From a candidate division WWE3 bacterium (GTDB taxonomy: Bacteria; Patescibacteriota; WWE3; JAPLWK01), in the NCBI GenBank assembly GCA_026396615.1, contig JAPLWK010000010.1, forward strand, positions 48,348 through 112,347: a DNA stretch of 64,000 nt, in the 5' to 3' direction. The notes beneath the pieces were generated by a model, which saw only the letters and a program-made list of their open reading frames with translations, did no database searches and was not told the DNA's origin. This document shows, in pieces, positions 1-64,000 of this stretch (within the stretch, counting starts at the first letter, position 1; every line of letters starts with the position of its first letter). The translations under genes were made by a program, and so were the position numbers.

Positions 1-270
1 GAACCTTTTGGGATTGTGCTTTTGGAAGCGATGGCCTTGGGATGTCCTATTATCGCGTCTAATACCGGAGGTGTTCCCGATCTGGTCAAAAATGATAAGA
101 CGGGAGTGCTTTTTAAGACCGGAGATGTTACCGAACTGTCGTCAAAGCTAGTTGAGCTTATTTATGATGAATTGGAAATGAATCGGTATATTCAAAACGG
201 TTTAACTTTTACTCAAGATTTTGCTTGGAATAAAGTGGCAACTAAATATTTGGAAATCTATGGAAAATAA
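1..270 (+). CDS. Glycosyltransferase family 1 (GT4-like), C-terminal fragment; the 5' end lies outside the window
   Basis: Frame is open from position 1: EPFGIVLLEAMALGCPIIASNTGGVPDLVKNDKTGVLF is the classic GT1 C-terminal E-x7-E nucleotide-sugar-binding motif. TAA stop at 268-270. Confidence 0.75.
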   Translation, partial: EPFGIVLLEAMALGCPIIASNTGGVPDLVKNDKTGVLFKTGDVTELSSKLVELIYDELEMNRYIQNGLTFTQDFAWNKVATKYLEIYGK

Positions 271-1411
271 AAATCATACACCGGTCATCTCCCATCTAAT
301 CTCCGAATTCATGCAAAGCAAGCAGTCTTTTACGTATCGTCAATTTATTAATCACACTAAATACAAAGTCGTGGCTTTAAGTCGGTTTTATTTCAAGGGA
401 TCACGCGAGATTTTTCCGGTCGATGAATTACATTTTTTAACCAGTATTGGTCATATTTATGATTTCTGCGGCCGTTATTTTCCGAAACTACTAGATTTGG
501 CTTTTGATCATTTTTTAAAGTACTGGGTGGTAATTCGCCACATCGAACTTCTCCATATTCATTTTGGCACTTTGGGGGCCAAACTGGCGCATCTGCGCGA
601 TCAACTCAAGATTCCCTTCGTCGTCAGTTTTTACGGTTCCGATACCACATCTTACCCACTAAAACCAGAATGGCAGCCGCTGTACAAAGAGATGTTTGCC
701 AATGTTGACTGTTTTTTGATGCTTTCGGAAATTCCCCGGCAGCAATTAATAGCCTTTGGGGCGCCGGCTGATAAATGCTTGATTCTTCCGCCATCGGTTG
801 ACCTCTCGCACTTCACTTACAAAGAACGAGTGCCTTCAGATGAGATCAAGTTTTTAATTACGGCTCGTTTCGTGGAAAAGAAAGGTCATTTTATTTTACT
901 GGAAGCTTTTAAGAACGTCGTTACCAGCGGACGCCTAGTCAAACTGATGATCATAGGGCACGGTGATCTTTATGGAAAAATTAAAGATAAAATAGCGGCC
1001 GAAAATTTAGGGGACTTTGTGGAGTTAATTGACGTCACGGGAATTACCGATTTCCACAGTTTTATTTTGCCAAAATATCACGAAGCCGATGTCTTCGTTC
1101 TACCGTCAATCGTTGCCGCCGACAACGACCAAGAGGGGACACCGCTTACAATTCTGGAAGCTTCAGCGACCGGTCTTCCCATTATTAGCACCAACGTTGC
1201 CGGTGTTCCTGAAGTCGTTCGGGATGGCATCACCGGTTTCGTGATTCCTCAAAAAGACGTCACCGCATTAACCGAAAAAATGAACGAGCTTTACGATCAA
1301 CCTGAGGTCAGACTAGCCATGGGTAAAGCGGGCCATCAGTTTATGGTCGATAATTTCTCGACGACCAGTTTGCCAGAGAGACTCGATAAAATTTACTCTC
1401 GTCTTTTATGA
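260..1411 (+). CDS. Glycosyltransferase family 1 (GT4-like)
   Basis: ATG at 260 overlaps the upstream stop. The C-terminal half has the GT1 motif (EGTPLTILEASATGLPIISTNVAGVPEVVRDGITGF). TGA stop overlaps the next start (ATGA). Confidence 0.8.
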   Translation: MENKNHTPVISHLISEFMQSKQSFTYRQFINHTKYKVVALSRFYFKGSREIFPVDELHFLTSIGHIYDFCGRYFPKLLDLAFDHFLKYWVVIRHIELLHIHFGTLGAKLAHLRDQLKIPFVVSFYGSDTTSYPLKPEWQPLYKEMFANVDCFLMLSEIPRQQLIAFGAPADKCLILPPSVDLSHFTYKERVPSDEIKFLITARFVEKKGHFILLEAFKNVVTSGRLVKLMIIGHGDLYGKIKDKIAAENLGDFVELIDVTGITDFHSFILPKYHEADVFVLPSIVAADNDQEGTPLTILEASATGLPIISTNVAGVPEVVRDGITGFVIPQKDVTALTEKMNELYDQPEVRLAMGKAGHQFMVDNFSTTSLPERLDKIYSRLL

Positions 1412-3015
1412 ACTTTTTTAAGAAAATTTCCGGAGAATCGTGGGCCGTGGCAGCCATTTTGGTAGCCTCTGCGGTGGTTCGGACCGTGTCTGCCTTTGTC
1501 GTATCGGGGGAGAGTGGGGGAGACTTTTACAACTACCTCTTAATGGGGAAGAGCCTCCTGGCGGGCGGCAGCATCTTCATCGAAAAGCGTTTACCGATTT
1601 ATGCTTTACTTCTCATTCCAGGGCATCTAGTAGGGCACCCACTGGGCTACGCGCGAGTTTTAGGGATCGTTCTGGCTATTTTAACCTTGTACTTTTTCTA
1701 CCGCTTGCTGAAGGATTTACGACTTCCCAGCATAGTTGTAGTAACGTCGTTAATCCTACTGAGCTTTCAACCCACCTTTTTCCTTTTTTCCATTCGGCCG
1801 CTTAGTCACACCCTATTTGATTTGGAAGTAATTATGAGCCTCTACCTTTTCGTCCATCTAACTACAGGCTTTGTTACTACCAAAAAAATCAATTATTTAT
1901 TGCTTGGTCTCTTTGGCCTAGTTTTGGGTATTATGTCAATGACTCGTCACGAAGGTTTCCTGGTCACCGCTGTTTTTCTAGTTTGTCTTTTTATTTTTTT
2001 CTTTTATCAGTATCGCCTTCGTGGTCTCCGAACCATTGCGTCGACCCTTTTCAAAGTTTTGACACTACCCGCATCAATTTTTATTTTGACGGTCTTACCG
2101 TGGTTTATTTCTAATTACCAGCGCTTCGGAAATTTTTTATACACTCAGTATCAGACCGATAACGGCCTTAATGTTGCGTATAATTTGACGTCGGTATTAG
2201 AGAACCTCAACAAAATGCGTCAGATTTTTATAGGGATCTGGAGTAGCTCGAGCATTTTACATTTAACCACAGAAATAATTCCAATTATTTTCATCTTAGT
2301 TTGGTTGACCTTCGGAATGCGACTCGTTAAGAAATCGATCGTCCTTGCAAGTGGGTTAATTATTTTAGGGGTACTCGCCTTTGTTTTTCGATGGCCGCTA
2401 AATTTAGGTTTTGTGGTCGCGGTACTAAGTATTGGATTGACGGCCATCGGTCTTTTTAGCTTGACGACAAAGATTAAATGGCAAATCGCACCGATTATAA
2501 TTATTTTCTTAACCCAGTTTGCTTTTTTGACTTTAGTGCAGCCTTGGTCACGTCACAGCCAACATCTGTTTTTTATCCCGATATTGCTTCTGTCTTTTGG
2601 ATTTTATAAACTAGTATCAACTTACCTAACTAAGGCGACAGCTGTTTGCTGTTTCATATTTGTTTTTCCAATAATACATTATTTTTTTCGGACAGATGTT
2701 CAGGTTGTAAAAGACTACAATACTTCTGGTCTTAAGAATCAACCGCTGTCGCAAACTTTAGTTGACTTTCAAAAATATCCTGATGGAGAGGTTCTAATTT
2801 CGACCGAGTTTAACGATAAGTTTAATAATGATTTGGCGATGGTTGAATATTATTTAGGATCTCGGATTACATACGACTGGAAAGTTTCGACCCGCTTCGT
2901 TTTAGACTATAATGATTCTACGGCATCGAGTCTTTTACCTAAAGAAACGTTAAGGCCGCTAGTACAAGAACAGACGGGCGATAATTGGGCTCAAATTTAT
3001 GAAGTCACTAAGTAA
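1408..3015 (+). CDS. Polytopic membrane protein, GT-C-like; paralog of 11135..12715
   Basis: More than 10 hydrophobic spans. The first loop is acidic (GESGGDFYNY) and a TRHEGFL motif is shared with the 11135 paralog (TRYEGFL). Confidence 0.5.
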   Translation: MNFFKKISGESWAVAAILVASAVVRTVSAFVVSGESGGDFYNYLLMGKSLLAGGSIFIEKRLPIYALLLIPGHLVGHPLGYARVLGIVLAILTLYFFYRLLKDLRLPSIVVVTSLILLSFQPTFFLFSIRPLSHTLFDLEVIMSLYLFVHLTTGFVTTKKINYLLLGLFGLVLGIMSMTRHEGFLVTAVFLVCLFIFFFYQYRLRGLRTIASTLFKVLTLPASIFILTVLPWFISNYQRFGNFLYTQYQTDNGLNVAYNLTSVLENLNKMRQIFIGIWSSSSILHLTTEIIPIIFILVWLTFGMRLVKKSIVLASGLIILGVLAFVFRWPLNLGFVVAVLSIGLTAIGLFSLTTKIKWQIAPIIIIFLTQFAFLTLVQPWSRHSQHLFFIPILLLSFGFYKLVSTYLTKATAVCCFIFVFPIIHYFFRTDVQVVKDYNTSGLKNQPLSQTLVDFQKYPDGEVLISTEFNDKFNNDLAMVEYYLGSRITYDWKVSTRFVLDYNDSTASSLLPKETLRPLVQEQTGDNWAQIYEVTK

Positions 3016-4513
3016 AAAACAGGAACTATTTTTAACGCTCATTGTCTTCGTGATCGCCGTCGCCATTGGCTTTTATCTTCGCTACGTGGCGGCAAGTACA
3101 CTGCCAATGATCAATGACGAAGGTTCTTACCTCTTCGATGCTTACCTTTTAGGTCAAGGTCATCTCCCCTTCCTGACATCCTTCTCGCGAGCGCCAGTCT
3201 TTATGATCCCACTGGCTTTATGGCTAAAGATTTTCGGCGTCAGTATTCTAAGCGGTCGTCTTTTTGCTGTGTTAGTAAGTTTGGGGTCTAGCGTAGTTTT
3301 ATATTTCTTAGGCAAAGAGTTAAAAGGTAAAGCTTTAGGAGTTGTGGCTTTTGTAATTTTTGCCACGATCTCGCCGGTTGCCATTCATGGAAGTTACGTG
3401 CTTACGGAAAATTTAGAAATATTTTTAGGACTACTGGGATCACTATTTTTAATTTACTCTCTTCGAACGCGGCCGTGGTTCCTATCGATTGCCTCTGGTG
3501 TTTGTTTTGGTTTAGCAATAGCGACTAGAGAAACGGCGGCGGTGTACCCATTATTTCTATGTATAGCAATCCTCGTTTTAAGATTTAGTAAACAAACGCT
3601 ACTGCGTTTAGCGCTTTGTGGGTTAGCCACCTTCGGAGTTTGGGCGGTAATGTGGGGTGGGATTGCCTCACAAGTGGGACTAGGCCATGTCGTAAAAAAT
3701 TTTCAAGCGATTTTAAAGATGCATAGTACTGGGGTTAAAGTTTCAACTGGCTTTGTAATTCGCGAGAAGCTGGGCGAAATCTGGTATCTAAAAATTGATT
3801 ATTTGATTTTTTACCTTTCTACTATTGCTTTTGCGATTTTGGCGGTCACTAAGAAGTGGTGGCGTAATAAGCAGATTTGGTTTCTACTAGCTATTGCTGG
3901 TGGTCCAATTCTATTCTACGGCGTTTATTACCAACGCATCCAGCCGGAATATTTCGCGAGCTTTATGCCTGGTTTTACTTTGATGATGGCGTATGTGGTT
4001 GTGGCTATTTATGAATGGCTAAAGACCCGGTCAGCATCTGTAGTAACATCGGTTGGCATCGCCGGCGTCATTATTTTCGGGATTACGAATCTACTTACTT
4101 TTACCTATCAACTTAAAAATAACCGCACTGGAACGTTTTATTTGCAGCCGATGGCAAATGTTGTCGCTTGGTTTCAAGTTAATACCCAGCCGACGGATGA
4201 GATTTTTACCGCGGCCGTCGGGATTCCTATGTTTAGCGGTCGCCACTTGGCACTAAATATTTCCCGGCCGGTAATCTATGGTTACCCGCACATTAAATCG
4301 GATATTAAATATGCCTTGTTCCCCACTCCACAGGCGATTATGGATTATTTAACGGTGAATCAAACTAAGTATTACATTGTGGAAAAAGCAACCAGAGATA
4401 GTTTTTACAACGGGCATTCAGAATTAAAGCAGTTTCTAGAAAGTAACTTTAAGCACTTAAAGACTTTTCCTAATCCTACTAATCCGATTGAAGTTTGGAT
4501 TCGGAACCCCTAA
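2999..4513 (+). CDS. ArnT/PMT-like (GT39/GT83-type) membrane glycosyltransferase-like protein
   Basis: Polytopic. DE motif in the first extracytoplasmic loop (PMINDEGSYLFDAY), typical of polyprenyl-phosphate-sugar-dependent GT-C enzymes. Confidence 0.55.
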   Translation: MKSLSKKQELFLTLIVFVIAVAIGFYLRYVAASTLPMINDEGSYLFDAYLLGQGHLPFLTSFSRAPVFMIPLALWLKIFGVSILSGRLFAVLVSLGSSVVLYFLGKELKGKALGVVAFVIFATISPVAIHGSYVLTENLEIFLGLLGSLFLIYSLRTRPWFLSIASGVCFGLAIATRETAAVYPLFLCIAILVLRFSKQTLLRLALCGLATFGVWAVMWGGIASQVGLGHVVKNFQAILKMHSTGVKVSTGFVIREKLGEIWYLKIDYLIFYLSTIAFAILAVTKKWWRNKQIWFLLAIAGGPILFYGVYYQRIQPEYFASFMPGFTLMMAYVVVAIYEWLKTRSASVVTSVGIAGVIIFGITNLLTFTYQLKNNRTGTFYLQPMANVVAWFQVNTQPTDEIFTAAVGIPMFSGRHLALNISRPVIYGYPHIKSDIKYALFPTPQAIMDYLTVNQTKYYIVEKATRDSFYNGHSELKQFLESNFKHLKTFPNPTNPIEVWIRNP

Positions 4514-4899
4514 GGGGCCCCTTTGGGGCGGTGCCTCTGTTTAAAAATAAAATAAGTTGCTCCAAATAAAGATCCCCAACCAATCAGCCACATAATCGCT
4601 GGTACCCCTTTAATTAGGAAAGTGTTTATTAGTCGTTGTATAAACAGGTGAGTATCGGGGTTAATTACAACTGTCTCGACTGTTTGTTTTAGCAGCGGTT
4701 CCATGATGTGCTTGTTGTATTCAAATTTTATAGCTAAAGTCGCAAAGCCAATCAGATAGACCGCGGCGATGCGCTTAAGCTTGAAAACCAAAACCCCTAG
4801 AGAAATAATTGCCCCAGCCACATAAACAAAAACCAGGCCATTGTGCGCAAAAAGCTGGAAGAATCCAATAATGACATTGTGTTTAAGGTCTTGGTACAT
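4510..4899 (-). CDS. Small (129 aa) membrane protein with 3-4 TM helices; possible GtrA/GtcA-like partner of the adjacent YfhO-like gene
   Basis: Hydrophobic helices, basic C-terminus. Sits immediately downstream of the YfhO-like gene on the same strand. No diagnostic motif recognised. Confidence 0.35.
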   Translation of the reverse strand: MYQDLKHNVIIGFFQLFAHNGLVFVYVAGAIISLGVLVFKLKRIAAVYLIGFATLAIKFEYNKHIMEPLLKQTVETVVINPDTHLFIQRLINTFLIKGVPAIMWLIGWGSLFGATYFIFKQRHRPKGAP

Positions 4900-7258
4900 G
4901 CCCTGATTTTATCATTAATGTGACCGTGGTGAACAAAAGCGCTAAAAATGAGATCACTAAACCATCGTAAATAAATGGATTCCAATATCTTATTACCAAA
5001 GTACCGGGTTGGTTTATCGTAACTGACATGAAAGCACCGTTTTGGGCAATTTTTATAGGCATATTATTAAGTGTGGCTTGGAAGTAAGGGCTGTAAGTCT
5101 TACTTATTAGAATTTGGCCTTTCCCAGTGGGAACTTTTAGGGTAGTAACAAGTGGTGAGCTTTTTGTAACTTGCGCTGTTTGGTAATTAGTTAAAGGCTC
5201 CTCATTTGGTACAAACGCGAATTCTGAAACAAACTTGGGATTTTTATAAATTTTAACCAAATGATCCCAAGGTATTAGGTTTGATTGATTAAAATAGACC
5301 GTGAGCTCCCGATGCTGATTTTCCACTAAGGTTTGAAAATTCCCAACATTGCCTTTGGCAAGTTCCTGGCACAAATTATTATCTTCATCTCGGCACTCAT
5401 TCGTAAAAGCAATCAGCGGGGCACCAATTAATGACCAACTCGGTTCGGAATTAAACTTATTTAAGCAATTTTCTAAAAGTGGGTTACAATTCAGGCTATT
5501 GTCTAAGGCATTTTGGGTGTCTGTCGTCCAACTAGCCCCAAAATAATAGGGGTCATCACCAAATATGGGGGTGTTATTTAAAAAAGTCGCGTACGGCGGG
5601 GCTACGGCGATCCAATTGCGATTATAATGTGGAAAATAGATCCGACCGCCTGTTTGATCTAGTAAACCTTTAATTTTTCCTAAGTACGAAAAATCGGCTA
5701 GTTCTTGTTTGTAGTTAAATAGTAAAAATCCAAAACTGTAACTTTTTGTTCCAAAGGTGGCCGGTCCCCACAGTATTTCCACGAAAACCAGCAGCGAAAT
5801 TGTTAAAGCGCAAAAATAAATTAATAACTTACCGTTTAGAAATCTTTTTAGAGTTCTAAAAACGGCCACAAATCCAACGATCCCAATAATTACTGGAATA
5901 ACGCGGAAAGCTAGGTTGATAACTCGGTTGACGTCAATAAGTCGACCAATAATATTTTCTTGGAAAAAGAAGGCTATGAGCCAAGCCACAACTGGGATAA
6001 GCGTTAATATCGGTTTTTTAGTTAGAATTAATTGGGCTCCTTTAACAATTAGAAAAACATTAGCAATTACCAGGAGCGCTAGGGTTGATGGGATAACGGT
6101 GAAGCGGTTAAAGATCGGTGCTGTAACAAGGAGGTTTGAAATGGGGCTGTCAACCGTCAGTATGATCCCAAGGATTAGTACTCCCAGAAAAGCTTTCTCG
6201 ATTGGCTCAATTGGCCTCTTTTTGACTATTTTGAAAGCTAGCCAGCTTAATCCAAAAAGTAGCAAGATAAAACCGATTAGCCCTGGAGTAAATATTCCCG
6301 TTAGCCTTTGGTCGGGAATGATTGGTAAGTAGTAAACGAGAAATTGTTTTAAAGTTAGATGATTTATCCGGCTTCCAATAACGGTGGAGGTGAGGCGACT
6401 TGAGCCGTTCACAGCCATTAGGCCTACCACTGGCAGTAATTTAACGGCGTAGATTAGCCCAGCCAAGATTCCGGAAAGCGCTAACCACCCTAAGTACTTG
6501 ATTTTGCTTTGAGTGGAGATTGTGTAAACAATAGCAAAAACTGCCAGGCCGATTAAGATGAAAAACGCAGTATTCGGGGAGCCTTCGAATAGAAAGGCTG
6601 TTGGAATAGCCAGAAGGCACAAGTATTTCTTCTCTTTTGTTTGAAAATAGGACCAGGTGAACAAGAAAATTAGTGGTAACCACTTCAACGAGAATAGGTA
6701 CTCAGTGCCGGCACCTTCTGATAGTCGATTAGTAACATAGCCATTGAACATGTAACAAATTCCGCCAATTGTTGCCAGCTCCTTTGATTTAAAAATTCTG
6801 TAAAATAAAAAGAAGGAAAAAAGTCCACAAAGAAATATTTCGATGACGAGTTTAATGTTAAATCCCAAATAGGCGTTATTTAGAAATCAAAGTAGAATTG
6901 TTGGAGAGAAGTATGGGGACAGAGGGTGGGCGAAAATATCAAAACCACCTTCAAAGAGGGTGTTCCAAATCGGAGGCTCTCGAAACTGCAAAATAGTCTT
7001 GCCGAAATATTGGAAGAACGGCAGATTTAAGTGATTGGCATCGGCTTGAGCAATGGCCATTCCGTTAAGAAGCAGCTTACGCATTAAAAAGCCTACTAAA
7101 CCTAAAAACCCTATAAAAATATACCAATTTTCGAAAATGTCTTTTTTGAATTCTTTTAAAATTAGCAGAAAATAAACTAATGGTGCTGTAATTATAAAAA
7201 TAATGAGGAGCCAGTTCCCAAAATCGTAAAAATTCATAGCCGTAATAATACTTGCCAA
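4883..7258 (-). pseudogene. YfhO-like GT-C membrane glycosyltransferase interrupted by an in-frame TGA at 6887-6889 (ORFs 6887..7258 and 4883..6868 share one frame)
   Basis: The upstream 123-aa piece carries the YfhO N-terminal motif (EPPIWNTLFEGGFDIFAHPLSPYFSP). The downstream 661-aa piece aligns colinearly with the intact paralog 32587..34620 across the stop (...SPTILL*FLNNAYLGFNIKLVIE). Confidence 0.6.
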
Positions 7259-7328
7259 GTTTAACCTTCTTGATATCAGCTCGCAACTATCGTTGTCACT
7301 CTGACCAAGAAGTTGTTAGAATGGTCAC

Positions 7329-8909
7329 GTGCCGAAGCTTAAAACGTCGAAATGGCCGTTATCCTTACTACTTGTTGGTTTGTTTGTGTTAACGGTAGCT
7401 ATCAGGATTCCAGTTTTACGATCGGTTGGGGAGACGTGGGACGAATACGCGGTGGTTTACTACGGCGAAACTTATTACTCAGCCTTTAAAAATCTTGATT
7501 TTAGCGTGAGCTCCTGGGAACAAAATTACGAACATCCGCCGGTGGCGAAGTATATTTATGGATTAAGTCGACAAGTTACAAAAAAGATTCCGTTTATCAA
7601 AGCTTTGGATAGTGAGTATCATAGCGATAAAGAATACACATTACCTAGGGTTGTGTCAGCGATCTTTGGTGGGCTTACGGTTGTTTTAGTCTTTTTGATA
7701 GGGTCAACTTTGTTTAATCGCAAGATTGGACTAGCGTCGTCGTTAATCCTAAGCGTTCTTCCTCATTTCATTGCGTACACTTCAATTGCATCACTGGAGT
7801 CTATCTTCATCTTTTTCACGACTTTCTTTATTTATTGCCTTATTAAAGCTTTGAAATCAAATAATTGGCGTTGGCATCTGGCCACCGTCATCGCCTTGAC
7901 GTTATCCTTCGCAACTCGTTTCAATGGCACTTTTTTTGTGGCCCTTTACGCTGTCATTATTGTTTTCTTCTATCGTCAGCAACTGCTAAAACTTAAGTTT
8001 AAAGAAATCCCATGGCCGGTTTTATTGTCTCCGATTATTTTCTTAGGTCTATTTTTTGCATTGTGGCCGTGGTTGTGGATCACACCATTTAACATTATTA
8101 AAACTTTTCAACATTCCTCTGGTGGGCATACCGGTGAGTATTTTTTGGGAAGTTTAGGCCAGCCTGGTTGGTATTACTACATTGTCTATTTCCTAGTAAC
8201 GACACCCGAAGTAATGTTAGTTTTATTTGGTATTTTTATATACACACTGATTAGGAAGTTGGCGAGTTGGAAGTTAGAGGTTGGAATTAGAAGTTGGAAA
8301 TATTTCCTACTACTCGCTTGGTTTCTGACGCCATTCCTGGCTTCGTTCGTGGCTTTTAAGCAAAACGGCATTCGTTACGCCGTTTATTTTATGCCAGCGC
8401 TAGCCTTGATGTCTGGAGTAGCTTTAATAAAACTGTTAGACGCCGTCAAAAAATCGATTTATAAAATTATGGTCGCTGTGATTGCGATGGTTGGCTTGTT
8501 ATATCCGGTTGTTTTGTTTTATCCTTACTATCTCGACTACTACAACTTGGCTTCCGGCGGCCCGAAAGCGGCTTATGAAAATCGATCCTTTGTTATCAGT
8601 TGGTGGGGAGAAGGAGGACTAGCCGCGGTAAGATATATTAATCAGAATGCGCCTCGTGGTGCCGTGGTTCGAACGCTTTTTACACCGGCTCACACTTTAA
8701 TTAAGTTTAGGGATGATTTAGCAATTCATAACGGTTACGATCCTTTAGGACATGACGATTATATATTGACTAATACTTATTACGATTGGTATGGAAATCC
8801 TAAGAATCTAGTAGACTTAAAGAACTATAAAGTAGTGTATGGGATGGCTACTCCCAATTGGTCGCTATTTTCGGCACCACTAGTTCGAGTTTATAAAAGA
8901 GTTATATGA
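7329..8909 (+). CDS. ArnT/PMT-like GT-C membrane glycosyltransferase-like protein
   Basis: GTG start. Polytopic. WDEY acidic motif in the first loop (SVGETWDEYAVVYYGETYY). Confidence 0.55.
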   Translation: MPKLKTSKWPLSLLLVGLFVLTVAIRIPVLRSVGETWDEYAVVYYGETYYSAFKNLDFSVSSWEQNYEHPPVAKYIYGLSRQVTKKIPFIKALDSEYHSDKEYTLPRVVSAIFGGLTVVLVFLIGSTLFNRKIGLASSLILSVLPHFIAYTSIASLESIFIFFTTFFIYCLIKALKSNNWRWHLATVIALTLSFATRFNGTFFVALYAVIIVFFYRQQLLKLKFKEIPWPVLLSPIIFLGLFFALWPWLWITPFNIIKTFQHSSGGHTGEYFLGSLGQPGWYYYIVYFLVTTPEVMLVLFGIFIYTLIRKLASWKLEVGIRSWKYFLLLAWFLTPFLASFVAFKQNGIRYAVYFMPALALMSGVALIKLLDAVKKSIYKIMVAVIAMVGLLYPVVLFYPYYLDYYNLASGGPKAAYENRSFVISWWGEGGLAAVRYINQNAPRGAVVRTLFTPAHTLIKFRDDLAIHNGYDPLGHDDYILTNTYYDWYGNPKNLVDLKNYKVVYGMATPNWSLFSAPLVRVYKRVI

Positions 8910-10033
8910 GAATCGCGATTTTTATTAAGAACACAATTTATCACGGAAAATACGGGGGACTAGAAACGCAAAATGAGAACTTGGTTCAGGGTTTGCGTGA
9001 GGCTGGTCATGACGTCATTGTCTTCGCACCGGCTTCAGAATTGTCAGTTTCTGGATACATATTCGTACCTAGGACAACACCTGGGAAGTACGACGAAGCG
9101 TGGTGGCAAAAGAGTTTAGCCGCTTTTGAATCACTTCATGCCGTCAAACCATTTGATATTGTTATTTCCCAAAGTGCAGCTGGGGCAGAAATTATTAAAA
9201 ATAAAGAGCGACTTCATGTTAAAACAATAGTCGTCGCGCATGGTACTATTTGGGGCGAGGTCAAAACCGTACTTAGAAAAACCAAATCTTTTAAAGATAT
9301 TTATTTTGCTTTTAAGGCAGTGGCGTTTGGATTGAAAACTTACTCTGGACTCGATAGGAAGTATTTATTAAGTGCTGACCATATCATCGCCGTTTCTCAA
9401 GCAGTTAAAAAAGCTTTGACTCAGGAGTTCCCGTTAAGAAACGATCACATAACCGTAATTTCTAATGGGATTGATATTTATAAATATATTATCGCTGATG
9501 AAACTAAAGTGCCAGTTAATTTTTTGTATTTAGGGCGTCTGGAGAAAGAAAAAGGGTTAGAATTACTACTCATGGCTTTTAAGAACGTCCTTGAAAAAGA
9601 GCCGACGGCAACTTTAACTATTGTTGGTAGCGGCCCTTTTAAACTGCAGGCTTCAGATTCAATCACTATCCTGGGTGCAGTTGACTACAAAGACGTGCCT
9701 CGGATTCTCGCTTCGGCTTCAGTTTTTGTACTACCGACTTTGCGTCACGAGGGGCTACCTATGACTTTAGTGGAAGCAGCGGCCTCTGGTCTTCCGCTGG
9801 TCGCTTCGGATATGGGAGGTATCAAAGAGATAGTCAGAGACGGAGTTAATGGCTTTCTGTTAAAATCTGGTGACGCTTCCGTGCTTTCGGAAACATTGGT
9901 TAAACTCGCAAAGGATCCAGAATTACGTCATACGCTGGGGCAGGCGTCACGCCAAATTGCCGAAGCCGAGTTTTCATTGGAAATAATGATTATAAACTAT
10001 ATAAAGGTTATAAAATTTATATGCGGATCCTAA
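8906..10033 (+). CDS. Glycosyltransferase family 1 (GT4-like)
   Basis: GT1 C-terminal motif (HEGLPMTLVEAAASGLPLVASDMGGIKEIVRDGVNGF). ATGA overlap with the upstream gene. Confidence 0.8.
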   Translation: MRIAIFIKNTIYHGKYGGLETQNENLVQGLREAGHDVIVFAPASELSVSGYIFVPRTTPGKYDEAWWQKSLAAFESLHAVKPFDIVISQSAAGAEIIKNKERLHVKTIVVAHGTIWGEVKTVLRKTKSFKDIYFAFKAVAFGLKTYSGLDRKYLLSADHIIAVSQAVKKALTQEFPLRNDHITVISNGIDIYKYIIADETKVPVNFLYLGRLEKEKGLELLLMAFKNVLEKEPTATLTIVGSGPFKLQASDSITILGAVDYKDVPRILASASVFVLPTLRHEGLPMTLVEAAASGLPLVASDMGGIKEIVRDGVNGFLLKSGDASVLSETLVKLAKDPELRHTLGQASRQIAEAEFSLEIMIINYIKVIKFICGS

Positions 10034-11154
10034 GAATAATTTATGATTGGCCGCCGCCGTGGGATGGACTCGCTCCGGCCCCTTTTGCTTTTACTAAAGC
10101 TCAGTCAGCTTTGGGAAATGAAATCCATGTGATTTGTGGTGGTGGTTCGTTACTGTTTAAAAAGCGGGAAGCTGCGTCGCTCCCAGGTGTTAAAGTTACC
10201 CGTCTCCCCAGGACTTTACCACTAGTCGGTCCGTTTTTTACAACGGCGGTGCTGGTCCCTTTTGCCTATTTTTATCAGAAGCTAACCTGGAAACCGGAGG
10301 TAATTCATGGTCACGGTCACGTAAATCTTTGGCTGAATGTCTATAAATATTTCTTTGGTTGGTTAGACAAGACTCCGTATGTACTTCATTTTCACAATAC
10401 CGCTGCCGGTCGGGAACTAAACACTCACAAAAGTGTCCCGTTTTTTACGAGATACGTGGAGTGGCCACTTCATAAACTTTCTGATTGGCTGGGAACAAGG
10501 GTGGCCGATAAATTAGTTTTTGTCTCCAGCGAAACAGCCGAGGAGGCCAAGAATCTATATGGCGCGGATCCGGCGAAGGTTATCGTGTTAGAAAATGGTG
10601 TCGATTGCGAGTTATTTAATCCAAGTGGACAAAAAACTGCTGTCTTTCCCTCAGGGAAGACTTTACTTTATCAAGGATCCTTAAAGTCTCGAAAGAGAGT
10701 TGACGTTTTAATAAAATCTTTGGCGCTTCTTCCAAGTAATATTAATTTGGCGCTTATTGGCCCGGATACTGAACCAAACCTCCATCAAATTGTTGTTGAT
10801 TTAAAACTTGAAAAGCGCGTTAAATTTTTAGGGTACTTGCAGAATTCCGAAACTCCTCAGTATTTTCGGTCTTCAACTTTGTTTGTAATTCCTTCCAGCT
10901 ATGAGGGTTTTCCGAAAGTAGTCCTCGAGAGCCTAGCCTGTGGCCTTCCGGTTCTCGCTTCCGGATTTAAAGTTGAGCCACCAGTTGGAGGCATGAGCAT
11001 TAAAGAATTTAGTGACGAAGTCGCCTTGGCCGCGAGTATTGGCGAAACACTAATGAACTTACCAGCGGTCGACGTTACAGCCATAAAAACCAGATTTGAT
11101 TGGTCAGTTCTAGCAGCTCGTCTGCAGGTAATATATGAAAGCATGGCTCACTAA
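10021..11154 (+). CDS. Glycosyltransferase family 1 (GT4-like)
   Basis: YEGFPKVVLESLACGLPVLAS motif and a two-Rossmann-domain layout. Confidence 0.7.
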   Translation: MRILRIIYDWPPPWDGLAPAPFAFTKAQSALGNEIHVICGGGSLLFKKREAASLPGVKVTRLPRTLPLVGPFFTTAVLVPFAYFYQKLTWKPEVIHGHGHVNLWLNVYKYFFGWLDKTPYVLHFHNTAAGRELNTHKSVPFFTRYVEWPLHKLSDWLGTRVADKLVFVSSETAEEAKNLYGADPAKVIVLENGVDCELFNPSGQKTAVFPSGKTLLYQGSLKSRKRVDVLIKSLALLPSNINLALIGPDTEPNLHQIVVDLKLEKRVKFLGYLQNSETPQYFRSSTLFVIPSSYEGFPKVVLESLACGLPVLASGFKVEPPVGGMSIKEFSDEVALAASIGETLMNLPAVDVTAIKTRFDWSVLAARLQVIYESMAH

Positions 11155-12715
11155 TCTTTGGAAAAACTACAAAGTTTTGATTGTCTTTCTAGTAGTTTTG
11201 ACGATCTTTCGAATCGCAATAATAAATATTAATGTCACTGAATGGGGTGACTCTTTTAGAATTCTACGCGCCGCAAAATATTTACTTAATCTCACTTATC
11301 CGCTTGATGAAAAACGCTTACCATTTTTTTCACTGCTACTGTCACCCGGTATTCTAGTTCTTGAGCCTGTTTTGTGGGGTCGAATCTTTGCAATTGGCAT
11401 GACCATAGTTAATCTATTTCTAACAGCTATTCTTTTTAGAACTTTATTTCCAAAAGTTAAAAATTCCGTCATTACACTCGCCGTAGTTCTCCTGGCTATT
11501 AATCCGATCTTTTTTTATTGGAGCCTTCGAATTATGGCGGAGACGACTTTCGTTTCATTAGTTCTGCTGGCATTTATAGTTTATTTCAAAGGTATTCGGT
11601 CGAATCGTAGTTGGTGGCCGTATTTCCTTGGCTTAGTTCTCGCTTTAGGAGCGCTGACCCGTTACGAAGGGTTTTTACTGTCTGGATCTTTTGGCTTGGT
11701 CTTTCTACTAAAGCGGCAATGGTCAAATATATTTAAAACATTTAGTGTGTGGTTTGTTTTAGTCGCCCCTTGGTTCGTCTTGACAAAATTGATATTGCAC
11801 GGCGGAACGAGTAACGCGTATGTTTCTGAACTAGGAACGTTTAATTTTGATCTAAATCGCTTGGGTTACTTTATCACTTATACCCTGTTCTTTTTAGGTT
11901 ATCCAATTCTCTTAAGTCTAATCGTTCCAAGTATCATTAGTTGGCGTAAGCGTCTGGTGTCTGTCATTCATGCTGCGGCGACGAGCCCTTTGTGGATTTT
12001 TGTAGCGATCGAGGTCGCTCTCTTTTTCGTGTGGACGCCATCATTACCGCGAATCATGCTATCAGTAATTCCTGTTGCCTACATCTTTGCTACTAAAGCT
12101 TTGAGTGATATTGATTTTAGGACTAATCGAAAAATATTGATTTTGTCATCCTCACTTCTTTTAATAATGTTTGTAGTCTTGCAATTAAAATTCCGAATGT
12201 ATTTTTTAGTTTTGTCGAGGTTGGGTGAGGTCTTGATCATTGGGCTGTCGATTTTAGGAATAATTGCAATGTGGCGAAACTCTAAAAAACTATTTTTGAC
12301 AGGACTAATTTTATCATGTCTGATCGGGTCTTTTGTGGTCGTTGCAAACCAGAGACTTGTTTACTCTACAATATATGACGTGTCTTTAAAGGCTGCAGGG
12401 CTTCCGGGAAATATCGCTTTCTCAGATGAGACTGGTGTTTCAGCTTGGTATTTAGGCAACAAGGGTGTTTATTACAATCCGTCGACGCCAATGGACGTTA
12501 CCAAACAGACTGAGTGGCTTCACCAAAACAATATTGCCTATGTTATAAACACCAACGAGTTTAATCGGGGTGACGCACTAAACTTGTCAAAACTAGCATG
12601 TAGTCAGCGAGTTAATGTCACTATCGCCGATACTTTGGACATAATTACCCAGCGGCTTGGCTTGCTAAAAAATAAACAGTATCCTGTTTTGTATAGTGAC
12701 ATCTGCAAAGTGTAA
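11135..12715 (+). CDS. Polytopic membrane protein, GT-C-like; paralog of 1408..3015
   Basis: First-loop motif VTEWGDSF and shared TRYEGFL motif. More than 10 TM spans. Directly followed by a DPM1-like GT2. Confidence 0.5.
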   Translation: MKAWLTNLWKNYKVLIVFLVVLTIFRIAIININVTEWGDSFRILRAAKYLLNLTYPLDEKRLPFFSLLLSPGILVLEPVLWGRIFAIGMTIVNLFLTAILFRTLFPKVKNSVITLAVVLLAINPIFFYWSLRIMAETTFVSLVLLAFIVYFKGIRSNRSWWPYFLGLVLALGALTRYEGFLLSGSFGLVFLLKRQWSNIFKTFSVWFVLVAPWFVLTKLILHGGTSNAYVSELGTFNFDLNRLGYFITYTLFFLGYPILLSLIVPSIISWRKRLVSVIHAAATSPLWIFVAIEVALFFVWTPSLPRIMLSVIPVAYIFATKALSDIDFRTNRKILILSSSLLLIMFVVLQLKFRMYFLVLSRLGEVLIIGLSILGIIAMWRNSKKLFLTGLILSCLIGSFVVVANQRLVYSTIYDVSLKAAGLPGNIAFSDETGVSAWYLGNKGVYYNPSTPMDVTKQTEWLHQNNIAYVINTNEFNRGDALNLSKLACSQRVNVTIADTLDIITQRLGLLKNKQYPVLYSDICKV

Positions 12716-12717
12716 TT

Positions 12718-13422
12718 ATGAGTAAATTATCGATTTGTATTCCTGTTTATAACGAGCAGGCGACTATTAGAGAACTTTTAGACAAAGTCACCGCGGTGCC
12801 ACTTGATAAAGAAATTATTGTGGTCAACGATGGTAGCACCGACAGGACCCCACAGATTCTGGCTGAGTATGCAGATAATCATCATATTTCGGTATTTAAT
12901 AAATCAAATGGCGGGAAGGGAACGGCTTTAATCGAGGCTTTTAAACATGTAAGTGGGGACTATGTTGTAGTCCAAGACGCTGATCTCGAATATGATCCCT
13001 TTGATTTCGTAAAAATGCTTGCAACTGCGGAGTCTAAAAATGTCACAGTAGTTTACGGCAGTCGTTTCCTTGGAAAGCCTTTGACAATGTCAGTTCTAAA
13101 GAATTATTTAGCCAGCAAATTATTATCGTTTTTTGTGTGGCTTTTATACGGTCAGATGATCACTGATGAGTCGACGTGCTACAAACTTTTTAAAACAGAA
13201 GTTTTAAAACAGATTCCTTTGGAATGTAAGCGCTTCGAATTTTGTCCAGAAGTGACAGCGAAGGTTTTAAAAAGGGGCATCAAAATTATCGAAGTCCCAG
13301 TCTCTTTTAATCCACGGGATGCCAAAGACGGAAAAAAGATTAGCTACTTAAAAGATGGTTGGGAAGCGGTGGCGACGCTTTTTAAGTATTCTTCACAATT
13401 CAAATCCAGAGGTATCTCATAA
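12718..13422 (+). CDS. DPM1-like GT2 polyprenyl-phosphate glycosyltransferase (soluble form, no C-terminal TM)
   Basis: IPVYNE, VVNDGSTDRT, GKGTA and VVVQDADLEYDP motifs of the dolichyl/undecaprenyl-phosphate sugar synthase family (GtrB/ArnC/DPM1). Confidence 0.85.
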   Translation: MSKLSICIPVYNEQATIRELLDKVTAVPLDKEIIVVNDGSTDRTPQILAEYADNHHISVFNKSNGGKGTALIEAFKHVSGDYVVVQDADLEYDPFDFVKMLATAESKNVTVVYGSRFLGKPLTMSVLKNYLASKLLSFFVWLLYGQMITDESTCYKLFKTEVLKQIPLECKRFEFCPEVTAKVLKRGIKIIEVPVSFNPRDAKDGKKISYLKDGWEAVATLFKYSSQFKSRGIS

Positions 13423-15119
13423 ATTTTTATCAACGGACCGATTTTTGGTGATGAGACTTTAGGGTCAAATACTTTTACTAGTTTCCATTTAGATACTGAC
13501 GCAAAGTAATTAACCCAAGATTTATAGAAATCTGGATAATACTTTTCAGACTCTTGGCTGATTATCGCGGACGCTATAGAACTGTTAACGACTAAGTATC
13601 TCCGAGGGTACTCTAAAGTATCAGCTTGGCAAAACACTGTTTGCAGAATTGGAGCTAGAGATTTATTAAGCGGGGCATAAGTGCTTCCACAATGCGGATA
13701 CCCTATCTCTACGACATTGTTTAGTCCATATTTATAAAGAGGTGGTGAGGCGTAGCTGGTAGCATTAAAAATTAGATCATTCCCAGATAAGTTACCAACA
13801 ATCCAATTCGCTGCTTCCTCCCGCGTGTCGATCTGCTGACTGGCGTTTAGGAAAATGTATGTATTAATCCCGCTGGGAGCGATAAGTATAATTAATAAAC
13901 TACTGCAGCAAAAGATCCTTAGCACCCGTGATTTTTTAGCAGCTAATTTATAAATTTCTACTACTAGAGCAGCGATAACCGGGATCATTAGTGGCATAAA
14001 TGGCAGCAGGCGACGTAGTGCCATCGAATTAGTACCGCTGTAAAAAATTACTCCTAACACGAACGATAAACATAGTAATCTAATCTTTCGGTTTTTATAC
14101 AGCAGTCCCCAGATAGTTGCTGCAGCTAGCAGGATAGATCCCGGCCACCCCAAAGCCTCCTTAAATGAAGATGGGTTTAAAAGCGGCAAGGTTTCAATAC
14201 TAATGCCATTTCCAAAAAAGTATTGCCACGGTCCAAAGCCTCTAACATCGGAAACACAACCTGATCTCATCGTGTCGGAAATACCTTTAAGGGCCATAAT
14301 TGTTTTTTGAAAATAGATAATGGTGGCTGGTGATAAAATTACAAAAGTAAATCCTGTTAGTATTCCAATCAAAGCTATGTTTCGTATGGTAGTAGTGACA
14401 GTTGCTTCTTTACGAAAAATTAATGCCCCAAAAATAATTAGTAACGGTAACGCGAGAATGAGAGCTCCGGAATTCATGGCAAGCGCGATTCCAAAAGATA
14501 TTCCGACTAGAACAATATTTTTGATTGAGTTTTTTTCATAAAGTCTAAAAAAACAGTACATAAAAAATAAATTGAAAAGCGCGCTAACGTTGTAAGGGGA
14601 GATGGTATGGGCATAAAAAATTAAGTAGTAGCAGAAGACACTCAGTATCAAAGAAATCCAAGCTACGGTATTATCAAAATATTTTCGGCCGAATTTAAAT
14701 AAAACAATAGGTACTAATGCTGTGATTAGAGCGGTGAATACCCTTGCCAGATTAAAAAAATCCGGTCTTGTCCAGGTGTGGATATCGTTCAATAAACTTG
14801 GTAACAATTTATGGCCAATTTGCCATACTTCTTTAAAGATAGTAACTAAGACAAAAAGTAAATTCGTATATCCTTGGGGATGGCCGTAAAAATAATCGGT
14901 ATTAATAAAACTAAGAAAACCGCCAGCGCCAGTTAATTTTGATAAATTAAAAACCAGATTTAGTGATGGTCCAAAGAAATCAATCTCGTCCGGGTTTTCA
15001 AAATTGTCGAGTTTAGGAAGCCCATGAGAAATAAAAGCTATTCTCAGATAAATTCCTAAAGACACAAGACCAATAAAAATAACCGCCGATAATATTTTAA
15101 ATCTTTGTTCTTTAGACAT
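13344..15119 (-). CDS. ArnT/PMT-like GT-C membrane glycosyltransferase-like protein; paralog of 30948..32630
   Basis: Shared N-terminus: YLRIAFISHGLPKLDNFENPDEIDF here versus YLRHGLPDFEVDDEGKF in the paralog. Polytopic. Last gene of the minus-strand GT-C / DPM1 / GT-C operon. Confidence 0.55.
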   Translation of the reverse strand: MSKEQRFKILSAVIFIGLVSLGIYLRIAFISHGLPKLDNFENPDEIDFFGPSLNLVFNLSKLTGAGGFLSFINTDYFYGHPQGYTNLLFVLVTIFKEVWQIGHKLLPSLLNDIHTWTRPDFFNLARVFTALITALVPIVLFKFGRKYFDNTVAWISLILSVFCYYLIFYAHTISPYNVSALFNLFFMYCFFRLYEKNSIKNIVLVGISFGIALAMNSGALILALPLLIIFGALIFRKEATVTTTIRNIALIGILTGFTFVILSPATIIYFQKTIMALKGISDTMRSGCVSDVRGFGPWQYFFGNGISIETLPLLNPSSFKEALGWPGSILLAAATIWGLLYKNRKIRLLCLSFVLGVIFYSGTNSMALRRLLPFMPLMIPVIAALVVEIYKLAAKKSRVLRIFCCSSLLIILIAPSGINTYIFLNASQQIDTREEAANWIVGNLSGNDLIFNATSYASPPLYKYGLNNVVEIGYPHCGSTYAPLNKSLAPILQTVFCQADTLEYPRRYLVVNSSIASAIISQESEKYYPDFYKSWVNYFASVSKWKLVKVFDPKVSSPKIGPLIKIYEIPLDLNCEEYLKSVATASQPSFK

Positions 15120-15135
15120 ATTGATAGGGCTAAAT

Positions 15136-15822
15136 TTAACCTACAAATCTATATTTAATCAGTGTCCAGAGGGCTTCAACACCGTCCCACGCCTTAACTT
15201 TTTTGCCTTCTGAACTGTCTCTTGGGTGGTAACTAATAGGAACTTCAATTATTTTGTAGCCCCTCTTTAGAACTTTCGCGGTCACTTCCGGACAAAATTC
15301 GAAGCGATTACATTTTAGGTTTAGACTCTTTATAAGGTCAGATTTAAAAACTTTATACGCGGTGGCTTCATCCGTAATACGTGATCCGTAAAGAATATTA
15401 ACGGCGGTGGTTAATATTCGATTGGCAAGGATACTTCGAAATGGTAAATTCTCAACTTTATTCATGAAACGCGATCCGTACACCACATGTGTTTGGCCAG
15501 ATTCTATAGGGGCTAGGAGTTTGTAATATTCCTCTGGATCGAGTTCTAAGTCGGCGTCTTGAATAATAACTACATCTCCAGTTACTTGTGCAAGGCCGTA
15601 GCGGATGGCCGCGCCCTTTCCTTTAATTGGGGAGACGACAACTTTTAAAACGTTCCCTGTTAGGGTTGCTTGGTGCTTAAGGATTTCCAAAGTACTGTCT
15701 GTAGACCCGTTTTCAACGGCAATAATCTCTTTGGGTATTGGGACCATTCGCACTCGCTCGATAACTTCGCCAACGGTGCCTTCTTCGTTATACACAGGTA
15801 TTATCACCGATAATAATTTCAT
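15136..15822 (-). CDS. DPM1-like GT2 polyprenyl-phosphate glycosyltransferase (soluble form); variant with ENGSTD in place of DDGSxD
   Basis: [12 protein letters not shown] and [13 protein letters not shown] motifs. Close paralog of 12718 and 17468. Confidence 0.85.
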
Positions 15823-15824
15823 AG

Positions 15825-17363
15825 TTACGTATTCGTTGGGTAAGTATTTACACTAGTATCAATCAAATACAACTGATCGCATTTTATATTAAATAGCAGG
15901 CAATATTTTTCTTCACTCAGATGCAGGTGTGAATCGGTAAGCCATGAGCGAAAAGAGATAACGTACCGCGGGTTTTTTGGAAAATAGTCATAGCCAAGTC
16001 TTGTGTCTAAATCTTGTCCGATATGTTTTTCAGCCAAATTCCAGGCATCCCATTCATAACCACCGTCAATTTCGTTTATGTTTACTTTCTGTCGGAGCAA
16101 GTTTTGACCGAGTTGCCAGCGCGCTTCATTCCACTGTTTAAACTCATAAATCCAGATTAAATTCAATCCAACGAAAAACGCAATTACAAAGGCTGCGCAG
16201 ATTTTAGAAAAATTACTATTAAGAACGAAATATTTTCCGAAACTCAGGGTTAAAAGTGAGACCACTGGCAAATAGTACCTATCACAATGGACCATCATGA
16301 ATGGGAAAAAGGCGACCAGAATTAAGGCTACTATTTGCTCAAGATCAAGCCGCTTTTTAAAATTCGCCACAAATAAAGCGACTCCGATCACCGACAACGT
16401 TGTGGCAATAACTCCTAGCTGTAGTGGGTGTGGAAAAAGAAACATTTTGGTGCCGTCAATAGAATTAGGTGCGAAGCCATTAATTGTTAATAATGCTGGG
16501 GTATAAAACATTAACTTCCCAAATTTCAGCCAATAAACACCGGCAATAAAAACGGCGACAACTGCTCCAATTACGAATTTAAGAATAGATCTTTTGGTTG
16601 GCTTAAAAATGAGAATAGTAACGGGTGGTAGTAACAAACCTAAGTACATTAACGTTTGAGTCCAGCGATCGAGTGCCGTCAAAATGTTGAAAGAAAGATG
16701 ACTAGACTGCATTTGTTGGACAATTGTAGGTGGTTGCACGAAATGAAACCAAGCAAAATATGCGATGAGTCCTAGTCCTGCTGGGATTGTTATTGCAAGC
16801 ATTTTTGAGATTTTTAGAGTCTGCTCTTTTGTTCTTAGTAGGTAAAGATAGTAAATTAGGGCGGCGGCTGGGAGGGCTGCCCCGATTTGACGGACACAAA
16901 TTGAACAGGCGGCCACAATTGACCCCAGAATTAAGAAACGTAATTTATCACTTTTAAGACCATACTCGTAGAAAGCAATGCTAAGAATTAGAAGAACTGT
17001 GAAGAGTACGTCTGTTCCAAAAGAGTACGACAGAAAGAAAAATAAGGGGTTTAAAAATAGTATAAGTGGCAAGTAGGCAGAGTTTATTTTGTAATTAACA
17101 CGTAAGTGCCAATAAGCGACTACAACACCGATGATGGAAAATATCGCGACTAGAAAATGGATCTTAGGAATAGAGAACCCGACTATACTAGAGTAAATAA
17201 AACCAAGTATTGTTTGGAAGAAAGTACTGGCCCTGGCATATTCGGAAACTCTAAAATTACCACTTAAAAACTTCTGAACACTTTGAATGTAAACCCAGTC
17301 GTCGTCGACCGGAAACTTAAAAGTCGGCGGTACGACTAAATAGGCAAGTAGTACCACCCCCAA
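15825..17363 (-). CDS. Polytopic membrane protein, GT-C-like
   Basis: First loop carries VDDDWVY. More than 10 TM spans. Immediately upstream of a DPM1-like gene on the same strand. Confidence 0.5.
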
Positions 17364-17467
17364 AATAATTAGAAACTTCCTCAGTTTATGTTGTTTTACC
17401 CAATGACTTAAGCGAGTTATGGCTATTAGTTTACACTAAAGATGATGCGCTATGCTAGAATTAATCA

Positions 17468-18154
17468 ATGCTTTTATCGATCATAATCCCGGTTTATAAC
17501 GAGGTGGCGACTTTGGAAGAGTTGCTAAAGAGAGTTAAAGCTGTTGAAGGCATCGATAAAGAAATTATTTTGATTGATGACGGTAGTAAAGACGGCAGTC
17601 GGGAACTATTGGGAAAATTAAGTGAGGCCGATTTGTCATTGAAAGTTATTTTGCATGAGAAGAATCAAGGCAAGGGAGCGGCGCTGAAGACTGGATTTGT
17701 GGCAGCAACCGGGGATTACGTGATTGTTCAGGACGCTGACCTTGAGTACGATCCAGAAGATTATCATAAACTTCTAAAACCGATTAATGACGGTAAAGCC
17801 ACAGTGGTTTACGGAAGTCGGTTTACCGGGGAACACCGGAATATGAATTATAAGCATTGGCTGGGGAATAAATTTCTGACGTTTTTAACTAATGTTCTCT
17901 ACGACACCACGCTTTCGGATATGGAAACTTGCTATAAGGTCATTCCACGTGAATTACTGCAAAATATAAAACTTCGCGCTAATCGATTTGACTTTGAACC
18001 GGAGATAACTGCTAAAATACTCAAAACCGGGGTGCGGATATACGAGGTGCCGATATCTTACGCCGGTCGGGAAAGCAACGAAGGCAAGAAAATTAGCTGG
18101 AAAGATGGCCTCCCGGCTTTGTGGTCTTTAATTAAGTATCGATTTGTAGATTAA
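17468..18154 (+). CDS. DPM1-like GT2 polyprenyl-phosphate glycosyltransferase (soluble form)
   Basis: IPVYNE, LIDDGSKDGS, GKGAALK and VIVQDADLEYDPED motifs. First gene of the long plus-strand operon. Confidence 0.85.
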   Translation: MLLSIIIPVYNEVATLEELLKRVKAVEGIDKEIILIDDGSKDGSRELLGKLSEADLSLKVILHEKNQGKGAALKTGFVAATGDYVIVQDADLEYDPEDYHKLLKPINDGKATVVYGSRFTGEHRNMNYKHWLGNKFLTFLTNVLYDTTLSDMETCYKVIPRELLQNIKLRANRFDFEPEITAKILKTGVRIYEVPISYAGRESNEGKKISWKDGLPALWSLIKYRFVD

Positions 18155-18170
18155 TTATGCAAAAAGTTTT

Positions 18171-18766
18171 AGTACGGAAACTCTCCCGATGGTACCTCTA
18201 GAATAGTCGAAACTTTAAAGCAGACTAATTCCCGTTTAAATTTACTAGTAGAAACTAAAAAAGAAGGTTTGGGACGAGCTTACGGTAAGGGTTTTCGGTG
18301 GGGGCTCGATCGTGGCTACGATTTAATTATCGAAAGTGACGCCGACATGTCACACGACCCGAAGTACCTGTCGCAAATGTTAAAGTTGTCAAAATCGGCG
18401 GATCTCGTAATCGCCTCACGCTACGTCAAAGGCGGCGGAACTGAAGGCTGGGGACTGCTACGAAAATTAATTTCTTATGGTGCGAGTGTATATACGCGTG
18501 TCATCTCAGGATTGCTTGTTCACGATGTGACTGGAGGTTACAAATGCTTCCATCGCCAAGTTTTAGAAACAGTGCCTTTCGAAAAAGTTAGGGCTTTTGG
18601 TTATGGCTTTCAAATAGAGATGAATTATCGGGTTTGGAAAGCTGGCTTTAAAATTACAGAATTCCCGATTATTTTTCCGGATCGCCGTAAAGGGGTCTCC
18701 AAATTTAATAAGAAGATATTTGTGGAAGCTTTTTTACTAGTTTGGAAACTACGATTTGCACAATGA
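18171..18766 (+). pseudogene. 5'-truncated DPM1-like GT2 remnant; the first ~45 codons, including the PxYNE region, are missing
   Basis: The frame is open from the stop at 18170-72 and reads NSPDGTSRIVETLKQTNSRLNLLVETKKEGLGRAYGKGF...ESDADMSHDP, i.e. DPM1 from the DGS-DGT motif onward. The only available start is TTG at 18269. Only 114 nt separate it from the upstream intact paralog. Confidence 0.6.
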
Positions 18767-20208
18767 TTAATTATAATCGGCTTATCGTTTTAACTCTATT
18801 TTTTTCGGTAGTAATCGTTGGAATTCTGGGAGTAGTTCGCTATAACGACTTTAATTATTTAGGTTCTGTGCCCGCTTCGAATGCGCACTTCACTCTTAGC
18901 ATCATTCTTAAACGAGCCTTAAATCTTAATACTTATTACGGCGCCTCCGGGGTTGATTTAGCTAGAATCAACGGTGGTGACTATTTACCGGTTTACGCAC
19001 CAGGTTACAGTTTCGCGGCGGCTCTTCCGTACGGATTGCTTCAGATTTTTAATCATTTTTGGGTAAGATTTTTTAATCCGTTATCCGAATCAATATCGCT
19101 CTTTCTAGAAAGTACAGCCTTAGCTTTACCATCAATTTTATCTACAGCATTAATTTCAGTATTAATATATAAATTGTTACTTCACTTTAAAGTCTCAAAA
19201 ACAATCGCAGTCATTACCGCCTGGTCCTTCCCTTTTGCCACTTTTTTACTAGGGTACACCTCAACTACATATAACGGTCTGCTCGCGGCGAGCTTACTTC
19301 TGCTGGCTTTCTACTGGCTGGTGGTTCCGGAAAAATATAACTTGCGAATTCCACTCCTCGTAGGTTTACTTTTCGGAATGATCGCTAACACTGAATACGT
19401 AGTTGCCCTATGTTTTATACCTTCGCTTGTTTATTTCTATATTAAGACCCGTGATAAATATAAAACCGGCATTGTTGTGGCTGGTTTTATGGCGGGGATG
19501 TTGGCCTTAGGACTTTATAATAACGCCTTGTTTGGCAAGCCTTGGACTTTCGGTGAGCAATTTACAGGGACTGCTTTTAGAACTGGTGCAGATTTAACCA
19601 GCATTACTTTTTCAGGTAATTTATGGCAAAGTCTTTACGGAAATCTTTTATCACCAGCTAAAGGCCTAATTTTTCAAGCACCCCTTTCTCTACTGGCTGT
19701 ACCTGGATTAATTTACCTTTTTAAGCGTCGAAGATCGTCGGCCGTTCTGGTAATTTCCTATATTGCTATAGTAGCTTTAGTTTATGCTTTTTGGCATGAC
19801 TGGGGTGGTGGCTGGACTACTGGCCCTCGATTTTACACAGCAATTGTGGCCTTTTTAATTATTGCGGCAGGGTACTTTTTTTCAGAAATTAAACGCAAAA
19901 CATTAGTAGCCCCAGGCTTTTTTGGATTAATTTTATTCGGTGTTTTAGCTGGAGCCACCACACTACTTTTTGGTCCTCGCGATAAATTTTCCGCTAGTTA
20001 CGATGTTTCTAGATTACGCGTTATTCAAAGACTGGAGCACCTGTTTCCAAATCCGGTGTCGGTAAGTAGTTTAGCTCCATATATCCCCAAAACTTTTGGA
20101 GTATCTCTTTCGGCGTATCTAGTGTTGCTAACCACGTTAATACTGGGGTCATTAATTATTTTAATAGTTTTGTCTAGGCGAAACGTGGTTAGTACTTATG
20201 AAAAATAA
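18742..20208 (+). CDS. Polytopic membrane protein, GT-C-like candidate; tandem paralog A
   Basis: Roughly 45% identical over its full length to the next gene, including a shared loop motif GASGVD...PGYSF. 11-13 hydrophobic spans. Confidence 0.45.
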   Translation: METTICTMINYNRLIVLTLFFSVVIVGILGVVRYNDFNYLGSVPASNAHFTLSIILKRALNLNTYYGASGVDLARINGGDYLPVYAPGYSFAAALPYGLLQIFNHFWVRFFNPLSESISLFLESTALALPSILSTALISVLIYKLLLHFKVSKTIAVITAWSFPFATFLLGYTSTTYNGLLAASLLLLAFYWLVVPEKYNLRIPLLVGLLFGMIANTEYVVALCFIPSLVYFYIKTRDKYKTGIVVAGFMAGMLALGLYNNALFGKPWTFGEQFTGTAFRTGADLTSITFSGNLWQSLYGNLLSPAKGLIFQAPLSLLAVPGLIYLFKRRRSSAVLVISYIAIVALVYAFWHDWGGGWTTGPRFYTAIVAFLIIAAGYFFSEIKRKTLVAPGFFGLILFGVLAGATTLLFGPRDKFSASYDVSRLRVIQRLEHLFPNPVSVSSLAPYIPKTFGVSLSAYLVLLTTLILGSLIILIVLSRRNVVSTYEK

Positions 20209-21679
20209 ACCCGTTATTATTAGCTGGATTTTATTTTTAGCAGTTTTTATTGTCGGTGTAACTAGCGTAGTTGCCAACGACAACTTTCAGTTTTTAAGTT
20301 CCATACCTGTAGCTAATGCTAACTTAACTAAAAGTATCGTCTTACAACGGGTATTAAATATTGATAAATATAAAGATGCATCTGGAGTCGATGTAGTTAA
20401 GTTTAAAGGTCACTATTACTCAGCGTATCCGCCTGGTTATAGCTTTTTTGCAGTTCCTTTTTACGGTGTTTTACAGATCTTTAATTATGGTTGGGTTCAC
20501 CTGTTTAAGCCTTTGAATGGTGCAGAATCGAGGTTACTTGAGAGTTTGGCATTGGCACTCCCCTCTATTTTGTCACTTGCTTTAACATCTGTTCTCCTTT
20601 TTAAGTTGCTATACTTTTATAAAAATAAGCTTTGGGTTTCGGCTTTGGCGGCCTGGGCTTTACCATTTACCACATTTTTGCTTGGTTATCTGCCAACGGC
20701 GTTTTTTCATTTACCAGCAGCTTTTTTTCTATTTTTAGGTTTTTATGTACTCGTTACTTCCGAAAAGATAACTATTTTAAGATCGTTTGTAATAGGCCTG
20801 TCATTAGGATTAGTAGCGATAACTGAGTATGTTCCTGCGCTTTGTTTTATTCCCATTTTTTTGGTCTTTATTTATAAATATAGAGACTATAAAAAATCTT
20901 TATTAGTATTATTCGGTTTTCTAGTTGGTTTTTCTATTTTAGGTGCTTATAACTACAAACTTTTTGGAGCCCCTTGGAAATTCGGGGAAAGCTACGCTGC
21001 TACTTCTAATTCTGAAGCAACGTCATTTGGGATTGCCTTTACCGGGAACCCGATTACAGCTTTAAGTGGCAATTATTTATCTCGGATCAAGGGTGTGGTA
21101 ACAAACGCCCCACTTTTCATACTGGCAATCCCTGGTTTTTATTTTTTGCTGAAGCGCCAACGTAAAGATGGCACCTTAGCTTTAGCTGTAGTTTTAGTGG
21201 TTAGTCTTGTTTACGCCTTTTGGCACGATTGGGGTGGTGGTTGGAGTTTAGGGCCACGTTTTTACACAAGTTTGATGCCGTTTTTCTTTACAGCTATTGG
21301 TTTTTTTGTTGAACATTTTTATAGAAATAAGTTTGCTAAAACTTTATTAGCTATAATGTTGGCTATCGGTGTTTTTGTGGCTTTCTGGTCGCTGTCTTTA
21401 GGTCCTAGACTTCTTACACCTAAGGCCGAAGCGAATATAGGTATTGTTGCTACTCAAAGGGCTTCCAGACTTCCATTAATTTTAGAGGAAGGTTTTTCTA
21501 AAAATAATTTAGCCCCATTTATATTTGAAGCGGCTTCTGATTTACCGATAATTAGCAAAATAAATTTTTCAACACTTCTTGCGGGTTATTCTTTCTTAAC
21601 GCTTTTCGTTATAATAGGCTCCTTGCTTTTAATATTAAAAATCGCGAAACCTGATAAGGTTGCGCCCACTATTTTATGA
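20198..21679 (+). CDS. Polytopic membrane protein, GT-C-like candidate; tandem paralog B
   Basis: See 18742..20208. Shared WHDWGGGW and GPRFYT motifs near the C-terminus. Confidence 0.45.
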   Translation: MKNKPVIISWILFLAVFIVGVTSVVANDNFQFLSSIPVANANLTKSIVLQRVLNIDKYKDASGVDVVKFKGHYYSAYPPGYSFFAVPFYGVLQIFNYGWVHLFKPLNGAESRLLESLALALPSILSLALTSVLLFKLLYFYKNKLWVSALAAWALPFTTFLLGYLPTAFFHLPAAFFLFLGFYVLVTSEKITILRSFVIGLSLGLVAITEYVPALCFIPIFLVFIYKYRDYKKSLLVLFGFLVGFSILGAYNYKLFGAPWKFGESYAATSNSEATSFGIAFTGNPITALSGNYLSRIKGVVTNAPLFILAIPGFYFLLKRQRKDGTLALAVVLVVSLVYAFWHDWGGGWSLGPRFYTSLMPFFFTAIGFFVEHFYRNKFAKTLLAIMLAIGVFVAFWSLSLGPRLLTPKAEANIGIVATQRASRLPLILEEGFSKNNLAPFIFEAASDLPIISKINFSTLLAGYSFLTLFVIIGSLLLILKIAKPDKVAPTIL

Positions 21680-23127
21680 CTAAGGATTTACTAAAGTGGC
21701 AATCAATTAGCGTCGCATCGCGGTTTTTTTCTGTGGGGGTGGGGATTGCTCAAAGCATAATTTTGACGCGGTGGATTTTGTCGGTTGAAGAGTTTGGATT
21801 GATTGGCGTCATCGGGGCTGTGGGAGCGATGCTGGGAGTTTTTCAGCATTTAGGTTTGGCTTCTGGCACTACTCGCGAATTAGCTTACCGAGGCGAAAAA
21901 GATGCTTCTAAAGTTTTCATTTCATCACTGATTGCTCGTTACGCCATTTCATTACCACTGGCGATCGGACTTTTCATTTTCGCTGGTCGAATCGCAGCTG
22001 GATATCATCACATCGAAATGGCTGGTCCACTACAAATCTACGCAGTCATTTTACTACTTCAAGCCAGTCAAGATGTCTGTGGCTCAGTGCTTCAAGGTCT
22101 ACAGCGTTTTAAACATTTATTTTTATTTCAAGCATTTCTAGCAATTCTCAGCTTTTGCTTGTATGTTCCCTTAAGTCACTTCTTTAAATTCAACGGTTAC
22201 TTTCTAGCTTTGTCACTCGTCACTTTAGTTTCCGTTGTTGTTATGTGGGTTCTCGTCATTAAATCACTGCGATCTACTTGGAAATTCCCAACGAAGGCTG
22301 AGGTCATTCCTATTTTAAAAGATGTTTTTGCAGTTGGCTTGTCTATCTACATCGTTAAAATAATCTTCACGAACTGGGAAAATTTAGGAACAGTCTTTTT
22401 AGGTACGCAAGTTTCCTTAATTTCGATTGGTTTTTTTACTTACGCCATGGGCTATGCGTTTAAACTAATGACAGTGTCTGATGCTTTAACAGATGTAAAC
22501 CTTTCAGTTATGACCAAGCTTTACAAAGAAGAGCGGGATACTTTTAAACAGGTCTTTATGGAAAATTTTAATAAGATTTATTCTTTTGTGTGGCTCGCGG
22601 CGTTGACAGCGATTTTTTGGGCGCCACAAATCTTCTTTATTTTCGTTAAACATAAGTACGATTCATCTCTTCCGTACATTCTACCGTTGACGCTAGCAGT
22701 TTGGTTCTACTCATACATCAACTATTTAGGGGCGAGTATTATCGTTCCGGCAAAAAAAGTTATTCAGATGATTATTTACTATGTGGTCATGATTGCTAGT
22801 ACCGTGGGCTTTTATTTTATGGCTGGAGGCTTTATAAATGATAAAATATTGCTGATGTCTATTGCAATGGCTGTGGGGTCGGGGTTAGCGCTTATTTATC
22901 AAGTCGCAGTGATTCGTCACCATATCGGTTTTTGGGTCGTCAATAAAACAGTAATGTTAGTTACTTTGCCTTTATTACCGCTATTTATTCCTAGTCTGAC
23001 TGCGTCTGGCTTAACCACCAAAATATTGCTATCTGCTATTTGTTATTCGCTTTTTTTCATAGTCGTTGTCAAGCAAAACGTCGTCACTAAAGCGCAAATA
23101 AACAAACTGTTGCGGAGGTCGGCATGA
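21676..23127 (+). CDS. Wzx-like polysaccharide/oligosaccharide flippase (MOP superfamily)
   Basis: About 14 predicted TM helices, an N-terminal basic stretch followed by TM1 (ASRFFSVGVGIAQSIILTRWIL), and a size typical of Wzx. Confidence 0.6.
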   Translation: MTKDLLKWQSISVASRFFSVGVGIAQSIILTRWILSVEEFGLIGVIGAVGAMLGVFQHLGLASGTTRELAYRGEKDASKVFISSLIARYAISLPLAIGLFIFAGRIAAGYHHIEMAGPLQIYAVILLLQASQDVCGSVLQGLQRFKHLFLFQAFLAILSFCLYVPLSHFFKFNGYFLALSLVTLVSVVVMWVLVIKSLRSTWKFPTKAEVIPILKDVFAVGLSIYIVKIIFTNWENLGTVFLGTQVSLISIGFFTYAMGYAFKLMTVSDALTDVNLSVMTKLYKEERDTFKQVFMENFNKIYSFVWLAALTAIFWAPQIFFIFVKHKYDSSLPYILPLTLAVWFYSYINYLGASIIVPAKKVIQMIIYYVVMIASTVGFYFMAGGFINDKILLMSIAMAVGSGLALIYQVAVIRHHIGFWVVNKTVMLVTLPLLPLFIPSLTASGLTTKILLSAICYSLFFIVVVKQNVVTKAQINKLLRRSA

Positions 23128-25145
23128 AAATACTCATGATCGCTCCGACGCCATATTTTTCAGATAGAGGCTGTCATGTTCGAATATACGAGGAAGCAGA
23201 AGCTCTTAAACGAGCTGGGCACGAAGTGGTTATTACGACTTACCATTTAGGACGCGATCTTGGTGATTTTAAGATACTGCGGACGCCAAAAATACCCTGG
23301 TACAAAAAGACGGCTGCCGGGGCTTCTTGGCACAAGTTTTATTTAGACTTTTTTCTACTTCTGCTAACCGCCAAAACTCTAATTACTTTCAAGCCGGATA
23401 TTATTCACGCCCATTTGCATGAAGGAGCCTTTATCGCCATGATCCTGCGGCGATTCTTTAAACGACCAATTGTATTTGATTATCAAGGCAGCTTGTCTTC
23501 TGAATCTGTAGACCATCACTTCGTAAAGCCAAACAATCCTATTCTGAAGTTGGCGAAGTTTATGGAACAAAAAGTAAATGAGGGCGCGGAGTTTGTGATC
23601 ACCAGCGCGCCGAGGAATCTCAAAGTTGCTCATTTGGAAACTGTTTGTGACGGGGTTGATACCAACATCCTCAAGCCAGATTTATCAAGACATAAGCCTC
23701 AAACATTTGTTTATTTGGGCTTACTTGGTGAATATCAGGGCACTGATTTAATGTTACAAGCATTCGCAATCGTCATCGAGAAATTCCCGCAAGCACAGTT
23801 AATAATTGGTGGTTTTCCAAAGATCGAGTACTACAAAGATATGTCAAAGAAGTTAGGTATTGGGTCACAAGTTGAATTTGTGGGCGCGGTCGACTACTCA
23901 AAAATCGGGGACTTTTTAAACCGTGGTCAATTTGCTATCGCGCCTAAAGTTTCTACAACAGAAGCCAATCAGAAGATGCTAACTTACATGGCTTGCGGTT
24001 TACCGGTTGTGGCCTTTAATACTGAGATTAACGCTAAGATGCTAGGGTCCACGGAACTGCTAGCAACGCTTGGTGATGCTGAATCCTTGGCAAGCAGGAT
24101 GATCTTTTTGTTAACCCAAAGTCTGGAGCAAATTCTATTTTTAGGTGAAGCTAATAGAGTCCAGGCGGAAGAGAAGTTTAGCTGGGAAAGAACCGGTGAG
24201 AAAATTTTAGAAGTTTATAAAAAAGCTATTGAAGTATTCACGCAAAAGAAGTTAGCTCCAAAAACCGTCATCCAGAAATTTTTGGGTTTCCTGCCGAAAC
24301 TCTTAATATCTGGGGCACTTCTTCTTTGGGTGTTTCATAAATTCGATTTCAAATCTGCCCTCATCGCCGTTAAGGCCGCTAATATTTGGATTTTATTAAT
24401 TATTTTGTTATTAGTGGTCTTAAAAAATGTTTTCAGCAGCCTACGCTGGCAGGTGCTTCTGGCGGCACGCGGTCCTAAAGTGCCGTTCTTAATTTTGCTT
24501 AAGCTCTATTTTATTGGCGTCTTTTTTAACAATTTTATGCCAAGTAGCGTTGGCGGTGACATTGTTAAAGCTTATAAACTCTCAAAGTACACCGACCAGG
24601 CTTTTGACAGTTCTATTTCGGTGGTCATGGAGCGAGCGACCGGTCTCTTCGTTTTGATATTTATTGGTTTCACCGCACAGATGTTTGTTTATAAATTAAT
24701 CGGAGTGGCTATCTTTGTTGGTTTCCTGATTGCCTGCGGGATCGGTCTTTTGATAGGTGACAAAGTTTCTAAGATTCATCCTAAAATCAGAAAACTGTGG
24801 TTAGCATTCATTTTTTATAAAGACCGTCCCAAGGCTCTTGCTGCGGCTATCGGCTTATCGTTCCTAATTCAGGGACTTTCAATGGCGTTTCAATACCTAA
24901 CCTTTTCAGCTCTGGGTTATCATTTACCTTTTTGGCAGGCGATGGTGGTTTTCCCAGTCACTAATTTCGTTACCTTCTTGTCGTTGCTTCCTAATGGTTG
25001 GGGAGCGCAAGAGGCTTTGTATGCACTGTTATTCGGTCTAATTGGCATCAATAAGACTATCTCTGTTACTGTCTCGTTAGTTGGCCGTTTAGTCACACTC
25101 CTCGTCGCCCTACTGGGAGGTTTAATCTATGCCACAGAAAAATAG
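23124..25145 (+). CDS. Fusion: N-terminal GT1 (GT4-like) glycosyltransferase plus C-terminal flippase-like LPG_synthase_TM (UPF0104) membrane domain
   Basis: Residues 1-370 read as a GT1 Rossmann pair (KILMIAPTPYFSDRGCHVRIYEEAEALKRAGHEV ... YMACGLPVVAF). Residues 380-673 carry 7-8 TM helices with the UPF0104-type pattern (LRWQVLLAARG ... MPSSVGGDIVKAYKL). Confidence 0.6.
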   Translation: MKILMIAPTPYFSDRGCHVRIYEEAEALKRAGHEVVITTYHLGRDLGDFKILRTPKIPWYKKTAAGASWHKFYLDFFLLLLTAKTLITFKPDIIHAHLHEGAFIAMILRRFFKRPIVFDYQGSLSSESVDHHFVKPNNPILKLAKFMEQKVNEGAEFVITSAPRNLKVAHLETVCDGVDTNILKPDLSRHKPQTFVYLGLLGEYQGTDLMLQAFAIVIEKFPQAQLIIGGFPKIEYYKDMSKKLGIGSQVEFVGAVDYSKIGDFLNRGQFAIAPKVSTTEANQKMLTYMACGLPVVAFNTEINAKMLGSTELLATLGDAESLASRMIFLLTQSLEQILFLGEANRVQAEEKFSWERTGEKILEVYKKAIEVFTQKKLAPKTVIQKFLGFLPKLLISGALLLWVFHKFDFKSALIAVKAANIWILLIILLLVVLKNVFSSLRWQVLLAARGPKVPFLILLKLYFIGVFFNNFMPSSVGGDIVKAYKLSKYTDQAFDSSISVVMERATGLFVLIFIGFTAQMFVYKLIGVAIFVGFLIACGIGLLIGDKVSKIHPKIRKLWLAFIFYKDRPKALAAAIGLSFLIQGLSMAFQYLTFSALGYHLPFWQAMVVFPVTNFVTFLSLLPNGWGAQEALYALLFGLIGINKTISVTVSLVGRLVTLLVALLGGLIYATEK

Positions 25146-26817
25146 ATATGTTTACATATTACTTATAGTTTGTGTCGTTATTTCCGGATTGATTCTCGGA
25201 GGGCTTTTGCTTAGAGCTTTTACTGGTTTAGTCCCTTCGGATTTTTATTGCTACTACTATATTCCAAAGGCGGTTTTAAACTTAGTACGTCGGGAACACC
25301 CTTACATTAACTACGCTCCAATATTCCCCTACTTTTTCCCTCCAGCATCCATACTTCTTTTTAAACCATTAATCCTGCTTCCGATGTACCTAGCAAAAAT
25401 TGTTTGGTCACTAACAAACGCAAGTTTGATGATAACGTCAGCAATACTTGTTTCCAAGGTTTTTAAAAGGCTGTGGCTGTGGCCGATTTTGGTTTTTTTA
25501 GCTGTAATCTATTATCCTTTTCAATTTACGCTTACGGAGGGCCAGTTTAATATCATCCTTTTATTTGTTTATACTTTTGGGCTCTGGGTTTTAGTCAAAT
25601 GGAATCGAGTTTTGGGTAGTACTGTCGGAGGGGTGCTTTTAGCGATTGGTACGATAACTAAAGTTAGCCCACTGCTCATCATCGCCTATGCGTTTTGGAA
25701 AAAGCGTTGGCTGCTGTTAGTAGTTTCTCTTTTTACTGTAGTGGCGCTTTGCGGATTGGCAGAAATATATGTTAAATCCGGAATTAATAATTACTATTTG
25801 CATAACGTTTTAAAATATGTGTCTGATCAGGCAGCAACTCCTAGTTGGCGTGATCAATCGCTTCTCGGGTTTATTAAACGCTTTGATTTGCACATGGATG
25901 AATTTCATATCGCTGGTCACACTATCACCGAAAGTCGTGCTAGGAGTTTAATTTCATATGGGATTATTGGACTACTGATCGCGATTTTCCTAGGACTCGA
26001 TCTACGTCGTAAAAAAGGTGACTTGGACGTTGTTATTAGCTGCCTTTTCTTAACTACCATCGGAGTTCTAGGCACTGGGCTGGCTTGGTACCATCAATAT
26101 ACAATGCTTCTCCTACCGATTTGGGGACTGCTGCTTTTTAGCCTTTTTACTCTACGTAAACCTTATAACTATCTATGCTTGCTTATTTCAGTAATAACCT
26201 ACATTTTAACCTGTGCCAATTTAGAGGGTCGGTTTCTTGGCTTGTTACAGCCAAATATGTTTTATGGAGGGGTGATTTTAACGATATTTCTTCTTATCCT
26301 TAAAGGAAATCAACATTGGTTTAAAGCCGTCACCGCTAACGTTCCGGTTTTTAAAGTAAAAACAAGCCTATTAGTTGTTTTAGGGTTTATTCTAATAATA
26401 AGTGTACTTGTCGGTATTGGGCTTCCCAGGCTCGATCAAAAATTGAAAGAAGCCCGAGATGTTGACCGTCTGGTCGAAATTAATTACATGGGAAATATGC
26501 TCACCAACCATCAAGTAGAGTTTAAAATCGGATACTCTAACAGCATCCTCCGATCGGAAAAGCTTGATGAAGGCTACATTTTATTTGAAAAAGATCAGCA
26601 CATTAAAGTTCGCAGCGAGATCGCAATACTTTTTTTAGATCCAATTAATAACCACGATTATAATTATCAGTTTTCGTCTGCAGATGGTCATGAATTTAAA
26701 CTTTGGACCCATTTAGAAAGCGTAAAATACATCAGTATTTTTGGGAAATACTATTACTATAATCCTGACTCGCAAAGCCCTGGTCAATCTCTTATTCCAC
26801 AAATTGGAAACCTATGA
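25129..26817 (+). CDS. Polytopic membrane protein, DUF2029/GT87-like
   Basis: Multi-TM N-terminal domain with a TITKVSPLLIIAYAFWKKRW motif resembling GT87/DUF2029, plus a C-terminal soluble domain. Confidence 0.4.
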   Translation: MPQKNRYVYILLIVCVVISGLILGGLLLRAFTGLVPSDFYCYYYIPKAVLNLVRREHPYINYAPIFPYFFPPASILLFKPLILLPMYLAKIVWSLTNASLMITSAILVSKVFKRLWLWPILVFLAVIYYPFQFTLTEGQFNIILLFVYTFGLWVLVKWNRVLGSTVGGVLLAIGTITKVSPLLIIAYAFWKKRWLLLVVSLFTVVALCGLAEIYVKSGINNYYLHNVLKYVSDQAATPSWRDQSLLGFIKRFDLHMDEFHIAGHTITESRARSLISYGIIGLLIAIFLGLDLRRKKGDLDVVISCLFLTTIGVLGTGLAWYHQYTMLLLPIWGLLLFSLFTLRKPYNYLCLLISVITYILTCANLEGRFLGLLQPNMFYGGVILTIFLLILKGNQHWFKAVTANVPVFKVKTSLLVVLGFILIISVLVGIGLPRLDQKLKEARDVDRLVEINYMGNMLTNHQVEFKIGYSNSILRSEKLDEGYILFEKDQHIKVRSEIAILFLDPINNHDYNYQFSSADGHEFKLWTHLESVKYISIFGKYYYYNPDSQSPGQSLIPQIGNL

Positions 26818-28418
26818 AGTATTTACAGCCTTCTCGTAATTTAAGTTTATTTATCGCGGCAGCGTTTGTGTTTCTGGTAGCCTTCGGAGTTAGATTTTAC
26901 AACTGGCAAATTGAGGGAATAAATCCGGATGAACCCACCTGGCAACAACGGATCGAAAACTTTTCACTAGCTATTAAGAATCATGAATGGCAATACACTT
27001 TTCAATCACTGCACCCCGCTGTCACTCTAGATTGGCTCTCTTATATTGGTCGAGCTTCCTCAGGATTTAACTATATCCCACAGTATCACTATCCTTTCGA
27101 CACGTCCGACAACACCCCTGGTTTTACGGGTGATGACAGCCCGGCTCGCGGCTTTAAAGACCCTTTAGTATTTTGGACGGTTCACTCGTCTGAAGTTAAC
27201 GTTCTTATTTTGGTTAATGCTGCCGCCTGTTTAATGGTGTTTCTATTACTTTCGAAACTTGTTGATCGGAAAGCGGCTTTTTTGTCCGCACTACTAGTGT
27301 GTTTGGATTTTTATTACATCGCCTCCTCGCGGGTTATTCAGATGGATTCACTGCTAGCCTCGTTTGTGATACTAACGGCTTTGTGTGCGATTTTGTTTTT
27401 TAAATCAAAGAAAAGACTTTATTTGATACTTGCGGCTTTGTTCTCTGGATTAACAGTTCTAACAAAAGTAAATGGTGTACTAGTCTGCGGATTTACTTTA
27501 TTTGTTATAGCGACGCCATTTATTATCGATTTACTCAAAACCCGTCGATTAAAAACACAACTACTCCTTACTACGATTATTAATTTGGCCTTATACGGTG
27601 TGCTTTCTTTGACAGTGTTTTTTGTACTTTACCCAGCAATGTGGGTCCAGCCGATTCTAACGCTAAAAGATTTGGCGTACGGAATTTTTAACCGTGGTCT
27701 ACTTGAGGGTGGGGAATCAGTAGGTGGTACCTTCTTCTTGGGACGGGTGAGTAGTAACCCTGGTTTTGCTTACTATCCACTAATATTGTTAATTCGTTCC
27801 AATCCTTTATCGTTGGTTGCATTTGTAGCTGGTATTACAGCGGCCTTTATAAATACAATTAAAACCAAGAAAATTTCTACACATACTGGACTTACTATAT
27901 TATTTTTAATATTTTTTGTTATCTATTTAATTGGGATGTCTGCTGTTGCTAAAAAAAGTGAACGCTACATAATGCCAATATTCTTGCTTTTTGACATTTA
28001 CGCGGGGTTATTTTTGTACCAACTTCTTAAGAAAGTAGAAGTTAAATTCATAAATAAAGCCAAATTATATTTGATTATTATTCTAGTATTTTTTGGCCAG
28101 TTTATACTGGAGTTGTGCCCATTAAGTTGGCATTATGGGAGTTACTATAATCCACTGATCGGCGGAGCTAAAGTAGCGCAGCGTCTAACTACAACTGGGT
28201 GGGGTGAGGGGTTATTGGAAGTTGCAGATTACATAAATAGTGTCCCGAATTCCAAAAAAATGAGAATATCTACATGTTATAGTTATATCAACCAGATCCA
28301 AAGAAAACAGGATTTAGGCTTGTGGGAAGAGTATCAGCACTTAAAACCGCTTAAAACTGTTACAATTAACGGTATTGCATATGCGTATATCTACCAGGGT
28401 TTACACCCTCTCAAATAA
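26814..28418 (+). CDS. ArnT/PMT-like GT-C membrane glycosyltransferase-like protein
   Basis: PDEPTW acidic motif in the first loop. Polytopic. Extracytoplasmic C-terminal domain. Confidence 0.55.
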   Translation: MKYLQPSRNLSLFIAAAFVFLVAFGVRFYNWQIEGINPDEPTWQQRIENFSLAIKNHEWQYTFQSLHPAVTLDWLSYIGRASSGFNYIPQYHYPFDTSDNTPGFTGDDSPARGFKDPLVFWTVHSSEVNVLILVNAAACLMVFLLLSKLVDRKAAFLSALLVCLDFYYIASSRVIQMDSLLASFVILTALCAILFFKSKKRLYLILAALFSGLTVLTKVNGVLVCGFTLFVIATPFIIDLLKTRRLKTQLLLTTIINLALYGVLSLTVFFVLYPAMWVQPILTLKDLAYGIFNRGLLEGGESVGGTFFLGRVSSNPGFAYYPLILLIRSNPLSLVAFVAGITAAFINTIKTKKISTHTGLTILFLIFFVIYLIGMSAVAKKSERYIMPIFLLFDIYAGLFLYQLLKKVEVKFINKAKLYLIIILVFFGQFILELCPLSWHYGSYYNPLIGGAKVAQRLTTTGWGEGLLEVADYINSVPNSKKMRISTCYSYINQIQRKQDLGLWEEYQHLKPLKTVTINGIAYAYIYQGLHPLK

Positions 28419-30951
28419 AATAACAATTTTTCTTAAGTTTATTCCAATTAAAACTTATCTTCTTCTAGTGCTCGTGTTTGCGTTGGTAATCCGTTTATGG
28501 GGAGTGTGGCATGGGCTTCCCTATATTTATAGCGTTGATGAGCCGGCTCTTGTCCACAGCGTTTTAGGTCTGCGGTTTGACTTAAATCCTCATCATTTCG
28601 ATTGGCCGCATTTCCATTTCTACTTGTCGTATCTAGTCTTTGGGATCTTCTATAAAGCTCGGATTGCTTGGCAAGTTTGGGGTTGGAAGCCGGCTATGGA
28701 GGCGATGGCGCCGATTTTGTGGAATGACGGGGCCGTCTTCTACTTACTTTTAAGACTTTTAAGCTTATTTATGGGGGCGCTTACAGTTATTCCGGTTTAT
28801 TTAGCCTCTAAAGAAATTTTAATCAGCCCTAAAAAGGCTTTACTGGCAGCTTTAGTTTTTGCCCTAATTCCCTTTCACGTGGAGAACTCCAAATATGCGC
28901 TTATAGATGTCCCCGCGACTTTTTGGTGTGCTTGGTCACTGTGGTTTGCCTTAAAAACGGCTAGAAGGCCGTCATTACTAAATTATATACTGGCCGGTCT
29001 GTTTGGAGGCCTCGCTATGTCAACAAAATACAATGGTTTGTTAATTATACTTGTTTTGGTATTAGTTCATTTATCACGCCTTCCATTCGTTGAAACATTC
29101 ATATCTTTGATCAAACGAAAGTGGCGAAATATAGACATCGGAGGTTTACTAAAAGATTGGTGGAAGTTGGTTTTAGCTGGCGTTACGGCACTTGCCGCCT
29201 TTTTTGCCGGTACACCTTACGCACTTTTAGATTGGAAGGAATTTAGTCGCAGCGATACATCAATTGGTGCTTTTTGGCAATTAACTCGCTCCGGAAATAG
29301 ATTGGAATTGGCGGTTTTTGGTAGACTCGCCGATGCCCTTTTTAATAAAATTCTTTCAGGATACGGGTTCATTCCTTTAATTATAAGTTTAGTGGGTTTG
29401 TTTTTCGTTTTTAGACGCGGTAATAAATTACAGAGAGTAACCGGATTATTTTTCGTATTTTTCACTTTGTACGTGGGAAGCTCTGTGTTCGCTCCGATTC
29501 AAATTTTCATGCCATTATTTTTAGTTCTACCCAGCCTTTTTATACTAGGTCTTTTTCCGATTACAGATTTTATTAAGAAAGAATTTTTTGAAAACAACAA
29601 AGCTTGGAGAGTCGCATATCCATTACTGGTTATTACAGCGGTCACTCCTCTAGTTGCGGCGTCATTAAAGGTAGATTACTTATACACGTTTTTAGATACT
29701 CGTAATATTGCCAAGAATTTTATCGATTACGCAATTCCTAAAGGTAAAGTTATAGGAGTAGAAGGTGAGTATCAGCCGTTTTATGAAGGAACTCATCCGG
29801 TAATTGGAGTTCAGGCTTGGCGATACGACCCTCTTAGCCAGAAAAAGATTGAATACGTCGTTGTGAGCGGCGATATGGATTTGCGTGGGATTCGTGAGAA
29901 TTCAAAGTTTGGAGGGATACTCGAAAATTTGTACCCAATTTATAGTTACCAAAACTTTGGTGATCGGCTGGGCCCCAATTTATTTATTTATAAATTGAAC
30001 TATCCACTTAATAATCAATGGTGGCTAAATGAAAGTAAATTACCTAAACTTTCTGTTGACTATTTGACAGCTGATAATCACGAGTGGCGGGAGTCTATTC
30101 TACCTGCCGATTTAACCTACACGGTCGCGGTAACTGGAACTTGGGACTTTTCGGGTAAGACATCAGAAATCATGAAAACGCGAAGTGACTATTCATATCC
30201 GGTTAGTAAGGTCGGCGGACACTTACACGGTCTGGATTTGGCTGTTGCCGATTTGTTGTATCCATTTAAACAGGACTGTTCTGATTTTACGGTTTGCACA
30301 AATAGTGAAGCCGTAAAATCTCTTACAGAAAGTGGAATCGATGTGGTTAATCTGCCGGTAGACCCATCTTTCGCCGAAACAAAGACGGATTTAACAGCAG
30401 CGAAAATCCAGTATTCTGATGGTCAGAACATCTCTTATTCAGATGTTAAGAATAACCATTTAGCTTTCGTGAGCATTAATCCCGCTTCACCAGATTTTAC
30501 TCAAGCGACCATTTCGGCCTCTATTAAGACCGCAAAAGATAACAAGGCCGATGTTATTTTTGTTAATTTTAATTGGCTTAAAAGCCAGTCGCCGTCTAAA
30601 GAACTAGCTCATCTGGCAATTGATTCGGGAGCGACTGTAGTTACGGGAGAATCTTCAAGCGTAAACGGAGTGGAATTTTATAACGAACACTTTATATCTT
30701 ATGGCGGTGGCCAATTTGTAAGCTCTGCGACTAGTCCGGTTGATTTACAAGGACGGGTTGGTCCTGGAGTTACCTATGAGCTTTATTTCTTCGGTAATAG
30801 ATTAGTAGATATAGATTTTGGTTTAAACTACAGTGGCACCTACGATATTTATAGTGGATCCAGTTGCCAAGTATTTGGTGAAGAAAATAAGAATGTGCGT
30901 TTGAAAGTGCTTCAACAAATATCTATCGAGTCCGCAGCGTACATAAAATGA
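28375..30951 (+). CDS. Fusion: ArnT/PMT-like GT-C membrane domain plus C-terminal CapA/PGA_cap-like (metallophosphoesterase-fold) domain
   Basis: N-terminus has the VDEPAL loop motif and about 12 TM spans. The C-terminal 350 aa show CapA-like motifs: TVAVTGTWDFSG, ADVIFVNFNW, GATVVTGESSSVNGVEFYNEHFISYGGGQFVS. The start may lie downstream of the annotated ATG. Confidence 0.5.
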   Translation: MHMRISTRVYTLSNKITIFLKFIPIKTYLLLVLVFALVIRLWGVWHGLPYIYSVDEPALVHSVLGLRFDLNPHHFDWPHFHFYLSYLVFGIFYKARIAWQVWGWKPAMEAMAPILWNDGAVFYLLLRLLSLFMGALTVIPVYLASKEILISPKKALLAALVFALIPFHVENSKYALIDVPATFWCAWSLWFALKTARRPSLLNYILAGLFGGLAMSTKYNGLLIILVLVLVHLSRLPFVETFISLIKRKWRNIDIGGLLKDWWKLVLAGVTALAAFFAGTPYALLDWKEFSRSDTSIGAFWQLTRSGNRLELAVFGRLADALFNKILSGYGFIPLIISLVGLFFVFRRGNKLQRVTGLFFVFFTLYVGSSVFAPIQIFMPLFLVLPSLFILGLFPITDFIKKEFFENNKAWRVAYPLLVITAVTPLVAASLKVDYLYTFLDTRNIAKNFIDYAIPKGKVIGVEGEYQPFYEGTHPVIGVQAWRYDPLSQKKIEYVVVSGDMDLRGIRENSKFGGILENLYPIYSYQNFGDRLGPNLFIYKLNYPLNNQWWLNESKLPKLSVDYLTADNHEWRESILPADLTYTVAVTGTWDFSGKTSEIMKTRSDYSYPVSKVGGHLHGLDLAVADLLYPFKQDCSDFTVCTNSEAVKSLTESGIDVVNLPVDPSFAETKTDLTAAKIQYSDGQNISYSDVKNNHLAFVSINPASPDFTQATISASIKTAKDNKADVIFVNFNWLKSQSPSKELAHLAIDSGATVVTGESSSVNGVEFYNEHFISYGGGQFVSSATSPVDLQGRVGPGVTYELYFFGNRLVDIDFGLNYSGTYDIYSGSSCQVFGEENKNVRLKVLQQISIESAAYIK

Positions 30952-32630
30952 CACATAGAAAATTTAAATTATCATTAGTTTTTATTATTTTTGTCATCGG
31001 AATAATATTACGGGTATCTTATCTTCGACATGGTTTACCAGATTTTGAAGTTGATGATGAGGGTAAGTTTGCTAATCCGGCGATGACAATAACCTTTAAC
31101 CTACCTAATTTACTAAAGACCCGTAATTTAGAATTACTGAACACAGATTATTTTTATCCGCACCCACATGGCTTAACAAACACATTGGTCGTTGTATTTT
31201 CCGCTGTTACCGGGTTCTACAAATTAAGTGGAGTTGGTTCCCGCGTTCTCTCTCACGCGGATTTTATTTTTGTGGCTCGGCTGTTTATCGCTGTGGTTAG
31301 CGGATTTATACCACTGGTAATTTTTTGGTTACTTAAGAAGATATCGGGATTTAAAACTGCGATTATCGGGCTTTTAATTTCGGCACTTGGCTACTATTTT
31401 ATCTACTATTCTCACGTCGTATCGCCGTACCCGATCTGCGCTTTACTAGTGTCGTTGTTCCTATGGCGGTTTTATGAATTCATCGTTCAACCAAATCGGC
31501 GAAATTGGATATTTACTTCAATTGCATTAGGCTTAGTAGCTGGATTTAACTTTGGGGTGATAGTTTTTGCTATTCCAATCGGTCTAACTCTAATTTATTT
31601 GTGTTTAAATCAAGCCTTATCTCTAAAGAAAACAATTATATATTCCTTAGCGATGGGTCTAATCGTGGGTTTGGGATTTTTAATAATCTCGCCCCTGTCG
31701 GTTGTAAATTTTAGGATTACTTTAGCGGCTTTGAGTAACGTCTCTAACCTGCAAAATATCGGAGCGCCAAGCAGCGGTAAACTCCCGACTATTCTTGAAT
31801 ATTTTCTGGGGGTAAATCCGGAAATCATAAGCCTTCAGTTTTTGCGTCCGTATTCGATGGTTAATGCCTTTGGTTTACCGTTTGCAGTCTTGTCTTTGTT
31901 GTCGCTAGTCATTGCTTTGTTCTCTAAAAATATTTTTAGAATCTTTTTGAGTTTATCTTTTATATGCGCTTTGGCTTTTTACAGCAGTCATGGCAGCACT
32001 AATCTTCGCTGGCTGTTGCCATTTTTGCCCATTGTTGTCGTTTTAATGACGCTAAGTATTGCTGATTTTTCTAATTTGTTACGAAGTCAACGAGTCCTGA
32101 TTGCGTTAGTAATCGTGGGAGTTGTTTTATGCACCTCCTTATGGCAAGTCGCTTTCTTTTTACGATCGCATTCACTTCCTGACACCCGAGAATTAGCGCT
32201 ACAATCAATTAGGGGGGAGATATCCAAAGACGCGATTATTTTAAGACCATCATTTGATTCTCCGCCGATTTGGAAATATGGGTACGCAAATAATTTTGTA
32301 ATAAATCACCCCACGTATGGGTCTTCATCACAGGAGCAATTACCACCGGTACTATCCGATGTGTTTTGCGGGTTTAGTACCCTGAATAAAGAACGTTACC
32401 TTATTACAGTTGGAAGTGCCGCTAATTACGTAATCACGTCGCCTAGTTATTCTAACGAACATCCCATGACGGCAGGGATTTGGAAGAAATTTTATTCAAA
32501 TATCACGACTTGGCCTAAGGTTGGTCTTTTCTCACCAACGCTTGCTTCACCTATGACCGGAACTGAGGTAGGTGTCTACAAAGTGCCTAAAGACTTTTGT
32601 GGCCCTGAAACTTTTCTTTGCACCATTTAA
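30948..32630 (+). CDS. ArnT/PMT-like GT-C membrane glycosyltransferase-like protein
   Basis: DDEGKF loop motif. Polytopic. Paralog of 13344..15119. Last gene of the plus-strand operon. Confidence 0.55.
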   Translation: MTHRKFKLSLVFIIFVIGIILRVSYLRHGLPDFEVDDEGKFANPAMTITFNLPNLLKTRNLELLNTDYFYPHPHGLTNTLVVVFSAVTGFYKLSGVGSRVLSHADFIFVARLFIAVVSGFIPLVIFWLLKKISGFKTAIIGLLISALGYYFIYYSHVVSPYPICALLVSLFLWRFYEFIVQPNRRNWIFTSIALGLVAGFNFGVIVFAIPIGLTLIYLCLNQALSLKKTIIYSLAMGLIVGLGFLIISPLSVVNFRITLAALSNVSNLQNIGAPSSGKLPTILEYFLGVNPEIISLQFLRPYSMVNAFGLPFAVLSLLSLVIALFSKNIFRIFLSLSFICALAFYSSHGSTNLRWLLPFLPIVVVLMTLSIADFSNLLRSQRVLIALVIVGVVLCTSLWQVAFFLRSHSLPDTRELALQSIRGEISKDAIILRPSFDSPPIWKYGYANNFVINHPTYGSSSQEQLPPVLSDVFCGFSTLNKERYLITVGSAANYVITSPSYSNEHPMTAGIWKKFYSNITTWPKVGLFSPTLASPMTGTEVGVYKVPKDFCGPETFLCTI

Positions 32631-34620
32631 TTTTTGGTATTAAAAAAATTACCAAAAGAATTATTGTCCAAATTAGTGTTATAACAAGACCAGCTAGATA
32701 GCTGCTATAGATCCACTTAGGAATATTTACTGAGACAGTGGCAACACCCCCTATAATTTTGTAGATGTAAACTATGGGAAGAGGTTTAAATCCAATATCC
32801 TCCTCCATATGGTTACCGGAGGTTGGCCATTTTATAATCTTTATTAATAATAATTGATCTTTTAAAAACTTTGGGAGGTTGCTTGTAATTTCCTCTGTTG
32901 TTACCAATAACGTCGTACCTTGCGATTTAAGATAATCTAGATAATTACTACTAATACTTGGTGCCTCGTATTTATTTGTTATAGCTTGAATATATGAATT
33001 ACTCCAGTAGCTTTTATCAACAAATACAGAAGGCCACAGTGGAACACTAGCCGCAATTAAATTATTAATAACAAAGGAGTTAATTGGACAAACGCTAAAT
33101 GTTGGAAAACAGTCAACCACAGTTAATTTAGGAAAGTTTTTGTTAATAAATTCCAGATGTGGGTAATCATAAAGTGTGTTAATTTTTACTGTTGGAAATC
33201 TTTCTGATAAAGCGACTCTCTCACCCGGTGCGGCATAATAAATTCCGTATGGTAAATATTTACCAAGAATTATAATCGGCGGACTGATAACACCCCAAGT
33301 TTCTCCAAATATTAATAAGGCTACTATAACGCCAGCTAAGCTAGCCAATATTATATTTTTCTTCTTAAGAAATTCGTTGACAACGACTATTAATAGCTCA
33401 ACTCCAAATCCTGATAATAAAGCTATTAAAGAGATTAAAAGAGCGTAGTTTGACGGGGCAATTCCTGATTGGCTAAATAATGGGTAGAATTTATTTAAGA
33501 GTCCGTAGATCGGTGTTTTAATACCTATTAAAATATATAATCCAAATAAGAAAAGTATAAATAACATTTGCAAACGATAACGTTTTAAAAAAATTGCCCC
33601 CAAACTAATTACGGCAAGAAAAATTGCAATATATCCAGGACTAAACCGCCTTTGATTTGTTTGATAGTTAGCTGGCAGTATTGTATTTTTAAAATCATTA
33701 AAACTAGTAATACCTACGGATCGCCAATCTTTTGTGACATCTCTGGTTAAGCTTGTATTTGACGTGAATGATTTAAGCTTATAAGATGGCCAGATTTCTA
33801 TTGCGTTGGACATAAAAATTGAAACTGCAACTATTGCTATAGTTAAAATTACTAGAACAATATTTTTTCGGTCCTTCAAAAATATATACACTAAATATGT
33901 AATAACAATTATTACTATAGCTAAAGAAGAATACACAAAGACGTTTGGTTGAAAGTTAATAATGTTTGAGGCGACCCAACCGGATAACATTGCATAGATA
34001 ACAGATTTTCTTAGACAGTTTATATTTTGTAATGCTTCTAATATAAATAGAAAGCACCATGGTAACCAGCTATAGGCAAAAATATAGCCTATATAAGCAT
34101 TAGTTCCTAGTTTAGAGATAGTCCATTCATTAAACATAAAAACCACAGCCGTGCATATAGCAGCGCCGCTACTAATTTTTAGTTTCTTGGCGAGTAAAAA
34201 AGCGCCAACTCCTGCTAGAATAAAATGGATTAATAGCAGAATGTTAAAGGCGGTATAAGGTTCCAAGATTAAAAATAGGGAAGCAAAAGGGTAATGTAAT
34301 GCGGTTAAAGGATTTCCAAGTGCGGGGACACCGGTTAAGACATGGTTATTCCAAAGAGGTATTAAACCTTGCTTTATAGAATCTCGGTAAACAATGTAAT
34401 TTTGAATAAAATCAAACTGAGCATCCCTTTGGGTAATGGTTACGCCACGGGTAAAAAACGGATCGGCTAAAAATAATAGGCTAAGACCAGCGATTACGAT
34501 TAGGTAAAATTTATTTTTCCAGATAACTTGTCTGATTGAGATTAGCAATATCACGAAGACTATGATCGGAATTAAAATTAATTCGGAGATACCTAAAATC
34601 TGGAAAATGCTTGATAACAC
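32587..34620 (-). CDS. YfhO-family GT-C membrane glycosyltransferase
   Basis: YfhO N-terminal motif (GLIPLWNNHVLTGVPALGNPLTALHYPFASLF), more than 12 TM helices, C-terminal extracytoplasmic domain. Confidence 0.65.
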   Translation of the reverse strand: MLSSIFQILGISELILIPIIVFVILLISIRQVIWKNKFYLIVIAGLSLLFLADPFFTRGVTITQRDAQFDFIQNYIVYRDSIKQGLIPLWNNHVLTGVPALGNPLTALHYPFASLFLILEPYTAFNILLLIHFILAGVGAFLLAKKLKISSGAAICTAVVFMFNEWTISKLGTNAYIGYIFAYSWLPWCFLFILEALQNINCLRKSVIYAMLSGWVASNIINFQPNVFVYSSLAIVIIVITYLVYIFLKDRKNIVLVILTIAIVAVSIFMSNAIEIWPSYKLKSFTSNTSLTRDVTKDWRSVGITSFNDFKNTILPANYQTNQRRFSPGYIAIFLAVISLGAIFLKRYRLQMLFILFLFGLYILIGIKTPIYGLLNKFYPLFSQSGIAPSNYALLISLIALLSGFGVELLIVVVNEFLKKKNIILASLAGVIVALLIFGETWGVISPPIIILGKYLPYGIYYAAPGERVALSERFPTVKINTLYDYPHLEFINKNFPKLTVVDCFPTFSVCPINSFVINNLIAASVPLWPSVFVDKSYWSNSYIQAITNKYEAPSISSNYLDYLKSQGTTLLVTTEEITSNLPKFLKDQLLLIKIIKWPTSGNHMEEDIGFKPLPIVYIYKIIGGVATVSVNIPKWIYSSYLAGLVITLIWTIILLVIFLIPKIKWCKEKFQGHKSL

Positions 34621-34690
34621 AAGATAATACTACCACTAAGTTGCTTTTCTAGTCCATATTTTTAAATAGATAACAGAGTTTAATTATTGC

Positions 34691-34696
34691 TATAAT
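34691..34696 (+). promoter_or_regulatory. Candidate extended -10 element (TGcTATAAT) 20 nt upstream of the DUF2079-like gene start
   Basis: TGCTATAAT lies in the divergent intergenic region. There is no convincing -35. Confidence 0.25.
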
Positions 34697-34715
34697 ATGC
34701 TGTTAACATTAATAA

Positions 34716-36920
34716 ATGACTAGAGTTATTAGCATTAAAAATTTAGTAAGGAAGTTTTTAGCTTTGTTACCTTTTGGTATTTTGCTAACTTTCGGAGTGG
34801 TAATTTTTAAGGTTTCCACAAGGCTTCTTTTTTATAAATACGCCACATTCCAAACAAGTAAATTTGATCTAGGTATAATGGCCCAAACAGTTTGGAACAC
34901 CGCGCATGGTCGGTTTTTTGAATTTACCGATCATTTTGGGACAAACATGTCTCAAGCCGCCACTCACACCGATTATTTAATGGTAATCTTCGCACCTCTT
35001 TTTTGGATTTGGAACGATCCTCGAGTACTTCTAGTAGCTCAAGCACTATTATTAACATCTTCCGTTATTCCCATATATCTTCTGATTAAAATAAAGACAA
35101 AATCTAATTGGCTTGGATTAATTTGGGGAATTATCTTTTTGGTTTACCCGGCTGTCGCCTTTTTACTTCTGTCCGACTTTCACAGCGTTACCTTAGTGAT
35201 TCCATTATTCATTTGGGCCTTTTATTTTTTAGAAAAGAATTGGCTGATACCGTTTTTGATTGTTATTGGTCTTGCTTTGTTTGGCAAGGAAGAAATATCA
35301 TTAATCGTTATATTTTTTGGGCTTTACATTGCCTTTTTTCGTCATAGAAAACATTTAGGACTGGCGGTAATTACTTGCGGAATCTTGTGGGCCATCGTTA
35401 CTTTTGGTTTAATTATTCCTTCGTATGGCGGAATTCGTGAAAAGAGCTTCACTAGCTTTACAAACTACGCGTTGAGCGATCAATCTGAAATGTTTCGCAC
35501 CGGTAACTCACAAAATTTCTTCTTAAATCGTTACGATCAGTTCGGCGATTCATATACGAATATTGCCTGGAATATCATTTCTAATCCAAAAAATACGCTT
35601 AGCGTTTTAATATCTTCTGAAAATAGAGACTATTTATTTAAAGTATTTGGTCCCCTAATTTTTATTCCAGCATTAAATTTACCAATTATTTTAATTACTT
35701 TGCCTGAGTTTGCCATTAACCTGCTTAGTAACAACTCTGCCATGAAAGGAATTAAACTGCAGTATATTTCATCAATTATTCCATTTTTATTTGTATCCTC
35801 TATTTTTTTCATAGCTTATCTAAAAAAGAGAGTACCTGGTAAGTTCTCATTGGTCTCTGTTTATTCCATCTCGCTTGTAGTTTTGGTAGCCTCTCTGTGG
35901 GCTTCTAGTAGGTTTAATAGTCCTTTATGGCCTTATTTAGAACATGGCGGGCCACTAATAAAGCTGGTTAGCTTCGTGAATAATTATTTTGATCACAATA
36001 ACGGTTTAGCCAACACATCAGCCATTGAGTCTACAGATGAAAGCAATTTGAATATATCTCAAACTTCAGGGTTACCTGGAGGTGCAGGCACTTCGGATAA
36101 TGCTAATTTGGTAGTAGTAAAAATAAAGACTAGTATTGGTAATTCCTATGAAGGCTTAGGTTTTAGTAATCCTAAGGATAGTGACACGGCGGAATATACG
36201 ATAAAACAAATTCCGGAAAAGGCCTCTGTTTCGGCGCCTAATTTCTTGGGAGCTCAATTATCGCTAAGACCTTCCTTAGCCCTCTTTCCAGCTAATTATA
36301 AAGATGCTGATGATGTAGTGGTAGACTTGGCTTCTGATCAAGTTTTACATTCGGTTGATAATTTTAACATTACCCCTCTAATACCAAAGTTTGTAAGTGA
36401 TCTTCTAAGTAATAATTCTTATCAAATTAAATACTTTGGTAACAGCTTAATTTTGTTTGAAAAGTCTTCATCTAATAATAATTTTAAAAAAGGCCTTGAT
36501 TTTAATATAGAAGTTTTAGACACCGGAAGTTATTTAAAAGGATCGGAGATCAGTTACAACTCTGGATTGTCTTTACAGGACCCGTTATTTCCAGATCAAC
36601 TCCTCATAAATTCTGATAATAAAATCACGCAAGTTTGGGCGATTAACCGGTATTTTAGCAATAAGCCGCTTATAATTACGACTAGTTTAGTCAATAAAGA
36701 GTCTCGAAAGGTTTTTCAACTGGTTAATTTAGCCAGTTATTCCCTAAATAAGACCGATACTTGGGATGCTGAGCATGTTTACAAAGAAACTCTAAATTTT
36801 AAAATTCCGAGTTTTGTGGCGCCTGGAAATTACGACTTAGTGGTTGGAATTAGTGATTTTGATAATAAAAACATAATTGAAGCCCGTTATATTAAAGAAG
36901 TTGTAGTAGTTACTCCTTAA
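34716..36920 (+). CDS. DUF2079-like polytopic membrane protein with a large Asn/Ser-rich C-terminal extracytoplasmic domain
   Basis: N-terminal motif FDLGIMAQTVWNTAHGRFFEF resembles the DUF2079 DLG..Q..W signature. 10+ TM spans are followed by about 330 aa of soluble domain. Confidence 0.4.
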   Translation: MTRVISIKNLVRKFLALLPFGILLTFGVVIFKVSTRLLFYKYATFQTSKFDLGIMAQTVWNTAHGRFFEFTDHFGTNMSQAATHTDYLMVIFAPLFWIWNDPRVLLVAQALLLTSSVIPIYLLIKIKTKSNWLGLIWGIIFLVYPAVAFLLLSDFHSVTLVIPLFIWAFYFLEKNWLIPFLIVIGLALFGKEEISLIVIFFGLYIAFFRHRKHLGLAVITCGILWAIVTFGLIIPSYGGIREKSFTSFTNYALSDQSEMFRTGNSQNFFLNRYDQFGDSYTNIAWNIISNPKNTLSVLISSENRDYLFKVFGPLIFIPALNLPIILITLPEFAINLLSNNSAMKGIKLQYISSIIPFLFVSSIFFIAYLKKRVPGKFSLVSVYSISLVVLVASLWASSRFNSPLWPYLEHGGPLIKLVSFVNNYFDHNNGLANTSAIESTDESNLNISQTSGLPGGAGTSDNANLVVVKIKTSIGNSYEGLGFSNPKDSDTAEYTIKQIPEKASVSAPNFLGAQLSLRPSLALFPANYKDADDVVVDLASDQVLHSVDNFNITPLIPKFVSDLLSNNSYQIKYFGNSLILFEKSSSNNNFKKGLDFNIEVLDTGSYLKGSEISYNSGLSLQDPLFPDQLLINSDNKITQVWAINRYFSNKPLIITTSLVNKESRKVFQLVNLASYSLNKTDTWDAEHVYKETLNFKIPSFVAPGNYDLVVGISDFDNKNIIEARYIKEVVVVTP

Positions 36921-36973
36921 CCGTTAGAAGCAGACTAGTATTTCATGATAGACTATAGCTTAGTTGTACTCCT

Positions 36974-38488
36974 TTGGAACTTTTAAATATGGTCTATTTT
37001 CTTATTTTCTTAGCCACACTTTTTCCTCGAGTTTATAAAATAGGTTTTGATTTATTCAACACTGATGCCTTCTTTTGGAAAGAGAATACCTATAATTTCA
37101 TTGGTTTATTTGCTGATCACAGGTTTGCCGACATGGCCATCACCCACCACCCTGGCGTAACACTCATGTGGCTGGGAGGAATCGGGATGAAGATTTTTCG
37201 GGGCTTGTACTTTGTTGTCAAACATGTGCCGGCTCCAAATACTCAAGCCGTCGTTTTGTGGACAAACTTCTCCCAGAATTTACCGATCGCGCTTGTTTGC
37301 ACTGGGGCCGTCGCCGTCTCTTACTATTTAATCAAGCGGCTCTTTAATAATCAGCGTTTAGCTTTGGTTACGTCACTTCTGCTGGCGACTGAGCCGTGGT
37401 TGGTGGCTCATAGCCGAGTTTACAATACTGACGCTTTGATGACGTCTTTTATGTTTTTGTCGGTCTTAACTTTGTGGTTGGCTTTGTTGGAAACTAAATA
37501 CATTAAATGGGCGGTACTTAGTGGCGTCTTTGCTGGTCTCGCTTTGTTGACCAAAAGTATCTCGTTATTTTTAATTCCGTTTTTACTGTTAAGTGTTGGG
37601 GCATTTGTAATCTTTAAGAAGTTGTCAATTAAGAAGGCCATGACCATCGTGTCGACCGTTGTTGCAGCATGCGTGGCAACGTTTTTAGTCGTCTGGCCGG
37701 CGATGTGGACGAGTCCTGTGTCGACATTAAAGCTTTACTGGAACGGGATCTTCTTAGAAGGGGATACTCGGCTTAATTTACATAACATGTTTGGGCATCC
37801 AACCATGAACCCAGGGCCGATTTTTTACCCATTAGCTTTTCTATTAAGATTTACTCCAGAATTAATTGCCGCTTTTGCTATTGGCTTGATACTCTTGATA
37901 AAGAGGATTAATAGGAGAGAAGGAGACAAAGATGAAACCAGTTTGTTTTTATTACTATCTTTAGGATTTATAGTTTTCTATATGTTAGAAATATCGCTGG
38001 CAACTAAAAAATTGGATCGGTATTTGCTGCCGGTTGTTCCCTTCGTCGCCTTAATTGCGAGTTACGCTTTTGTGCAGCTAAAAAAGAAAATATTATTAAT
38101 TGTTTTAGGGGTAATATTAGCAATAAGGGTAATTGTTTTGGGTATATATCAACCGGACTATTTGGCTTATTATAACCCACTGCTTGGCGGTCCCACCGCT
38201 GGCTATAACTTTGATGGTGAATGGTGGGGAGAGGGGTATCACTTGGTTGGAAGTTGGATTAATGAGAAGTTAGAAGTTAGAGCGGTAGCGGCTTACGATA
38301 ATCGCCAACTGCGCCCTTTTGTTAAAGATAATATTGCAGTTTATGATGCTGGCGATAAAAAATTGGATGCTAATAAGGTTGATTTATGGGTATTAAAATA
38401 CAAAGATGGTGGTCGACAAGGTTTTCAGATTATAGATACTGTTAGCGTGGCTGGTTATCCGATGTGGGGAATTTACAAAAAGATTTAA
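36974..38488 (+). CDS. Polytopic membrane protein, GT-C (GT39-like) candidate
   Basis: Multi-TM with a first-loop HHPGVTLMWLGG motif and a YNPLLGG C-terminal motif shared with 7329 and 26814 (YNLASGG / YNPLIGG). Confidence 0.45.
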   Translation: MELLNMVYFLIFLATLFPRVYKIGFDLFNTDAFFWKENTYNFIGLFADHRFADMAITHHPGVTLMWLGGIGMKIFRGLYFVVKHVPAPNTQAVVLWTNFSQNLPIALVCTGAVAVSYYLIKRLFNNQRLALVTSLLLATEPWLVAHSRVYNTDALMTSFMFLSVLTLWLALLETKYIKWAVLSGVFAGLALLTKSISLFLIPFLLLSVGAFVIFKKLSIKKAMTIVSTVVAACVATFLVVWPAMWTSPVSTLKLYWNGIFLEGDTRLNLHNMFGHPTMNPGPIFYPLAFLLRFTPELIAAFAIGLILLIKRINRREGDKDETSLFLLLSLGFIVFYMLEISLATKKLDRYLLPVVPFVALIASYAFVQLKKKILLIVLGVILAIRVIVLGIYQPDYLAYYNPLLGGPTAGYNFDGEWWGEGYHLVGSWINEKLEVRAVAAYDNRQLRPFVKDNIAVYDAGDKKLDANKVDLWVLKYKDGGRQGFQIIDTVSVAGYPMWGIYKKI

Positions 38489-38491
38489 TAT

Positions 38492-39697
38492 ATGCGAATT
38501 ATCTGTTTATCAAATCAGCTCTGGGACTGGCCGCTGTGGACTAATAAGCGGCAAGTTATGTCTAGGCTTGCGAACCTGGGGCATGAAGTCATCTTCGTGG
38601 ATCCACCGATTAGGCTGCAGAAATTAGCGAAACAAATTAGTGAAGGAAAGTGGTCAGGCCAACGTCTTTTGACCGGGTCAAGAATTGTGAAAACAGAGTT
38701 TGGGGAAAACAAAGAAGTCTTAAATTACACTCCGATAACATTGTCATATTCTGAAGATCCAAATTTGGTTAGTTTTAATGTGGATCGGATAAATCGGTTG
38801 CGGGTTCAGCAGGTTGAACCCCTACGGTTGGGTCTAGATATGACTCAAGAAAAGACGGTGCTGTGGGTTTATAACGTTTCGATGCGCGAGTATGTTGATA
38901 AAATACCACATGATTACTTAATTTATGATTGCGTTGATAATTATCCGGCGATGGCGAATTATCAGCGGTTAGGATTGTCGGAAGCCGTCGCTAGTTGGGA
39001 AATTGAACTTGCCAAAAAGTCAGACCTGGTTTTTACATCAGCGCCCGGTCTTAAAAAGCGATTAAGCCAAATTAATCCAAAAACGTTCTTTATTCCTAAC
39101 GCTGGCAATTATGAATTATTCTCGTCCGCCAGTCGAGAGCGCACGCCAATGCCGCCAAGCCTTGAAAATATACCCAGGCCGATTATTGGGTTTACGGGAA
39201 CGATTGATGATTACAAGGTCGATGTTGAATTAGTAATCAAAGCGGCGAAGGCATTACCTAATTACTCGTTCGTTATTATCGGTCCGCATGGTGAGGCTGA
39301 TAAATCACCAGATCTTAAAAAGTTGACAGTCCTACCAAACATTCACCTACTACCACAAGTAAAATACGACGATCAAGTGCCTTTCTACACTTATTTTGAT
39401 GCTTTTATTATCCCGTACAGACTTAATGACTATACTATTGAGGGCTGCTTCCCCATAAAATTCTGTGATGCGCTGTCGTCCGGTCTTCCGGTTGTCGTCA
39501 CCAATTTGCCGGCTTACGCTGATTTTAAAGATGTTTGCTATATTGGAGACTCTGATGAAGAGTTTGTTAAAATGATAAAGCAGGCAGTTGACGAAAATTC
39601 CGAAGAGCGTTGTGAGTCGCGTCGCGCGATTGCCAAGCAGAATTCTTGGGATGGAAAAGTGGCCCGTCAGTTAAATATTATCAGTGAGAATCTATGA
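38492..39697 (+). CDS. Glycosyltransferase family 1-like (GT4-type)
   Basis: IICLSNQLWDWPLW...GHEVIFVDP N-terminal Rossmann-like region and a C-terminal IIGFTGTIDDYKVD...FVIIGP donor-binding-like region. Confidence 0.55.
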   Translation: MRIICLSNQLWDWPLWTNKRQVMSRLANLGHEVIFVDPPIRLQKLAKQISEGKWSGQRLLTGSRIVKTEFGENKEVLNYTPITLSYSEDPNLVSFNVDRINRLRVQQVEPLRLGLDMTQEKTVLWVYNVSMREYVDKIPHDYLIYDCVDNYPAMANYQRLGLSEAVASWEIELAKKSDLVFTSAPGLKKRLSQINPKTFFIPNAGNYELFSSASRERTPMPPSLENIPRPIIGFTGTIDDYKVDVELVIKAAKALPNYSFVIIGPHGEADKSPDLKKLTVLPNIHLLPQVKYDDQVPFYTYFDAFIIPYRLNDYTIEGCFPIKFCDALSSGLPVVVTNLPAYADFKDVCYIGDSDEEFVKMIKQAVDENSEERCESRRAIAKQNSWDGKVARQLNIISENL

Positions 39698-40425
39698 GGC
39701 GACTTGAAATTGACATGCCGGTTTATAACGAAGAAGTAGATTTGCCGAAGAATATTCCGGTTTTATATGATTTTTGCGTTGCTAATTTACAGAATTATGA
39801 TTGGTCAATTAAGATTGTTGACAATGCTTCCAAAGATAACACTTGGAATGTCGTTTCTGAGTTGTCACTAAAGTATCTCGGGAAAGTAAGCGGTCTTAAA
39901 CTTGATCGCAAGGGTCGAGGTTGGGCGTTGCGACAAGCGTGGACGACGTCTAAGGCTGACTATGTATCCTACATGGACATTGACTTGTCTTCAGACCTCG
40001 CGACTTTTCCGAAACTGCTCCGTCTTTTGGATGACGGGTACGATATGGCTGTCGGGTCCCGAAACATGCGAGAGTCCGAAGTCATCGGTCGAACGCTGCT
40101 GCGAGAAATCATGTCACGGACTTACATTACCCTCGTTAAATTAATGCATGGCACGCATGTTTCCGATACCCAGTGTGGTTTTAAGGCCTTACGCCGCAGT
40201 GCTTTCATAAAAGTTGAGCCGGTGATTGAAAATAATTTGTGGTTTTTTGATTCGGAAATGGTGATTTTGTTTGAAAAAGTGAGCTTTAAAGTCAAAGATG
40301 TTCCGATCAAATGGGTTGATGACCGTCATACTACGGTAAAAATTGCCAAGGACTCTTACGAGGAATTTAGCGGTCTTACGCGTCTTCTTAGAACTAAACC
40401 TTGGAAGGCTTTAACAACTTCATAA
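39694..40425 (+). CDS. Glycosyltransferase family 2
   Basis: MPVYNEE and IVDNASKDNT motifs, plus a DxD-equivalent YMDIDLSSD. Confidence 0.7.
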   Translation: MRRLEIDMPVYNEEVDLPKNIPVLYDFCVANLQNYDWSIKIVDNASKDNTWNVVSELSLKYLGKVSGLKLDRKGRGWALRQAWTTSKADYVSYMDIDLSSDLATFPKLLRLLDDGYDMAVGSRNMRESEVIGRTLLREIMSRTYITLVKLMHGTHVSDTQCGFKALRRSAFIKVEPVIENNLWFFDSEMVILFEKVSFKVKDVPIKWVDDRHTTVKIAKDSYEEFSGLTRLLRTKPWKALTTS

Positions 40426-40493
40426 ACACGCTATTGACCTTAGGTCTCATCGGATTAAAACTAATACACAGATTCAACTGCCTCAAATATAAA

Positions 40494-40510
40494 TTTCACT
40501 GCCCGTGAAA
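40494..40510. promoter_or_regulatory. 17-bp perfect palindrome TTTCAC-N5-GTGAAA, about 50 nt upstream of nrdD
   Basis: Read directly: TTTCACTGCCCGTGAAA. Candidate operator. Confidence 0.2.
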
Positions 40511-40560
40511 AAGTATTTTTTGTTGCGCTCTGACTTTTTAGTCGGTGCCTTATTTATTGT

Positions 40561-42669
40561 ATGCAAAAAACTTTAAAATCAACGATTAAAAAAGTTAAAA
40601 AACGTAATGGGGAATTGGTGTCTTTTAGTGTCACTAAAATAGAGAAAGCAATTAGTGCCGCTCTTAAATCTTCGGGAGCCCAAGATAAAAAGTTAGCGAC
40701 TGACTTGTCTAAAAAAGTCCTAAAGGACTTAGAACAACGTTTTAATTCCACGATCACTCCGGAAGTGGAGCAAATCCAAGATATTATTGAAAAAGTGCTT
40801 TTGGCTGAGGGTTTAGAGCGAGCCCACCAAGCTTTCACTTTATACCGAGAATTACACCGAAAAACTCGAGATATTACAAGTTTAGTTGATTCCGATGAGC
40901 TGATCCGCAAATATTTAAATCAACAGGACTGGCGGGTTAAGGAAAACGCCAATATGACCTATTCATTGCAAGGCCTTAACAACCACGTGGCCAGTATTAT
41001 TTCTTCTAACTTTTGGCTTAATCAGATCTACACTCGCGAAATTCGCAAAGCTCACGTCCAGGGCGATATTCATATACACGATTTGGCGCTACTCTCGCCT
41101 TATTGCACCGGCTGGGATCTCAAGGATTTTTTGATAAAGGGTTTTGGTGGGGTGCCTGGGAAAGTCAGCAGCAAACCGCCAAAACATCTGTCAACGGCCC
41201 TAGGGCAACTGGTCAACTTTTTCTATACGATTCAGGGAGAGGTGGCCGGGGCGGTGGCAATTTCTAACTTTGACACATATCTGGCGCCGTTTATTCGCTA
41301 CGATAAATTATCGTACAAGGAGTTAAAGCAGAATATACAGGAATTTGTTTTTAACATGAACGTGCCCACTCGCGTTGGCTTTCAAACGCCATTTACCAAC
41401 GTCTCCCTCGACTTAAAACCAACGAAAACGGTTGGTGAAGAAGCCGTCATAATCGGCGGCGAAGTGGTTGACGCGAAATACAAGGATTTTCAGTTAGAAA
41501 TGGATTTGTTTAATCGGGCCTTCGCCGAAGTCATGATGGAAGGTGATAGCCAGGGCCGGGTCTTCACTTTTCCAATTCCCACTTACTCAATAACTAAAGA
41601 TTTTGATTGGGAAAATAAAAATCTGGAACCGGTGTGGGAAATGACTCGCAAATATGGACTGCCATACTTTTCTAATTTTGTAAACTCCGATATGGATCCA
41701 GACGACGCTCGTAGCATGTGCTGTCGACTAAGATTAGATAATCGAACTTTGCGTCGCCGAGGAGGTATGTTTTCCGCTAATCCCCTAACCGGAGCAATTG
41801 GCGTCGTCACTATTAATCTCCCTCGCATCGGATATCTTGCTCATAAAGAAAAAGGGGAGGGAGAAGCCGCGAAAAAGAAGTTCTTCAGTTTACTCGGCCA
41901 ACTTTTAGACATCTCTAAAGACTCACTGGTCATAAAACGAGCGGAAGTTGAGGATTTAACCGTGCGGGGTTTGTACCCATATTGTCGTTACTACCTGGAA
42001 GACATCCACCTGCGAAACGGCGTTTATTGGCGAAATCATTTTAATACGATTGGGATTAATGGGATGAATGAGGCGCTCATTAACCTTTTTGGGAAGACGA
42101 TTTCCGATCCTGAAGGCAAAGAGTTTGCTCTGGAAGTCATGGATTATATTCGGGAGAAGATTTTAATTTATCAAAAAGAGACTGGGGAAATGTTTAACCT
42201 GGAGGCAACCCCGGCCGAAAGTACCGCTTACCGCTTTGCTAAAATAGATAAAGCTCGCTTTGGGGATATTATCGTGGCTAACGAAGAGGCTTACCAAAAG
42301 CAAAAGGCGGCGCCTTTTTATACTAACTCGACCCATTTACCGGTTGACTACACCACAGATATTTTCGAGGCTCTTGATCATCAAGATGATCTACAGGCGA
42401 AATATAACGGGGGAACAGTGATTCACGGATTTATGGGGGAGAGTTTGCCAGACACCAGGTCGGTTAAAGCACTTGTCAAAAAGATCAGTAGCAATTACAA
42501 ACTGCCATATTTCTCAATCACCCCCACTTTTTCGATATGCCCGAAGCACGGCTACTTAAAAGGGTCTCACGAATTTTGTCCACTGTGTGATGAAGAAATT
42601 GGTTATGGAAATGTAGAGGAGGTGACTCCTGTTTATGCCAAAAAAGTCGGTCGATCCAAAAAATCTTGA
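40561..42669 (+). CDS. nrdD: Anaerobic ribonucleoside-triphosphate reductase (class III), body; glycyl-radical tail is out of frame
   Basis: N-terminal ATP-cone, a central MCCRLRLD / GAIGVVTINLPRIGY region, and a C-terminal Zn ribbon CPKHG...CPLCDEE. An NrdG gene follows. Confidence 0.85.
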   Translation: MQKTLKSTIKKVKKRNGELVSFSVTKIEKAISAALKSSGAQDKKLATDLSKKVLKDLEQRFNSTITPEVEQIQDIIEKVLLAEGLERAHQAFTLYRELHRKTRDITSLVDSDELIRKYLNQQDWRVKENANMTYSLQGLNNHVASIISSNFWLNQIYTREIRKAHVQGDIHIHDLALLSPYCTGWDLKDFLIKGFGGVPGKVSSKPPKHLSTALGQLVNFFYTIQGEVAGAVAISNFDTYLAPFIRYDKLSYKELKQNIQEFVFNMNVPTRVGFQTPFTNVSLDLKPTKTVGEEAVIIGGEVVDAKYKDFQLEMDLFNRAFAEVMMEGDSQGRVFTFPIPTYSITKDFDWENKNLEPVWEMTRKYGLPYFSNFVNSDMDPDDARSMCCRLRLDNRTLRRRGGMFSANPLTGAIGVVTINLPRIGYLAHKEKGEGEAAKKKFFSLLGQLLDISKDSLVIKRAEVEDLTVRGLYPYCRYYLEDIHLRNGVYWRNHFNTIGINGMNEALINLFGKTISDPEGKEFALEVMDYIREKILIYQKETGEMFNLEATPAESTAYRFAKIDKARFGDIIVANEEAYQKQKAAPFYTNSTHLPVDYTTDIFEALDHQDDLQAKYNGGTVIHGFMGESLPDTRSVKALVKKISSNYKLPYFSITPTFSICPKHGYLKGSHEFCPLCDEEIGYGNVEEVTPVYAKKVGRSKKS

Positions 42670-42802
42670 AGAGCAAAGAACTCGTTGTGAAGTCTACTCC
42701 AGAATCGTGGGGTACCTGCGCCCGGTCGTTCAGTGGAACGATGGTAAAGCCGCAGAATTTTCGATGCGCCAGACCTACACAAATGGTCTAAAAGAGTCAT
42801 GA
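42635..42802 (+). CDS. nrdD: NrdD C-terminal glycyl-radical peptide in the +1 frame relative to the nrdD body (MPKKSVDPKNLEEQRTRCEVYSRIVGYLRPVVQWNDGKAAEFSMRQTYTNGLKES)
   Basis: RIVGYL + NDGK matches the class III RNR glycyl radical motif (RxxGYLG...N.GK). AGGAGG lies 12 nt upstream of this ATG. The frames cross at CCAAAAAAG. The TGA overlaps the nrdG ATG. Confidence 0.6.
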   Translation: MPKKSVDPKNLEEQRTRCEVYSRIVGYLRPVVQWNDGKAAEFSMRQTYTNGLKES

Positions 42803-43515
42803 CACTGGGGGGCCTTCAAAAAACCACTCTGGTTGACTTCCCAGGACGCGTCGCTTGTACAGTATTTACGGTCGGCTGCAATTTTCGCTGTCCCTTTTGC
42901 CACAATCGAGATTTAGTGACAAGTTCCAAGTTCCAGGAATCCAAGATCCAAGTTATTTCTCAAGAAACCTTTTTCGAATTCCTTAAAGGCCGGATCAAAA
43001 TTTTAGATGGGGTTTGTATCACCGGTGGTGAGCCGACGTTGCAGCCGGATCTAGAAGATTTTTGTCGAAAAATTAAGTCGCTAGGTCTCCTCGTTAAGCT
43101 TGATACCAATGGCGGTCACCCAGAAATCGTTAAAAAGCTTTTAGATCAGAAACTACTTGATTTTATCGCGATGGATTTAAAGGGACCATGGGAAGATTAT
43201 TCGAAAATTAGTAAATTTGAGCAGGTTGAATTGGTCAAGCAGACGATTCTTTTGACTGTCAAAAGTAATTTAGAATATGAATTTCGGACAACTGTTGTGC
43301 CGGATCTCCACTCCGAAAATTCGTTAATAAAACTCGCTTCAGATTTAGTAAAACTGACGGGTTGCAGTGATCATGATTACTTCCTACAGAACTTTAGAGG
43401 GGTTAGTTGTTTGGACAGTTCTTACAACGATCGACCTGGGTTTTCGTCAACCCAGCTTCAGAGTCTGCGAGACGCGGTTGCAAAGATTCTGCCAAAAACT
43501 AAAACTCGAGAATAA
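42799..43515 (+). CDS. nrdG: Anaerobic ribonucleotide reductase activating protein (radical SAM)
   Basis: N-terminal CNFRCPFCHN (CxxxCxxC), 238 aa, GGEPTL motif, directly downstream of nrdD. Confidence 0.8.
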   Translation: MTLGGLQKTTLVDFPGRVACTVFTVGCNFRCPFCHNRDLVTSSKFQESKIQVISQETFFEFLKGRIKILDGVCITGGEPTLQPDLEDFCRKIKSLGLLVKLDTNGGHPEIVKKLLDQKLLDFIAMDLKGPWEDYSKISKFEQVELVKQTILLTVKSNLEYEFRTTVVPDLHSENSLIKLASDLVKLTGCSDHDYFLQNFRGVSCLDSSYNDRPGFSSTQLQSLRDAVAKILPKTKTRE

Positions 43516-43542
43516 TTGCTATAAATTGTATACTAAACACTT

Positions 43543-43980
43543 ATGAATACTAAAAAGTTATTTATGTTGGGCTATGGAGTCATTGCTATTGTCTCCTTGG
43601 TGGTAGTTGGATTCCTGGTTTATCGGGCTTACTCGTTTGATAAAACTTTAAAAAATAGTGACGCTGTTGCCACAACGCTTCCTGTAACTGCTAATTTAAG
43701 AATTGATTTTGGTGAAAATAAATTCGCGACATACTTAGCAATTCAGGTCAACAGCCCAGCAACAGTTCTTAAATTAATTCAAGCCCCTGCCACCAAAGAT
43801 TTAAATTTGGTAATAGAAGTCAAGCCTCTAGGAACATTAATAAAAAGCATTGCCGGTAAAACGGCCAGCAACGGCTATTTTTGGTTGACCTACGTTAATG
43901 GCATTGTTACGCCTTCTGGGGTCGACAGTATTGCGGTCGCCAGCGGCGATTTAATAGAAATTAAGTATAATAAGCTCTAA
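43543..43980 (+). CDS. Small membrane-anchored or secreted protein, DUF4430-like
   Basis: N-terminal TM/signal (LFMLGYGVIAIVSLVVVGFLV) and a C-terminal GYFWLTYVNG...SGDLIEIKY region reminiscent of DUF4430. Confidence 0.3.
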   Translation: MNTKKLFMLGYGVIAIVSLVVVGFLVYRAYSFDKTLKNSDAVATTLPVTANLRIDFGENKFATYLAIQVNSPATVLKLIQAPATKDLNLVIEVKPLGTLIKSIAGKTASNGYFWLTYVNGIVTPSGVDSIAVASGDLIEIKYNKL

Positions 43981-43984
43981 ACCT

Positions 43985-46807
43985 ATGTTTAAAGAGCTTT
44001 CTACAAACGAAAAAATCTCAGATCGCGACGCTCGTTTAATCCAATTTTGGCAGGAAAATAAAATATTTGAGAAATCTGTTTCGGAGCGTTCGGCCGATAA
44101 TTCCTACGTCTTTTATGATGGTCCGCCTTTCATTTCGGGACTACCGCACTACGGTCACTTACTCGGTTCAATAGCTAAAGACATTATTCCCCGATATTGG
44201 ACTATGAAAGGTAAAAGAGTTGAACGTGTTTGGGGTTGGGATGCTCACGGCTTAACGGTAGAAAATAAGGTTCAAAAAGAGCAGGGAATTAAGAATCGCC
44301 GCGATATTGAAAAGTTTGGGGTTAAAAAGTTTGTTGACGCTTGTTATGAATACACTTCCCGCATTTCTTCAGAGTGGGGTTGGTATATTGATAGGATCGG
44401 CCGCTGGGTTGACATGGAGCACGCCTATAAAACGACTGATCAGACTTACATGGAAAGTACTATCTGGGCCTTTAAGCAGTTGTATGATAAAGGCCTAATT
44501 TACGAAGGCTTACGGACGTCATTATTTTGCCCAACTTGTGGAACGCCTGTCTCTAACTTTGAAGTGGGGCTTGATGACTCCTATAAAGACGTAGAAGATC
44601 CGGCGGTGACTATCGAATTCCCAATTACTTCCGAAGGACCCTTTAAGGGATCTGTCATTTTGGCTTGGACGACTACACCGTGGACATTGCCTTCTAATGA
44701 AGCCTTGGTCATTGATCCGGAAGCTATCTACGTCGAATTTGAGGGTCAGACTGAGGGTAGCAGGTTTATTGTCGCCAAACCACGACTCGAATCTGTAAAT
44801 GCTGGTGATACTTATAAAGTGATAAGAGAGTTTAAAGGCCGGGATCTTTTGGGTCTTACTTACGAACCACCGTTCCGTTTCTTTAAAACTTCAGATAACG
44901 CCTATAAAGTCTACGAATTTTCGGGGATGGTGAACATGGAAGATGGCACTGGAATCGTCCACAGCGCTCCGGGCTTTGGAATAATTGATACCGAAATGGG
45001 CCGTCACTTTGGGTTGTCTTTGATGCAGACTATCAATGACGATGGTAAATTTGCGGCTGGTGATAATGGGGCGAATCCTTACGAAGGTCTTTTCTATAAA
45101 GCGGCGGATAAGCTAATCATGGAGGATCTTGCTAAACCAGAACTCAACCGTCTTTTCAAGAGTGCGCGAATTACCCACCGTTTTCCTTATCACGATCGTT
45201 GTGACACTTTGCTTATCCAACGAGCTCAGCATTCCTGGTTTGTTAATGTTTCCGGACTAAAAGAGGCAATGCTTAAAAATAATCAGGATATCAACTGGGT
45301 TCCGGAGCATATTAAAGCCGGCCGTTTTGCATTGGGAATTGAGCAGGCGCCAGATTGGTGCATTTCACGAAATCGCTTTTGGGGCACCCCGATGCCAGTG
45401 TGGGAGTCTGCGGATGGCGATCGGATTGTTGTCTCATCTATTAACGAAATCGAAGAGTTGTCCGGTCAAAAGGTAGTTGATCTGCACCGTCCAGCTATTG
45501 ACGACATTGTGCTTCACAAAGACGGCAAAGATTATAAACGTCGCTCGGAAGTCCTGGATTCTTGGTTTGAAGCCGGTTCCATGCCGTACGCCCAGTTCCA
45601 CTATCCCTTTGAGAATAAAAAGAAGTTCGAAAAGAATTATCCCGGCGATTATATCGTTGAATATATTGCTCAAACTCGAGCTTGGTTCTTCTTCATGCAC
45701 ACTCTCTCGACGGCCCTGTTTGGCAGTAATTCTTTTAAAAACGCGATTTGCACCGGGGTGATGGCTGGCAGTGACGGTCGCAAGATGAGCAAGTCGTACA
45801 ATAATTACGCTGACCCTAAAGGAGTTATAGAAAAATACGGTGGTGACGCCCTTCGTCTCTATTTAATGAACTCGCCGCTTATGATTGGCGAGAACGCTAA
45901 TTTTGATGAACAAGGCCTTAAAACAAAGGCAAATAATGTCATCAACCCGCTTATCAACTCTCTCAAATACTTTGTGACCTACGCCAATCTAAATAATTGG
46001 AGTCCGACGTCGCACGTTTCGTCTGAGGACGTTTTAGATCAGTGGATTACGGCTCGTCTTAATCAAACAACTAGCGTAGTGGCTAGTAATATTGAGTCTT
46101 ACACTGTGCCAGCAGCCGTTGAAGCCGTCGAAACCTTTGTTGATGATCTGTCACGTTGGTATGTTCGCCGTTCCCGCAGTCGAATTTCTAGTGGTGACAA
46201 TGCGGCTCTTTCGACACTTTACAATGTACTCTTAACTTTTTCTAAAGTCGCAGCGCCGATAATTCCATTTGTATCCGAAGAGATTTATTTAGCACTTCGC
46301 GAGAATAATTCTGAGGAATCGGTTCATCTTTGTAGTTTTCCAATATGTATTGAAAGTGACGAGTCAGAGATTATAAATAAAATGCGAGATACTCGGGAAA
46401 TTGTTTCGAAAGCCCTGTCACTGCGGACAGAAAAGAAGATAAATGTTCGTCAGCCATTACGTTTACTCGAAGTAAAAACTAAATACAACAATTATTATAA
46501 AGAAATAATTATGGAAGAGGTAAATGTGAAAGATGTGACATCGTCCCAAATCGACGAGGACATTAAACTCGACATTGTAATCACGCCTGAATTAAAGGTT
46601 GAAGGTGATGCTCGAGCTTTAACTCGTGAGCTGCAAGATTTGCGGAAAGAGGCGGGGTTAACACCAGCTGACACCGTCGTCGCTGATTTCGCGGATACCC
46701 TAGAGAATAAGCTAGCAGTCGAGAAATTTGGTGAAGAGATTAAAAATAAGGTGCGGGCAGTGGCTTTAACGCCTGGCGCCTTGACAAAAGTCGTCAAGAC
46801 AACGTAG
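43985..46807 (+). CDS. ileS: Isoleucyl-tRNA synthetase, eukaryote-like type 2
   Basis: FYDGPPFISGLPHYGHLL (HIGH region of type-2 IleRS), WGWDAHGL, KMSKS, 940 aa. Confidence 0.9.
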   Translation: MFKELSTNEKISDRDARLIQFWQENKIFEKSVSERSADNSYVFYDGPPFISGLPHYGHLLGSIAKDIIPRYWTMKGKRVERVWGWDAHGLTVENKVQKEQGIKNRRDIEKFGVKKFVDACYEYTSRISSEWGWYIDRIGRWVDMEHAYKTTDQTYMESTIWAFKQLYDKGLIYEGLRTSLFCPTCGTPVSNFEVGLDDSYKDVEDPAVTIEFPITSEGPFKGSVILAWTTTPWTLPSNEALVIDPEAIYVEFEGQTEGSRFIVAKPRLESVNAGDTYKVIREFKGRDLLGLTYEPPFRFFKTSDNAYKVYEFSGMVNMEDGTGIVHSAPGFGIIDTEMGRHFGLSLMQTINDDGKFAAGDNGANPYEGLFYKAADKLIMEDLAKPELNRLFKSARITHRFPYHDRCDTLLIQRAQHSWFVNVSGLKEAMLKNNQDINWVPEHIKAGRFALGIEQAPDWCISRNRFWGTPMPVWESADGDRIVVSSINEIEELSGQKVVDLHRPAIDDIVLHKDGKDYKRRSEVLDSWFEAGSMPYAQFHYPFENKKKFEKNYPGDYIVEYIAQTRAWFFFMHTLSTALFGSNSFKNAICTGVMAGSDGRKMSKSYNNYADPKGVIEKYGGDALRLYLMNSPLMIGENANFDEQGLKTKANNVINPLINSLKYFVTYANLNNWSPTSHVSSEDVLDQWITARLNQTTSVVASNIESYTVPAAVEAVETFVDDLSRWYVRRSRSRISSGDNAALSTLYNVLLTFSKVAAPIIPFVSEEIYLALRENNSEESVHLCSFPICIESDESEIINKMRDTREIVSKALSLRTEKKINVRQPLRLLEVKTKYNNYYKEIIMEEVNVKDVTSSQIDEDIKLDIVITPELKVEGDARALTRELQDLRKEAGLTPADTVVADFADTLENKLAVEKFGEEIKNKVRAVALTPGALTKVVKTT

Positions 46808-46820
46808 AATGAGGCTTCTT

Positions 46821-47111
46821 ATGGATTTTGCAATTATTCGTTTCAATGGGAAACAGCACACCGTCACTAATGGCGATGTGTTCAAGGTACAGCGAACTAA
46901 CGCTTCGGTGAAGCCGGAAGTTCTGCTTTGGTCCGCGGACGGTAAAGTAGAAATCGGTACCCCCACTTTAACTGGTCATGAAGTTAAAATTGAGATTTTG
47001 GAAGATAAATTAGATAAAAAGGTAAATGTTAGTCGGTTTAAAGCCAAGTCTCGCGAGCGTAAGCACAAAGGATTTCGGCAGCCGATTAGCGCCGTTAAGA
47101 TTAGCATTTAA
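46821..47111 (+). CDS. rplU: 50S ribosomal protein L21
   Basis: MDFAIIRFNGKQHTV...RFKAKSRERKHKG. Start taken at the second Met by homology. Confidence 0.9.
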   Translation: MDFAIIRFNGKQHTVTNGDVFKVQRTNASVKPEVLLWSADGKVEIGTPTLTGHEVKIEILEDKLDKKVNVSRFKAKSRERKHKGFRQPISAVKISI

Positions 47112-47114
47112 TTT

Positions 47115-47366
47115 ATGGCTCATACTAAAGCTGGGGGCAGTAAAGCTCGTCAACGTAGCAATATATCCGGTCACCGCTTAGGAGTGAAGCTTTACGGTGG
47201 GGAAGTGGTTAAGACCGGTCAAATCATCATTCGCCAAGTGGGGATGAAGTACCGCCCGGGAGAAAACGTCTCCAAAGGTCGCGACTTCACCCTCTTCGCC
47301 CTCAAAGACGGTACCGTTGTCTTTTCCCAAGACGTCCTCAAACGCCCAGTCGTTTCGGTCCAATAG
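47115..47366 (+). CDS. rpmA: 50S ribosomal protein L27
   Basis: [25 protein letters not shown]...VGMKYRPG. Confidence 0.92.
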
Positions 47367-47422
47367 ATTTCAGGAGGTTAACCGCCTTTGGCGGTGTGGC
47401 TCAACTAAGCAATGCTTAAGAG

Positions 47423-47471
47423 CGCCCGAAGTTGTTTACACTATTAGTGTAGGTAACTTCTGGCGCTTTTG
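47423..47471 (+). terminator. Rho-independent terminator after rpmA
   Basis: GCGCCCGAAGTT...AACTTCTGGCGC stem followed by TTTT. Coordinates +-2. Confidence 0.5.
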
Positions 47472-47494
47472 TGGTTTAATAAGGAGGTGATTTT

Positions 47495-47988
47495 ATGGCT
47501 AATGATAGTCAATTTAAGTTAAAAACAAAATATATAGGAACTAGAGGCGTTTTTGAATATCGCCAGTCGATTAGTACTTGGATAAAACCTTGGGATAATG
47601 TCCTAGAAATAGGTTGTGAATGGGGCACGACTTCGGTTCTGATACACATGTCTGTAAGAATTTGATTGCGACAGACATTAGCTCTGAGTGCTTGGAAAAG
47701 GCGAGGATAATGTACCCGGAGATCAGATTTGAGGTCTTAGATGCCTTTAATACTAAGGACGCCCTAAAACTTGGAGATAGCTTTACTAAAATTTACATCG
47801 ATATGTCGGGAATTTCCGGTTACCGGTCAGTTTTAGACGCATTAGCGCTTTTAAATAACTACGCGACATTGTTTGAACCAGAGGCAATTATTATCAAGAG
47901 CGGATCGATTAAGAATTTGGCAGCCCATTTGATACCATGGCCGCCTTGTCTTATCCCAAAATTGATCCGCCCCAAATATAGTCAGTGA
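47495..47988 (+). pseudogene. Class I SAM-dependent methyltransferase with a frameshift: the N-terminal 51 codons are in one frame, the rest in ORF 47620..47988
   Basis: Strong SD (AAGGAGGTGA) plus ATG. The product reads ...VLEIGCEWGTTSVLI (motif I) then stops. The next frame continues ...KNLIATDISSECLEKAR (motif II region). Confidence 0.55.
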
Positions 47989-49132
47989 AGCGTGGTGAGT
48001 GGTGGCGGCCAATTAATCTACAATTTGTCAGTCCTGAGTTTTCAGTTAATCGCGAAAGTGTTGGCAGATCGCTTTTAGTTGGCGTTTCTTTGGTTTCCAG
48101 GGCTAACTTGCTATTTAAGATAAAGTCAATTTCATTACCGGTTTTTAAGGCGTAGTACTGCAAGGTTCCGATTTTTGACAGTTGATTAAAGACCGTATTT
48201 TCAAACTGAGCACCGCCGGAAAGCTCGGCTAAACTGTTGGCTAGGCCAGTATCGCAAAAATAAAGTTTTCGAGTTTTAACAATTTCTCTGTCAACGCTCT
48301 TTGTAAAGACTGGAATAGTGCTAATCAGATAAGTCTTTTCAAAAAACGAGATGTAATTACTAACAGTAGGTCTGGAAAGGCCAACTAGTCTCGATAGAGT
48401 ACTGTACTCGATGCGGCTGCCAACCCGGCCCGCGAGTAGCTTGGCTAGCGAATAAAGATTTCGCTCATCGGCAAAATCTGCCAGAGAGCGGATGTCAATG
48501 TTGACGTACGATGACATAATGTCGAGGAGCAGATCCTTCTTCTCACTTTCCGACGACGCTAGGACCACTTGGGGGAAGCCTCCAAAGTGGATATACTCTT
48601 CATAGTAAGAATTCAGACGGTCGTATTCTATTTTATTAAACGGCTTCTTTTGCCAAGCAGTTCCAGAAAATTTTACACCCTTAAATATTAAGAATTCGCC
48701 AAAATCTAGAGTTGATAATTCAAAAATTTTCTTACGACCGGCTAGTGACTCCGAGAAAAGATTCTTGAGATAGTAAGAGCTGGATCCGGTAACGATAAAT
48801 TTAATATTGTGGTGGTCGACCAGATATTTTATGGCGCTGGGGCTATCGGGGGCGAGTTGGATCTCGTCTATGGCCACTATCATTTGTTTGTCTTTTGACA
48901 GACCTTGGGCAATAAAAGCCTCGTAAATAGCTTCGTAATTTTTTTGTTGAAATAATTCTCGAATGTCCGGCCTCTGTAAATCAAGATAAAGTGAGTTTTT
49001 ATTTTTACTATCAGTAAGTAGCTCTTTAACCAACGTCGTCTTCCCTGTCCGACGCATGCCGGTAAGTACAGTTACCAGCGGTGACTTTAAGTGAGCTAAA
49101 AGTTGAGGGTAGATTTTTCTTTGAAAAGTCAT
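47951..49132 (-). CDS. AAA+ ATPase with a DUF4143-type C-terminal domain
   Basis: Walker A GMRRTGKTT, Walker B IVAIDEIQ, and an architecture typical of the COG1373 family. Confidence 0.7.
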   Translation of the reverse strand: MTFQRKIYPQLLAHLKSPLVTVLTGMRRTGKTTLVKELLTDSKNKNSLYLDLQRPDIRELFQQKNYEAIYEAFIAQGLSKDKQMIVAIDEIQLAPDSPSAIKYLVDHHNIKFIVTGSSSYYLKNLFSESLAGRKKIFELSTLDFGEFLIFKGVKFSGTAWQKKPFNKIEYDRLNSYYEEYIHFGGFPQVVLASSESEKKDLLLDIMSSYVNIDIRSLADFADERNLYSLAKLLAGRVGSRIEYSTLSRLVGLSRPTVSNYISFFEKTYLISTIPVFTKSVDREIVKTRKLYFCDTGLANSLAELSGGAQFENTVFNQLSKIGTLQYYALKTGNEIDFILNSKLALETKETPTKSDLPTLSRLTENSGLTNCRLIGRHHSPRFTDYIWGGSILG

Positions 49133-49187
49133 ATGTAACTATTACTTTACAAATAGTTATACTTTCTGTCAAGTTGGACTTGCAGGC

Positions 49188-49775
49188 CTAATTTAGGCTG
49201 TAGGTAGGATCATTAATGACGAGGCCTTTGCTTGATGGCGGCCAGAGACGAAGCATTGCTCTGCCTACCATGAACTTCATGTCGACTAGTCCCCATTCGC
49301 GGCTATCGCTGCTCACTTCGCGATTATCTCCAAAGACCAAATAATTGTCGGCGGGAACAGTGTAGGGAGTTTCGTTTGGTAAGAAGGCCCTGCCAAAAGT
49401 AATTACTTCTTTAGGAATATAAGGCTCTGGCATCTGGACCCAACCGGATGCCTCTTTTATAAAAACTTTTCCGTCACTAATTTTAAGAGTGTCACCAGGT
49501 AGCCCAATCACTCTTTTTATGTACTCATACTCTGGCGCTTTGGGGTATTTAATAATGACTACCTCACCGCGCACCGGCTTTCTAAAAAGCAAGTAGGTCA
49601 GTTTGTCTGTAAGAACGTATTCTTTGTCAGTAAAATTGGGGAGCATGGAATCGCCAATTACTTGATGTGTCTGGAAGACGAAAATGTAGGAGATTACAAA
49701 AATAGTGAGGGAAATGACGATTATTTCAAGCACATCAAGCAGTAAACTACCAATATTGTGAACCAATTCGGTCAT
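49188..49775 (-). CDS. lepB: Signal peptidase I
   Basis: N-terminal TM, catalytic Ser in GDSMLP, RVIGLPGDT, GDNREVSSDSREWG boxes. Confidence 0.8.
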   Translation of the reverse strand: MTELVHNIGSLLLDVLEIIVISLTIFVISYIFVFQTHQVIGDSMLPNFTDKEYVLTDKLTYLLFRKPVRGEVVIIKYPKAPEYEYIKRVIGLPGDTLKISDGKVFIKEASGWVQMPEPYIPKEVITFGRAFLPNETPYTVPADNYLVFGDNREVSSDSREWGLVDMKFMVGRAMLRLWPPSSKGLVINDPTYSLN

Positions 49776-49812
49776 AAAGAGTATCTTAGCTTATTCTAGT
49801 CTAATAATAAAT

Positions 49813-49844
49813 AATGACCTGTTTACTTGTATAAGCAGGTCATT
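49813..49844 (-). terminator. Hairpin AATGACCTG-N14-CAGGTCATT followed by a T-rich run on the minus strand, between the ASCH gene and lepB
   Basis: Perfect 9-bp stem read directly. A T-rich tract follows on the minus strand. Confidence 0.45.
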
Positions 49845-49849
49845 GTTGT

Positions 49850-50191
49850 TTATTCAACCAACTTAATTTCAATTGCCAATACACCCCACTTCTTTTCGTC
49901 GTCCTCCGAATAATATTTACGCATATCACTGGCAGCTTGTTCTGGTGTCGTGTCACTTGACCAACCAGCAAGCTTTGGACAAACTTTCTCAAATAACTCG
50001 ACGAAGTTGCTGGCGATTGTTAAATTGATAACGGCTACCTCTAGAACCTCGTCACCACAGGTAAATCGAATGCGGTCTCCCGGTTTTATTAATCTCCTCT
50101 TCTCATCATTTAATCTAATCTCTTGTGTCTTTAGCCTGTTCAGGATTTCCTGAAACGCTTCGGGGTTTAGTTTCATGTCGAAAGTGTTCAT
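49850..50191 (-). CDS. ASCH-domain protein
   Basis: LKTQEIRLNDEKRRLIKPGDRIRF matches the ASCH core. The longer ORF start (50239) would overlap tRNA-Val, so the start is taken at MNTF. Confidence 0.6.
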   Translation of the reverse strand: MNTFDMKLNPEAFQEILNRLKTQEIRLNDEKRRLIKPGDRIRFTCGDEVLEVAVINLTIASNFVELFEKVCPKLAGWSSDTTPEQAASDMRKYYSEDDEKKWGVLAIEIKLVE

Positions 50192-50200
50192 ATTATCTCC

Positions 50201-50277
50201 TGGTGGACCCGAGTGGACTCGAACCACTGACCTTTGCAATGTGAATGCAACGCTCTAACCAACTGAGCTACGGATCC
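50201..50277 (-). tRNA. tRNA-Val (anticodon CAC)
   Basis: Manual fold of the reverse complement GGATCCGTAGCTCAGTTGGTTAGAGCGTTGCATTCACATTGCAAAGGTCAGTGGTTCGAGTCCACTCGGGTCCACCA. 7-bp acceptor, canonical D and T arms, encoded CCA. Confidence 0.85.
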
Positions 50278-50338
50278 AAGGCGCCTTCATTTTATCACAC
50301 GGATCTAGTACAATGAGTGACGGTTAGGCAATAAACAT

Positions 50339-50977
50339 ATGTCCCTTCCAAAAACTTACGCTTTCATTGATGCATCAAACTTGTTTTACGGAGGTGAGAA
50401 GAGTTTGGGTTGGAAAATAGACTATCTAAAGTTATTAAAATATCTGAAAGATAAATACAATGTTTCACAGATTTATTATTTTGGTGGTGTTGAGACATAC
50501 GAATATAAACACGATTATTTAAGGCACTATACAGTTCCCTTGACTGACTTAGAAAAAGATTTAGTCGGTTTTATAAAAAAGGAAGGAAAACATTTAGATG
50601 AAGCAAAGCTACTTCTGATCTCAAAACATCTTCAAAGGATTAGATTTTATCTAAAGCTCCAAAAATTTGGCTATAAATTGTTTCTAAAACCGGTTAAAAC
50701 ATACCATAGTGATGATGGTTCTACTCAACGAAAAGCCAATTGTGACGTAGAAATGGCCTTTTATTTGATGAAAGAGAAAGATGATTATAAAAGAGTTTTA
50801 GTGTTATCGGGTGATGGTGATTTTCTACCAGTTCTTAAATACCTGCGAGAGCAGAAGAAGGAGGTAATTATTTTGGCTCGTGGGCCTCGGACTGCCCGTG
50901 AAATCCGCCAATTTGCCGGTAGTAACTTTAGGGATTTTGTGAGATTAGAAAATGAAATAAAGTTTGAGAGAAAATAA
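50339..50977 (+). CDS. NYN-domain (LabA-like, PIN-related) protein
   Basis: AFIDASNLFYGG ... VLVLSGDGDFLPVL pattern of NYN/LabA nucleases. Confidence 0.7.
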   Translation: MSLPKTYAFIDASNLFYGGEKSLGWKIDYLKLLKYLKDKYNVSQIYYFGGVETYEYKHDYLRHYTVPLTDLEKDLVGFIKKEGKHLDEAKLLLISKHLQRIRFYLKLQKFGYKLFLKPVKTYHSDDGSTQRKANCDVEMAFYLMKEKDDYKRVLVLSGDGDFLPVLKYLREQKKEVIILARGPRTAREIRQFAGSNFRDFVRLENEIKFERK

Positions 50978-51181
50978 AAAAGAAGCGGACATACGAGATA
51001 TCCGCCTCATGTTTAGTATCTCCATTATATCAAGATTTGGATAACAAATCAAATACGGCTTATTTATGGCAATACAGCGTGATAGAAAAATTGATATACG
51101 ATTAAGACTTATCATCATCAAAGACGGCTTTCCTCGTCAGGGTATTTATTTATCTAATTTAGGTTAGATTTATTAAGTTTG

Positions 51182-51210
51182 CCGGATTCCGGCTCAGGGG
51201 CCGGAATGAC
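51182..51210. repeat. Palindromic hairpin repeat, copy 3 (CCGGATTCCGGCTCAGGGGCCGGAATGAC)
   Basis: Shares the CTGGATTCCGG...CCGGAATGACG arms with the two copies at 63065..63180. Confidence 0.5.
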
Positions 51211-51221
51211 TAAATTTCTAT

Positions 51222-52328
51222 ATGGCTTACTTAAAAAACGCACAAGTGAATGGTAAAGAAATGATTTTTCCGACGTTTTTTCCGGACGCCACGCGGGCGG
51301 TGGTGCGGAGTTGTGATTCCCTTGATCTTTTATCATCTCATGTTGAAGGCTTGATTGTTAACACTTACCACCTTATGACGGAGCCGGGGACGTCGGTTTT
51401 AGAGGAAGCCGGTGGGGTCAAAAAGTTCATGAACTGGCCGGGATTTATAATTTCCGATTCCGGTGGCTTTCAACTGCTTTCCATGATTTACAAAAACAAG
51501 TCACTAGGGACTATTTCCGATAACGGCGTTGTTTTTCACCAAAGCTCTTCCGGTCAAAAAAAGAAATACGAATTTACTCCCGAAAAGTCGATTCAAGTTC
51601 AGTTTGCGATTGGAGCCGACATCATGATTTGCCTCGATGATTGCCCATCGGCCAAAGCCAAACCGGACGAAGTAAAATTAAGTGTTGATCGGACTTTAGC
51701 CTGGGCGAGGCGCTGTAAAGATGAATTTGAGCGTCAACTTGAGTTGCATCATTTCACTGCCGATAAACGTCCACTGCTTTTTGGGGTCGTCCAAGGAGCG
51801 CACGACAAGAAAGAACGAGAGCGGTGTGCCGAGGGTCTAATCGAAATTGGCTTTGATGGCTATGGCTTTGGCGGCTGGCCGCTGGATGAGCTGCACGAGG
51901 TCAACTTCGAAATTTTAGAGTTTACAGCATCGTTAATGCCGGACGATAAGCCCAAATACGCTCTGGGACTCGGGAGTCCTTCCGACATCGCACGCCTTGT
52001 TGGTTTCGGCTATCAAATTTTTGACTGCGTATTGCCTACTCGCGATGCTCGTCACGAAAGGCTTTATGTCTTTAAAACAGATCCCGCCGGTCAAAATTTA
52101 TTAGAAAATCCTGATTGTACTAAGTACGTCCAAATTGGGCGGGAGGAGTATTTTAGGGATAGACAACCGATTAGTGAATTTTGTGATTGTGTGGCTTGCC
52201 AGAACTATTCTAAGTCTTATATCCAACATTTATTTAGGTTAGAAGAGTTTACTGCTGGAAGACTGGCAACGATTCACAATTTACGAACGTACACTAAACT
52301 CATCGAGAACTTGAGGCGGGTTGTTTAG
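51222..52328 (+). CDS. tgt: Queuine tRNA-ribosyltransferase
   Basis: VVQGAHDKKERERC, DGYGFGGWP, Zn site CDCVACQNYSKSYIQHLF. 368 aa. Confidence 0.85.
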   Translation: MAYLKNAQVNGKEMIFPTFFPDATRAVVRSCDSLDLLSSHVEGLIVNTYHLMTEPGTSVLEEAGGVKKFMNWPGFIISDSGGFQLLSMIYKNKSLGTISDNGVVFHQSSSGQKKKYEFTPEKSIQVQFAIGADIMICLDDCPSAKAKPDEVKLSVDRTLAWARRCKDEFERQLELHHFTADKRPLLFGVVQGAHDKKERERCAEGLIEIGFDGYGFGGWPLDELHEVNFEILEFTASLMPDDKPKYALGLGSPSDIARLVGFGYQIFDCVLPTRDARHERLYVFKTDPAGQNLLENPDCTKYVQIGREEYFRDRQPISEFCDCVACQNYSKSYIQHLFRLEEFTAGRLATIHNLRTYTKLIENLRRVV

Positions 52329-52926
52329 CAATCATTACGAATATCTTCGTCTCTTGAGGTAACGTCACAACATTTAGGTTCGGATTAGCTTTAGTAAAAG
52401 CGTCGACGACCTCTACTTCGGACAGGCCTTTTTGGGTGATTAGCCAACCGTTTTTGTTTAGTAAAAACAGATTTGGGCTTACAAGGCGCTCCAAAGGGGC
52501 TACAGCGCGGGCAGTGGCAATATCGAACGTCCCCCAGTATCTTTCATCTTTAACTAAGTCCTCGCTTCTGGCGTTAACCACATCAACATTGACTAAATTT
52601 AACCTTTTAACTATTTCGTTTAGAAACAAACATTTTTTACCAACCGATTCCACCAGCGTTACCTTTAAATAAGGGTAAACAATGTTTAGAGGAATTCCCG
52701 GGAAGCCGGCGCCGCTACCTATGTCTAGAATTTTTAATGGTTGGTTAATATTTAGACCGCACTCTTTAATTGCGGTGGCAAATGAAAGCGAATCTTCAAA
52801 ATGTTTGCGGTCAATTTCAGCTGGATCCGTAACTGCCGTCAAATTAAACTTCTGATTCCACGCAATTAATAGTTGCTTGTAGGTAAAAAATTTATCTTGT
52901 TGTGAGGTTGTTAATTTATTTAGCAT
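52300..52926 (-). CDS. rsmG: 16S rRNA (guanine527-N7)-methyltransferase
   Basis: ILDIGSGAGFPGIPL SAM motif and GidB-like length. TGA stop. Confidence 0.85.
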   Translation of the reverse strand: MLNKLTTSQQDKFFTYKQLLIAWNQKFNLTAVTDPAEIDRKHFEDSLSFATAIKECGLNINQPLKILDIGSGAGFPGIPLNIVYPYLKVTLVESVGKKCLFLNEIVKRLNLVNVDVVNARSEDLVKDERYWGTFDIATARAVAPLERLVSPNLFLLNKNGWLITQKGLSEVEVVDAFTKANPNLNVVTLPQETKIFVMIAKQPASSSR

Positions 52927-52937
52927 TTGCCTATTTT

Positions 52938-54194
52938 CTAAAGGTTAAACTTTGCTAATTCGATAGGGTCGAAACTTTTAGCGGCGTTAACGAATATTCC
53001 TGGATCAAGTTTAGCCCTTTGGGGGTAACGAAAGGTGAAATCTAGAGTATACAAAGTAGCTTCGATCACAAAACTAATCAAAACCAAGCTACTAAGTACC
53101 TTATTGCCTTGTGTTTTAAGGTAACATATGCCATAGACCATAATAATAATTATAAAAGGTAAAATATTAGCAATTCGTAATAAATGTGGCTGGTTATCAA
53201 AAGTTAGAATCGAGGCAACGGGGGAAATTAAAGTAGCTAGAATAATGAAGATTGCCCAGCGATCTTTCACAAGACACTTTTTAATGAGAACTGTTATTCC
53301 TAAGATTAGAAATGGAATAGTACTAATCAAAAGTAAGCCTCTAAATTGTGAAGAGAAGAGTAGGTCGCGACTGCCACTGATGAATAAAAATTGGGGTGAC
53401 AGAATTTTTAAAATATTATCTAAAAGTGATTGTAGCATATTAGGTCTAGACAAAATTGAGATTTGGCTAAGCCGATTTAGAACGATCGCCATATTTTGTG
53501 AAGCACTCACGATAAAAGGAATTACTGTGATGATAAAAACTGCCGACGTAAATATTCGATCACGATTGTTTTTAATAATAATGATTACTGCTAGCCCACA
53601 ATAAAGCCAAGCTAGTAAACGTGCTGTTGGGTAGGAGTAGACAGTTAATCCCCAGATAAACCCAGATGCTACAATGAGCGCTTCTTTTTTTGAATTTAAT
53701 AGAAGTAAAGCTAAGGCTATTAGAGTAGGGAAAACCACAACCTCGAAACCAAGATGACTAAGACTAACTAACCCTGGAGTAAAAAGTACTAAAATTCCAG
53801 CAAGTAGGCTGACTTTTATTTCCTTAAATATTTTAAATGCTAGTAAGGTCATAACTACCGCTAATCCGATTCCCCAGAGGGCGGATTCAAGCCGAATCGT
53901 CTGGAGGCTCAGCCCGAATATTTTTATTAGTGGTACCAGTAAATATATGAAAATTGGACTTTTGTATTCGCCGAAAGCTTTAAAGAAGATTGGAAAGCGT
54001 ACGCCCCATTGATCAGAGCCGGTTCTTAGTATATCGCCAGCGTTCATCCCAATTGAGGCCTCATCGGCTGTTAACACCGGGGGAATATTCCAAGTTTGAA
54101 GTCTGAAATAAATCCCAAGGACAAAAATTACTAGCAGCAAGCCGGTTGTCAGTTTTGACTGTAAAGACTCCATAGCTCTGCTATTATATATCAT
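52938..54194 (-). CDS. ArnT/PMT-like GT-C membrane glycosyltransferase-like protein
   Basis: TADEASIGMNAGD first-loop DE motif. Polytopic. Its start abuts the divergent Wzx start, so the true start may be the internal MESLQ. Confidence 0.55.
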   Translation of the reverse strand: MIYNSRAMESLQSKLTTGLLLVIFVLGIYFRLQTWNIPPVLTADEASIGMNAGDILRTGSDQWGVRFPIFFKAFGEYKSPIFIYLLVPLIKIFGLSLQTIRLESALWGIGLAVVMTLLAFKIFKEIKVSLLAGILVLFTPGLVSLSHLGFEVVVFPTLIALALLLLNSKKEALIVASGFIWGLTVYSYPTARLLAWLYCGLAVIIIIKNNRDRIFTSAVFIITVIPFIVSASQNMAIVLNRLSQISILSRPNMLQSLLDNILKILSPQFLFISGSRDLLFSSQFRGLLLISTIPFLILGITVLIKKCLVKDRWAIFIILATLISPVASILTFDNQPHLLRIANILPFIIIIMVYGICYLKTQGNKVLSSLVLISFVIEATLYTLDFTFRYPQRAKLDPGIFVNAAKSFDPIELAKFNL

Positions 54195-55631
54195 GTGGCT
54201 TCATCAACGAACAAAGTGGTTGCCAACACTTTCTACCAAATATTCGGGCGACTGTTTTCTGCAGCCGAAACCCTGGTGGCGACTTATTTTTTAGCGCGGG
54301 CTTTAGGCACTTCGGGCTACGGCGATCTTACTATTATTCTCACTTTTACCGGAATTTTTAGCGTCATTTCGGACTTTGGAATCAATGTAATCATTGTTCG
54401 GGAGTGGTCCCTCGAAGCGCTTCGGATTAAAAAGGAGTTTACCCAATTAGTGGTTTTTAGGGTCGTTCTAGCTTTGTTTTTGACAGTTCTAGCATCCGTT
54501 GTTGTTCTCGTGCTTAGTCACTTTTCTTCAGCTTACAATCCGCTGGTCGTTAAAGGGATTTTAGTGGGATTACTTCTCGTCACCGGGCAGTCTCTTTATT
54601 ACTCCTGCACTGCGATTTTTCAAACCACTTTTTCCTATGTTAAATCTTTTTTAGCCAGTATCTGGGGGAATCTGGGGGCGTTAGTTCTGATCATCGTCGG
54701 CATAGTTTTGCACGTCACGTTCTTAAAGTTAGTCTTGCTGCTCGTCGTCGGGTCGTTGCTGCCGACTGCGATCTCGCTCTTTTATGTTAGAACGTATTTC
54801 GACTTCACTGGTTTTAAGCTCGACCTTAAATTCTGGAAAAGAATCTTTATCGCGTCGCTACCAACCGGGCTGGGACTAATCATCAACACTTTATATACTT
54901 CCGCGGATCGGGTTATGTTGTCGCTCCTGTCGACCACGACGGCGATTGGGTTGTATGGGCTGTCTTATAAAATATTTGAAAATATCCTAGTCATTCCGAA
55001 CTTTTTTATGAATGCCAGTTACCCGGTTGTCGTCGCTCATCGAGCCGAATCTGCTGACCGGGTCAGCGTTACCGTTCAGAAGCTTTTCGATGCTTTATGC
55101 TTGGCGGTTTTTCCAATTGTGACTTTGGGGGTGATTCTCTCGGTTCCGATTCTTAATCTAATTGGAGGAGCAAAGTTCGTGGTCGGGGCGCCGGTCTTAG
55201 TCCTACTGTTTTTAGGACTTCCCATTTATTTTATTTCACCACTTTTTAGGTGGCTGATCATCGTCGAGAAGAAAGAGTGGTGGCTGCCATTTATTTACGC
55301 TGGTGGTCTTATTAGCAACGTCCTTTTGAATTTATATTTGATTCGACGTTTTGACATCTTAGGCGCCGCTCTGGCGAACGCCATTTCTGAGCTATTAGTA
55401 CTGGTTATAATTTTTATAGTTCTTAGAAGAGCGTTGAATTTAAAGTTACGTTTCAATTATTTAGTGATTGCGGTTTTGGGATCATTATTTATGGCGCCGT
55501 TTGTGAATCTTTTTAAAGATTGGTATTTCGTGGGTCCGATCATACTTGGCGGCATTGCTTACTTTTTAGCCGTCTATCTACTTACGCGTGGTCAGGTTTT
55601 AAAAAGTCTGCGTCAACTAATTTCCAAATGA
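54195..55631 (+). CDS. Wzx-like polysaccharide flippase (MOP superfamily)
   Basis: GTG start. N-terminus NKVVANTFYQIFGRLFSAAETLVATYFLARALG typical of Wzx/RfbX. 14 TM. Confidence 0.6.
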   Translation: MASSTNKVVANTFYQIFGRLFSAAETLVATYFLARALGTSGYGDLTIILTFTGIFSVISDFGINVIIVREWSLEALRIKKEFTQLVVFRVVLALFLTVLASVVVLVLSHFSSAYNPLVVKGILVGLLLVTGQSLYYSCTAIFQTTFSYVKSFLASIWGNLGALVLIIVGIVLHVTFLKLVLLLVVGSLLPTAISLFYVRTYFDFTGFKLDLKFWKRIFIASLPTGLGLIINTLYTSADRVMLSLLSTTTAIGLYGLSYKIFENILVIPNFFMNASYPVVVAHRAESADRVSVTVQKLFDALCLAVFPIVTLGVILSVPILNLIGGAKFVVGAPVLVLLFLGLPIYFISPLFRWLIIVEKKEWWLPFIYAGGLISNVLLNLYLIRRFDILGAALANAISELLVLVIIFIVLRRALNLKLRFNYLVIAVLGSLFMAPFVNLFKDWYFVGPIILGGIAYFLAVYLLTRGQVLKSLRQLISK

Positions 55632-56746
55632 AGATTTTATTTGTTAACCCATTTTACAAACCATATTTAGGGGGGATTGAAAGGGTGATCGAAAAGCTGG
55701 GGGCTGAGTATCTAAAGCTTGGATATGAGGTTGCGGTGCTTACTACTAAGTATAGCTTCCCATATGAATACCATGGTAATTGGCTTGGGGTGGTTAGGGA
55801 GGTAGGGGTTGTAAGGGATGTAAATATTTATCGGTTGGAATCGGGGCCGCAGCGGGCTCCGAGGTTCTACCAGGCACCTTTGGTTTGGTTCTCACCTCTA
55901 GAAATTAGAAAAATCGTTAATGAATTTATGCCGGATATTGTCATCTTCATGGGGGATAAGTGGTTTTGCGGAAACTTTTGGGTTCGAATATTTACTCCGA
56001 AATCTCGTCACATTTGGTCGGTGGTGTGGCATGATTTAAGCTGGAAAAAGCTGTGGCTAAAAGCTATTAATTATGTTTTTGGAAAGATGGTTGATCAGGT
56101 CGTAGTCGCGACTAATCTTGAGAAAGAGAAAGTTAGGTTGGCTTACGGAATCGTCAACTCACATTTAAAGGTTGTACCTTGGGGTGTTGAGAAGACGGTT
56201 AAACTAAATCCAAAAGTTACGAAAGATTATTTGCAAATATTATGTGTTGGTCGCTTATCACATCATAAGGGTCAGCATTGGCTTGTAAATAGATTTATTG
56301 AGGCTTCCCCAGAATTTAAGCAGCCGGTCAAACTGTGGTTAATTGGTCAAGCGGAGGATAGCACATTCGATGAGATTAAAGAATTAGTTAAGGGGCGTTC
56401 AGACGTCGAAGCTATTTTGACAGCGTCAGACGAAGAACTGGAAAAGTTTTATGGCGAAAGTGATATCTTTGCGTTGTTTCCAGAATACGAATCTTTTGGT
56501 TTAGTATTTCTGGAGGCGCAGAGTTACGGTTTACCGGTGTTGACGCATAAAGTGGGGGCAATAGGGGAAGTCTTAGTGGAATCAGCGGTCATCACTGAGG
56601 CTTATGATAAAGCTTCGGCGACGCAAGAACTGGTAAAATTGGTTAACGATCGGGAATATCGTGAAGAGTACGCAAAGCGGTCACAAGAGCATTTTAGGTC
56701 ATCTTTATCATGGAATGATGTGGCTCGTAAGTTTTTAGAAATTTAG
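55628..56746 (+). CDS. Glycosyltransferase family 1 (GT4-like)
   Basis: Start taken at MKILFVNPF (ATGA overlap with the Wzx stop). C-terminal motif YESFGLVFLEAQSYGLPVLTHKVGAIGEV. Confidence 0.75.
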   Translation: MKILFVNPFYKPYLGGIERVIEKLGAEYLKLGYEVAVLTTKYSFPYEYHGNWLGVVREVGVVRDVNIYRLESGPQRAPRFYQAPLVWFSPLEIRKIVNEFMPDIVIFMGDKWFCGNFWVRIFTPKSRHIWSVVWHDLSWKKLWLKAINYVFGKMVDQVVVATNLEKEKVRLAYGIVNSHLKVVPWGVEKTVKLNPKVTKDYLQILCVGRLSHHKGQHWLVNRFIEASPEFKQPVKLWLIGQAEDSTFDEIKELVKGRSDVEAILTASDEELEKFYGESDIFALFPEYESFGLVFLEAQSYGLPVLTHKVGAIGEVLVESAVITEAYDKASATQELVKLVNDREYREEYAKRSQEHFRSSLSWNDVARKFLEI

Positions 56747-56749
56747 ATT

Positions 56750-57697
56750 GTGAAAATATCTGTCGTAGTTCCTACATTTAATAACGCTCAGATCTTGGCC
56801 AGGTCGCTGGTTCGTTTATTTAACCAAACTTTACCCAAAGAAGATTTTGAAATAATTTTAGTGAATGATTATTCTACGGATGAAACTAGTAGCGTTGTAG
56901 ATAAAATTGTTAGTGATTACAAAATTAATAATATTAAAATAATTAATTTGCCTAGAAATAGTGGGCCATCGGTTGCCCGTAACGAAGGCATTAAGGAGGC
57001 TGCAGCGCCGATCATCGTTATGACTCAAGATGATATGTTAGTGCAACCGGATTTTTTGGAGCAACACTTAAAATTTCATCAGTTGCATCCCAAAAATGAA
57101 GAAGCAGTGGTGGGGTTAATCGAATTTGATAAAAGTTTAAAATTAACGCCATTTATGAAGTGGTGGGAAAATGGACACCAGTTTAAATTTCCTAAAGTTT
57201 CCCGTGATGTTAAATACTTACGACTAAAATCGCGACCATACCTTAATTTTTACCCTGGTAATTTGTCGCTAAAAAAAGAATTTTTGGTCGAAAAAGAAGG
57301 TTGGTTTGATAGTGAGTTTTTTCTGGACGGAGCAATTGGTTATGAAGACACGGAACTGGGGTATCGCTTGTGGAAGCAAGGTTTAAAACTTTTCTACGCC
57401 CCGGACATCGTTGTCTCGCATCACCACATAAAAACCTTCGCTAGTATTTGTAAATTAAGTTATTACAAAGGTAAACTCTTACATATTTTATACCGAAAGC
57501 AACCCGATTTTAAGCGGATCTTTGGTCAGACCTTAAAGCTGCTCATCAGCCGTATTTTCGTAGGTCGAGTTTCTATTACAATACTTGAACCCGTGGCTAA
57601 AATATCAGAAAAACATTTTAAAGTTGGTTTAATATATTGGCTAGTGCTGCGTTACTATTTTAATCAGGGATATGAAAATTTACTCAAAAATCCTTAG
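56750..57697 (+). CDS. Glycosyltransferase family 2
   Basis: VVVPTFNN, ILVNDYSTDET and TQDDM (DxD) motifs. Confidence 0.7.
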   Translation: MKISVVVPTFNNAQILARSLVRLFNQTLPKEDFEIILVNDYSTDETSSVVDKIVSDYKINNIKIINLPRNSGPSVARNEGIKEAAAPIIVMTQDDMLVQPDFLEQHLKFHQLHPKNEEAVVGLIEFDKSLKLTPFMKWWENGHQFKFPKVSRDVKYLRLKSRPYLNFYPGNLSLKKEFLVEKEGWFDSEFFLDGAIGYEDTELGYRLWKQGLKLFYAPDIVVSHHHIKTFASICKLSYYKGKLLHILYRKQPDFKRIFGQTLKLLISRIFVGRVSITILEPVAKISEKHFKVGLIYWLVLRYYFNQGYENLLKNP

Positions 57698-58982
57698 AAT
57701 TTTACTTTTCTTAGTAGTCTTCACGGTTCCTTTGGGGCAATTGGGAAAGTTGCCTTTTGTAGATCCAACAATCGGGTTATATTTTTCTGATTTATTTTTA
57801 GGACTGTTTATCATCGTTACGGCTTTCTTTCTTTTAGTCGTTGACCGACGCCTCAAGATTAATTTACCGATTATTTTAGCTTTCATTTTTGCTGGTTGGG
57901 CATTGGTTACCTTGCTACTTGGCGGGCAGGGACTGCCGGTGCCACAACTTTTGGTAAGTTTTTTTTACTGGGTGCGGCTAGTGGCGATTTTCCTATTTTT
58001 TTGGATTATTTACACTCTTAAGCAAACACACCCGGAAGTGATTAAAAATTTAGAGTGGTGGCTGATTGGTAGCGGAGTGTTACTCGCAGCTGCTGGATTT
58101 GTGCAGTTAATTGCCTTTCCAGATTTTGGTAAATTGCATCCAGCTTTGGGTTGGGACCCGCATTACTATCGATTGAATAGTACCTTCTTTGATCCGAACT
58201 TCACTGGTGGATACCTAGTACTGTGTGTTTCCCTATTGCTGCGAGTAGTAAACAAATTTCGAGAGGAAAAGAACAAACAACAGATAACAAAGAACGCTCA
58301 GCTTCGCTTCGCTATCAATTTTCGTGGCGGAAATTGTAACAAGTCGATTGCTGTTTGTTATTTGTTATTTGTTATTTTATTAATCGCCATCTTTCTCACT
58401 TTCTCCCGTAGCGCGTGGTTGATGCTGGCGATTTTAGTTTTTATTTACGGAGCGTTTAAGGTGCGTTGGCTTCTCTTCGTGGCCTTAGTTATCATATTTG
58501 GGGCGTACTTCGCTGTCCCTCGGGTTCAAACGAGGCTTGCGGGTATTACCGATCCGGCGGATTCGGCTAGCTTTCGCCTACAATCGTGGCAACAGGGTTT
58601 ACAGTTGTCCTCTAAGAATTTAATCACCGGAGTTGGCTTTAATACGCTGCGTTACGCCAAAGACGCCTCGGAGTTTTATGATTACCGGGAAGCGGCCGGT
58701 GTCCATAGCGGGGCAGGGTTTGATTCAAGTATTCTGGTGGTTTTAGCTACGACTGGAATTCCGGGGCTGTTGCTGTTCCTGGGTTTTTTGGGATCGTGTT
58801 TGATAGGTATGATAAGTAGAATAGGTAAAATAGGTACGATAGGTGCGGAAAGTTTTTTAGTTAATCTATCGGTAATCGGAGCACTGCTGGCTTTGCTAAT
58901 AGAATCTAATTTTGTGAATTCGTTGTTTTATGCGCCGATTATGGTTTTGGAATTTGCTATCTTAGGGCTTTGCGTAGACTAG
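57672..58982 (+). CDS. O-antigen ligase / Wzy-like polymerase family membrane protein
   Basis: About 10 TM. Periplasmic-loop region with FSRSAWLMLAIL and ...GVGFNTLRY...GVHSGAGFDS resembling the Wzy_C / O-antigen ligase domain. Confidence 0.55.
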   Translation: MKIYSKILRILLFLVVFTVPLGQLGKLPFVDPTIGLYFSDLFLGLFIIVTAFFLLVVDRRLKINLPIILAFIFAGWALVTLLLGGQGLPVPQLLVSFFYWVRLVAIFLFFWIIYTLKQTHPEVIKNLEWWLIGSGVLLAAAGFVQLIAFPDFGKLHPALGWDPHYYRLNSTFFDPNFTGGYLVLCVSLLLRVVNKFREEKNKQQITKNAQLRFAINFRGGNCNKSIAVCYLLFVILLIAIFLTFSRSAWLMLAILVFIYGAFKVRWLLFVALVIIFGAYFAVPRVQTRLAGITDPADSASFRLQSWQQGLQLSSKNLITGVGFNTLRYAKDASEFYDYREAAGVHSGAGFDSSILVVLATTGIPGLLLFLGFLGSCLIGMISRIGKIGTIGAESFLVNLSVIGALLALLIESNFVNSLFYAPIMVLEFAILGLCVD

Positions 58983-59711
58983 TTTTCGATCAATAATTAC
59001 CTCATTACCGGCTTTATCAACAGCTTTAAATTTAAAGAAATTGTCGCCTTCTTTAAGATTTAAAACAATTGAGAATTTTTTGTCGGCGTCTAAACCGGCT
59101 TGATGGTCGTTGACGTAAACGGTTGCATCCTCGTCAACCGAGCCTTCAGCGGTGTAAAAAGGACTGGGATCAGTAAATTTTTCGCCATCTTTGGGTTTAT
59201 CGATAGTTAACTTGGGAGCGGTTTCGTCAAAAGTCACGGTGTACGATTTAGAAGGACTGCTTTCTTGTTCTTTGCTGTTTTTCACTTTTGCGTATAAAGT
59301 TATGCTGCCAGTGGGGAATTTAATATCTGAAAATAAAAAGTTGCCGCTGCTATCTACTATTGTATCTCCGGACTTCATTTCATTTATATATAATGTGGCT
59401 TTTAAACCGGGATCGCTATAACCTTTAATATTAAAAGATTTTTTGTTTATAAATTCTGGTACATCCGCTAAAGTAGGAGGGGAAGGCAAAGCGTTAAAAC
59501 TGCTACTGGCTGTCGCTTCTTTACCGTTTTGACCTCGTAAAAATCCCCAAAAATTATTAATGTTGGCGGTGGCAATAAAAAACCAGAAGTAAAATAGCCC
59601 AATTAAAAAGACAATGCCACTAAGCATGAGAAAAAGCCTACCTGTTAGCTTTTTATCTTCCATACTCATTTTTGATCTGGATCTGGGGACTACTCGATAA
59701 GAAATCGACAT
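58962..59711 (-). CDS. Hypothetical membrane-anchored protein with a beta-rich (Ig-like?) extracytoplasmic domain
   Basis: N-terminal TM (LFLMLSGIVFLIGLFYFWFFIA) then a soluble domain. No confident family assignment. Confidence 0.4.
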   Translation of the reverse strand: MSISYRVVPRSRSKMSMEDKKLTGRLFLMLSGIVFLIGLFYFWFFIATANINNFWGFLRGQNGKEATASSSFNALPSPPTLADVPEFINKKSFNIKGYSDPGLKATLYINEMKSGDTIVDSSGNFLFSDIKFPTGSITLYAKVKNSKEQESSPSKSYTVTFDETAPKLTIDKPKDGEKFTDPSPFYTAEGSVDEDATVYVNDHQAGLDADKKFSIVLNLKEGDNFFKFKAVDKAGNEVIIDRKLVYAKP

Positions 59712-59756
59712 AAAGCCATTATATTGTGGATTAAATTGAAGTTGATGTCAAAAACT

Positions 59757-59830
59757 TGGAGCGGGTAACGGGAGTCGGACCCGTCTCTCGTCCTTGGGAA
59801 GGACGCATCTTACCGATGGACGATACCCGC
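59757..59830 (-). tRNA. tRNA-Gly (anticodon CCC), with an unusual TCCGACT T-loop (C at position 55)
   Basis: Manual fold of the reverse complement GCGGGTATCGTCCATCGGTAAGATGCGTCCTTCCCAAGGACGAGAGACGGGTCCGACTCCCGTTACCCGCTCCA. 7-bp acceptor, 3-bp D stem, perfect anticodon and T stems, encoded CCA. Confidence 0.6.
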
Positions 59831-59898
59831 CTACGCGCGGCGCTTCCAACTTCGCTAAAGCTTCGTCGGACAAGTCGGCGGGCAAGCCCGCTATCGAG

Positions 59899-60411
59899 TT
59901 ATGGAAGCGTCAATACTTGTCCTGGATAGATTAAAGGCTTGCCGAGATCGTTATAGGTAATGTTGTTGGCAATCGCGATTTTCTGCCAATCAAAACCAGA
60001 ACCATATCGTCCCTGGGAAAGTTCCCAAAGCGTGTCTCCAGATTGAACTGTATAAGTATCACCTGAAATGGAGCCGATATCATGAGATAGAGCAACCCAA
60101 TCACTTGTAGAAGCAGACAATGGTTGTGAGGTGCTTGGTTCAGTCGCAATCGCTGGAGTTGGAGTAGTCACATCTGAAGGAGCTGGTTGTAATTCGGCTT
60201 GACTGGCTTCTGGTGTGCTAGCGGATTGGACTTCCGGAGTATTTTCGCCTGAAGTAGTACTTACTTGAGTTGGAGTACTAGGTTTGGCAAAAAAGTTATA
60301 GAGTAAAAATCCGGCGATGATGACTAGAATTCCAGCGGCCACGGTTGCCACCGCGGCTTTTGTTGGCTTTATTTCGAATTCTAGATCGTCTTTTTCGTTA
60401 GTATTGTCCAT
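59899..60411 (-). CDS. LysM-domain protein, membrane anchored, with a Ser/Thr/Pro-rich linker
   Basis: C-terminal YTVQSGDTLWELSQGRYGSGFDWQKIAIANNI...YPGQVLTLP is a LysM repeat. Start taken at MDNT to avoid overlap with tRNA-Asp. Confidence 0.7.
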   Translation of the reverse strand: MDNTNEKDDLEFEIKPTKAAVATVAAGILVIIAGFLLYNFFAKPSTPTQVSTTSGENTPEVQSASTPEASQAELQPAPSDVTTPTPAIATEPSTSQPLSASTSDWVALSHDIGSISGDTYTVQSGDTLWELSQGRYGSGFDWQKIAIANNITYNDLGKPLIYPGQVLTLP

Positions 60412-60421
60412 AAATTTCAAA

Positions 60422-60498
60422 TGGCGGAACCGACGGGACTCGGACCCGCGACCTCTTCCGTGACAGGGAAGCGCTCTAACCAACTGAGCTACGGTTCC
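60422..60498 (-). tRNA. tRNA-Asp (anticodon GTC), T-loop TCCGAGT
   Basis: Manual fold of GGAACCGTAGCTCAGTTGGTTAGAGCGCTTCCCTGTCACGGAAGAGGTCGCGGGTCCGAGTCCCGTCGGTTCCGCCA. Canonical cloverleaf, encoded CCA. Confidence 0.8.
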
Positions 60499-60568
60499 AC
60501 GATTTCAACTGAGGTCATAATACTAGCTTATAATGCAGCTGACAATACTTTAAAAAAGTCTAAAATAT

Positions 60569-60655
60569 TGAACTCACATTATGAAAGTGCACTAAGGTAG
60601 TGAGTTCATATAAATGTCACATAGAATCTTAGTGTATTATCAGAATGTGACATTT
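60569..60655. promoter_or_regulatory. Two inverted repeats upstream of polX: TGAACTCAC-N22-GTGAGTTCA (60569..60608) and AAATGTCACAT-N22-ATGTGACATTT (60612..60655)
   Basis: Perfect 9-bp and 11-bp arms read directly. The second ends 9 nt before the polX ATG. Confidence 0.25.
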
Positions 60656-60663
60656 ACAGATAT

Positions 60664-62505
60664 ATGACGTCAAATTCCAATCTTCCAAAATTCGATAACT
60701 CCTCAGTCGCAAATCTTCTTAGTAACATTGCAGCTGCCCTTATTGTTTTAAAGGAGGATAAGTTTCGGATTCGGGCTTATGAAAATGCAGCGGAGGCGAT
60801 CGTTAAATCAAGTTCGGAGGTCAAGGATCTTTGGGAAGAGGGGAATTTAACGGCGATTCCCGGTGTTGGTAAAGGCATTGCTGGGGCACTGGACGAGTAT
60901 TTTAAAACTGGAAAAGTAAATGATTTTGAAAAAGTTTTAAGTAAGATGCCAGAGGGAATGTTTGAAATCTTGGGACTGCCGGAAATCGGGCCGGCGACGG
61001 CGTACAAGCTAGCCAAAGAACTCCATATCAAGTCTGTGGAAGATTTAAAAGAGGCGGCAGAGGCGCATAAAATTGCCGAGTTACCGGGATTTGGCCTGGA
61101 ATCAGAAAAAGATATTTTAAAGGCTTTGGAGACGCCGGTTGCCGAGATTTCGCATCGGTACTTATTTCCAGAAGCCGAAGCGATCGCATACAGCTATATA
61201 GATTATTTAAAGACTTGTAAGAGTGTTATCAAAGTTGATCCTTTAGGATCGTTGCGGCGGCGCTCGTCGACCGTTGGTGATATTGATATTTCAGTGGCCA
61301 CTGATAATCCTAAAGAAGTTATTTCTTTTTTCAAAAATTATAACCTGGTCAAAGAGGTCGTGAGTTCTGGCGATGTTAAGTGTACGGTCGTTCTAAAGAC
61401 TAGAGAGCAAGTGGATTTAATGACTCAAAAACCACAGGCTTACGGGTCATTGTTGCAACACTTTACAGGGAGTCAGGCGCATAATGTGGCTCTGCGGACG
61501 TTCGCGAAGGACAAAGGCTGGTCCTTGTCTGAGAATGGCATCAAGAAACAGGGAACAAACCCTTCGACAAGCTCAGGGCAGGTAACAGTGGAAGTGGATA
61601 CCGAGGAGAAATTTTATAAAGAGCTGGGAATGGATTTTATTGTGCCGGAGCTCCGGGAAAATCGGGGCGAAATCGAGGCGGCGCTTAGTCGTAAACTGCC
61701 AAAATTGGTTGAGCTGGTCGACATTAAAGGCGATTTGCATAATCATACGAACTTCATCGAGGGCGAAAATACTTTAGAAGAAATGATTATTAAAGCGAAG
61801 TCGCTTGGTTATAATTATTACGCCTATTGTGATCACGCACCGAGTATCGAAAATAGAGGACTTGATGAGATTACGAAGATTATAGAGGAGAGAAGAGGAA
61901 AAGTGGACGGTTTTAATGCTAAATCTACTAACTTTAAATTGTTTTCGGGACTGGAAATTAATATCACGGCCAAAGCGGAAATGGCATATCCGAATGAACT
62001 CATGTCAAAATTAGATTACGTAATTGCATCGATTCACACTAATTTGACAGCCTCTAAAGAGGAACAAACGAAGCGCTTAATGGCAGCAATTAAAAATCCC
62101 TATGTTTCTATAATTGGGCACCCGACCGGTCGTCTAATTAACGAACGATCTTCGTATGAAGTAAACTGGACAGAAGTCTTTAAATTAGCGGCCACGACTG
62201 GTACAATTATGGAGATCAACGCTCATCCCAGGCGTTTGGATTTGCCGGATGATCTGGTTAAAATGGCGTTATCATACGGGGTTAAGTTTATAATCAGTAG
62301 CGATGCTCATAATGTGACCGGTCAAGATATAATGCATTACGGCATTGATGTGGCGAGGCGAGGTTGGTTGCAGGCTTCCGACGTAGTGAATACTTTGAGT
62401 TACGAAAAACTTGGTGATTATTTGAAAGAGATTCGTAAACGGAAAGCCCATTCGACGGGCTCAGGGCTAGTCTTTCGACAAGCTCAAGACAAGGAGGTGA
62501 ATTAA
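60664..62505 (+). CDS. polX: Family X DNA polymerase with a C-terminal PHP (histidinol-phosphatase-type) domain
   Basis: HhH motifs (GVGKGIAGAL, GIGPATAYKLA), Pol-beta-like nucleotidyltransferase GSLRRRSSTVGDIDISV, PHP His motifs (HNHTNF ... CDHAP ... HPT). Confidence 0.85.
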   Translation: MTSNSNLPKFDNSSVANLLSNIAAALIVLKEDKFRIRAYENAAEAIVKSSSEVKDLWEEGNLTAIPGVGKGIAGALDEYFKTGKVNDFEKVLSKMPEGMFEILGLPEIGPATAYKLAKELHIKSVEDLKEAAEAHKIAELPGFGLESEKDILKALETPVAEISHRYLFPEAEAIAYSYIDYLKTCKSVIKVDPLGSLRRRSSTVGDIDISVATDNPKEVISFFKNYNLVKEVVSSGDVKCTVVLKTREQVDLMTQKPQAYGSLLQHFTGSQAHNVALRTFAKDKGWSLSENGIKKQGTNPSTSSGQVTVEVDTEEKFYKELGMDFIVPELRENRGEIEAALSRKLPKLVELVDIKGDLHNHTNFIEGENTLEEMIIKAKSLGYNYYAYCDHAPSIENRGLDEITKIIEERRGKVDGFNAKSTNFKLFSGLEINITAKAEMAYPNELMSKLDYVIASIHTNLTASKEEQTKRLMAAIKNPYVSIIGHPTGRLINERSSYEVNWTEVFKLAATTGTIMEINAHPRRLDLPDDLVKMALSYGVKFIISSDAHNVTGQDIMHYGIDVARRGWLQASDVVNTLSYEKLGDYLKEIRKRKAHSTGSGLVFRQAQDKEVN

Positions 62506-62509
62506 TTTT

Positions 62510-63061
62510 ATGTCTTTACCAATAATTTTAATCGGACTTTTAGTAATTGTTGGATTATATTTACTATCACTTTACAACGGTTTAGTCAGTTCTAAACTTG
62601 GGGTTGATGAGTCCTGGAGTGGGATTGACGTGCAGCTAAAGCGAAGGTCCTCTTTAATTCCAAATCTAGTCGAGACTGTTAAGGGTTACGCGGCTCACGA
62701 ATCGGGAGTGTTTGAGAAGGTTACGGAAGCAAGATCAGCTTTAATGTCGGCGACAACGCCAAACGATGCCGCAGTTGCTAATAACCAACTGACTGGAGCC
62801 TTAAAGTCGTTATTCGCAGTCGCTGAAGCTTACCCCGAACTAAAAGCCAATGCTAACTTTCAGCAGTTGCAGAATGATTTAAATGATACTGAGGATAAAG
62901 TGGCGTATAGCCGGCAGTTTTATAACAGTAACGTGATGAATTTTAATACTAAGATCAAAGTGTTTCCAGCGGTGCTTATTGCCGGGTCAATGGGATTTAA
63001 AGAGTACGCGTTTTTTAAGGCTGACGATTCTGAGAAGGCTGATATTGCGGTAAAGTTTTAG
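62510..63061 (+). CDS. lemA: LemA-family membrane protein
   Basis: N-terminal TM, then LYNGLVSSKLGVDESWSGIDVQLKRRSSLIPNLVETVKGYAAHE, typical LemA. Confidence 0.8.
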   Translation: MSLPIILIGLLVIVGLYLLSLYNGLVSSKLGVDESWSGIDVQLKRRSSLIPNLVETVKGYAAHESGVFEKVTEARSALMSATTPNDAAVANNQLTGALKSLFAVAEAYPELKANANFQQLQNDLNDTEDKVAYSRQFYNSNVMNFNTKIKVFPAVLIAGSMGFKEYAFFKADDSEKADIAVKF

Positions 63062-63064
63062 TTT

Positions 63065-63094
63065 CGTCATTCCGGCCCCGGAGCCGGAATCCAG
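63065..63094. repeat. Palindromic hairpin repeat, copy 1 (CGTCATTCCGGCCCCGGAGCCGGAATCCAG)
   Basis: Internal 7-8-bp stem ATTCCGG/CCGGAAT. Reverse-complementary to copy 2, 57 nt downstream. Confidence 0.5.
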
Positions 63095-63151
63095 TAAACG
63101 ATGGATCCAGTTGGTATTTGTGCTTTGATTTTTTTTGGTTTAAATCTGTTA

Positions 63152-63189
63152 CTGGATTCCGGGTCAAGCCCGGAATGACGTGTTTTTTT
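63152..63189 (+). repeat. Palindromic hairpin repeat, copy 2 (CTGGATTCCGGGTCAAGCCCGGAATGACG) followed by a T7 run; candidate terminator after lemA
   Basis: Stem ATTCCGGG/CCCGGAAT, loop TCAAG, then GACGTG TTTTTTT. Confidence 0.45.
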
Positions 63190-63191
63190 GT

Positions 63192-63485
63192 ATGTTGTCT
63201 GATATTAACGTCAAAAAAATTGCTAAACTAGCCAACCTCAACCTCACTGAGAGTGAGGTTGGTTTGTTTGTTCCACAGCTTTCCAAAGTTATAGATTATG
63301 TAGCTAAACTTTCGACCGTTGATACCAAAAACGTCACAGCGACTTTTAACGTTACGGGACTAGTTAACGTCTGGCGGGATGACGTTGTCACTGATTCACT
63401 GAGTCAAGAAGATGCCCTTAAAAATGCCAAACGGACTGAACGCGGTTATTTTGTGGTTGATCGAGTGGCGGCCGGGGAAGCTTAA
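63192..63485 (+). CDS. gatC: Asp-tRNA(Asn)/Glu-tRNA(Gln) amidotransferase subunit C
   Basis: [23 protein letters not shown]...VDTKNV pattern of GatC, followed 2 nt later by gatA. Confidence 0.85.
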
Positions 63486-63486
63486 T

Positions 63487-64000
63487 ATGAATGAACGTAT
63501 AGATAAAATAGACGCTAAAATTCACGCCTTTTTAACCACTGAAAATGTTCCTGATGCGGTCAAAACTGATTCAACAAAGCCACTGGCGGGAAAGACCATG
63601 GGTGTGAAGGGGGTTCTTTCGATGGCTGGGAAACCATCGTGGGCCTCATCAAAAGTTTTAGAAAATTATATGCCCGTTTATTCAGCAACTGTCGTTAAAA
63701 AGTTAGTTGAAGCCGGGGCGATTATTGCCGGGCAAACTAATTGTGATTCGTTTGCCGAAGGGGCGTCGACTGAAAACAGTGGCTTTGGGCCAACGCGAAA
63801 TCCTTGGGATTTATCACGAGTTCCCGGTGGCTCCAGCGGTGGTTCAGCGGCGGCCGTGGTCGCGGGTGAGGTCGATTTTGCCTTAGGGACTGATACTGGT
63901 GGCTCGATTCGTCAGCCAGCATCTTTTTGCAATGTGGTTGGCCTTAAAAATACTTACGGCCGCTGTTCTCGTTATGGGCTGATGGCCATGGGCTCGTCTT
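63487..64000 (+). CDS. gatA: Glu-tRNA(Gln) amidotransferase subunit A (amidase), N-terminal part; runs off the window
   Basis: ATG at 63487. Amidase signature [14 protein letters not shown]...[12 protein letters not shown]. Not in the ORF track because there is no in-window stop. Confidence 0.85.

What the first reader, a model, noticed from the sequence alone, without database searches (positions are those of the whole stretch)
42600..42802. nrdD glycyl-radical domain encoded in the +1 frame behind an A6 tract, with its own SD and ATG
The 702-aa NrdD body ends right after its Zn ribbon (CPKHG...CPLCDEE ... KKS*). The universally required glycyl-radical motif (RIVGYLRPV...NDGK) is encoded in the +1 frame, from ATG 42635 to the TGA that overlaps the nrdG start. 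The frames cross at GCC AAA AAA GTC. A +1 slip at the A6 run would give a seamless full-length protein. At the same time AGGAGG lies 12 nt upstream of the out-of-frame ATG. The possibilities are: (i) a homopolymer sequencing error, (ii) programmed +1 frameshifting, or (iii) a genuinely split RNR in which the radical domain is a separate 55-aa subunit, analogous to the spare-part glycyl radical protein GrcA/YfiD.
Basis: partly seen in the sequence, partly recalled or inferred. Interest (0 to 1): 0.7.

Follow-up and report, generated by a model that had tools for sequence, protein, structure and literature searches.

The report
Two-piece anaerobic ribonucleotide reductase gene
The anaerobic ribonucleotide reductase here is naturally encoded in two pieces, a 702-residue catalytic body and a separate 55-residue mini-protein carrying the essential radical glycine, and this arrangement recurs in many uncultured bacteria and archaea but I found no description of it in print.

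Summary
The NrdD body (40561-42669, 702 aa) stops just after its zinc ribbon. [quoted passage not shown]

It is not a sequencing error:
- Two other assemblies are identical.
- A relative only 83% identical in DNA keeps the same two ORFs without any indel, with 11 synonymous against 3 non-synonymous codon changes in the peptide frame.

It is not programmed frameshifting. In 19 split loci from other species the GRD ORF lies in all three relative frames. It overlaps the body by 4-29 nt or follows a spacer of up to 187 nt, nearly always with its own start codon and often a Shine-Dalgarno-like motif.

Stand-alone GRD mini-proteins are abundant. All of the best 150 cluster representatives in a 1.84-billion-protein search are 45-96 aa. 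Of the 60 closest bodies, 49 lack a GRD.

The best reading is an obligate two-subunit class III RNR whose radical-bearing hairpin docks in trans and is activated by NrdG. The A6 tract is incidental. I found no published description; a 2026 review says spare-part proteins are known only for formate lyases.

The parts
40561..42669 (+). nrdD body: ATP-cone, catalytic barrel and zinc ribbon, with no glycyl-radical domain (702 aa)
   Evidence: Pfam ATP-cone and NRDD positions 1-529 of 562; NCBIfam NF006126 at 981 bits. Against L083 there are 275 synonymous and 38 non-synonymous codon differences.
41713..41730 (+). Finger-loop motif SMCCRL (residues 385-390), the expected site of the catalytic thiyl-radical cysteine
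   Evidence: Located. Invariant in the alignment of 36 relatives. The role is inferred from class III RNR literature (PMC9669993).
42538..42588 (+). Zinc ribbon CPKH-x9-CPLC (residues 660-676), the last conserved structural element of the body
   Evidence: Aligns to T. maritima NrdD 4COI residues about 594-610; coordinates.
42589..42606 (+). DEEIGY motif, the hallmark C-terminal motif of split bodies
   Evidence: 47 of the 49 nearest GRD-less bodies end C-x2-C-D-x-E-I-G-[YWF] plus 1-30 unconserved residues. It is also present in distant split loci.
42617..42622 (+). Shine-Dalgarno AGGAGG for the GRD mini-gene, lying inside the 3' end of the body ORF
   Evidence: Only 12 AGGAGG occur on the + strand of the window. 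Gene 62510 has the same AGGAGGTGA with about 12 nt spacing. The 33-nt block around it is 100% conserved in the 83%-identical relative L083.
42635..42802 (+). GRD mini-gene (55 aa): variable Lys-rich leader, then RTRCEVYSRIVG26YLRPVVQWNDGKAAEF
   Evidence: Pfam NRDD positions 532-562 of 562, E 1.3e-9. Profile aligns to 4COI residues 612-645. 11 synonymous and 3 non-synonymous changes in this frame, against 1:13 and 0:13 in the other frames. 70 stand-alone homologues.
42635..42669 (+). 35-nt overlap of the body and GRD ORFs (GRD in the +1 frame), containing the A6 tract at 42640-42645
   Evidence: A6 tracts are common in the window.
42710..42712 (+). Codon of Gly26, the predicted glycyl-radical residue
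   Evidence: RIVGY motif located. G26 is invariant in 31 stand-alone peptides.
42799..43515 (+). nrdG activase (238 aa, radical SAM, CNFRCPFC at 42877-42900); its ATG overlaps the GRD stop codon (ATGA)
   Evidence: TIGR02495 NrdG2 at 193.9 bits against a cutoff of 131; Pfam Radical_SAM; coordinates.

Best explanation
[quoted passage not shown] Three overlapping co-oriented genes form one operon: nrdD body, a 55-aa glycyl-radical-domain (GRD) mini-protein, and nrdG.

The body is translated to its own stop just after the zinc ribbon. The mini-protein is initiated independently at ATG 42635 from an internal AGGAGG. Its stop overlaps the nrdG start, which couples GRD and activase synthesis.

By inference, the mini-protein supplies in trans the beta-hairpin carrying Gly26 and the following helix. 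In single-chain NrdDs that element is the C-terminal 35-40 residues, inserted into the barrel next to the finger-loop cysteines. NrdG then abstracts the Gly26 hydrogen to make the radical, and catalysis proceeds as in ordinary NrdD.

What is shown: the gene architecture, its conservation and selection, its recurrence in many lineages, and homology of each piece to the corresponding part of solved NrdDs. What is inferred: independent initiation, non-covalent assembly, activation of the free or docked peptide, and any benefit such as cheap replacement of an oxygen-cleaved radical piece.
For: 1. The architecture is real. Two other assemblies are identical. L083, 83% identical in DNA, has the same 702-aa and 55-aa ORFs with no indel.

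2. Both ORFs are under purifying selection in their own frames. The body shows 275 synonymous against 38 non-synonymous changes. The peptide shows 11:3, against 1:13 and 0:13 in the other frames.

3. The split is widespread.
- 70 of 70 word-index hits to ORF2 are proteins of 40-90 aa.
- An exhaustive HMM search gave 4955 hits, and the best 150 representatives are all 45-96 aa. The 60 of these I read begin with M, V or L and, with one exception (P0115), carry no zinc-ribbon motif.
- 19 of 80 GTDB loci are split, always with the body immediately upstream.
- 49 of the 60 nearest bodies lack a GRD.

4. Junctions differ between loci. All three relative frames occur, with 4-nt ATGA overlaps, 20-35 nt overlaps, or spacers of 14-187 nt. 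Nearly every locus has its own start codon and many have an SD-like motif. This fits separate translation and nothing else.

5. The break point is structurally sensible. The body ends at the residues that align to T. maritima NrdD 4COI about 594-610. The peptide aligns to 612-645. In an AF2 model of a fused-with-linker relative, the linker is a coil with pLDDT below 50 at residues 709-712, and the GRD forms a hairpin with Gly at its tip.

6. A near-isogenic fused/split pair differs by one clean 41-nt indel carrying the stop, SD and ATG. Split and fused forms also intermix among 70-80%-identical relatives. Both architectures therefore persist in close relatives.

7. Stand-alone zinc-ribbon+GRD ORFs lie next to full-length NrdDs in L063 and L073. 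They differ from the neighbouring GRD mostly by synonymous changes. This is independent support that NrdD GRDs can act in trans.
Against: - There is no experimental evidence of any kind: no protein, EPR or activity data.
- Only 64 kb of the genome is visible, so another complete RNR elsewhere cannot be excluded.
- The SD-to-ATG spacing of 12 nt is long, although another gene in the window shares it.
- In this locus and in L083 a +1 slip on the A-run would formally join the frames, so a minor fused product cannot be excluded.
- No complex model could be computed. The AF2 model of the fused relative is only of medium quality (mean pLDDT 71).
- The two identical Logan contigs may come from the same samples as the window, so they are weak as independent evidence. 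L083 is the independent one.
Confidence: 0.8

Rival explanations
1. Homopolymer sequencing or assembly error: the real gene is one ORF and the A6 tract is miscounted.
For: The frames cross at an A6 run. Two identical Logan contigs could derive from the same data as the window.
Against: - L083, from another run and 83% identical in DNA, has the same A6 tract, the same two ORFs and no indel over 2242 nt.
- 19 other species have split loci whose junctions mostly owe nothing to a homopolymer, including spacers of 65-187 nt.
- 49 of the 60 nearest bodies end without a GRD.
- Removing one A would give a 38-residue linker, against the usual 11.
Confidence: 0.01
2. Programmed +1 ribosomal frameshifting (or transcriptional slippage) on GCC AAA AAA G makes a single full-length NrdD. 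The ATG and SD would be incidental or make only a side product.
For: The tRNA-Lys could re-pair from AAA to AAG in the +1 frame. The 33-nt block containing the SD, ATG and A6 is perfectly conserved between the window and L083 despite 17% overall divergence.
Against: - The closest other species (L014, L033, L085) use an ATGA overlap in the +2 frame. L084 has a 40-nt spacer. Other loci use frame 0 or long spacers with stops in every frame.
- No stimulatory structure is detectable: fold z-score +0.76 and no Rfam hit.
- A6 runs are common in the window.
- The conserved block is equally explained by an SD, spacer, start codon and dual coding.
Confidence: 0.04
3. Decaying gene: nrdD was inactivated by a frameshift and both ORFs are remnants.
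For: Reduced genomes accumulate pseudogenes. Annotators call some stand-alone peptides 'hypothetical protein'.
Against: - Purifying selection is strong and frame-specific on the body (275:38) and on the peptide (11:3).
- The architecture is conserved across a deep clade whose bodies are only 55-60% identical.
- The catalytic motifs are intact.
- nrdG is retained and translationally coupled to the peptide.
Confidence: 0.02
4. Pure spare part of the GrcA type: the 55-aa protein only rescues an oxygen-cleaved, full-length NrdD encoded elsewhere, and the adjacent body is not its normal partner.
For: GrcA/YfiD sets the precedent (PMC13450708). L063 and L073 show real spare-part-like ORFs beside complete NrdDs.
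Against: - In all 22 split loci examined, the mini-gene lies immediately downstream of a body that itself lacks a GRD.
- The spare-part-like ORFs of L063 and L073 carry their own zinc ribbon, and this peptide does not.
- No second nrdD lies within 4.5 kb upstream or downstream of the locus on the + strand. The rest of the window was not scanned.
Confidence: 0.05
5. Protein trans-splicing by a split intein joins the two products after translation.
For: Inteins are frequent in related NrdD bodies (1000-1094-aa relatives carrying Pfam intein or homing-endonuclease domains).
Against: - Body tails after EIGY are 1-30 unconserved residues, and some bodies end at ...EIGYK.
- Peptide leaders are 2-30 variable residues.
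- There is no intein domain hit on ORF1's tail or on ORF2.
- These segments are far too short for split-intein halves.
Confidence: 0.005

Closest known systems
Single-chain class III RNR NrdD with activase NrdG (phage T4, E. coli, Thermotoga maritima PDB 4COI/4U3E, Prevotella copri 8P23)
   Same: It has the same ATP-cone, catalytic barrel with finger-loop cysteines, C-terminal zinc ribbon and RxxGY glycyl-radical hairpin. An adjacent radical-SAM activase is present. All pieces are homologous.
   Different: The polypeptide is broken between the zinc ribbon and the GRD. The GRD is a separate 55-aa gene product. Split bodies carry an extra conserved D-x-E-I-G-Y C-terminal motif.
GrcA/YfiD, the autonomous glycyl-radical 'spare part' of pyruvate formate-lyase
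   Same: It is a small stand-alone protein consisting essentially of a GRD. It is presumably activated by the cognate activase and docks into a large subunit lacking a functional GRD.
   Different: GrcA supplements a PFL that has its own GRD and acts after oxygen cleavage, whereas this body never has a GRD, so the peptide is obligatory. GrcA belongs to the PFL-type Gly_radical family, while ORF2 matches only the NrdD C-terminus. GrcA is 127 aa and is not encoded inside the pfl operon (my own knowledge). The 2026 review states that spare parts are known only for formate lyases (PMC13450708).
Split class II RNR NrdJa/NrdJb (Pseudomonas aeruginosa; Crona et al. 2015, cited in PMC9669993)
   Same: An RNR catalytic chain is naturally divided into two consecutive genes. 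The C-terminal zinc-finger-containing part is on the second chain.
   Different: It is a different RNR class (B12-dependent) with a different break point. NrdJb is a folded multi-domain protein rather than a 55-aa radical-bearing hairpin, and no radical cofactor resides on the small piece.
Programmed +1 frameshift genes such as prfB (RF2)
   Same: Two overlapping ORFs with the downstream one in the +1 frame, and an SD-like element shortly upstream of the shift site.
   Different: There is no conserved shift site among homologues. Frame relations and spacing vary, and the downstream ORF has its own start codon in almost every locus.

Membership tests
Class III ribonucleotide reductase system (NrdD + NrdG) | NrdD catalytic domain with finger-loop cysteine(s) | tested here: met
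   Pfam NRDD positions 1-529 of 562, E 1.6e-177. NCBIfam NF006126 at 981 bits against a cutoff of 548. SMCCRL at residues 385-390.
Class III ribonucleotide reductase system (NrdD + NrdG) | C-terminal zinc ribbon preceding the GRD | tested here: met
   CPKH-x9-CPLC at residues 660-676 aligns with the 4COI zinc-ribbon region. Metal binding itself cannot be tested here.
Class III ribonucleotide reductase system (NrdD + NrdG) | Glycyl-radical motif RxxGY on the same polypeptide as the barrel | tested here: not met
   The motif RIVGY is present but on a separate 55-aa ORF in another frame. The system is class III, but the subunit composition departs from the family definition.
Class III ribonucleotide reductase system (NrdD + NrdG) | Adjacent radical-SAM activase with a CxxxCxxC cluster motif | tested here: met
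   TIGR02495 NrdG2 at 193.9 bits against a cutoff of 131. CNFRCPFC at residues 27-34.
Class III ribonucleotide reductase system (NrdD + NrdG) | Glycyl radical formation and NTP reduction | not testable with these tools
   This needs EPR and an activity assay with body, peptide, NrdG, SAM and a reductant.
GrcA/YfiD-type spare-part protein | Stand-alone small protein homologous to the GRD of a glycyl radical enzyme | tested here: met
   The 55-aa ORF2 matches NRDD profile positions 532-562. Its profile aligns to the 4COI GRD.
GrcA/YfiD-type spare-part protein | The partner enzyme has its own GRD, and the small protein is a backup | tested here: not met
   The adjacent body ends 26 residues after the zinc ribbon with no GRD.
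GrcA/YfiD-type spare-part protein | Membership of the PFL-type Gly_radical family | tested here: not met
   The only Pfam hit is PF13597 NRDD, with no Gly_radical hit at E<=0.01.
Programmed +1 ribosomal frameshift gene | Shift site and frame relation conserved among homologues, with the downstream ORF lacking independent initiation signals | tested here: not met
   Relative frames 0, +1 and +2, overlaps or spacers up to 187 nt, and own start codons (plus SD-like motifs in many) across 19 split loci.
Programmed +1 ribosomal frameshift gene | Stimulatory element or RNA structure at the site | tested here: inconclusive
   The fold z-score is +0.76 and there is no Rfam match. An upstream SD exists but is equally an initiation signal.
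Split-intein trans-spliced protein | Intein N- and C-fragments at the break | tested here: not met
   There are no intein domains. The tails and leaders are 1-30 unconserved residues.

The most novel reading that the evidence does not exclude
In many CPR bacteria, Bipolaricaulota and DPANN archaea, the class III RNR would use its glycyl radical as a dissociable, replaceable cartridge. A roughly 50-residue mini-protein would be radicalised by NrdG, possibly off the enzyme, then dock into a GRD-less catalytic body. After oxygen cleavage or radical loss it could be swapped out without resynthesis of the 80-kDa body. Together with the zinc-ribbon+GRD ORFs next to complete NrdDs (L063, L073), this would extend the spare-part principle from formate lyases to ribonucleotide reductases. 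It would also show that a glycyl radical enzyme can work with its cofactor-bearing element permanently in trans.
Probability: 0.3. Interest if true: 0.85.

Novelty: new variant of a known kind. Interest (0 to 1): 0.68.

Why it matters
Glycyl radical enzymes are defined as single chains whose C-terminal domain carries the radical. The only known exception in trans is GrcA, which rescues damaged pyruvate formate-lyase. A natural, conserved and widespread NrdD whose radical domain is always a separate 50-residue protein bears on several points:

- It shows that covalent linkage is dispensable for a GRE.
- It provides a minimal natural substrate for studying how activases recognise and radicalise GRDs.
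- It suggests a cheap repair route for oxygen damage in organisms with tiny genomes that often depend on this enzyme for dNTPs.
- It flags a systematic annotation problem. Bodies are called complete 'ribonucleoside triphosphate reductase' while the essential mini-gene is unnamed, labelled hypothetical or missed.
- Metabolic reconstructions and pseudogene callers may misjudge these loci.

Tried and rejected
- phmmer of ORF2 alone against PDB sequences found nothing. Only the profile of 31 peptides reached 4COI and 8P23.
- An Rfam scan of 40300-43700 at E<=1 gave no hit.
- RNA folding of 42590-42700 was no better than shuffles (z +0.76). It showed only a small GGAG-GUGA-CUCC hairpin over the SD.
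- An exact-sequence look-up of the 702-aa body found nothing on record.
- Eight literature searches (split nrdD; NrdD with split; separate GRD; two ORFs; autonomous glycyl radical with RNR; NrdD with CPR or Patescibacteria; small protein) found no description of a split class III RNR. Reading five papers gave the same result.
- Alternative genetic code 25 (UGA = Gly) was considered and rejected. Reading through the body's TGA in frame gives RAKNSL* and not the GRD (read directly from the sequence).
- A split intein was rejected on length and lack of domains.
A fused-with-linker relative (P0251) was modelled instead, at medium confidence.
- My first automatic fused/split classification mislabelled L054 and L056 as split, because the HSP began upstream of a stop. 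Both are fused.
Full report
**Observation**

The region reads as the first-stage reader described.

- ORF1 (40561-42669, 702 aa) has an ATP-cone and matches the Pfam NRDD model from position 1 to 529 of 562 (E 1.6e-177). It scores 981 bits on NCBIfam NF006126.
- ORF1 carries the finger-loop motif SMCCRL (residues 385-390) and a zinc ribbon CPKH-x9-CPLC (residues 660-676). It then runs DEEIGY plus 20 further residues to a TGA.
- The last 31 positions of the NRDD model, which hold the glycyl-radical motif, are matched by a 55-aa ORF in the +1 frame (42635-42802, E 1.3e-9): MPKKSVDPKNLEEQRTRCEVYSRIVGYLRPVVQWNDGKAAEF...
- AGGAGG lies at 42617-22, 12 nt before the ATG.
- The A6 tract is at 42640-45, and the two ORFs overlap by 35 nt.
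- The small ORF's TGA overlaps the ATG of nrdG (ATGA at 42799-42802). nrdG matches TIGR02495 at 194 bits and has the CNFRCPFC cluster motif.

**Not a sequencing error**

Two Logan assemblies (SRR20698641 and SRR20698644) are 100% identical to the window over 1602 and 1152 nt. They may be the window's own samples, so they count for little on their own.

L083 is the decisive case. It comes from a different run (SRR22388065) and is only 83% identical in DNA over 2242 nt, with no indel at all. It has the same 702-aa and 55-aa ORFs, the same overlap and the same A6 tract.

Codon differences are overwhelmingly synonymous in each ORF's own frame. The body shows 275 synonymous against 38 non-synonymous. 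The non-overlapping part of the peptide shows 11 against 3, compared with 1:13 and 0:13 in the other two frames. Both ORFs are therefore translated in the frames seen.

A6 runs are unremarkable in this 40% G+C window, with 57 in total and six inside nrdD.

**Not programmed frameshifting**

Searching with ORF2 returned 70 proteins, all 40-90 aa. They share RTRCEVYSRIVGYLRPVxQWNxGKxxEF behind variable leaders.

A scan of one genome per GTDB species with that profile gave 80 loci. I classified them by open frames and tblastn.

- About 56 are ordinary single-chain NrdDs. In 48 of these the last zinc cysteine is 11 residues from the radical glycine.
- 19 are split, always with the GRD-less body immediately upstream.
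- The split junctions differ in every respect. Relative frame is +1 in L005, L006, L012, L017, L021, L037, L048, L055 and L075, as in the window. It is +2 in L003, L011, L013, L014, L033, L068 and L076, and 0 in L004, L057 and L074.
- Some have ATGA overlaps (L011, L014, L033), and others have overlaps of 8-29 nt.
- Others have spacers of 14, 15, 20, 27, 65, 70, 144, 146 or 187 nt with stops in all frames.
- Nearly every mini-ORF has its own ATG, GTG or TTG, and many have a GGAGG-like motif upstream.

The window's closest other species (L014 at 76% and L033 at 73% body identity) use ATGA in the +2 frame. No single recoding mechanism can serve these layouts, whereas independent initiation serves all of them.

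Nothing structured follows the A-run (fold z +0.76; no Rfam hit).

AGGAGG is rare in this window, with 12 on the + strand. Another gene (62510) uses the same AGGAGGTGA with about 12 nt spacing. The 33-nt block containing the SD, spacer, ATG and A6 is perfectly conserved in L083 against a 17% divergent background.

**How common it is**

An exhaustive HMMER search of 1.84 billion cluster representatives with the peptide profile gave 4955 hits at E<=1e-3. All of the best 150 are 45-96 aa. Short targets are somewhat favoured in ranking, so this is a lower bound on diversity rather than a ratio.

The 60 of those I read start with M, V or L. With one exception (P0115, which has its own CKLC...CSSC ribbon), none carries a zinc-ribbon motif, so they are not fragments of long genes.

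Of the 60 proteins closest to the window's body (70-94% identity; named Candidatus Shapirobacteria, Beckwithbacteria or Patescibacteria where named), 49 end without a GRD. Of those 49, 47 end with C-x2-C-D-x-E-I-G-[YWF] followed by 1-30 unconserved residues. The other 11 are fused.

In a neighbour-joining tree of bodies, the window sits in an all-split Patescibacteria clade whose members are only 55-60% identical to it. A second split group holds Bipolaricaulota/Acetothermia and Micrarchaeota sequences, and further split archaeal loci branch near fused Bathyarchaeia. Deep branches of that tree are not reliable.

**Fused and split forms interconvert**

L086 (fused, P0265) and L033 (split, P0266) are about 92% identical around the junction. 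They differ by one clean 41-nt indel, ATTGGTTATTCAAGGAAGGGGGGTGGAAAATGAAAAAAAAG. It encodes IGYSRKGGGK-stop, an SD-like GGGGGTGG, and ATG-KKK.

A few fused proteins (P0251, P0264, P0273, L081) retain EIGY plus a long linker and look like re-fusions. That both forms persist among close relatives argues that both work.

**Where the break falls**

The body's end aligns to T. maritima NrdD (4COI) up to CPVCGK at residue 610. The peptide profile aligns to 4COI residues 612-645, KVDEYMRIVGYLVPVS.... The chain is therefore cut exactly between the last zinc ligand and the strand leading to the radical glycine.

I made an AF2 model of the fused-with-linker relative P0251, of medium quality (mean pLDDT 71). 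It shows:
- the zinc ribbon at residues 682-698;
- a short helix over DKEIGF;
- a coil at 703-718, with pLDDT below 50 at 709-712;
- a beta-hairpin at 719-724 and 727-730 with Gly726 at its tip;
- a helix at 736-744.

The natural break thus falls in a flexible surface linker.

**Mechanism proposed**

The architecture, selection, recurrence and homology are shown. The rest is inferred, as follows.

- The three genes are one operon.
- The mini-protein starts at its own SD and ATG while ribosomes finish the body 35 nt downstream.
- nrdG is translationally coupled to the mini-gene.
- The mini-protein docks its hairpin non-covalently into the barrel next to the SMCCRL loop.
- NrdG generates the Gly26 radical on the free or docked peptide.

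From my own knowledge, activases act on a GRD that has flipped out of the barrel, and PFL activase accepts short peptide substrates. Activation of a free 55-mer is therefore plausible.

A possible advantage concerns oxygen damage. Oxygen cleaves the chain at the radical glycine, and with a separate piece only 55 residues would be lost. This last point is speculation.

**Comparison with what is known**

The system is class III RNR in every component, but it departs from the family's single-chain definition.

It works like GrcA/YfiD with PFL but is not a member of that family. The partner has no GRD of its own, and ORF2 matches only the NrdD C-terminus.

The nearest precedent for a split RNR is class II NrdJa/NrdJb (PMC9669993).

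I found no description of a split class III RNR in eight full-text searches. [quoted passage not shown] No curated NCBIfam or Pfam family exists for the mini-protein, and NCBI records call examples 'hypothetical protein'. The literature library is incomplete, so prior mention elsewhere cannot be excluded.

**Side finding**

In L063 and L073 a complete, single-chain NrdD is followed within 7-52 nt by an 88-92-aa ORF. That ORF has its own zinc ribbon (CHDCG...CKAC or CLAC) and a GRD nearly identical in protein to its neighbour's. The two copies are about 91% identical in DNA in L073 and differ mostly by synonymous changes. This looks like a true spare-part arrangement for NrdD and supports in-trans function of NrdD GRDs.

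**Verdict**

Reader option (iii) is supported and options (i) and (ii) are rejected. The A6 tract is incidental.

The locus is one member of a large, apparently undescribed class of two-piece anaerobic ribonucleotide reductases. I rate it a new variant of a known kind, with interest 0.68.

Noticed in passing
L063:2330-2620 and L073:3648-3923: A full-length single-chain NrdD is immediately followed by an 88-92-aa ORF. The ORF has its own zinc ribbon and a GRD almost identical to the neighbour's, differing mostly by synonymous changes. This is a GrcA-like spare-part arrangement for class III RNR. P0115 (83 aa) is the same kind.
   Followed up: partly
L086:3440-3670 versus L033:2770-3030: This is a near-isogenic fused/split pair. 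They differ by a single 41-nt indel that carries IGY...stop, an SD-like motif and the ATG of the mini-gene.
   Followed up: yes
Relatives P0237, P0258, P0260, P0261, P0268, P0272, P0274, P0276; L027 and L076 bodies: Many related NrdD bodies are 838-1094 aa because of large insertions at two or three different sites. Some have Pfam intein or homing-endonuclease hits (PF14890, PF14528).
   Followed up: no
L004:3348-3500: The 144-nt spacer between body and mini-gene is flanked by a direct duplication of about 40 nt (GAAAACCTGGAAAACAAGCGAACGAAATGCGAAGTCTACAG). It looks like an insertion or duplication that created or widened the split.
   Followed up: no
L008:3060-3100: The nrdD of a long-read Chloroflexia MAG changes frame in mid-gene, with HSPs in two frames meeting near 3090. 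Unlike the split loci, this looks like an assembly error or a pseudogene.
   Followed up: no
L046:2316-3605: A GRD and zinc-ribbon match (NRDD profile 521-562) lies at the end of a 429-codon stop-free frame. No NrdD body is within 3.5 kb upstream. It may be an unlinked stand-alone GRD in a high-GC deltaproteobacterial MAG.
   Followed up: partly
window 42618-42629: The SD of the mini-gene can pair with the sequence just downstream (GGAG-GUGA-CUCC) in a small hairpin. The fold is not statistically significant. It could make initiation depend on ribosomes translating the body.
   Followed up: partly
L005, L006, L017, L021, L048, L075: The Bipolaricaulota/Acetothermia-type mini-proteins start with TTG or GTG. 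They have a conserved leader NYKEDxDGNLxLEDGxxIP and carry Ala instead of the otherwise near-invariant Cys before EVYSR.
   Followed up: no
P0071 and P0092: Two stand-alone GRD proteins contain an internal tandem duplication of the GRD motif. This may be real or an assembly artefact.
   Followed up: no
window 34716-40425 and 43543-46807: Upstream of nrdD lies a run of membrane and glycosylation genes: DUF2079, PMT-like, and GT1 and GT2 glycosyltransferases. Downstream lie a DUF4430 protein and IleRS. No nrdR is adjacent, unlike L084 and L085, where nrdR directly precedes nrdD.
   Followed up: no
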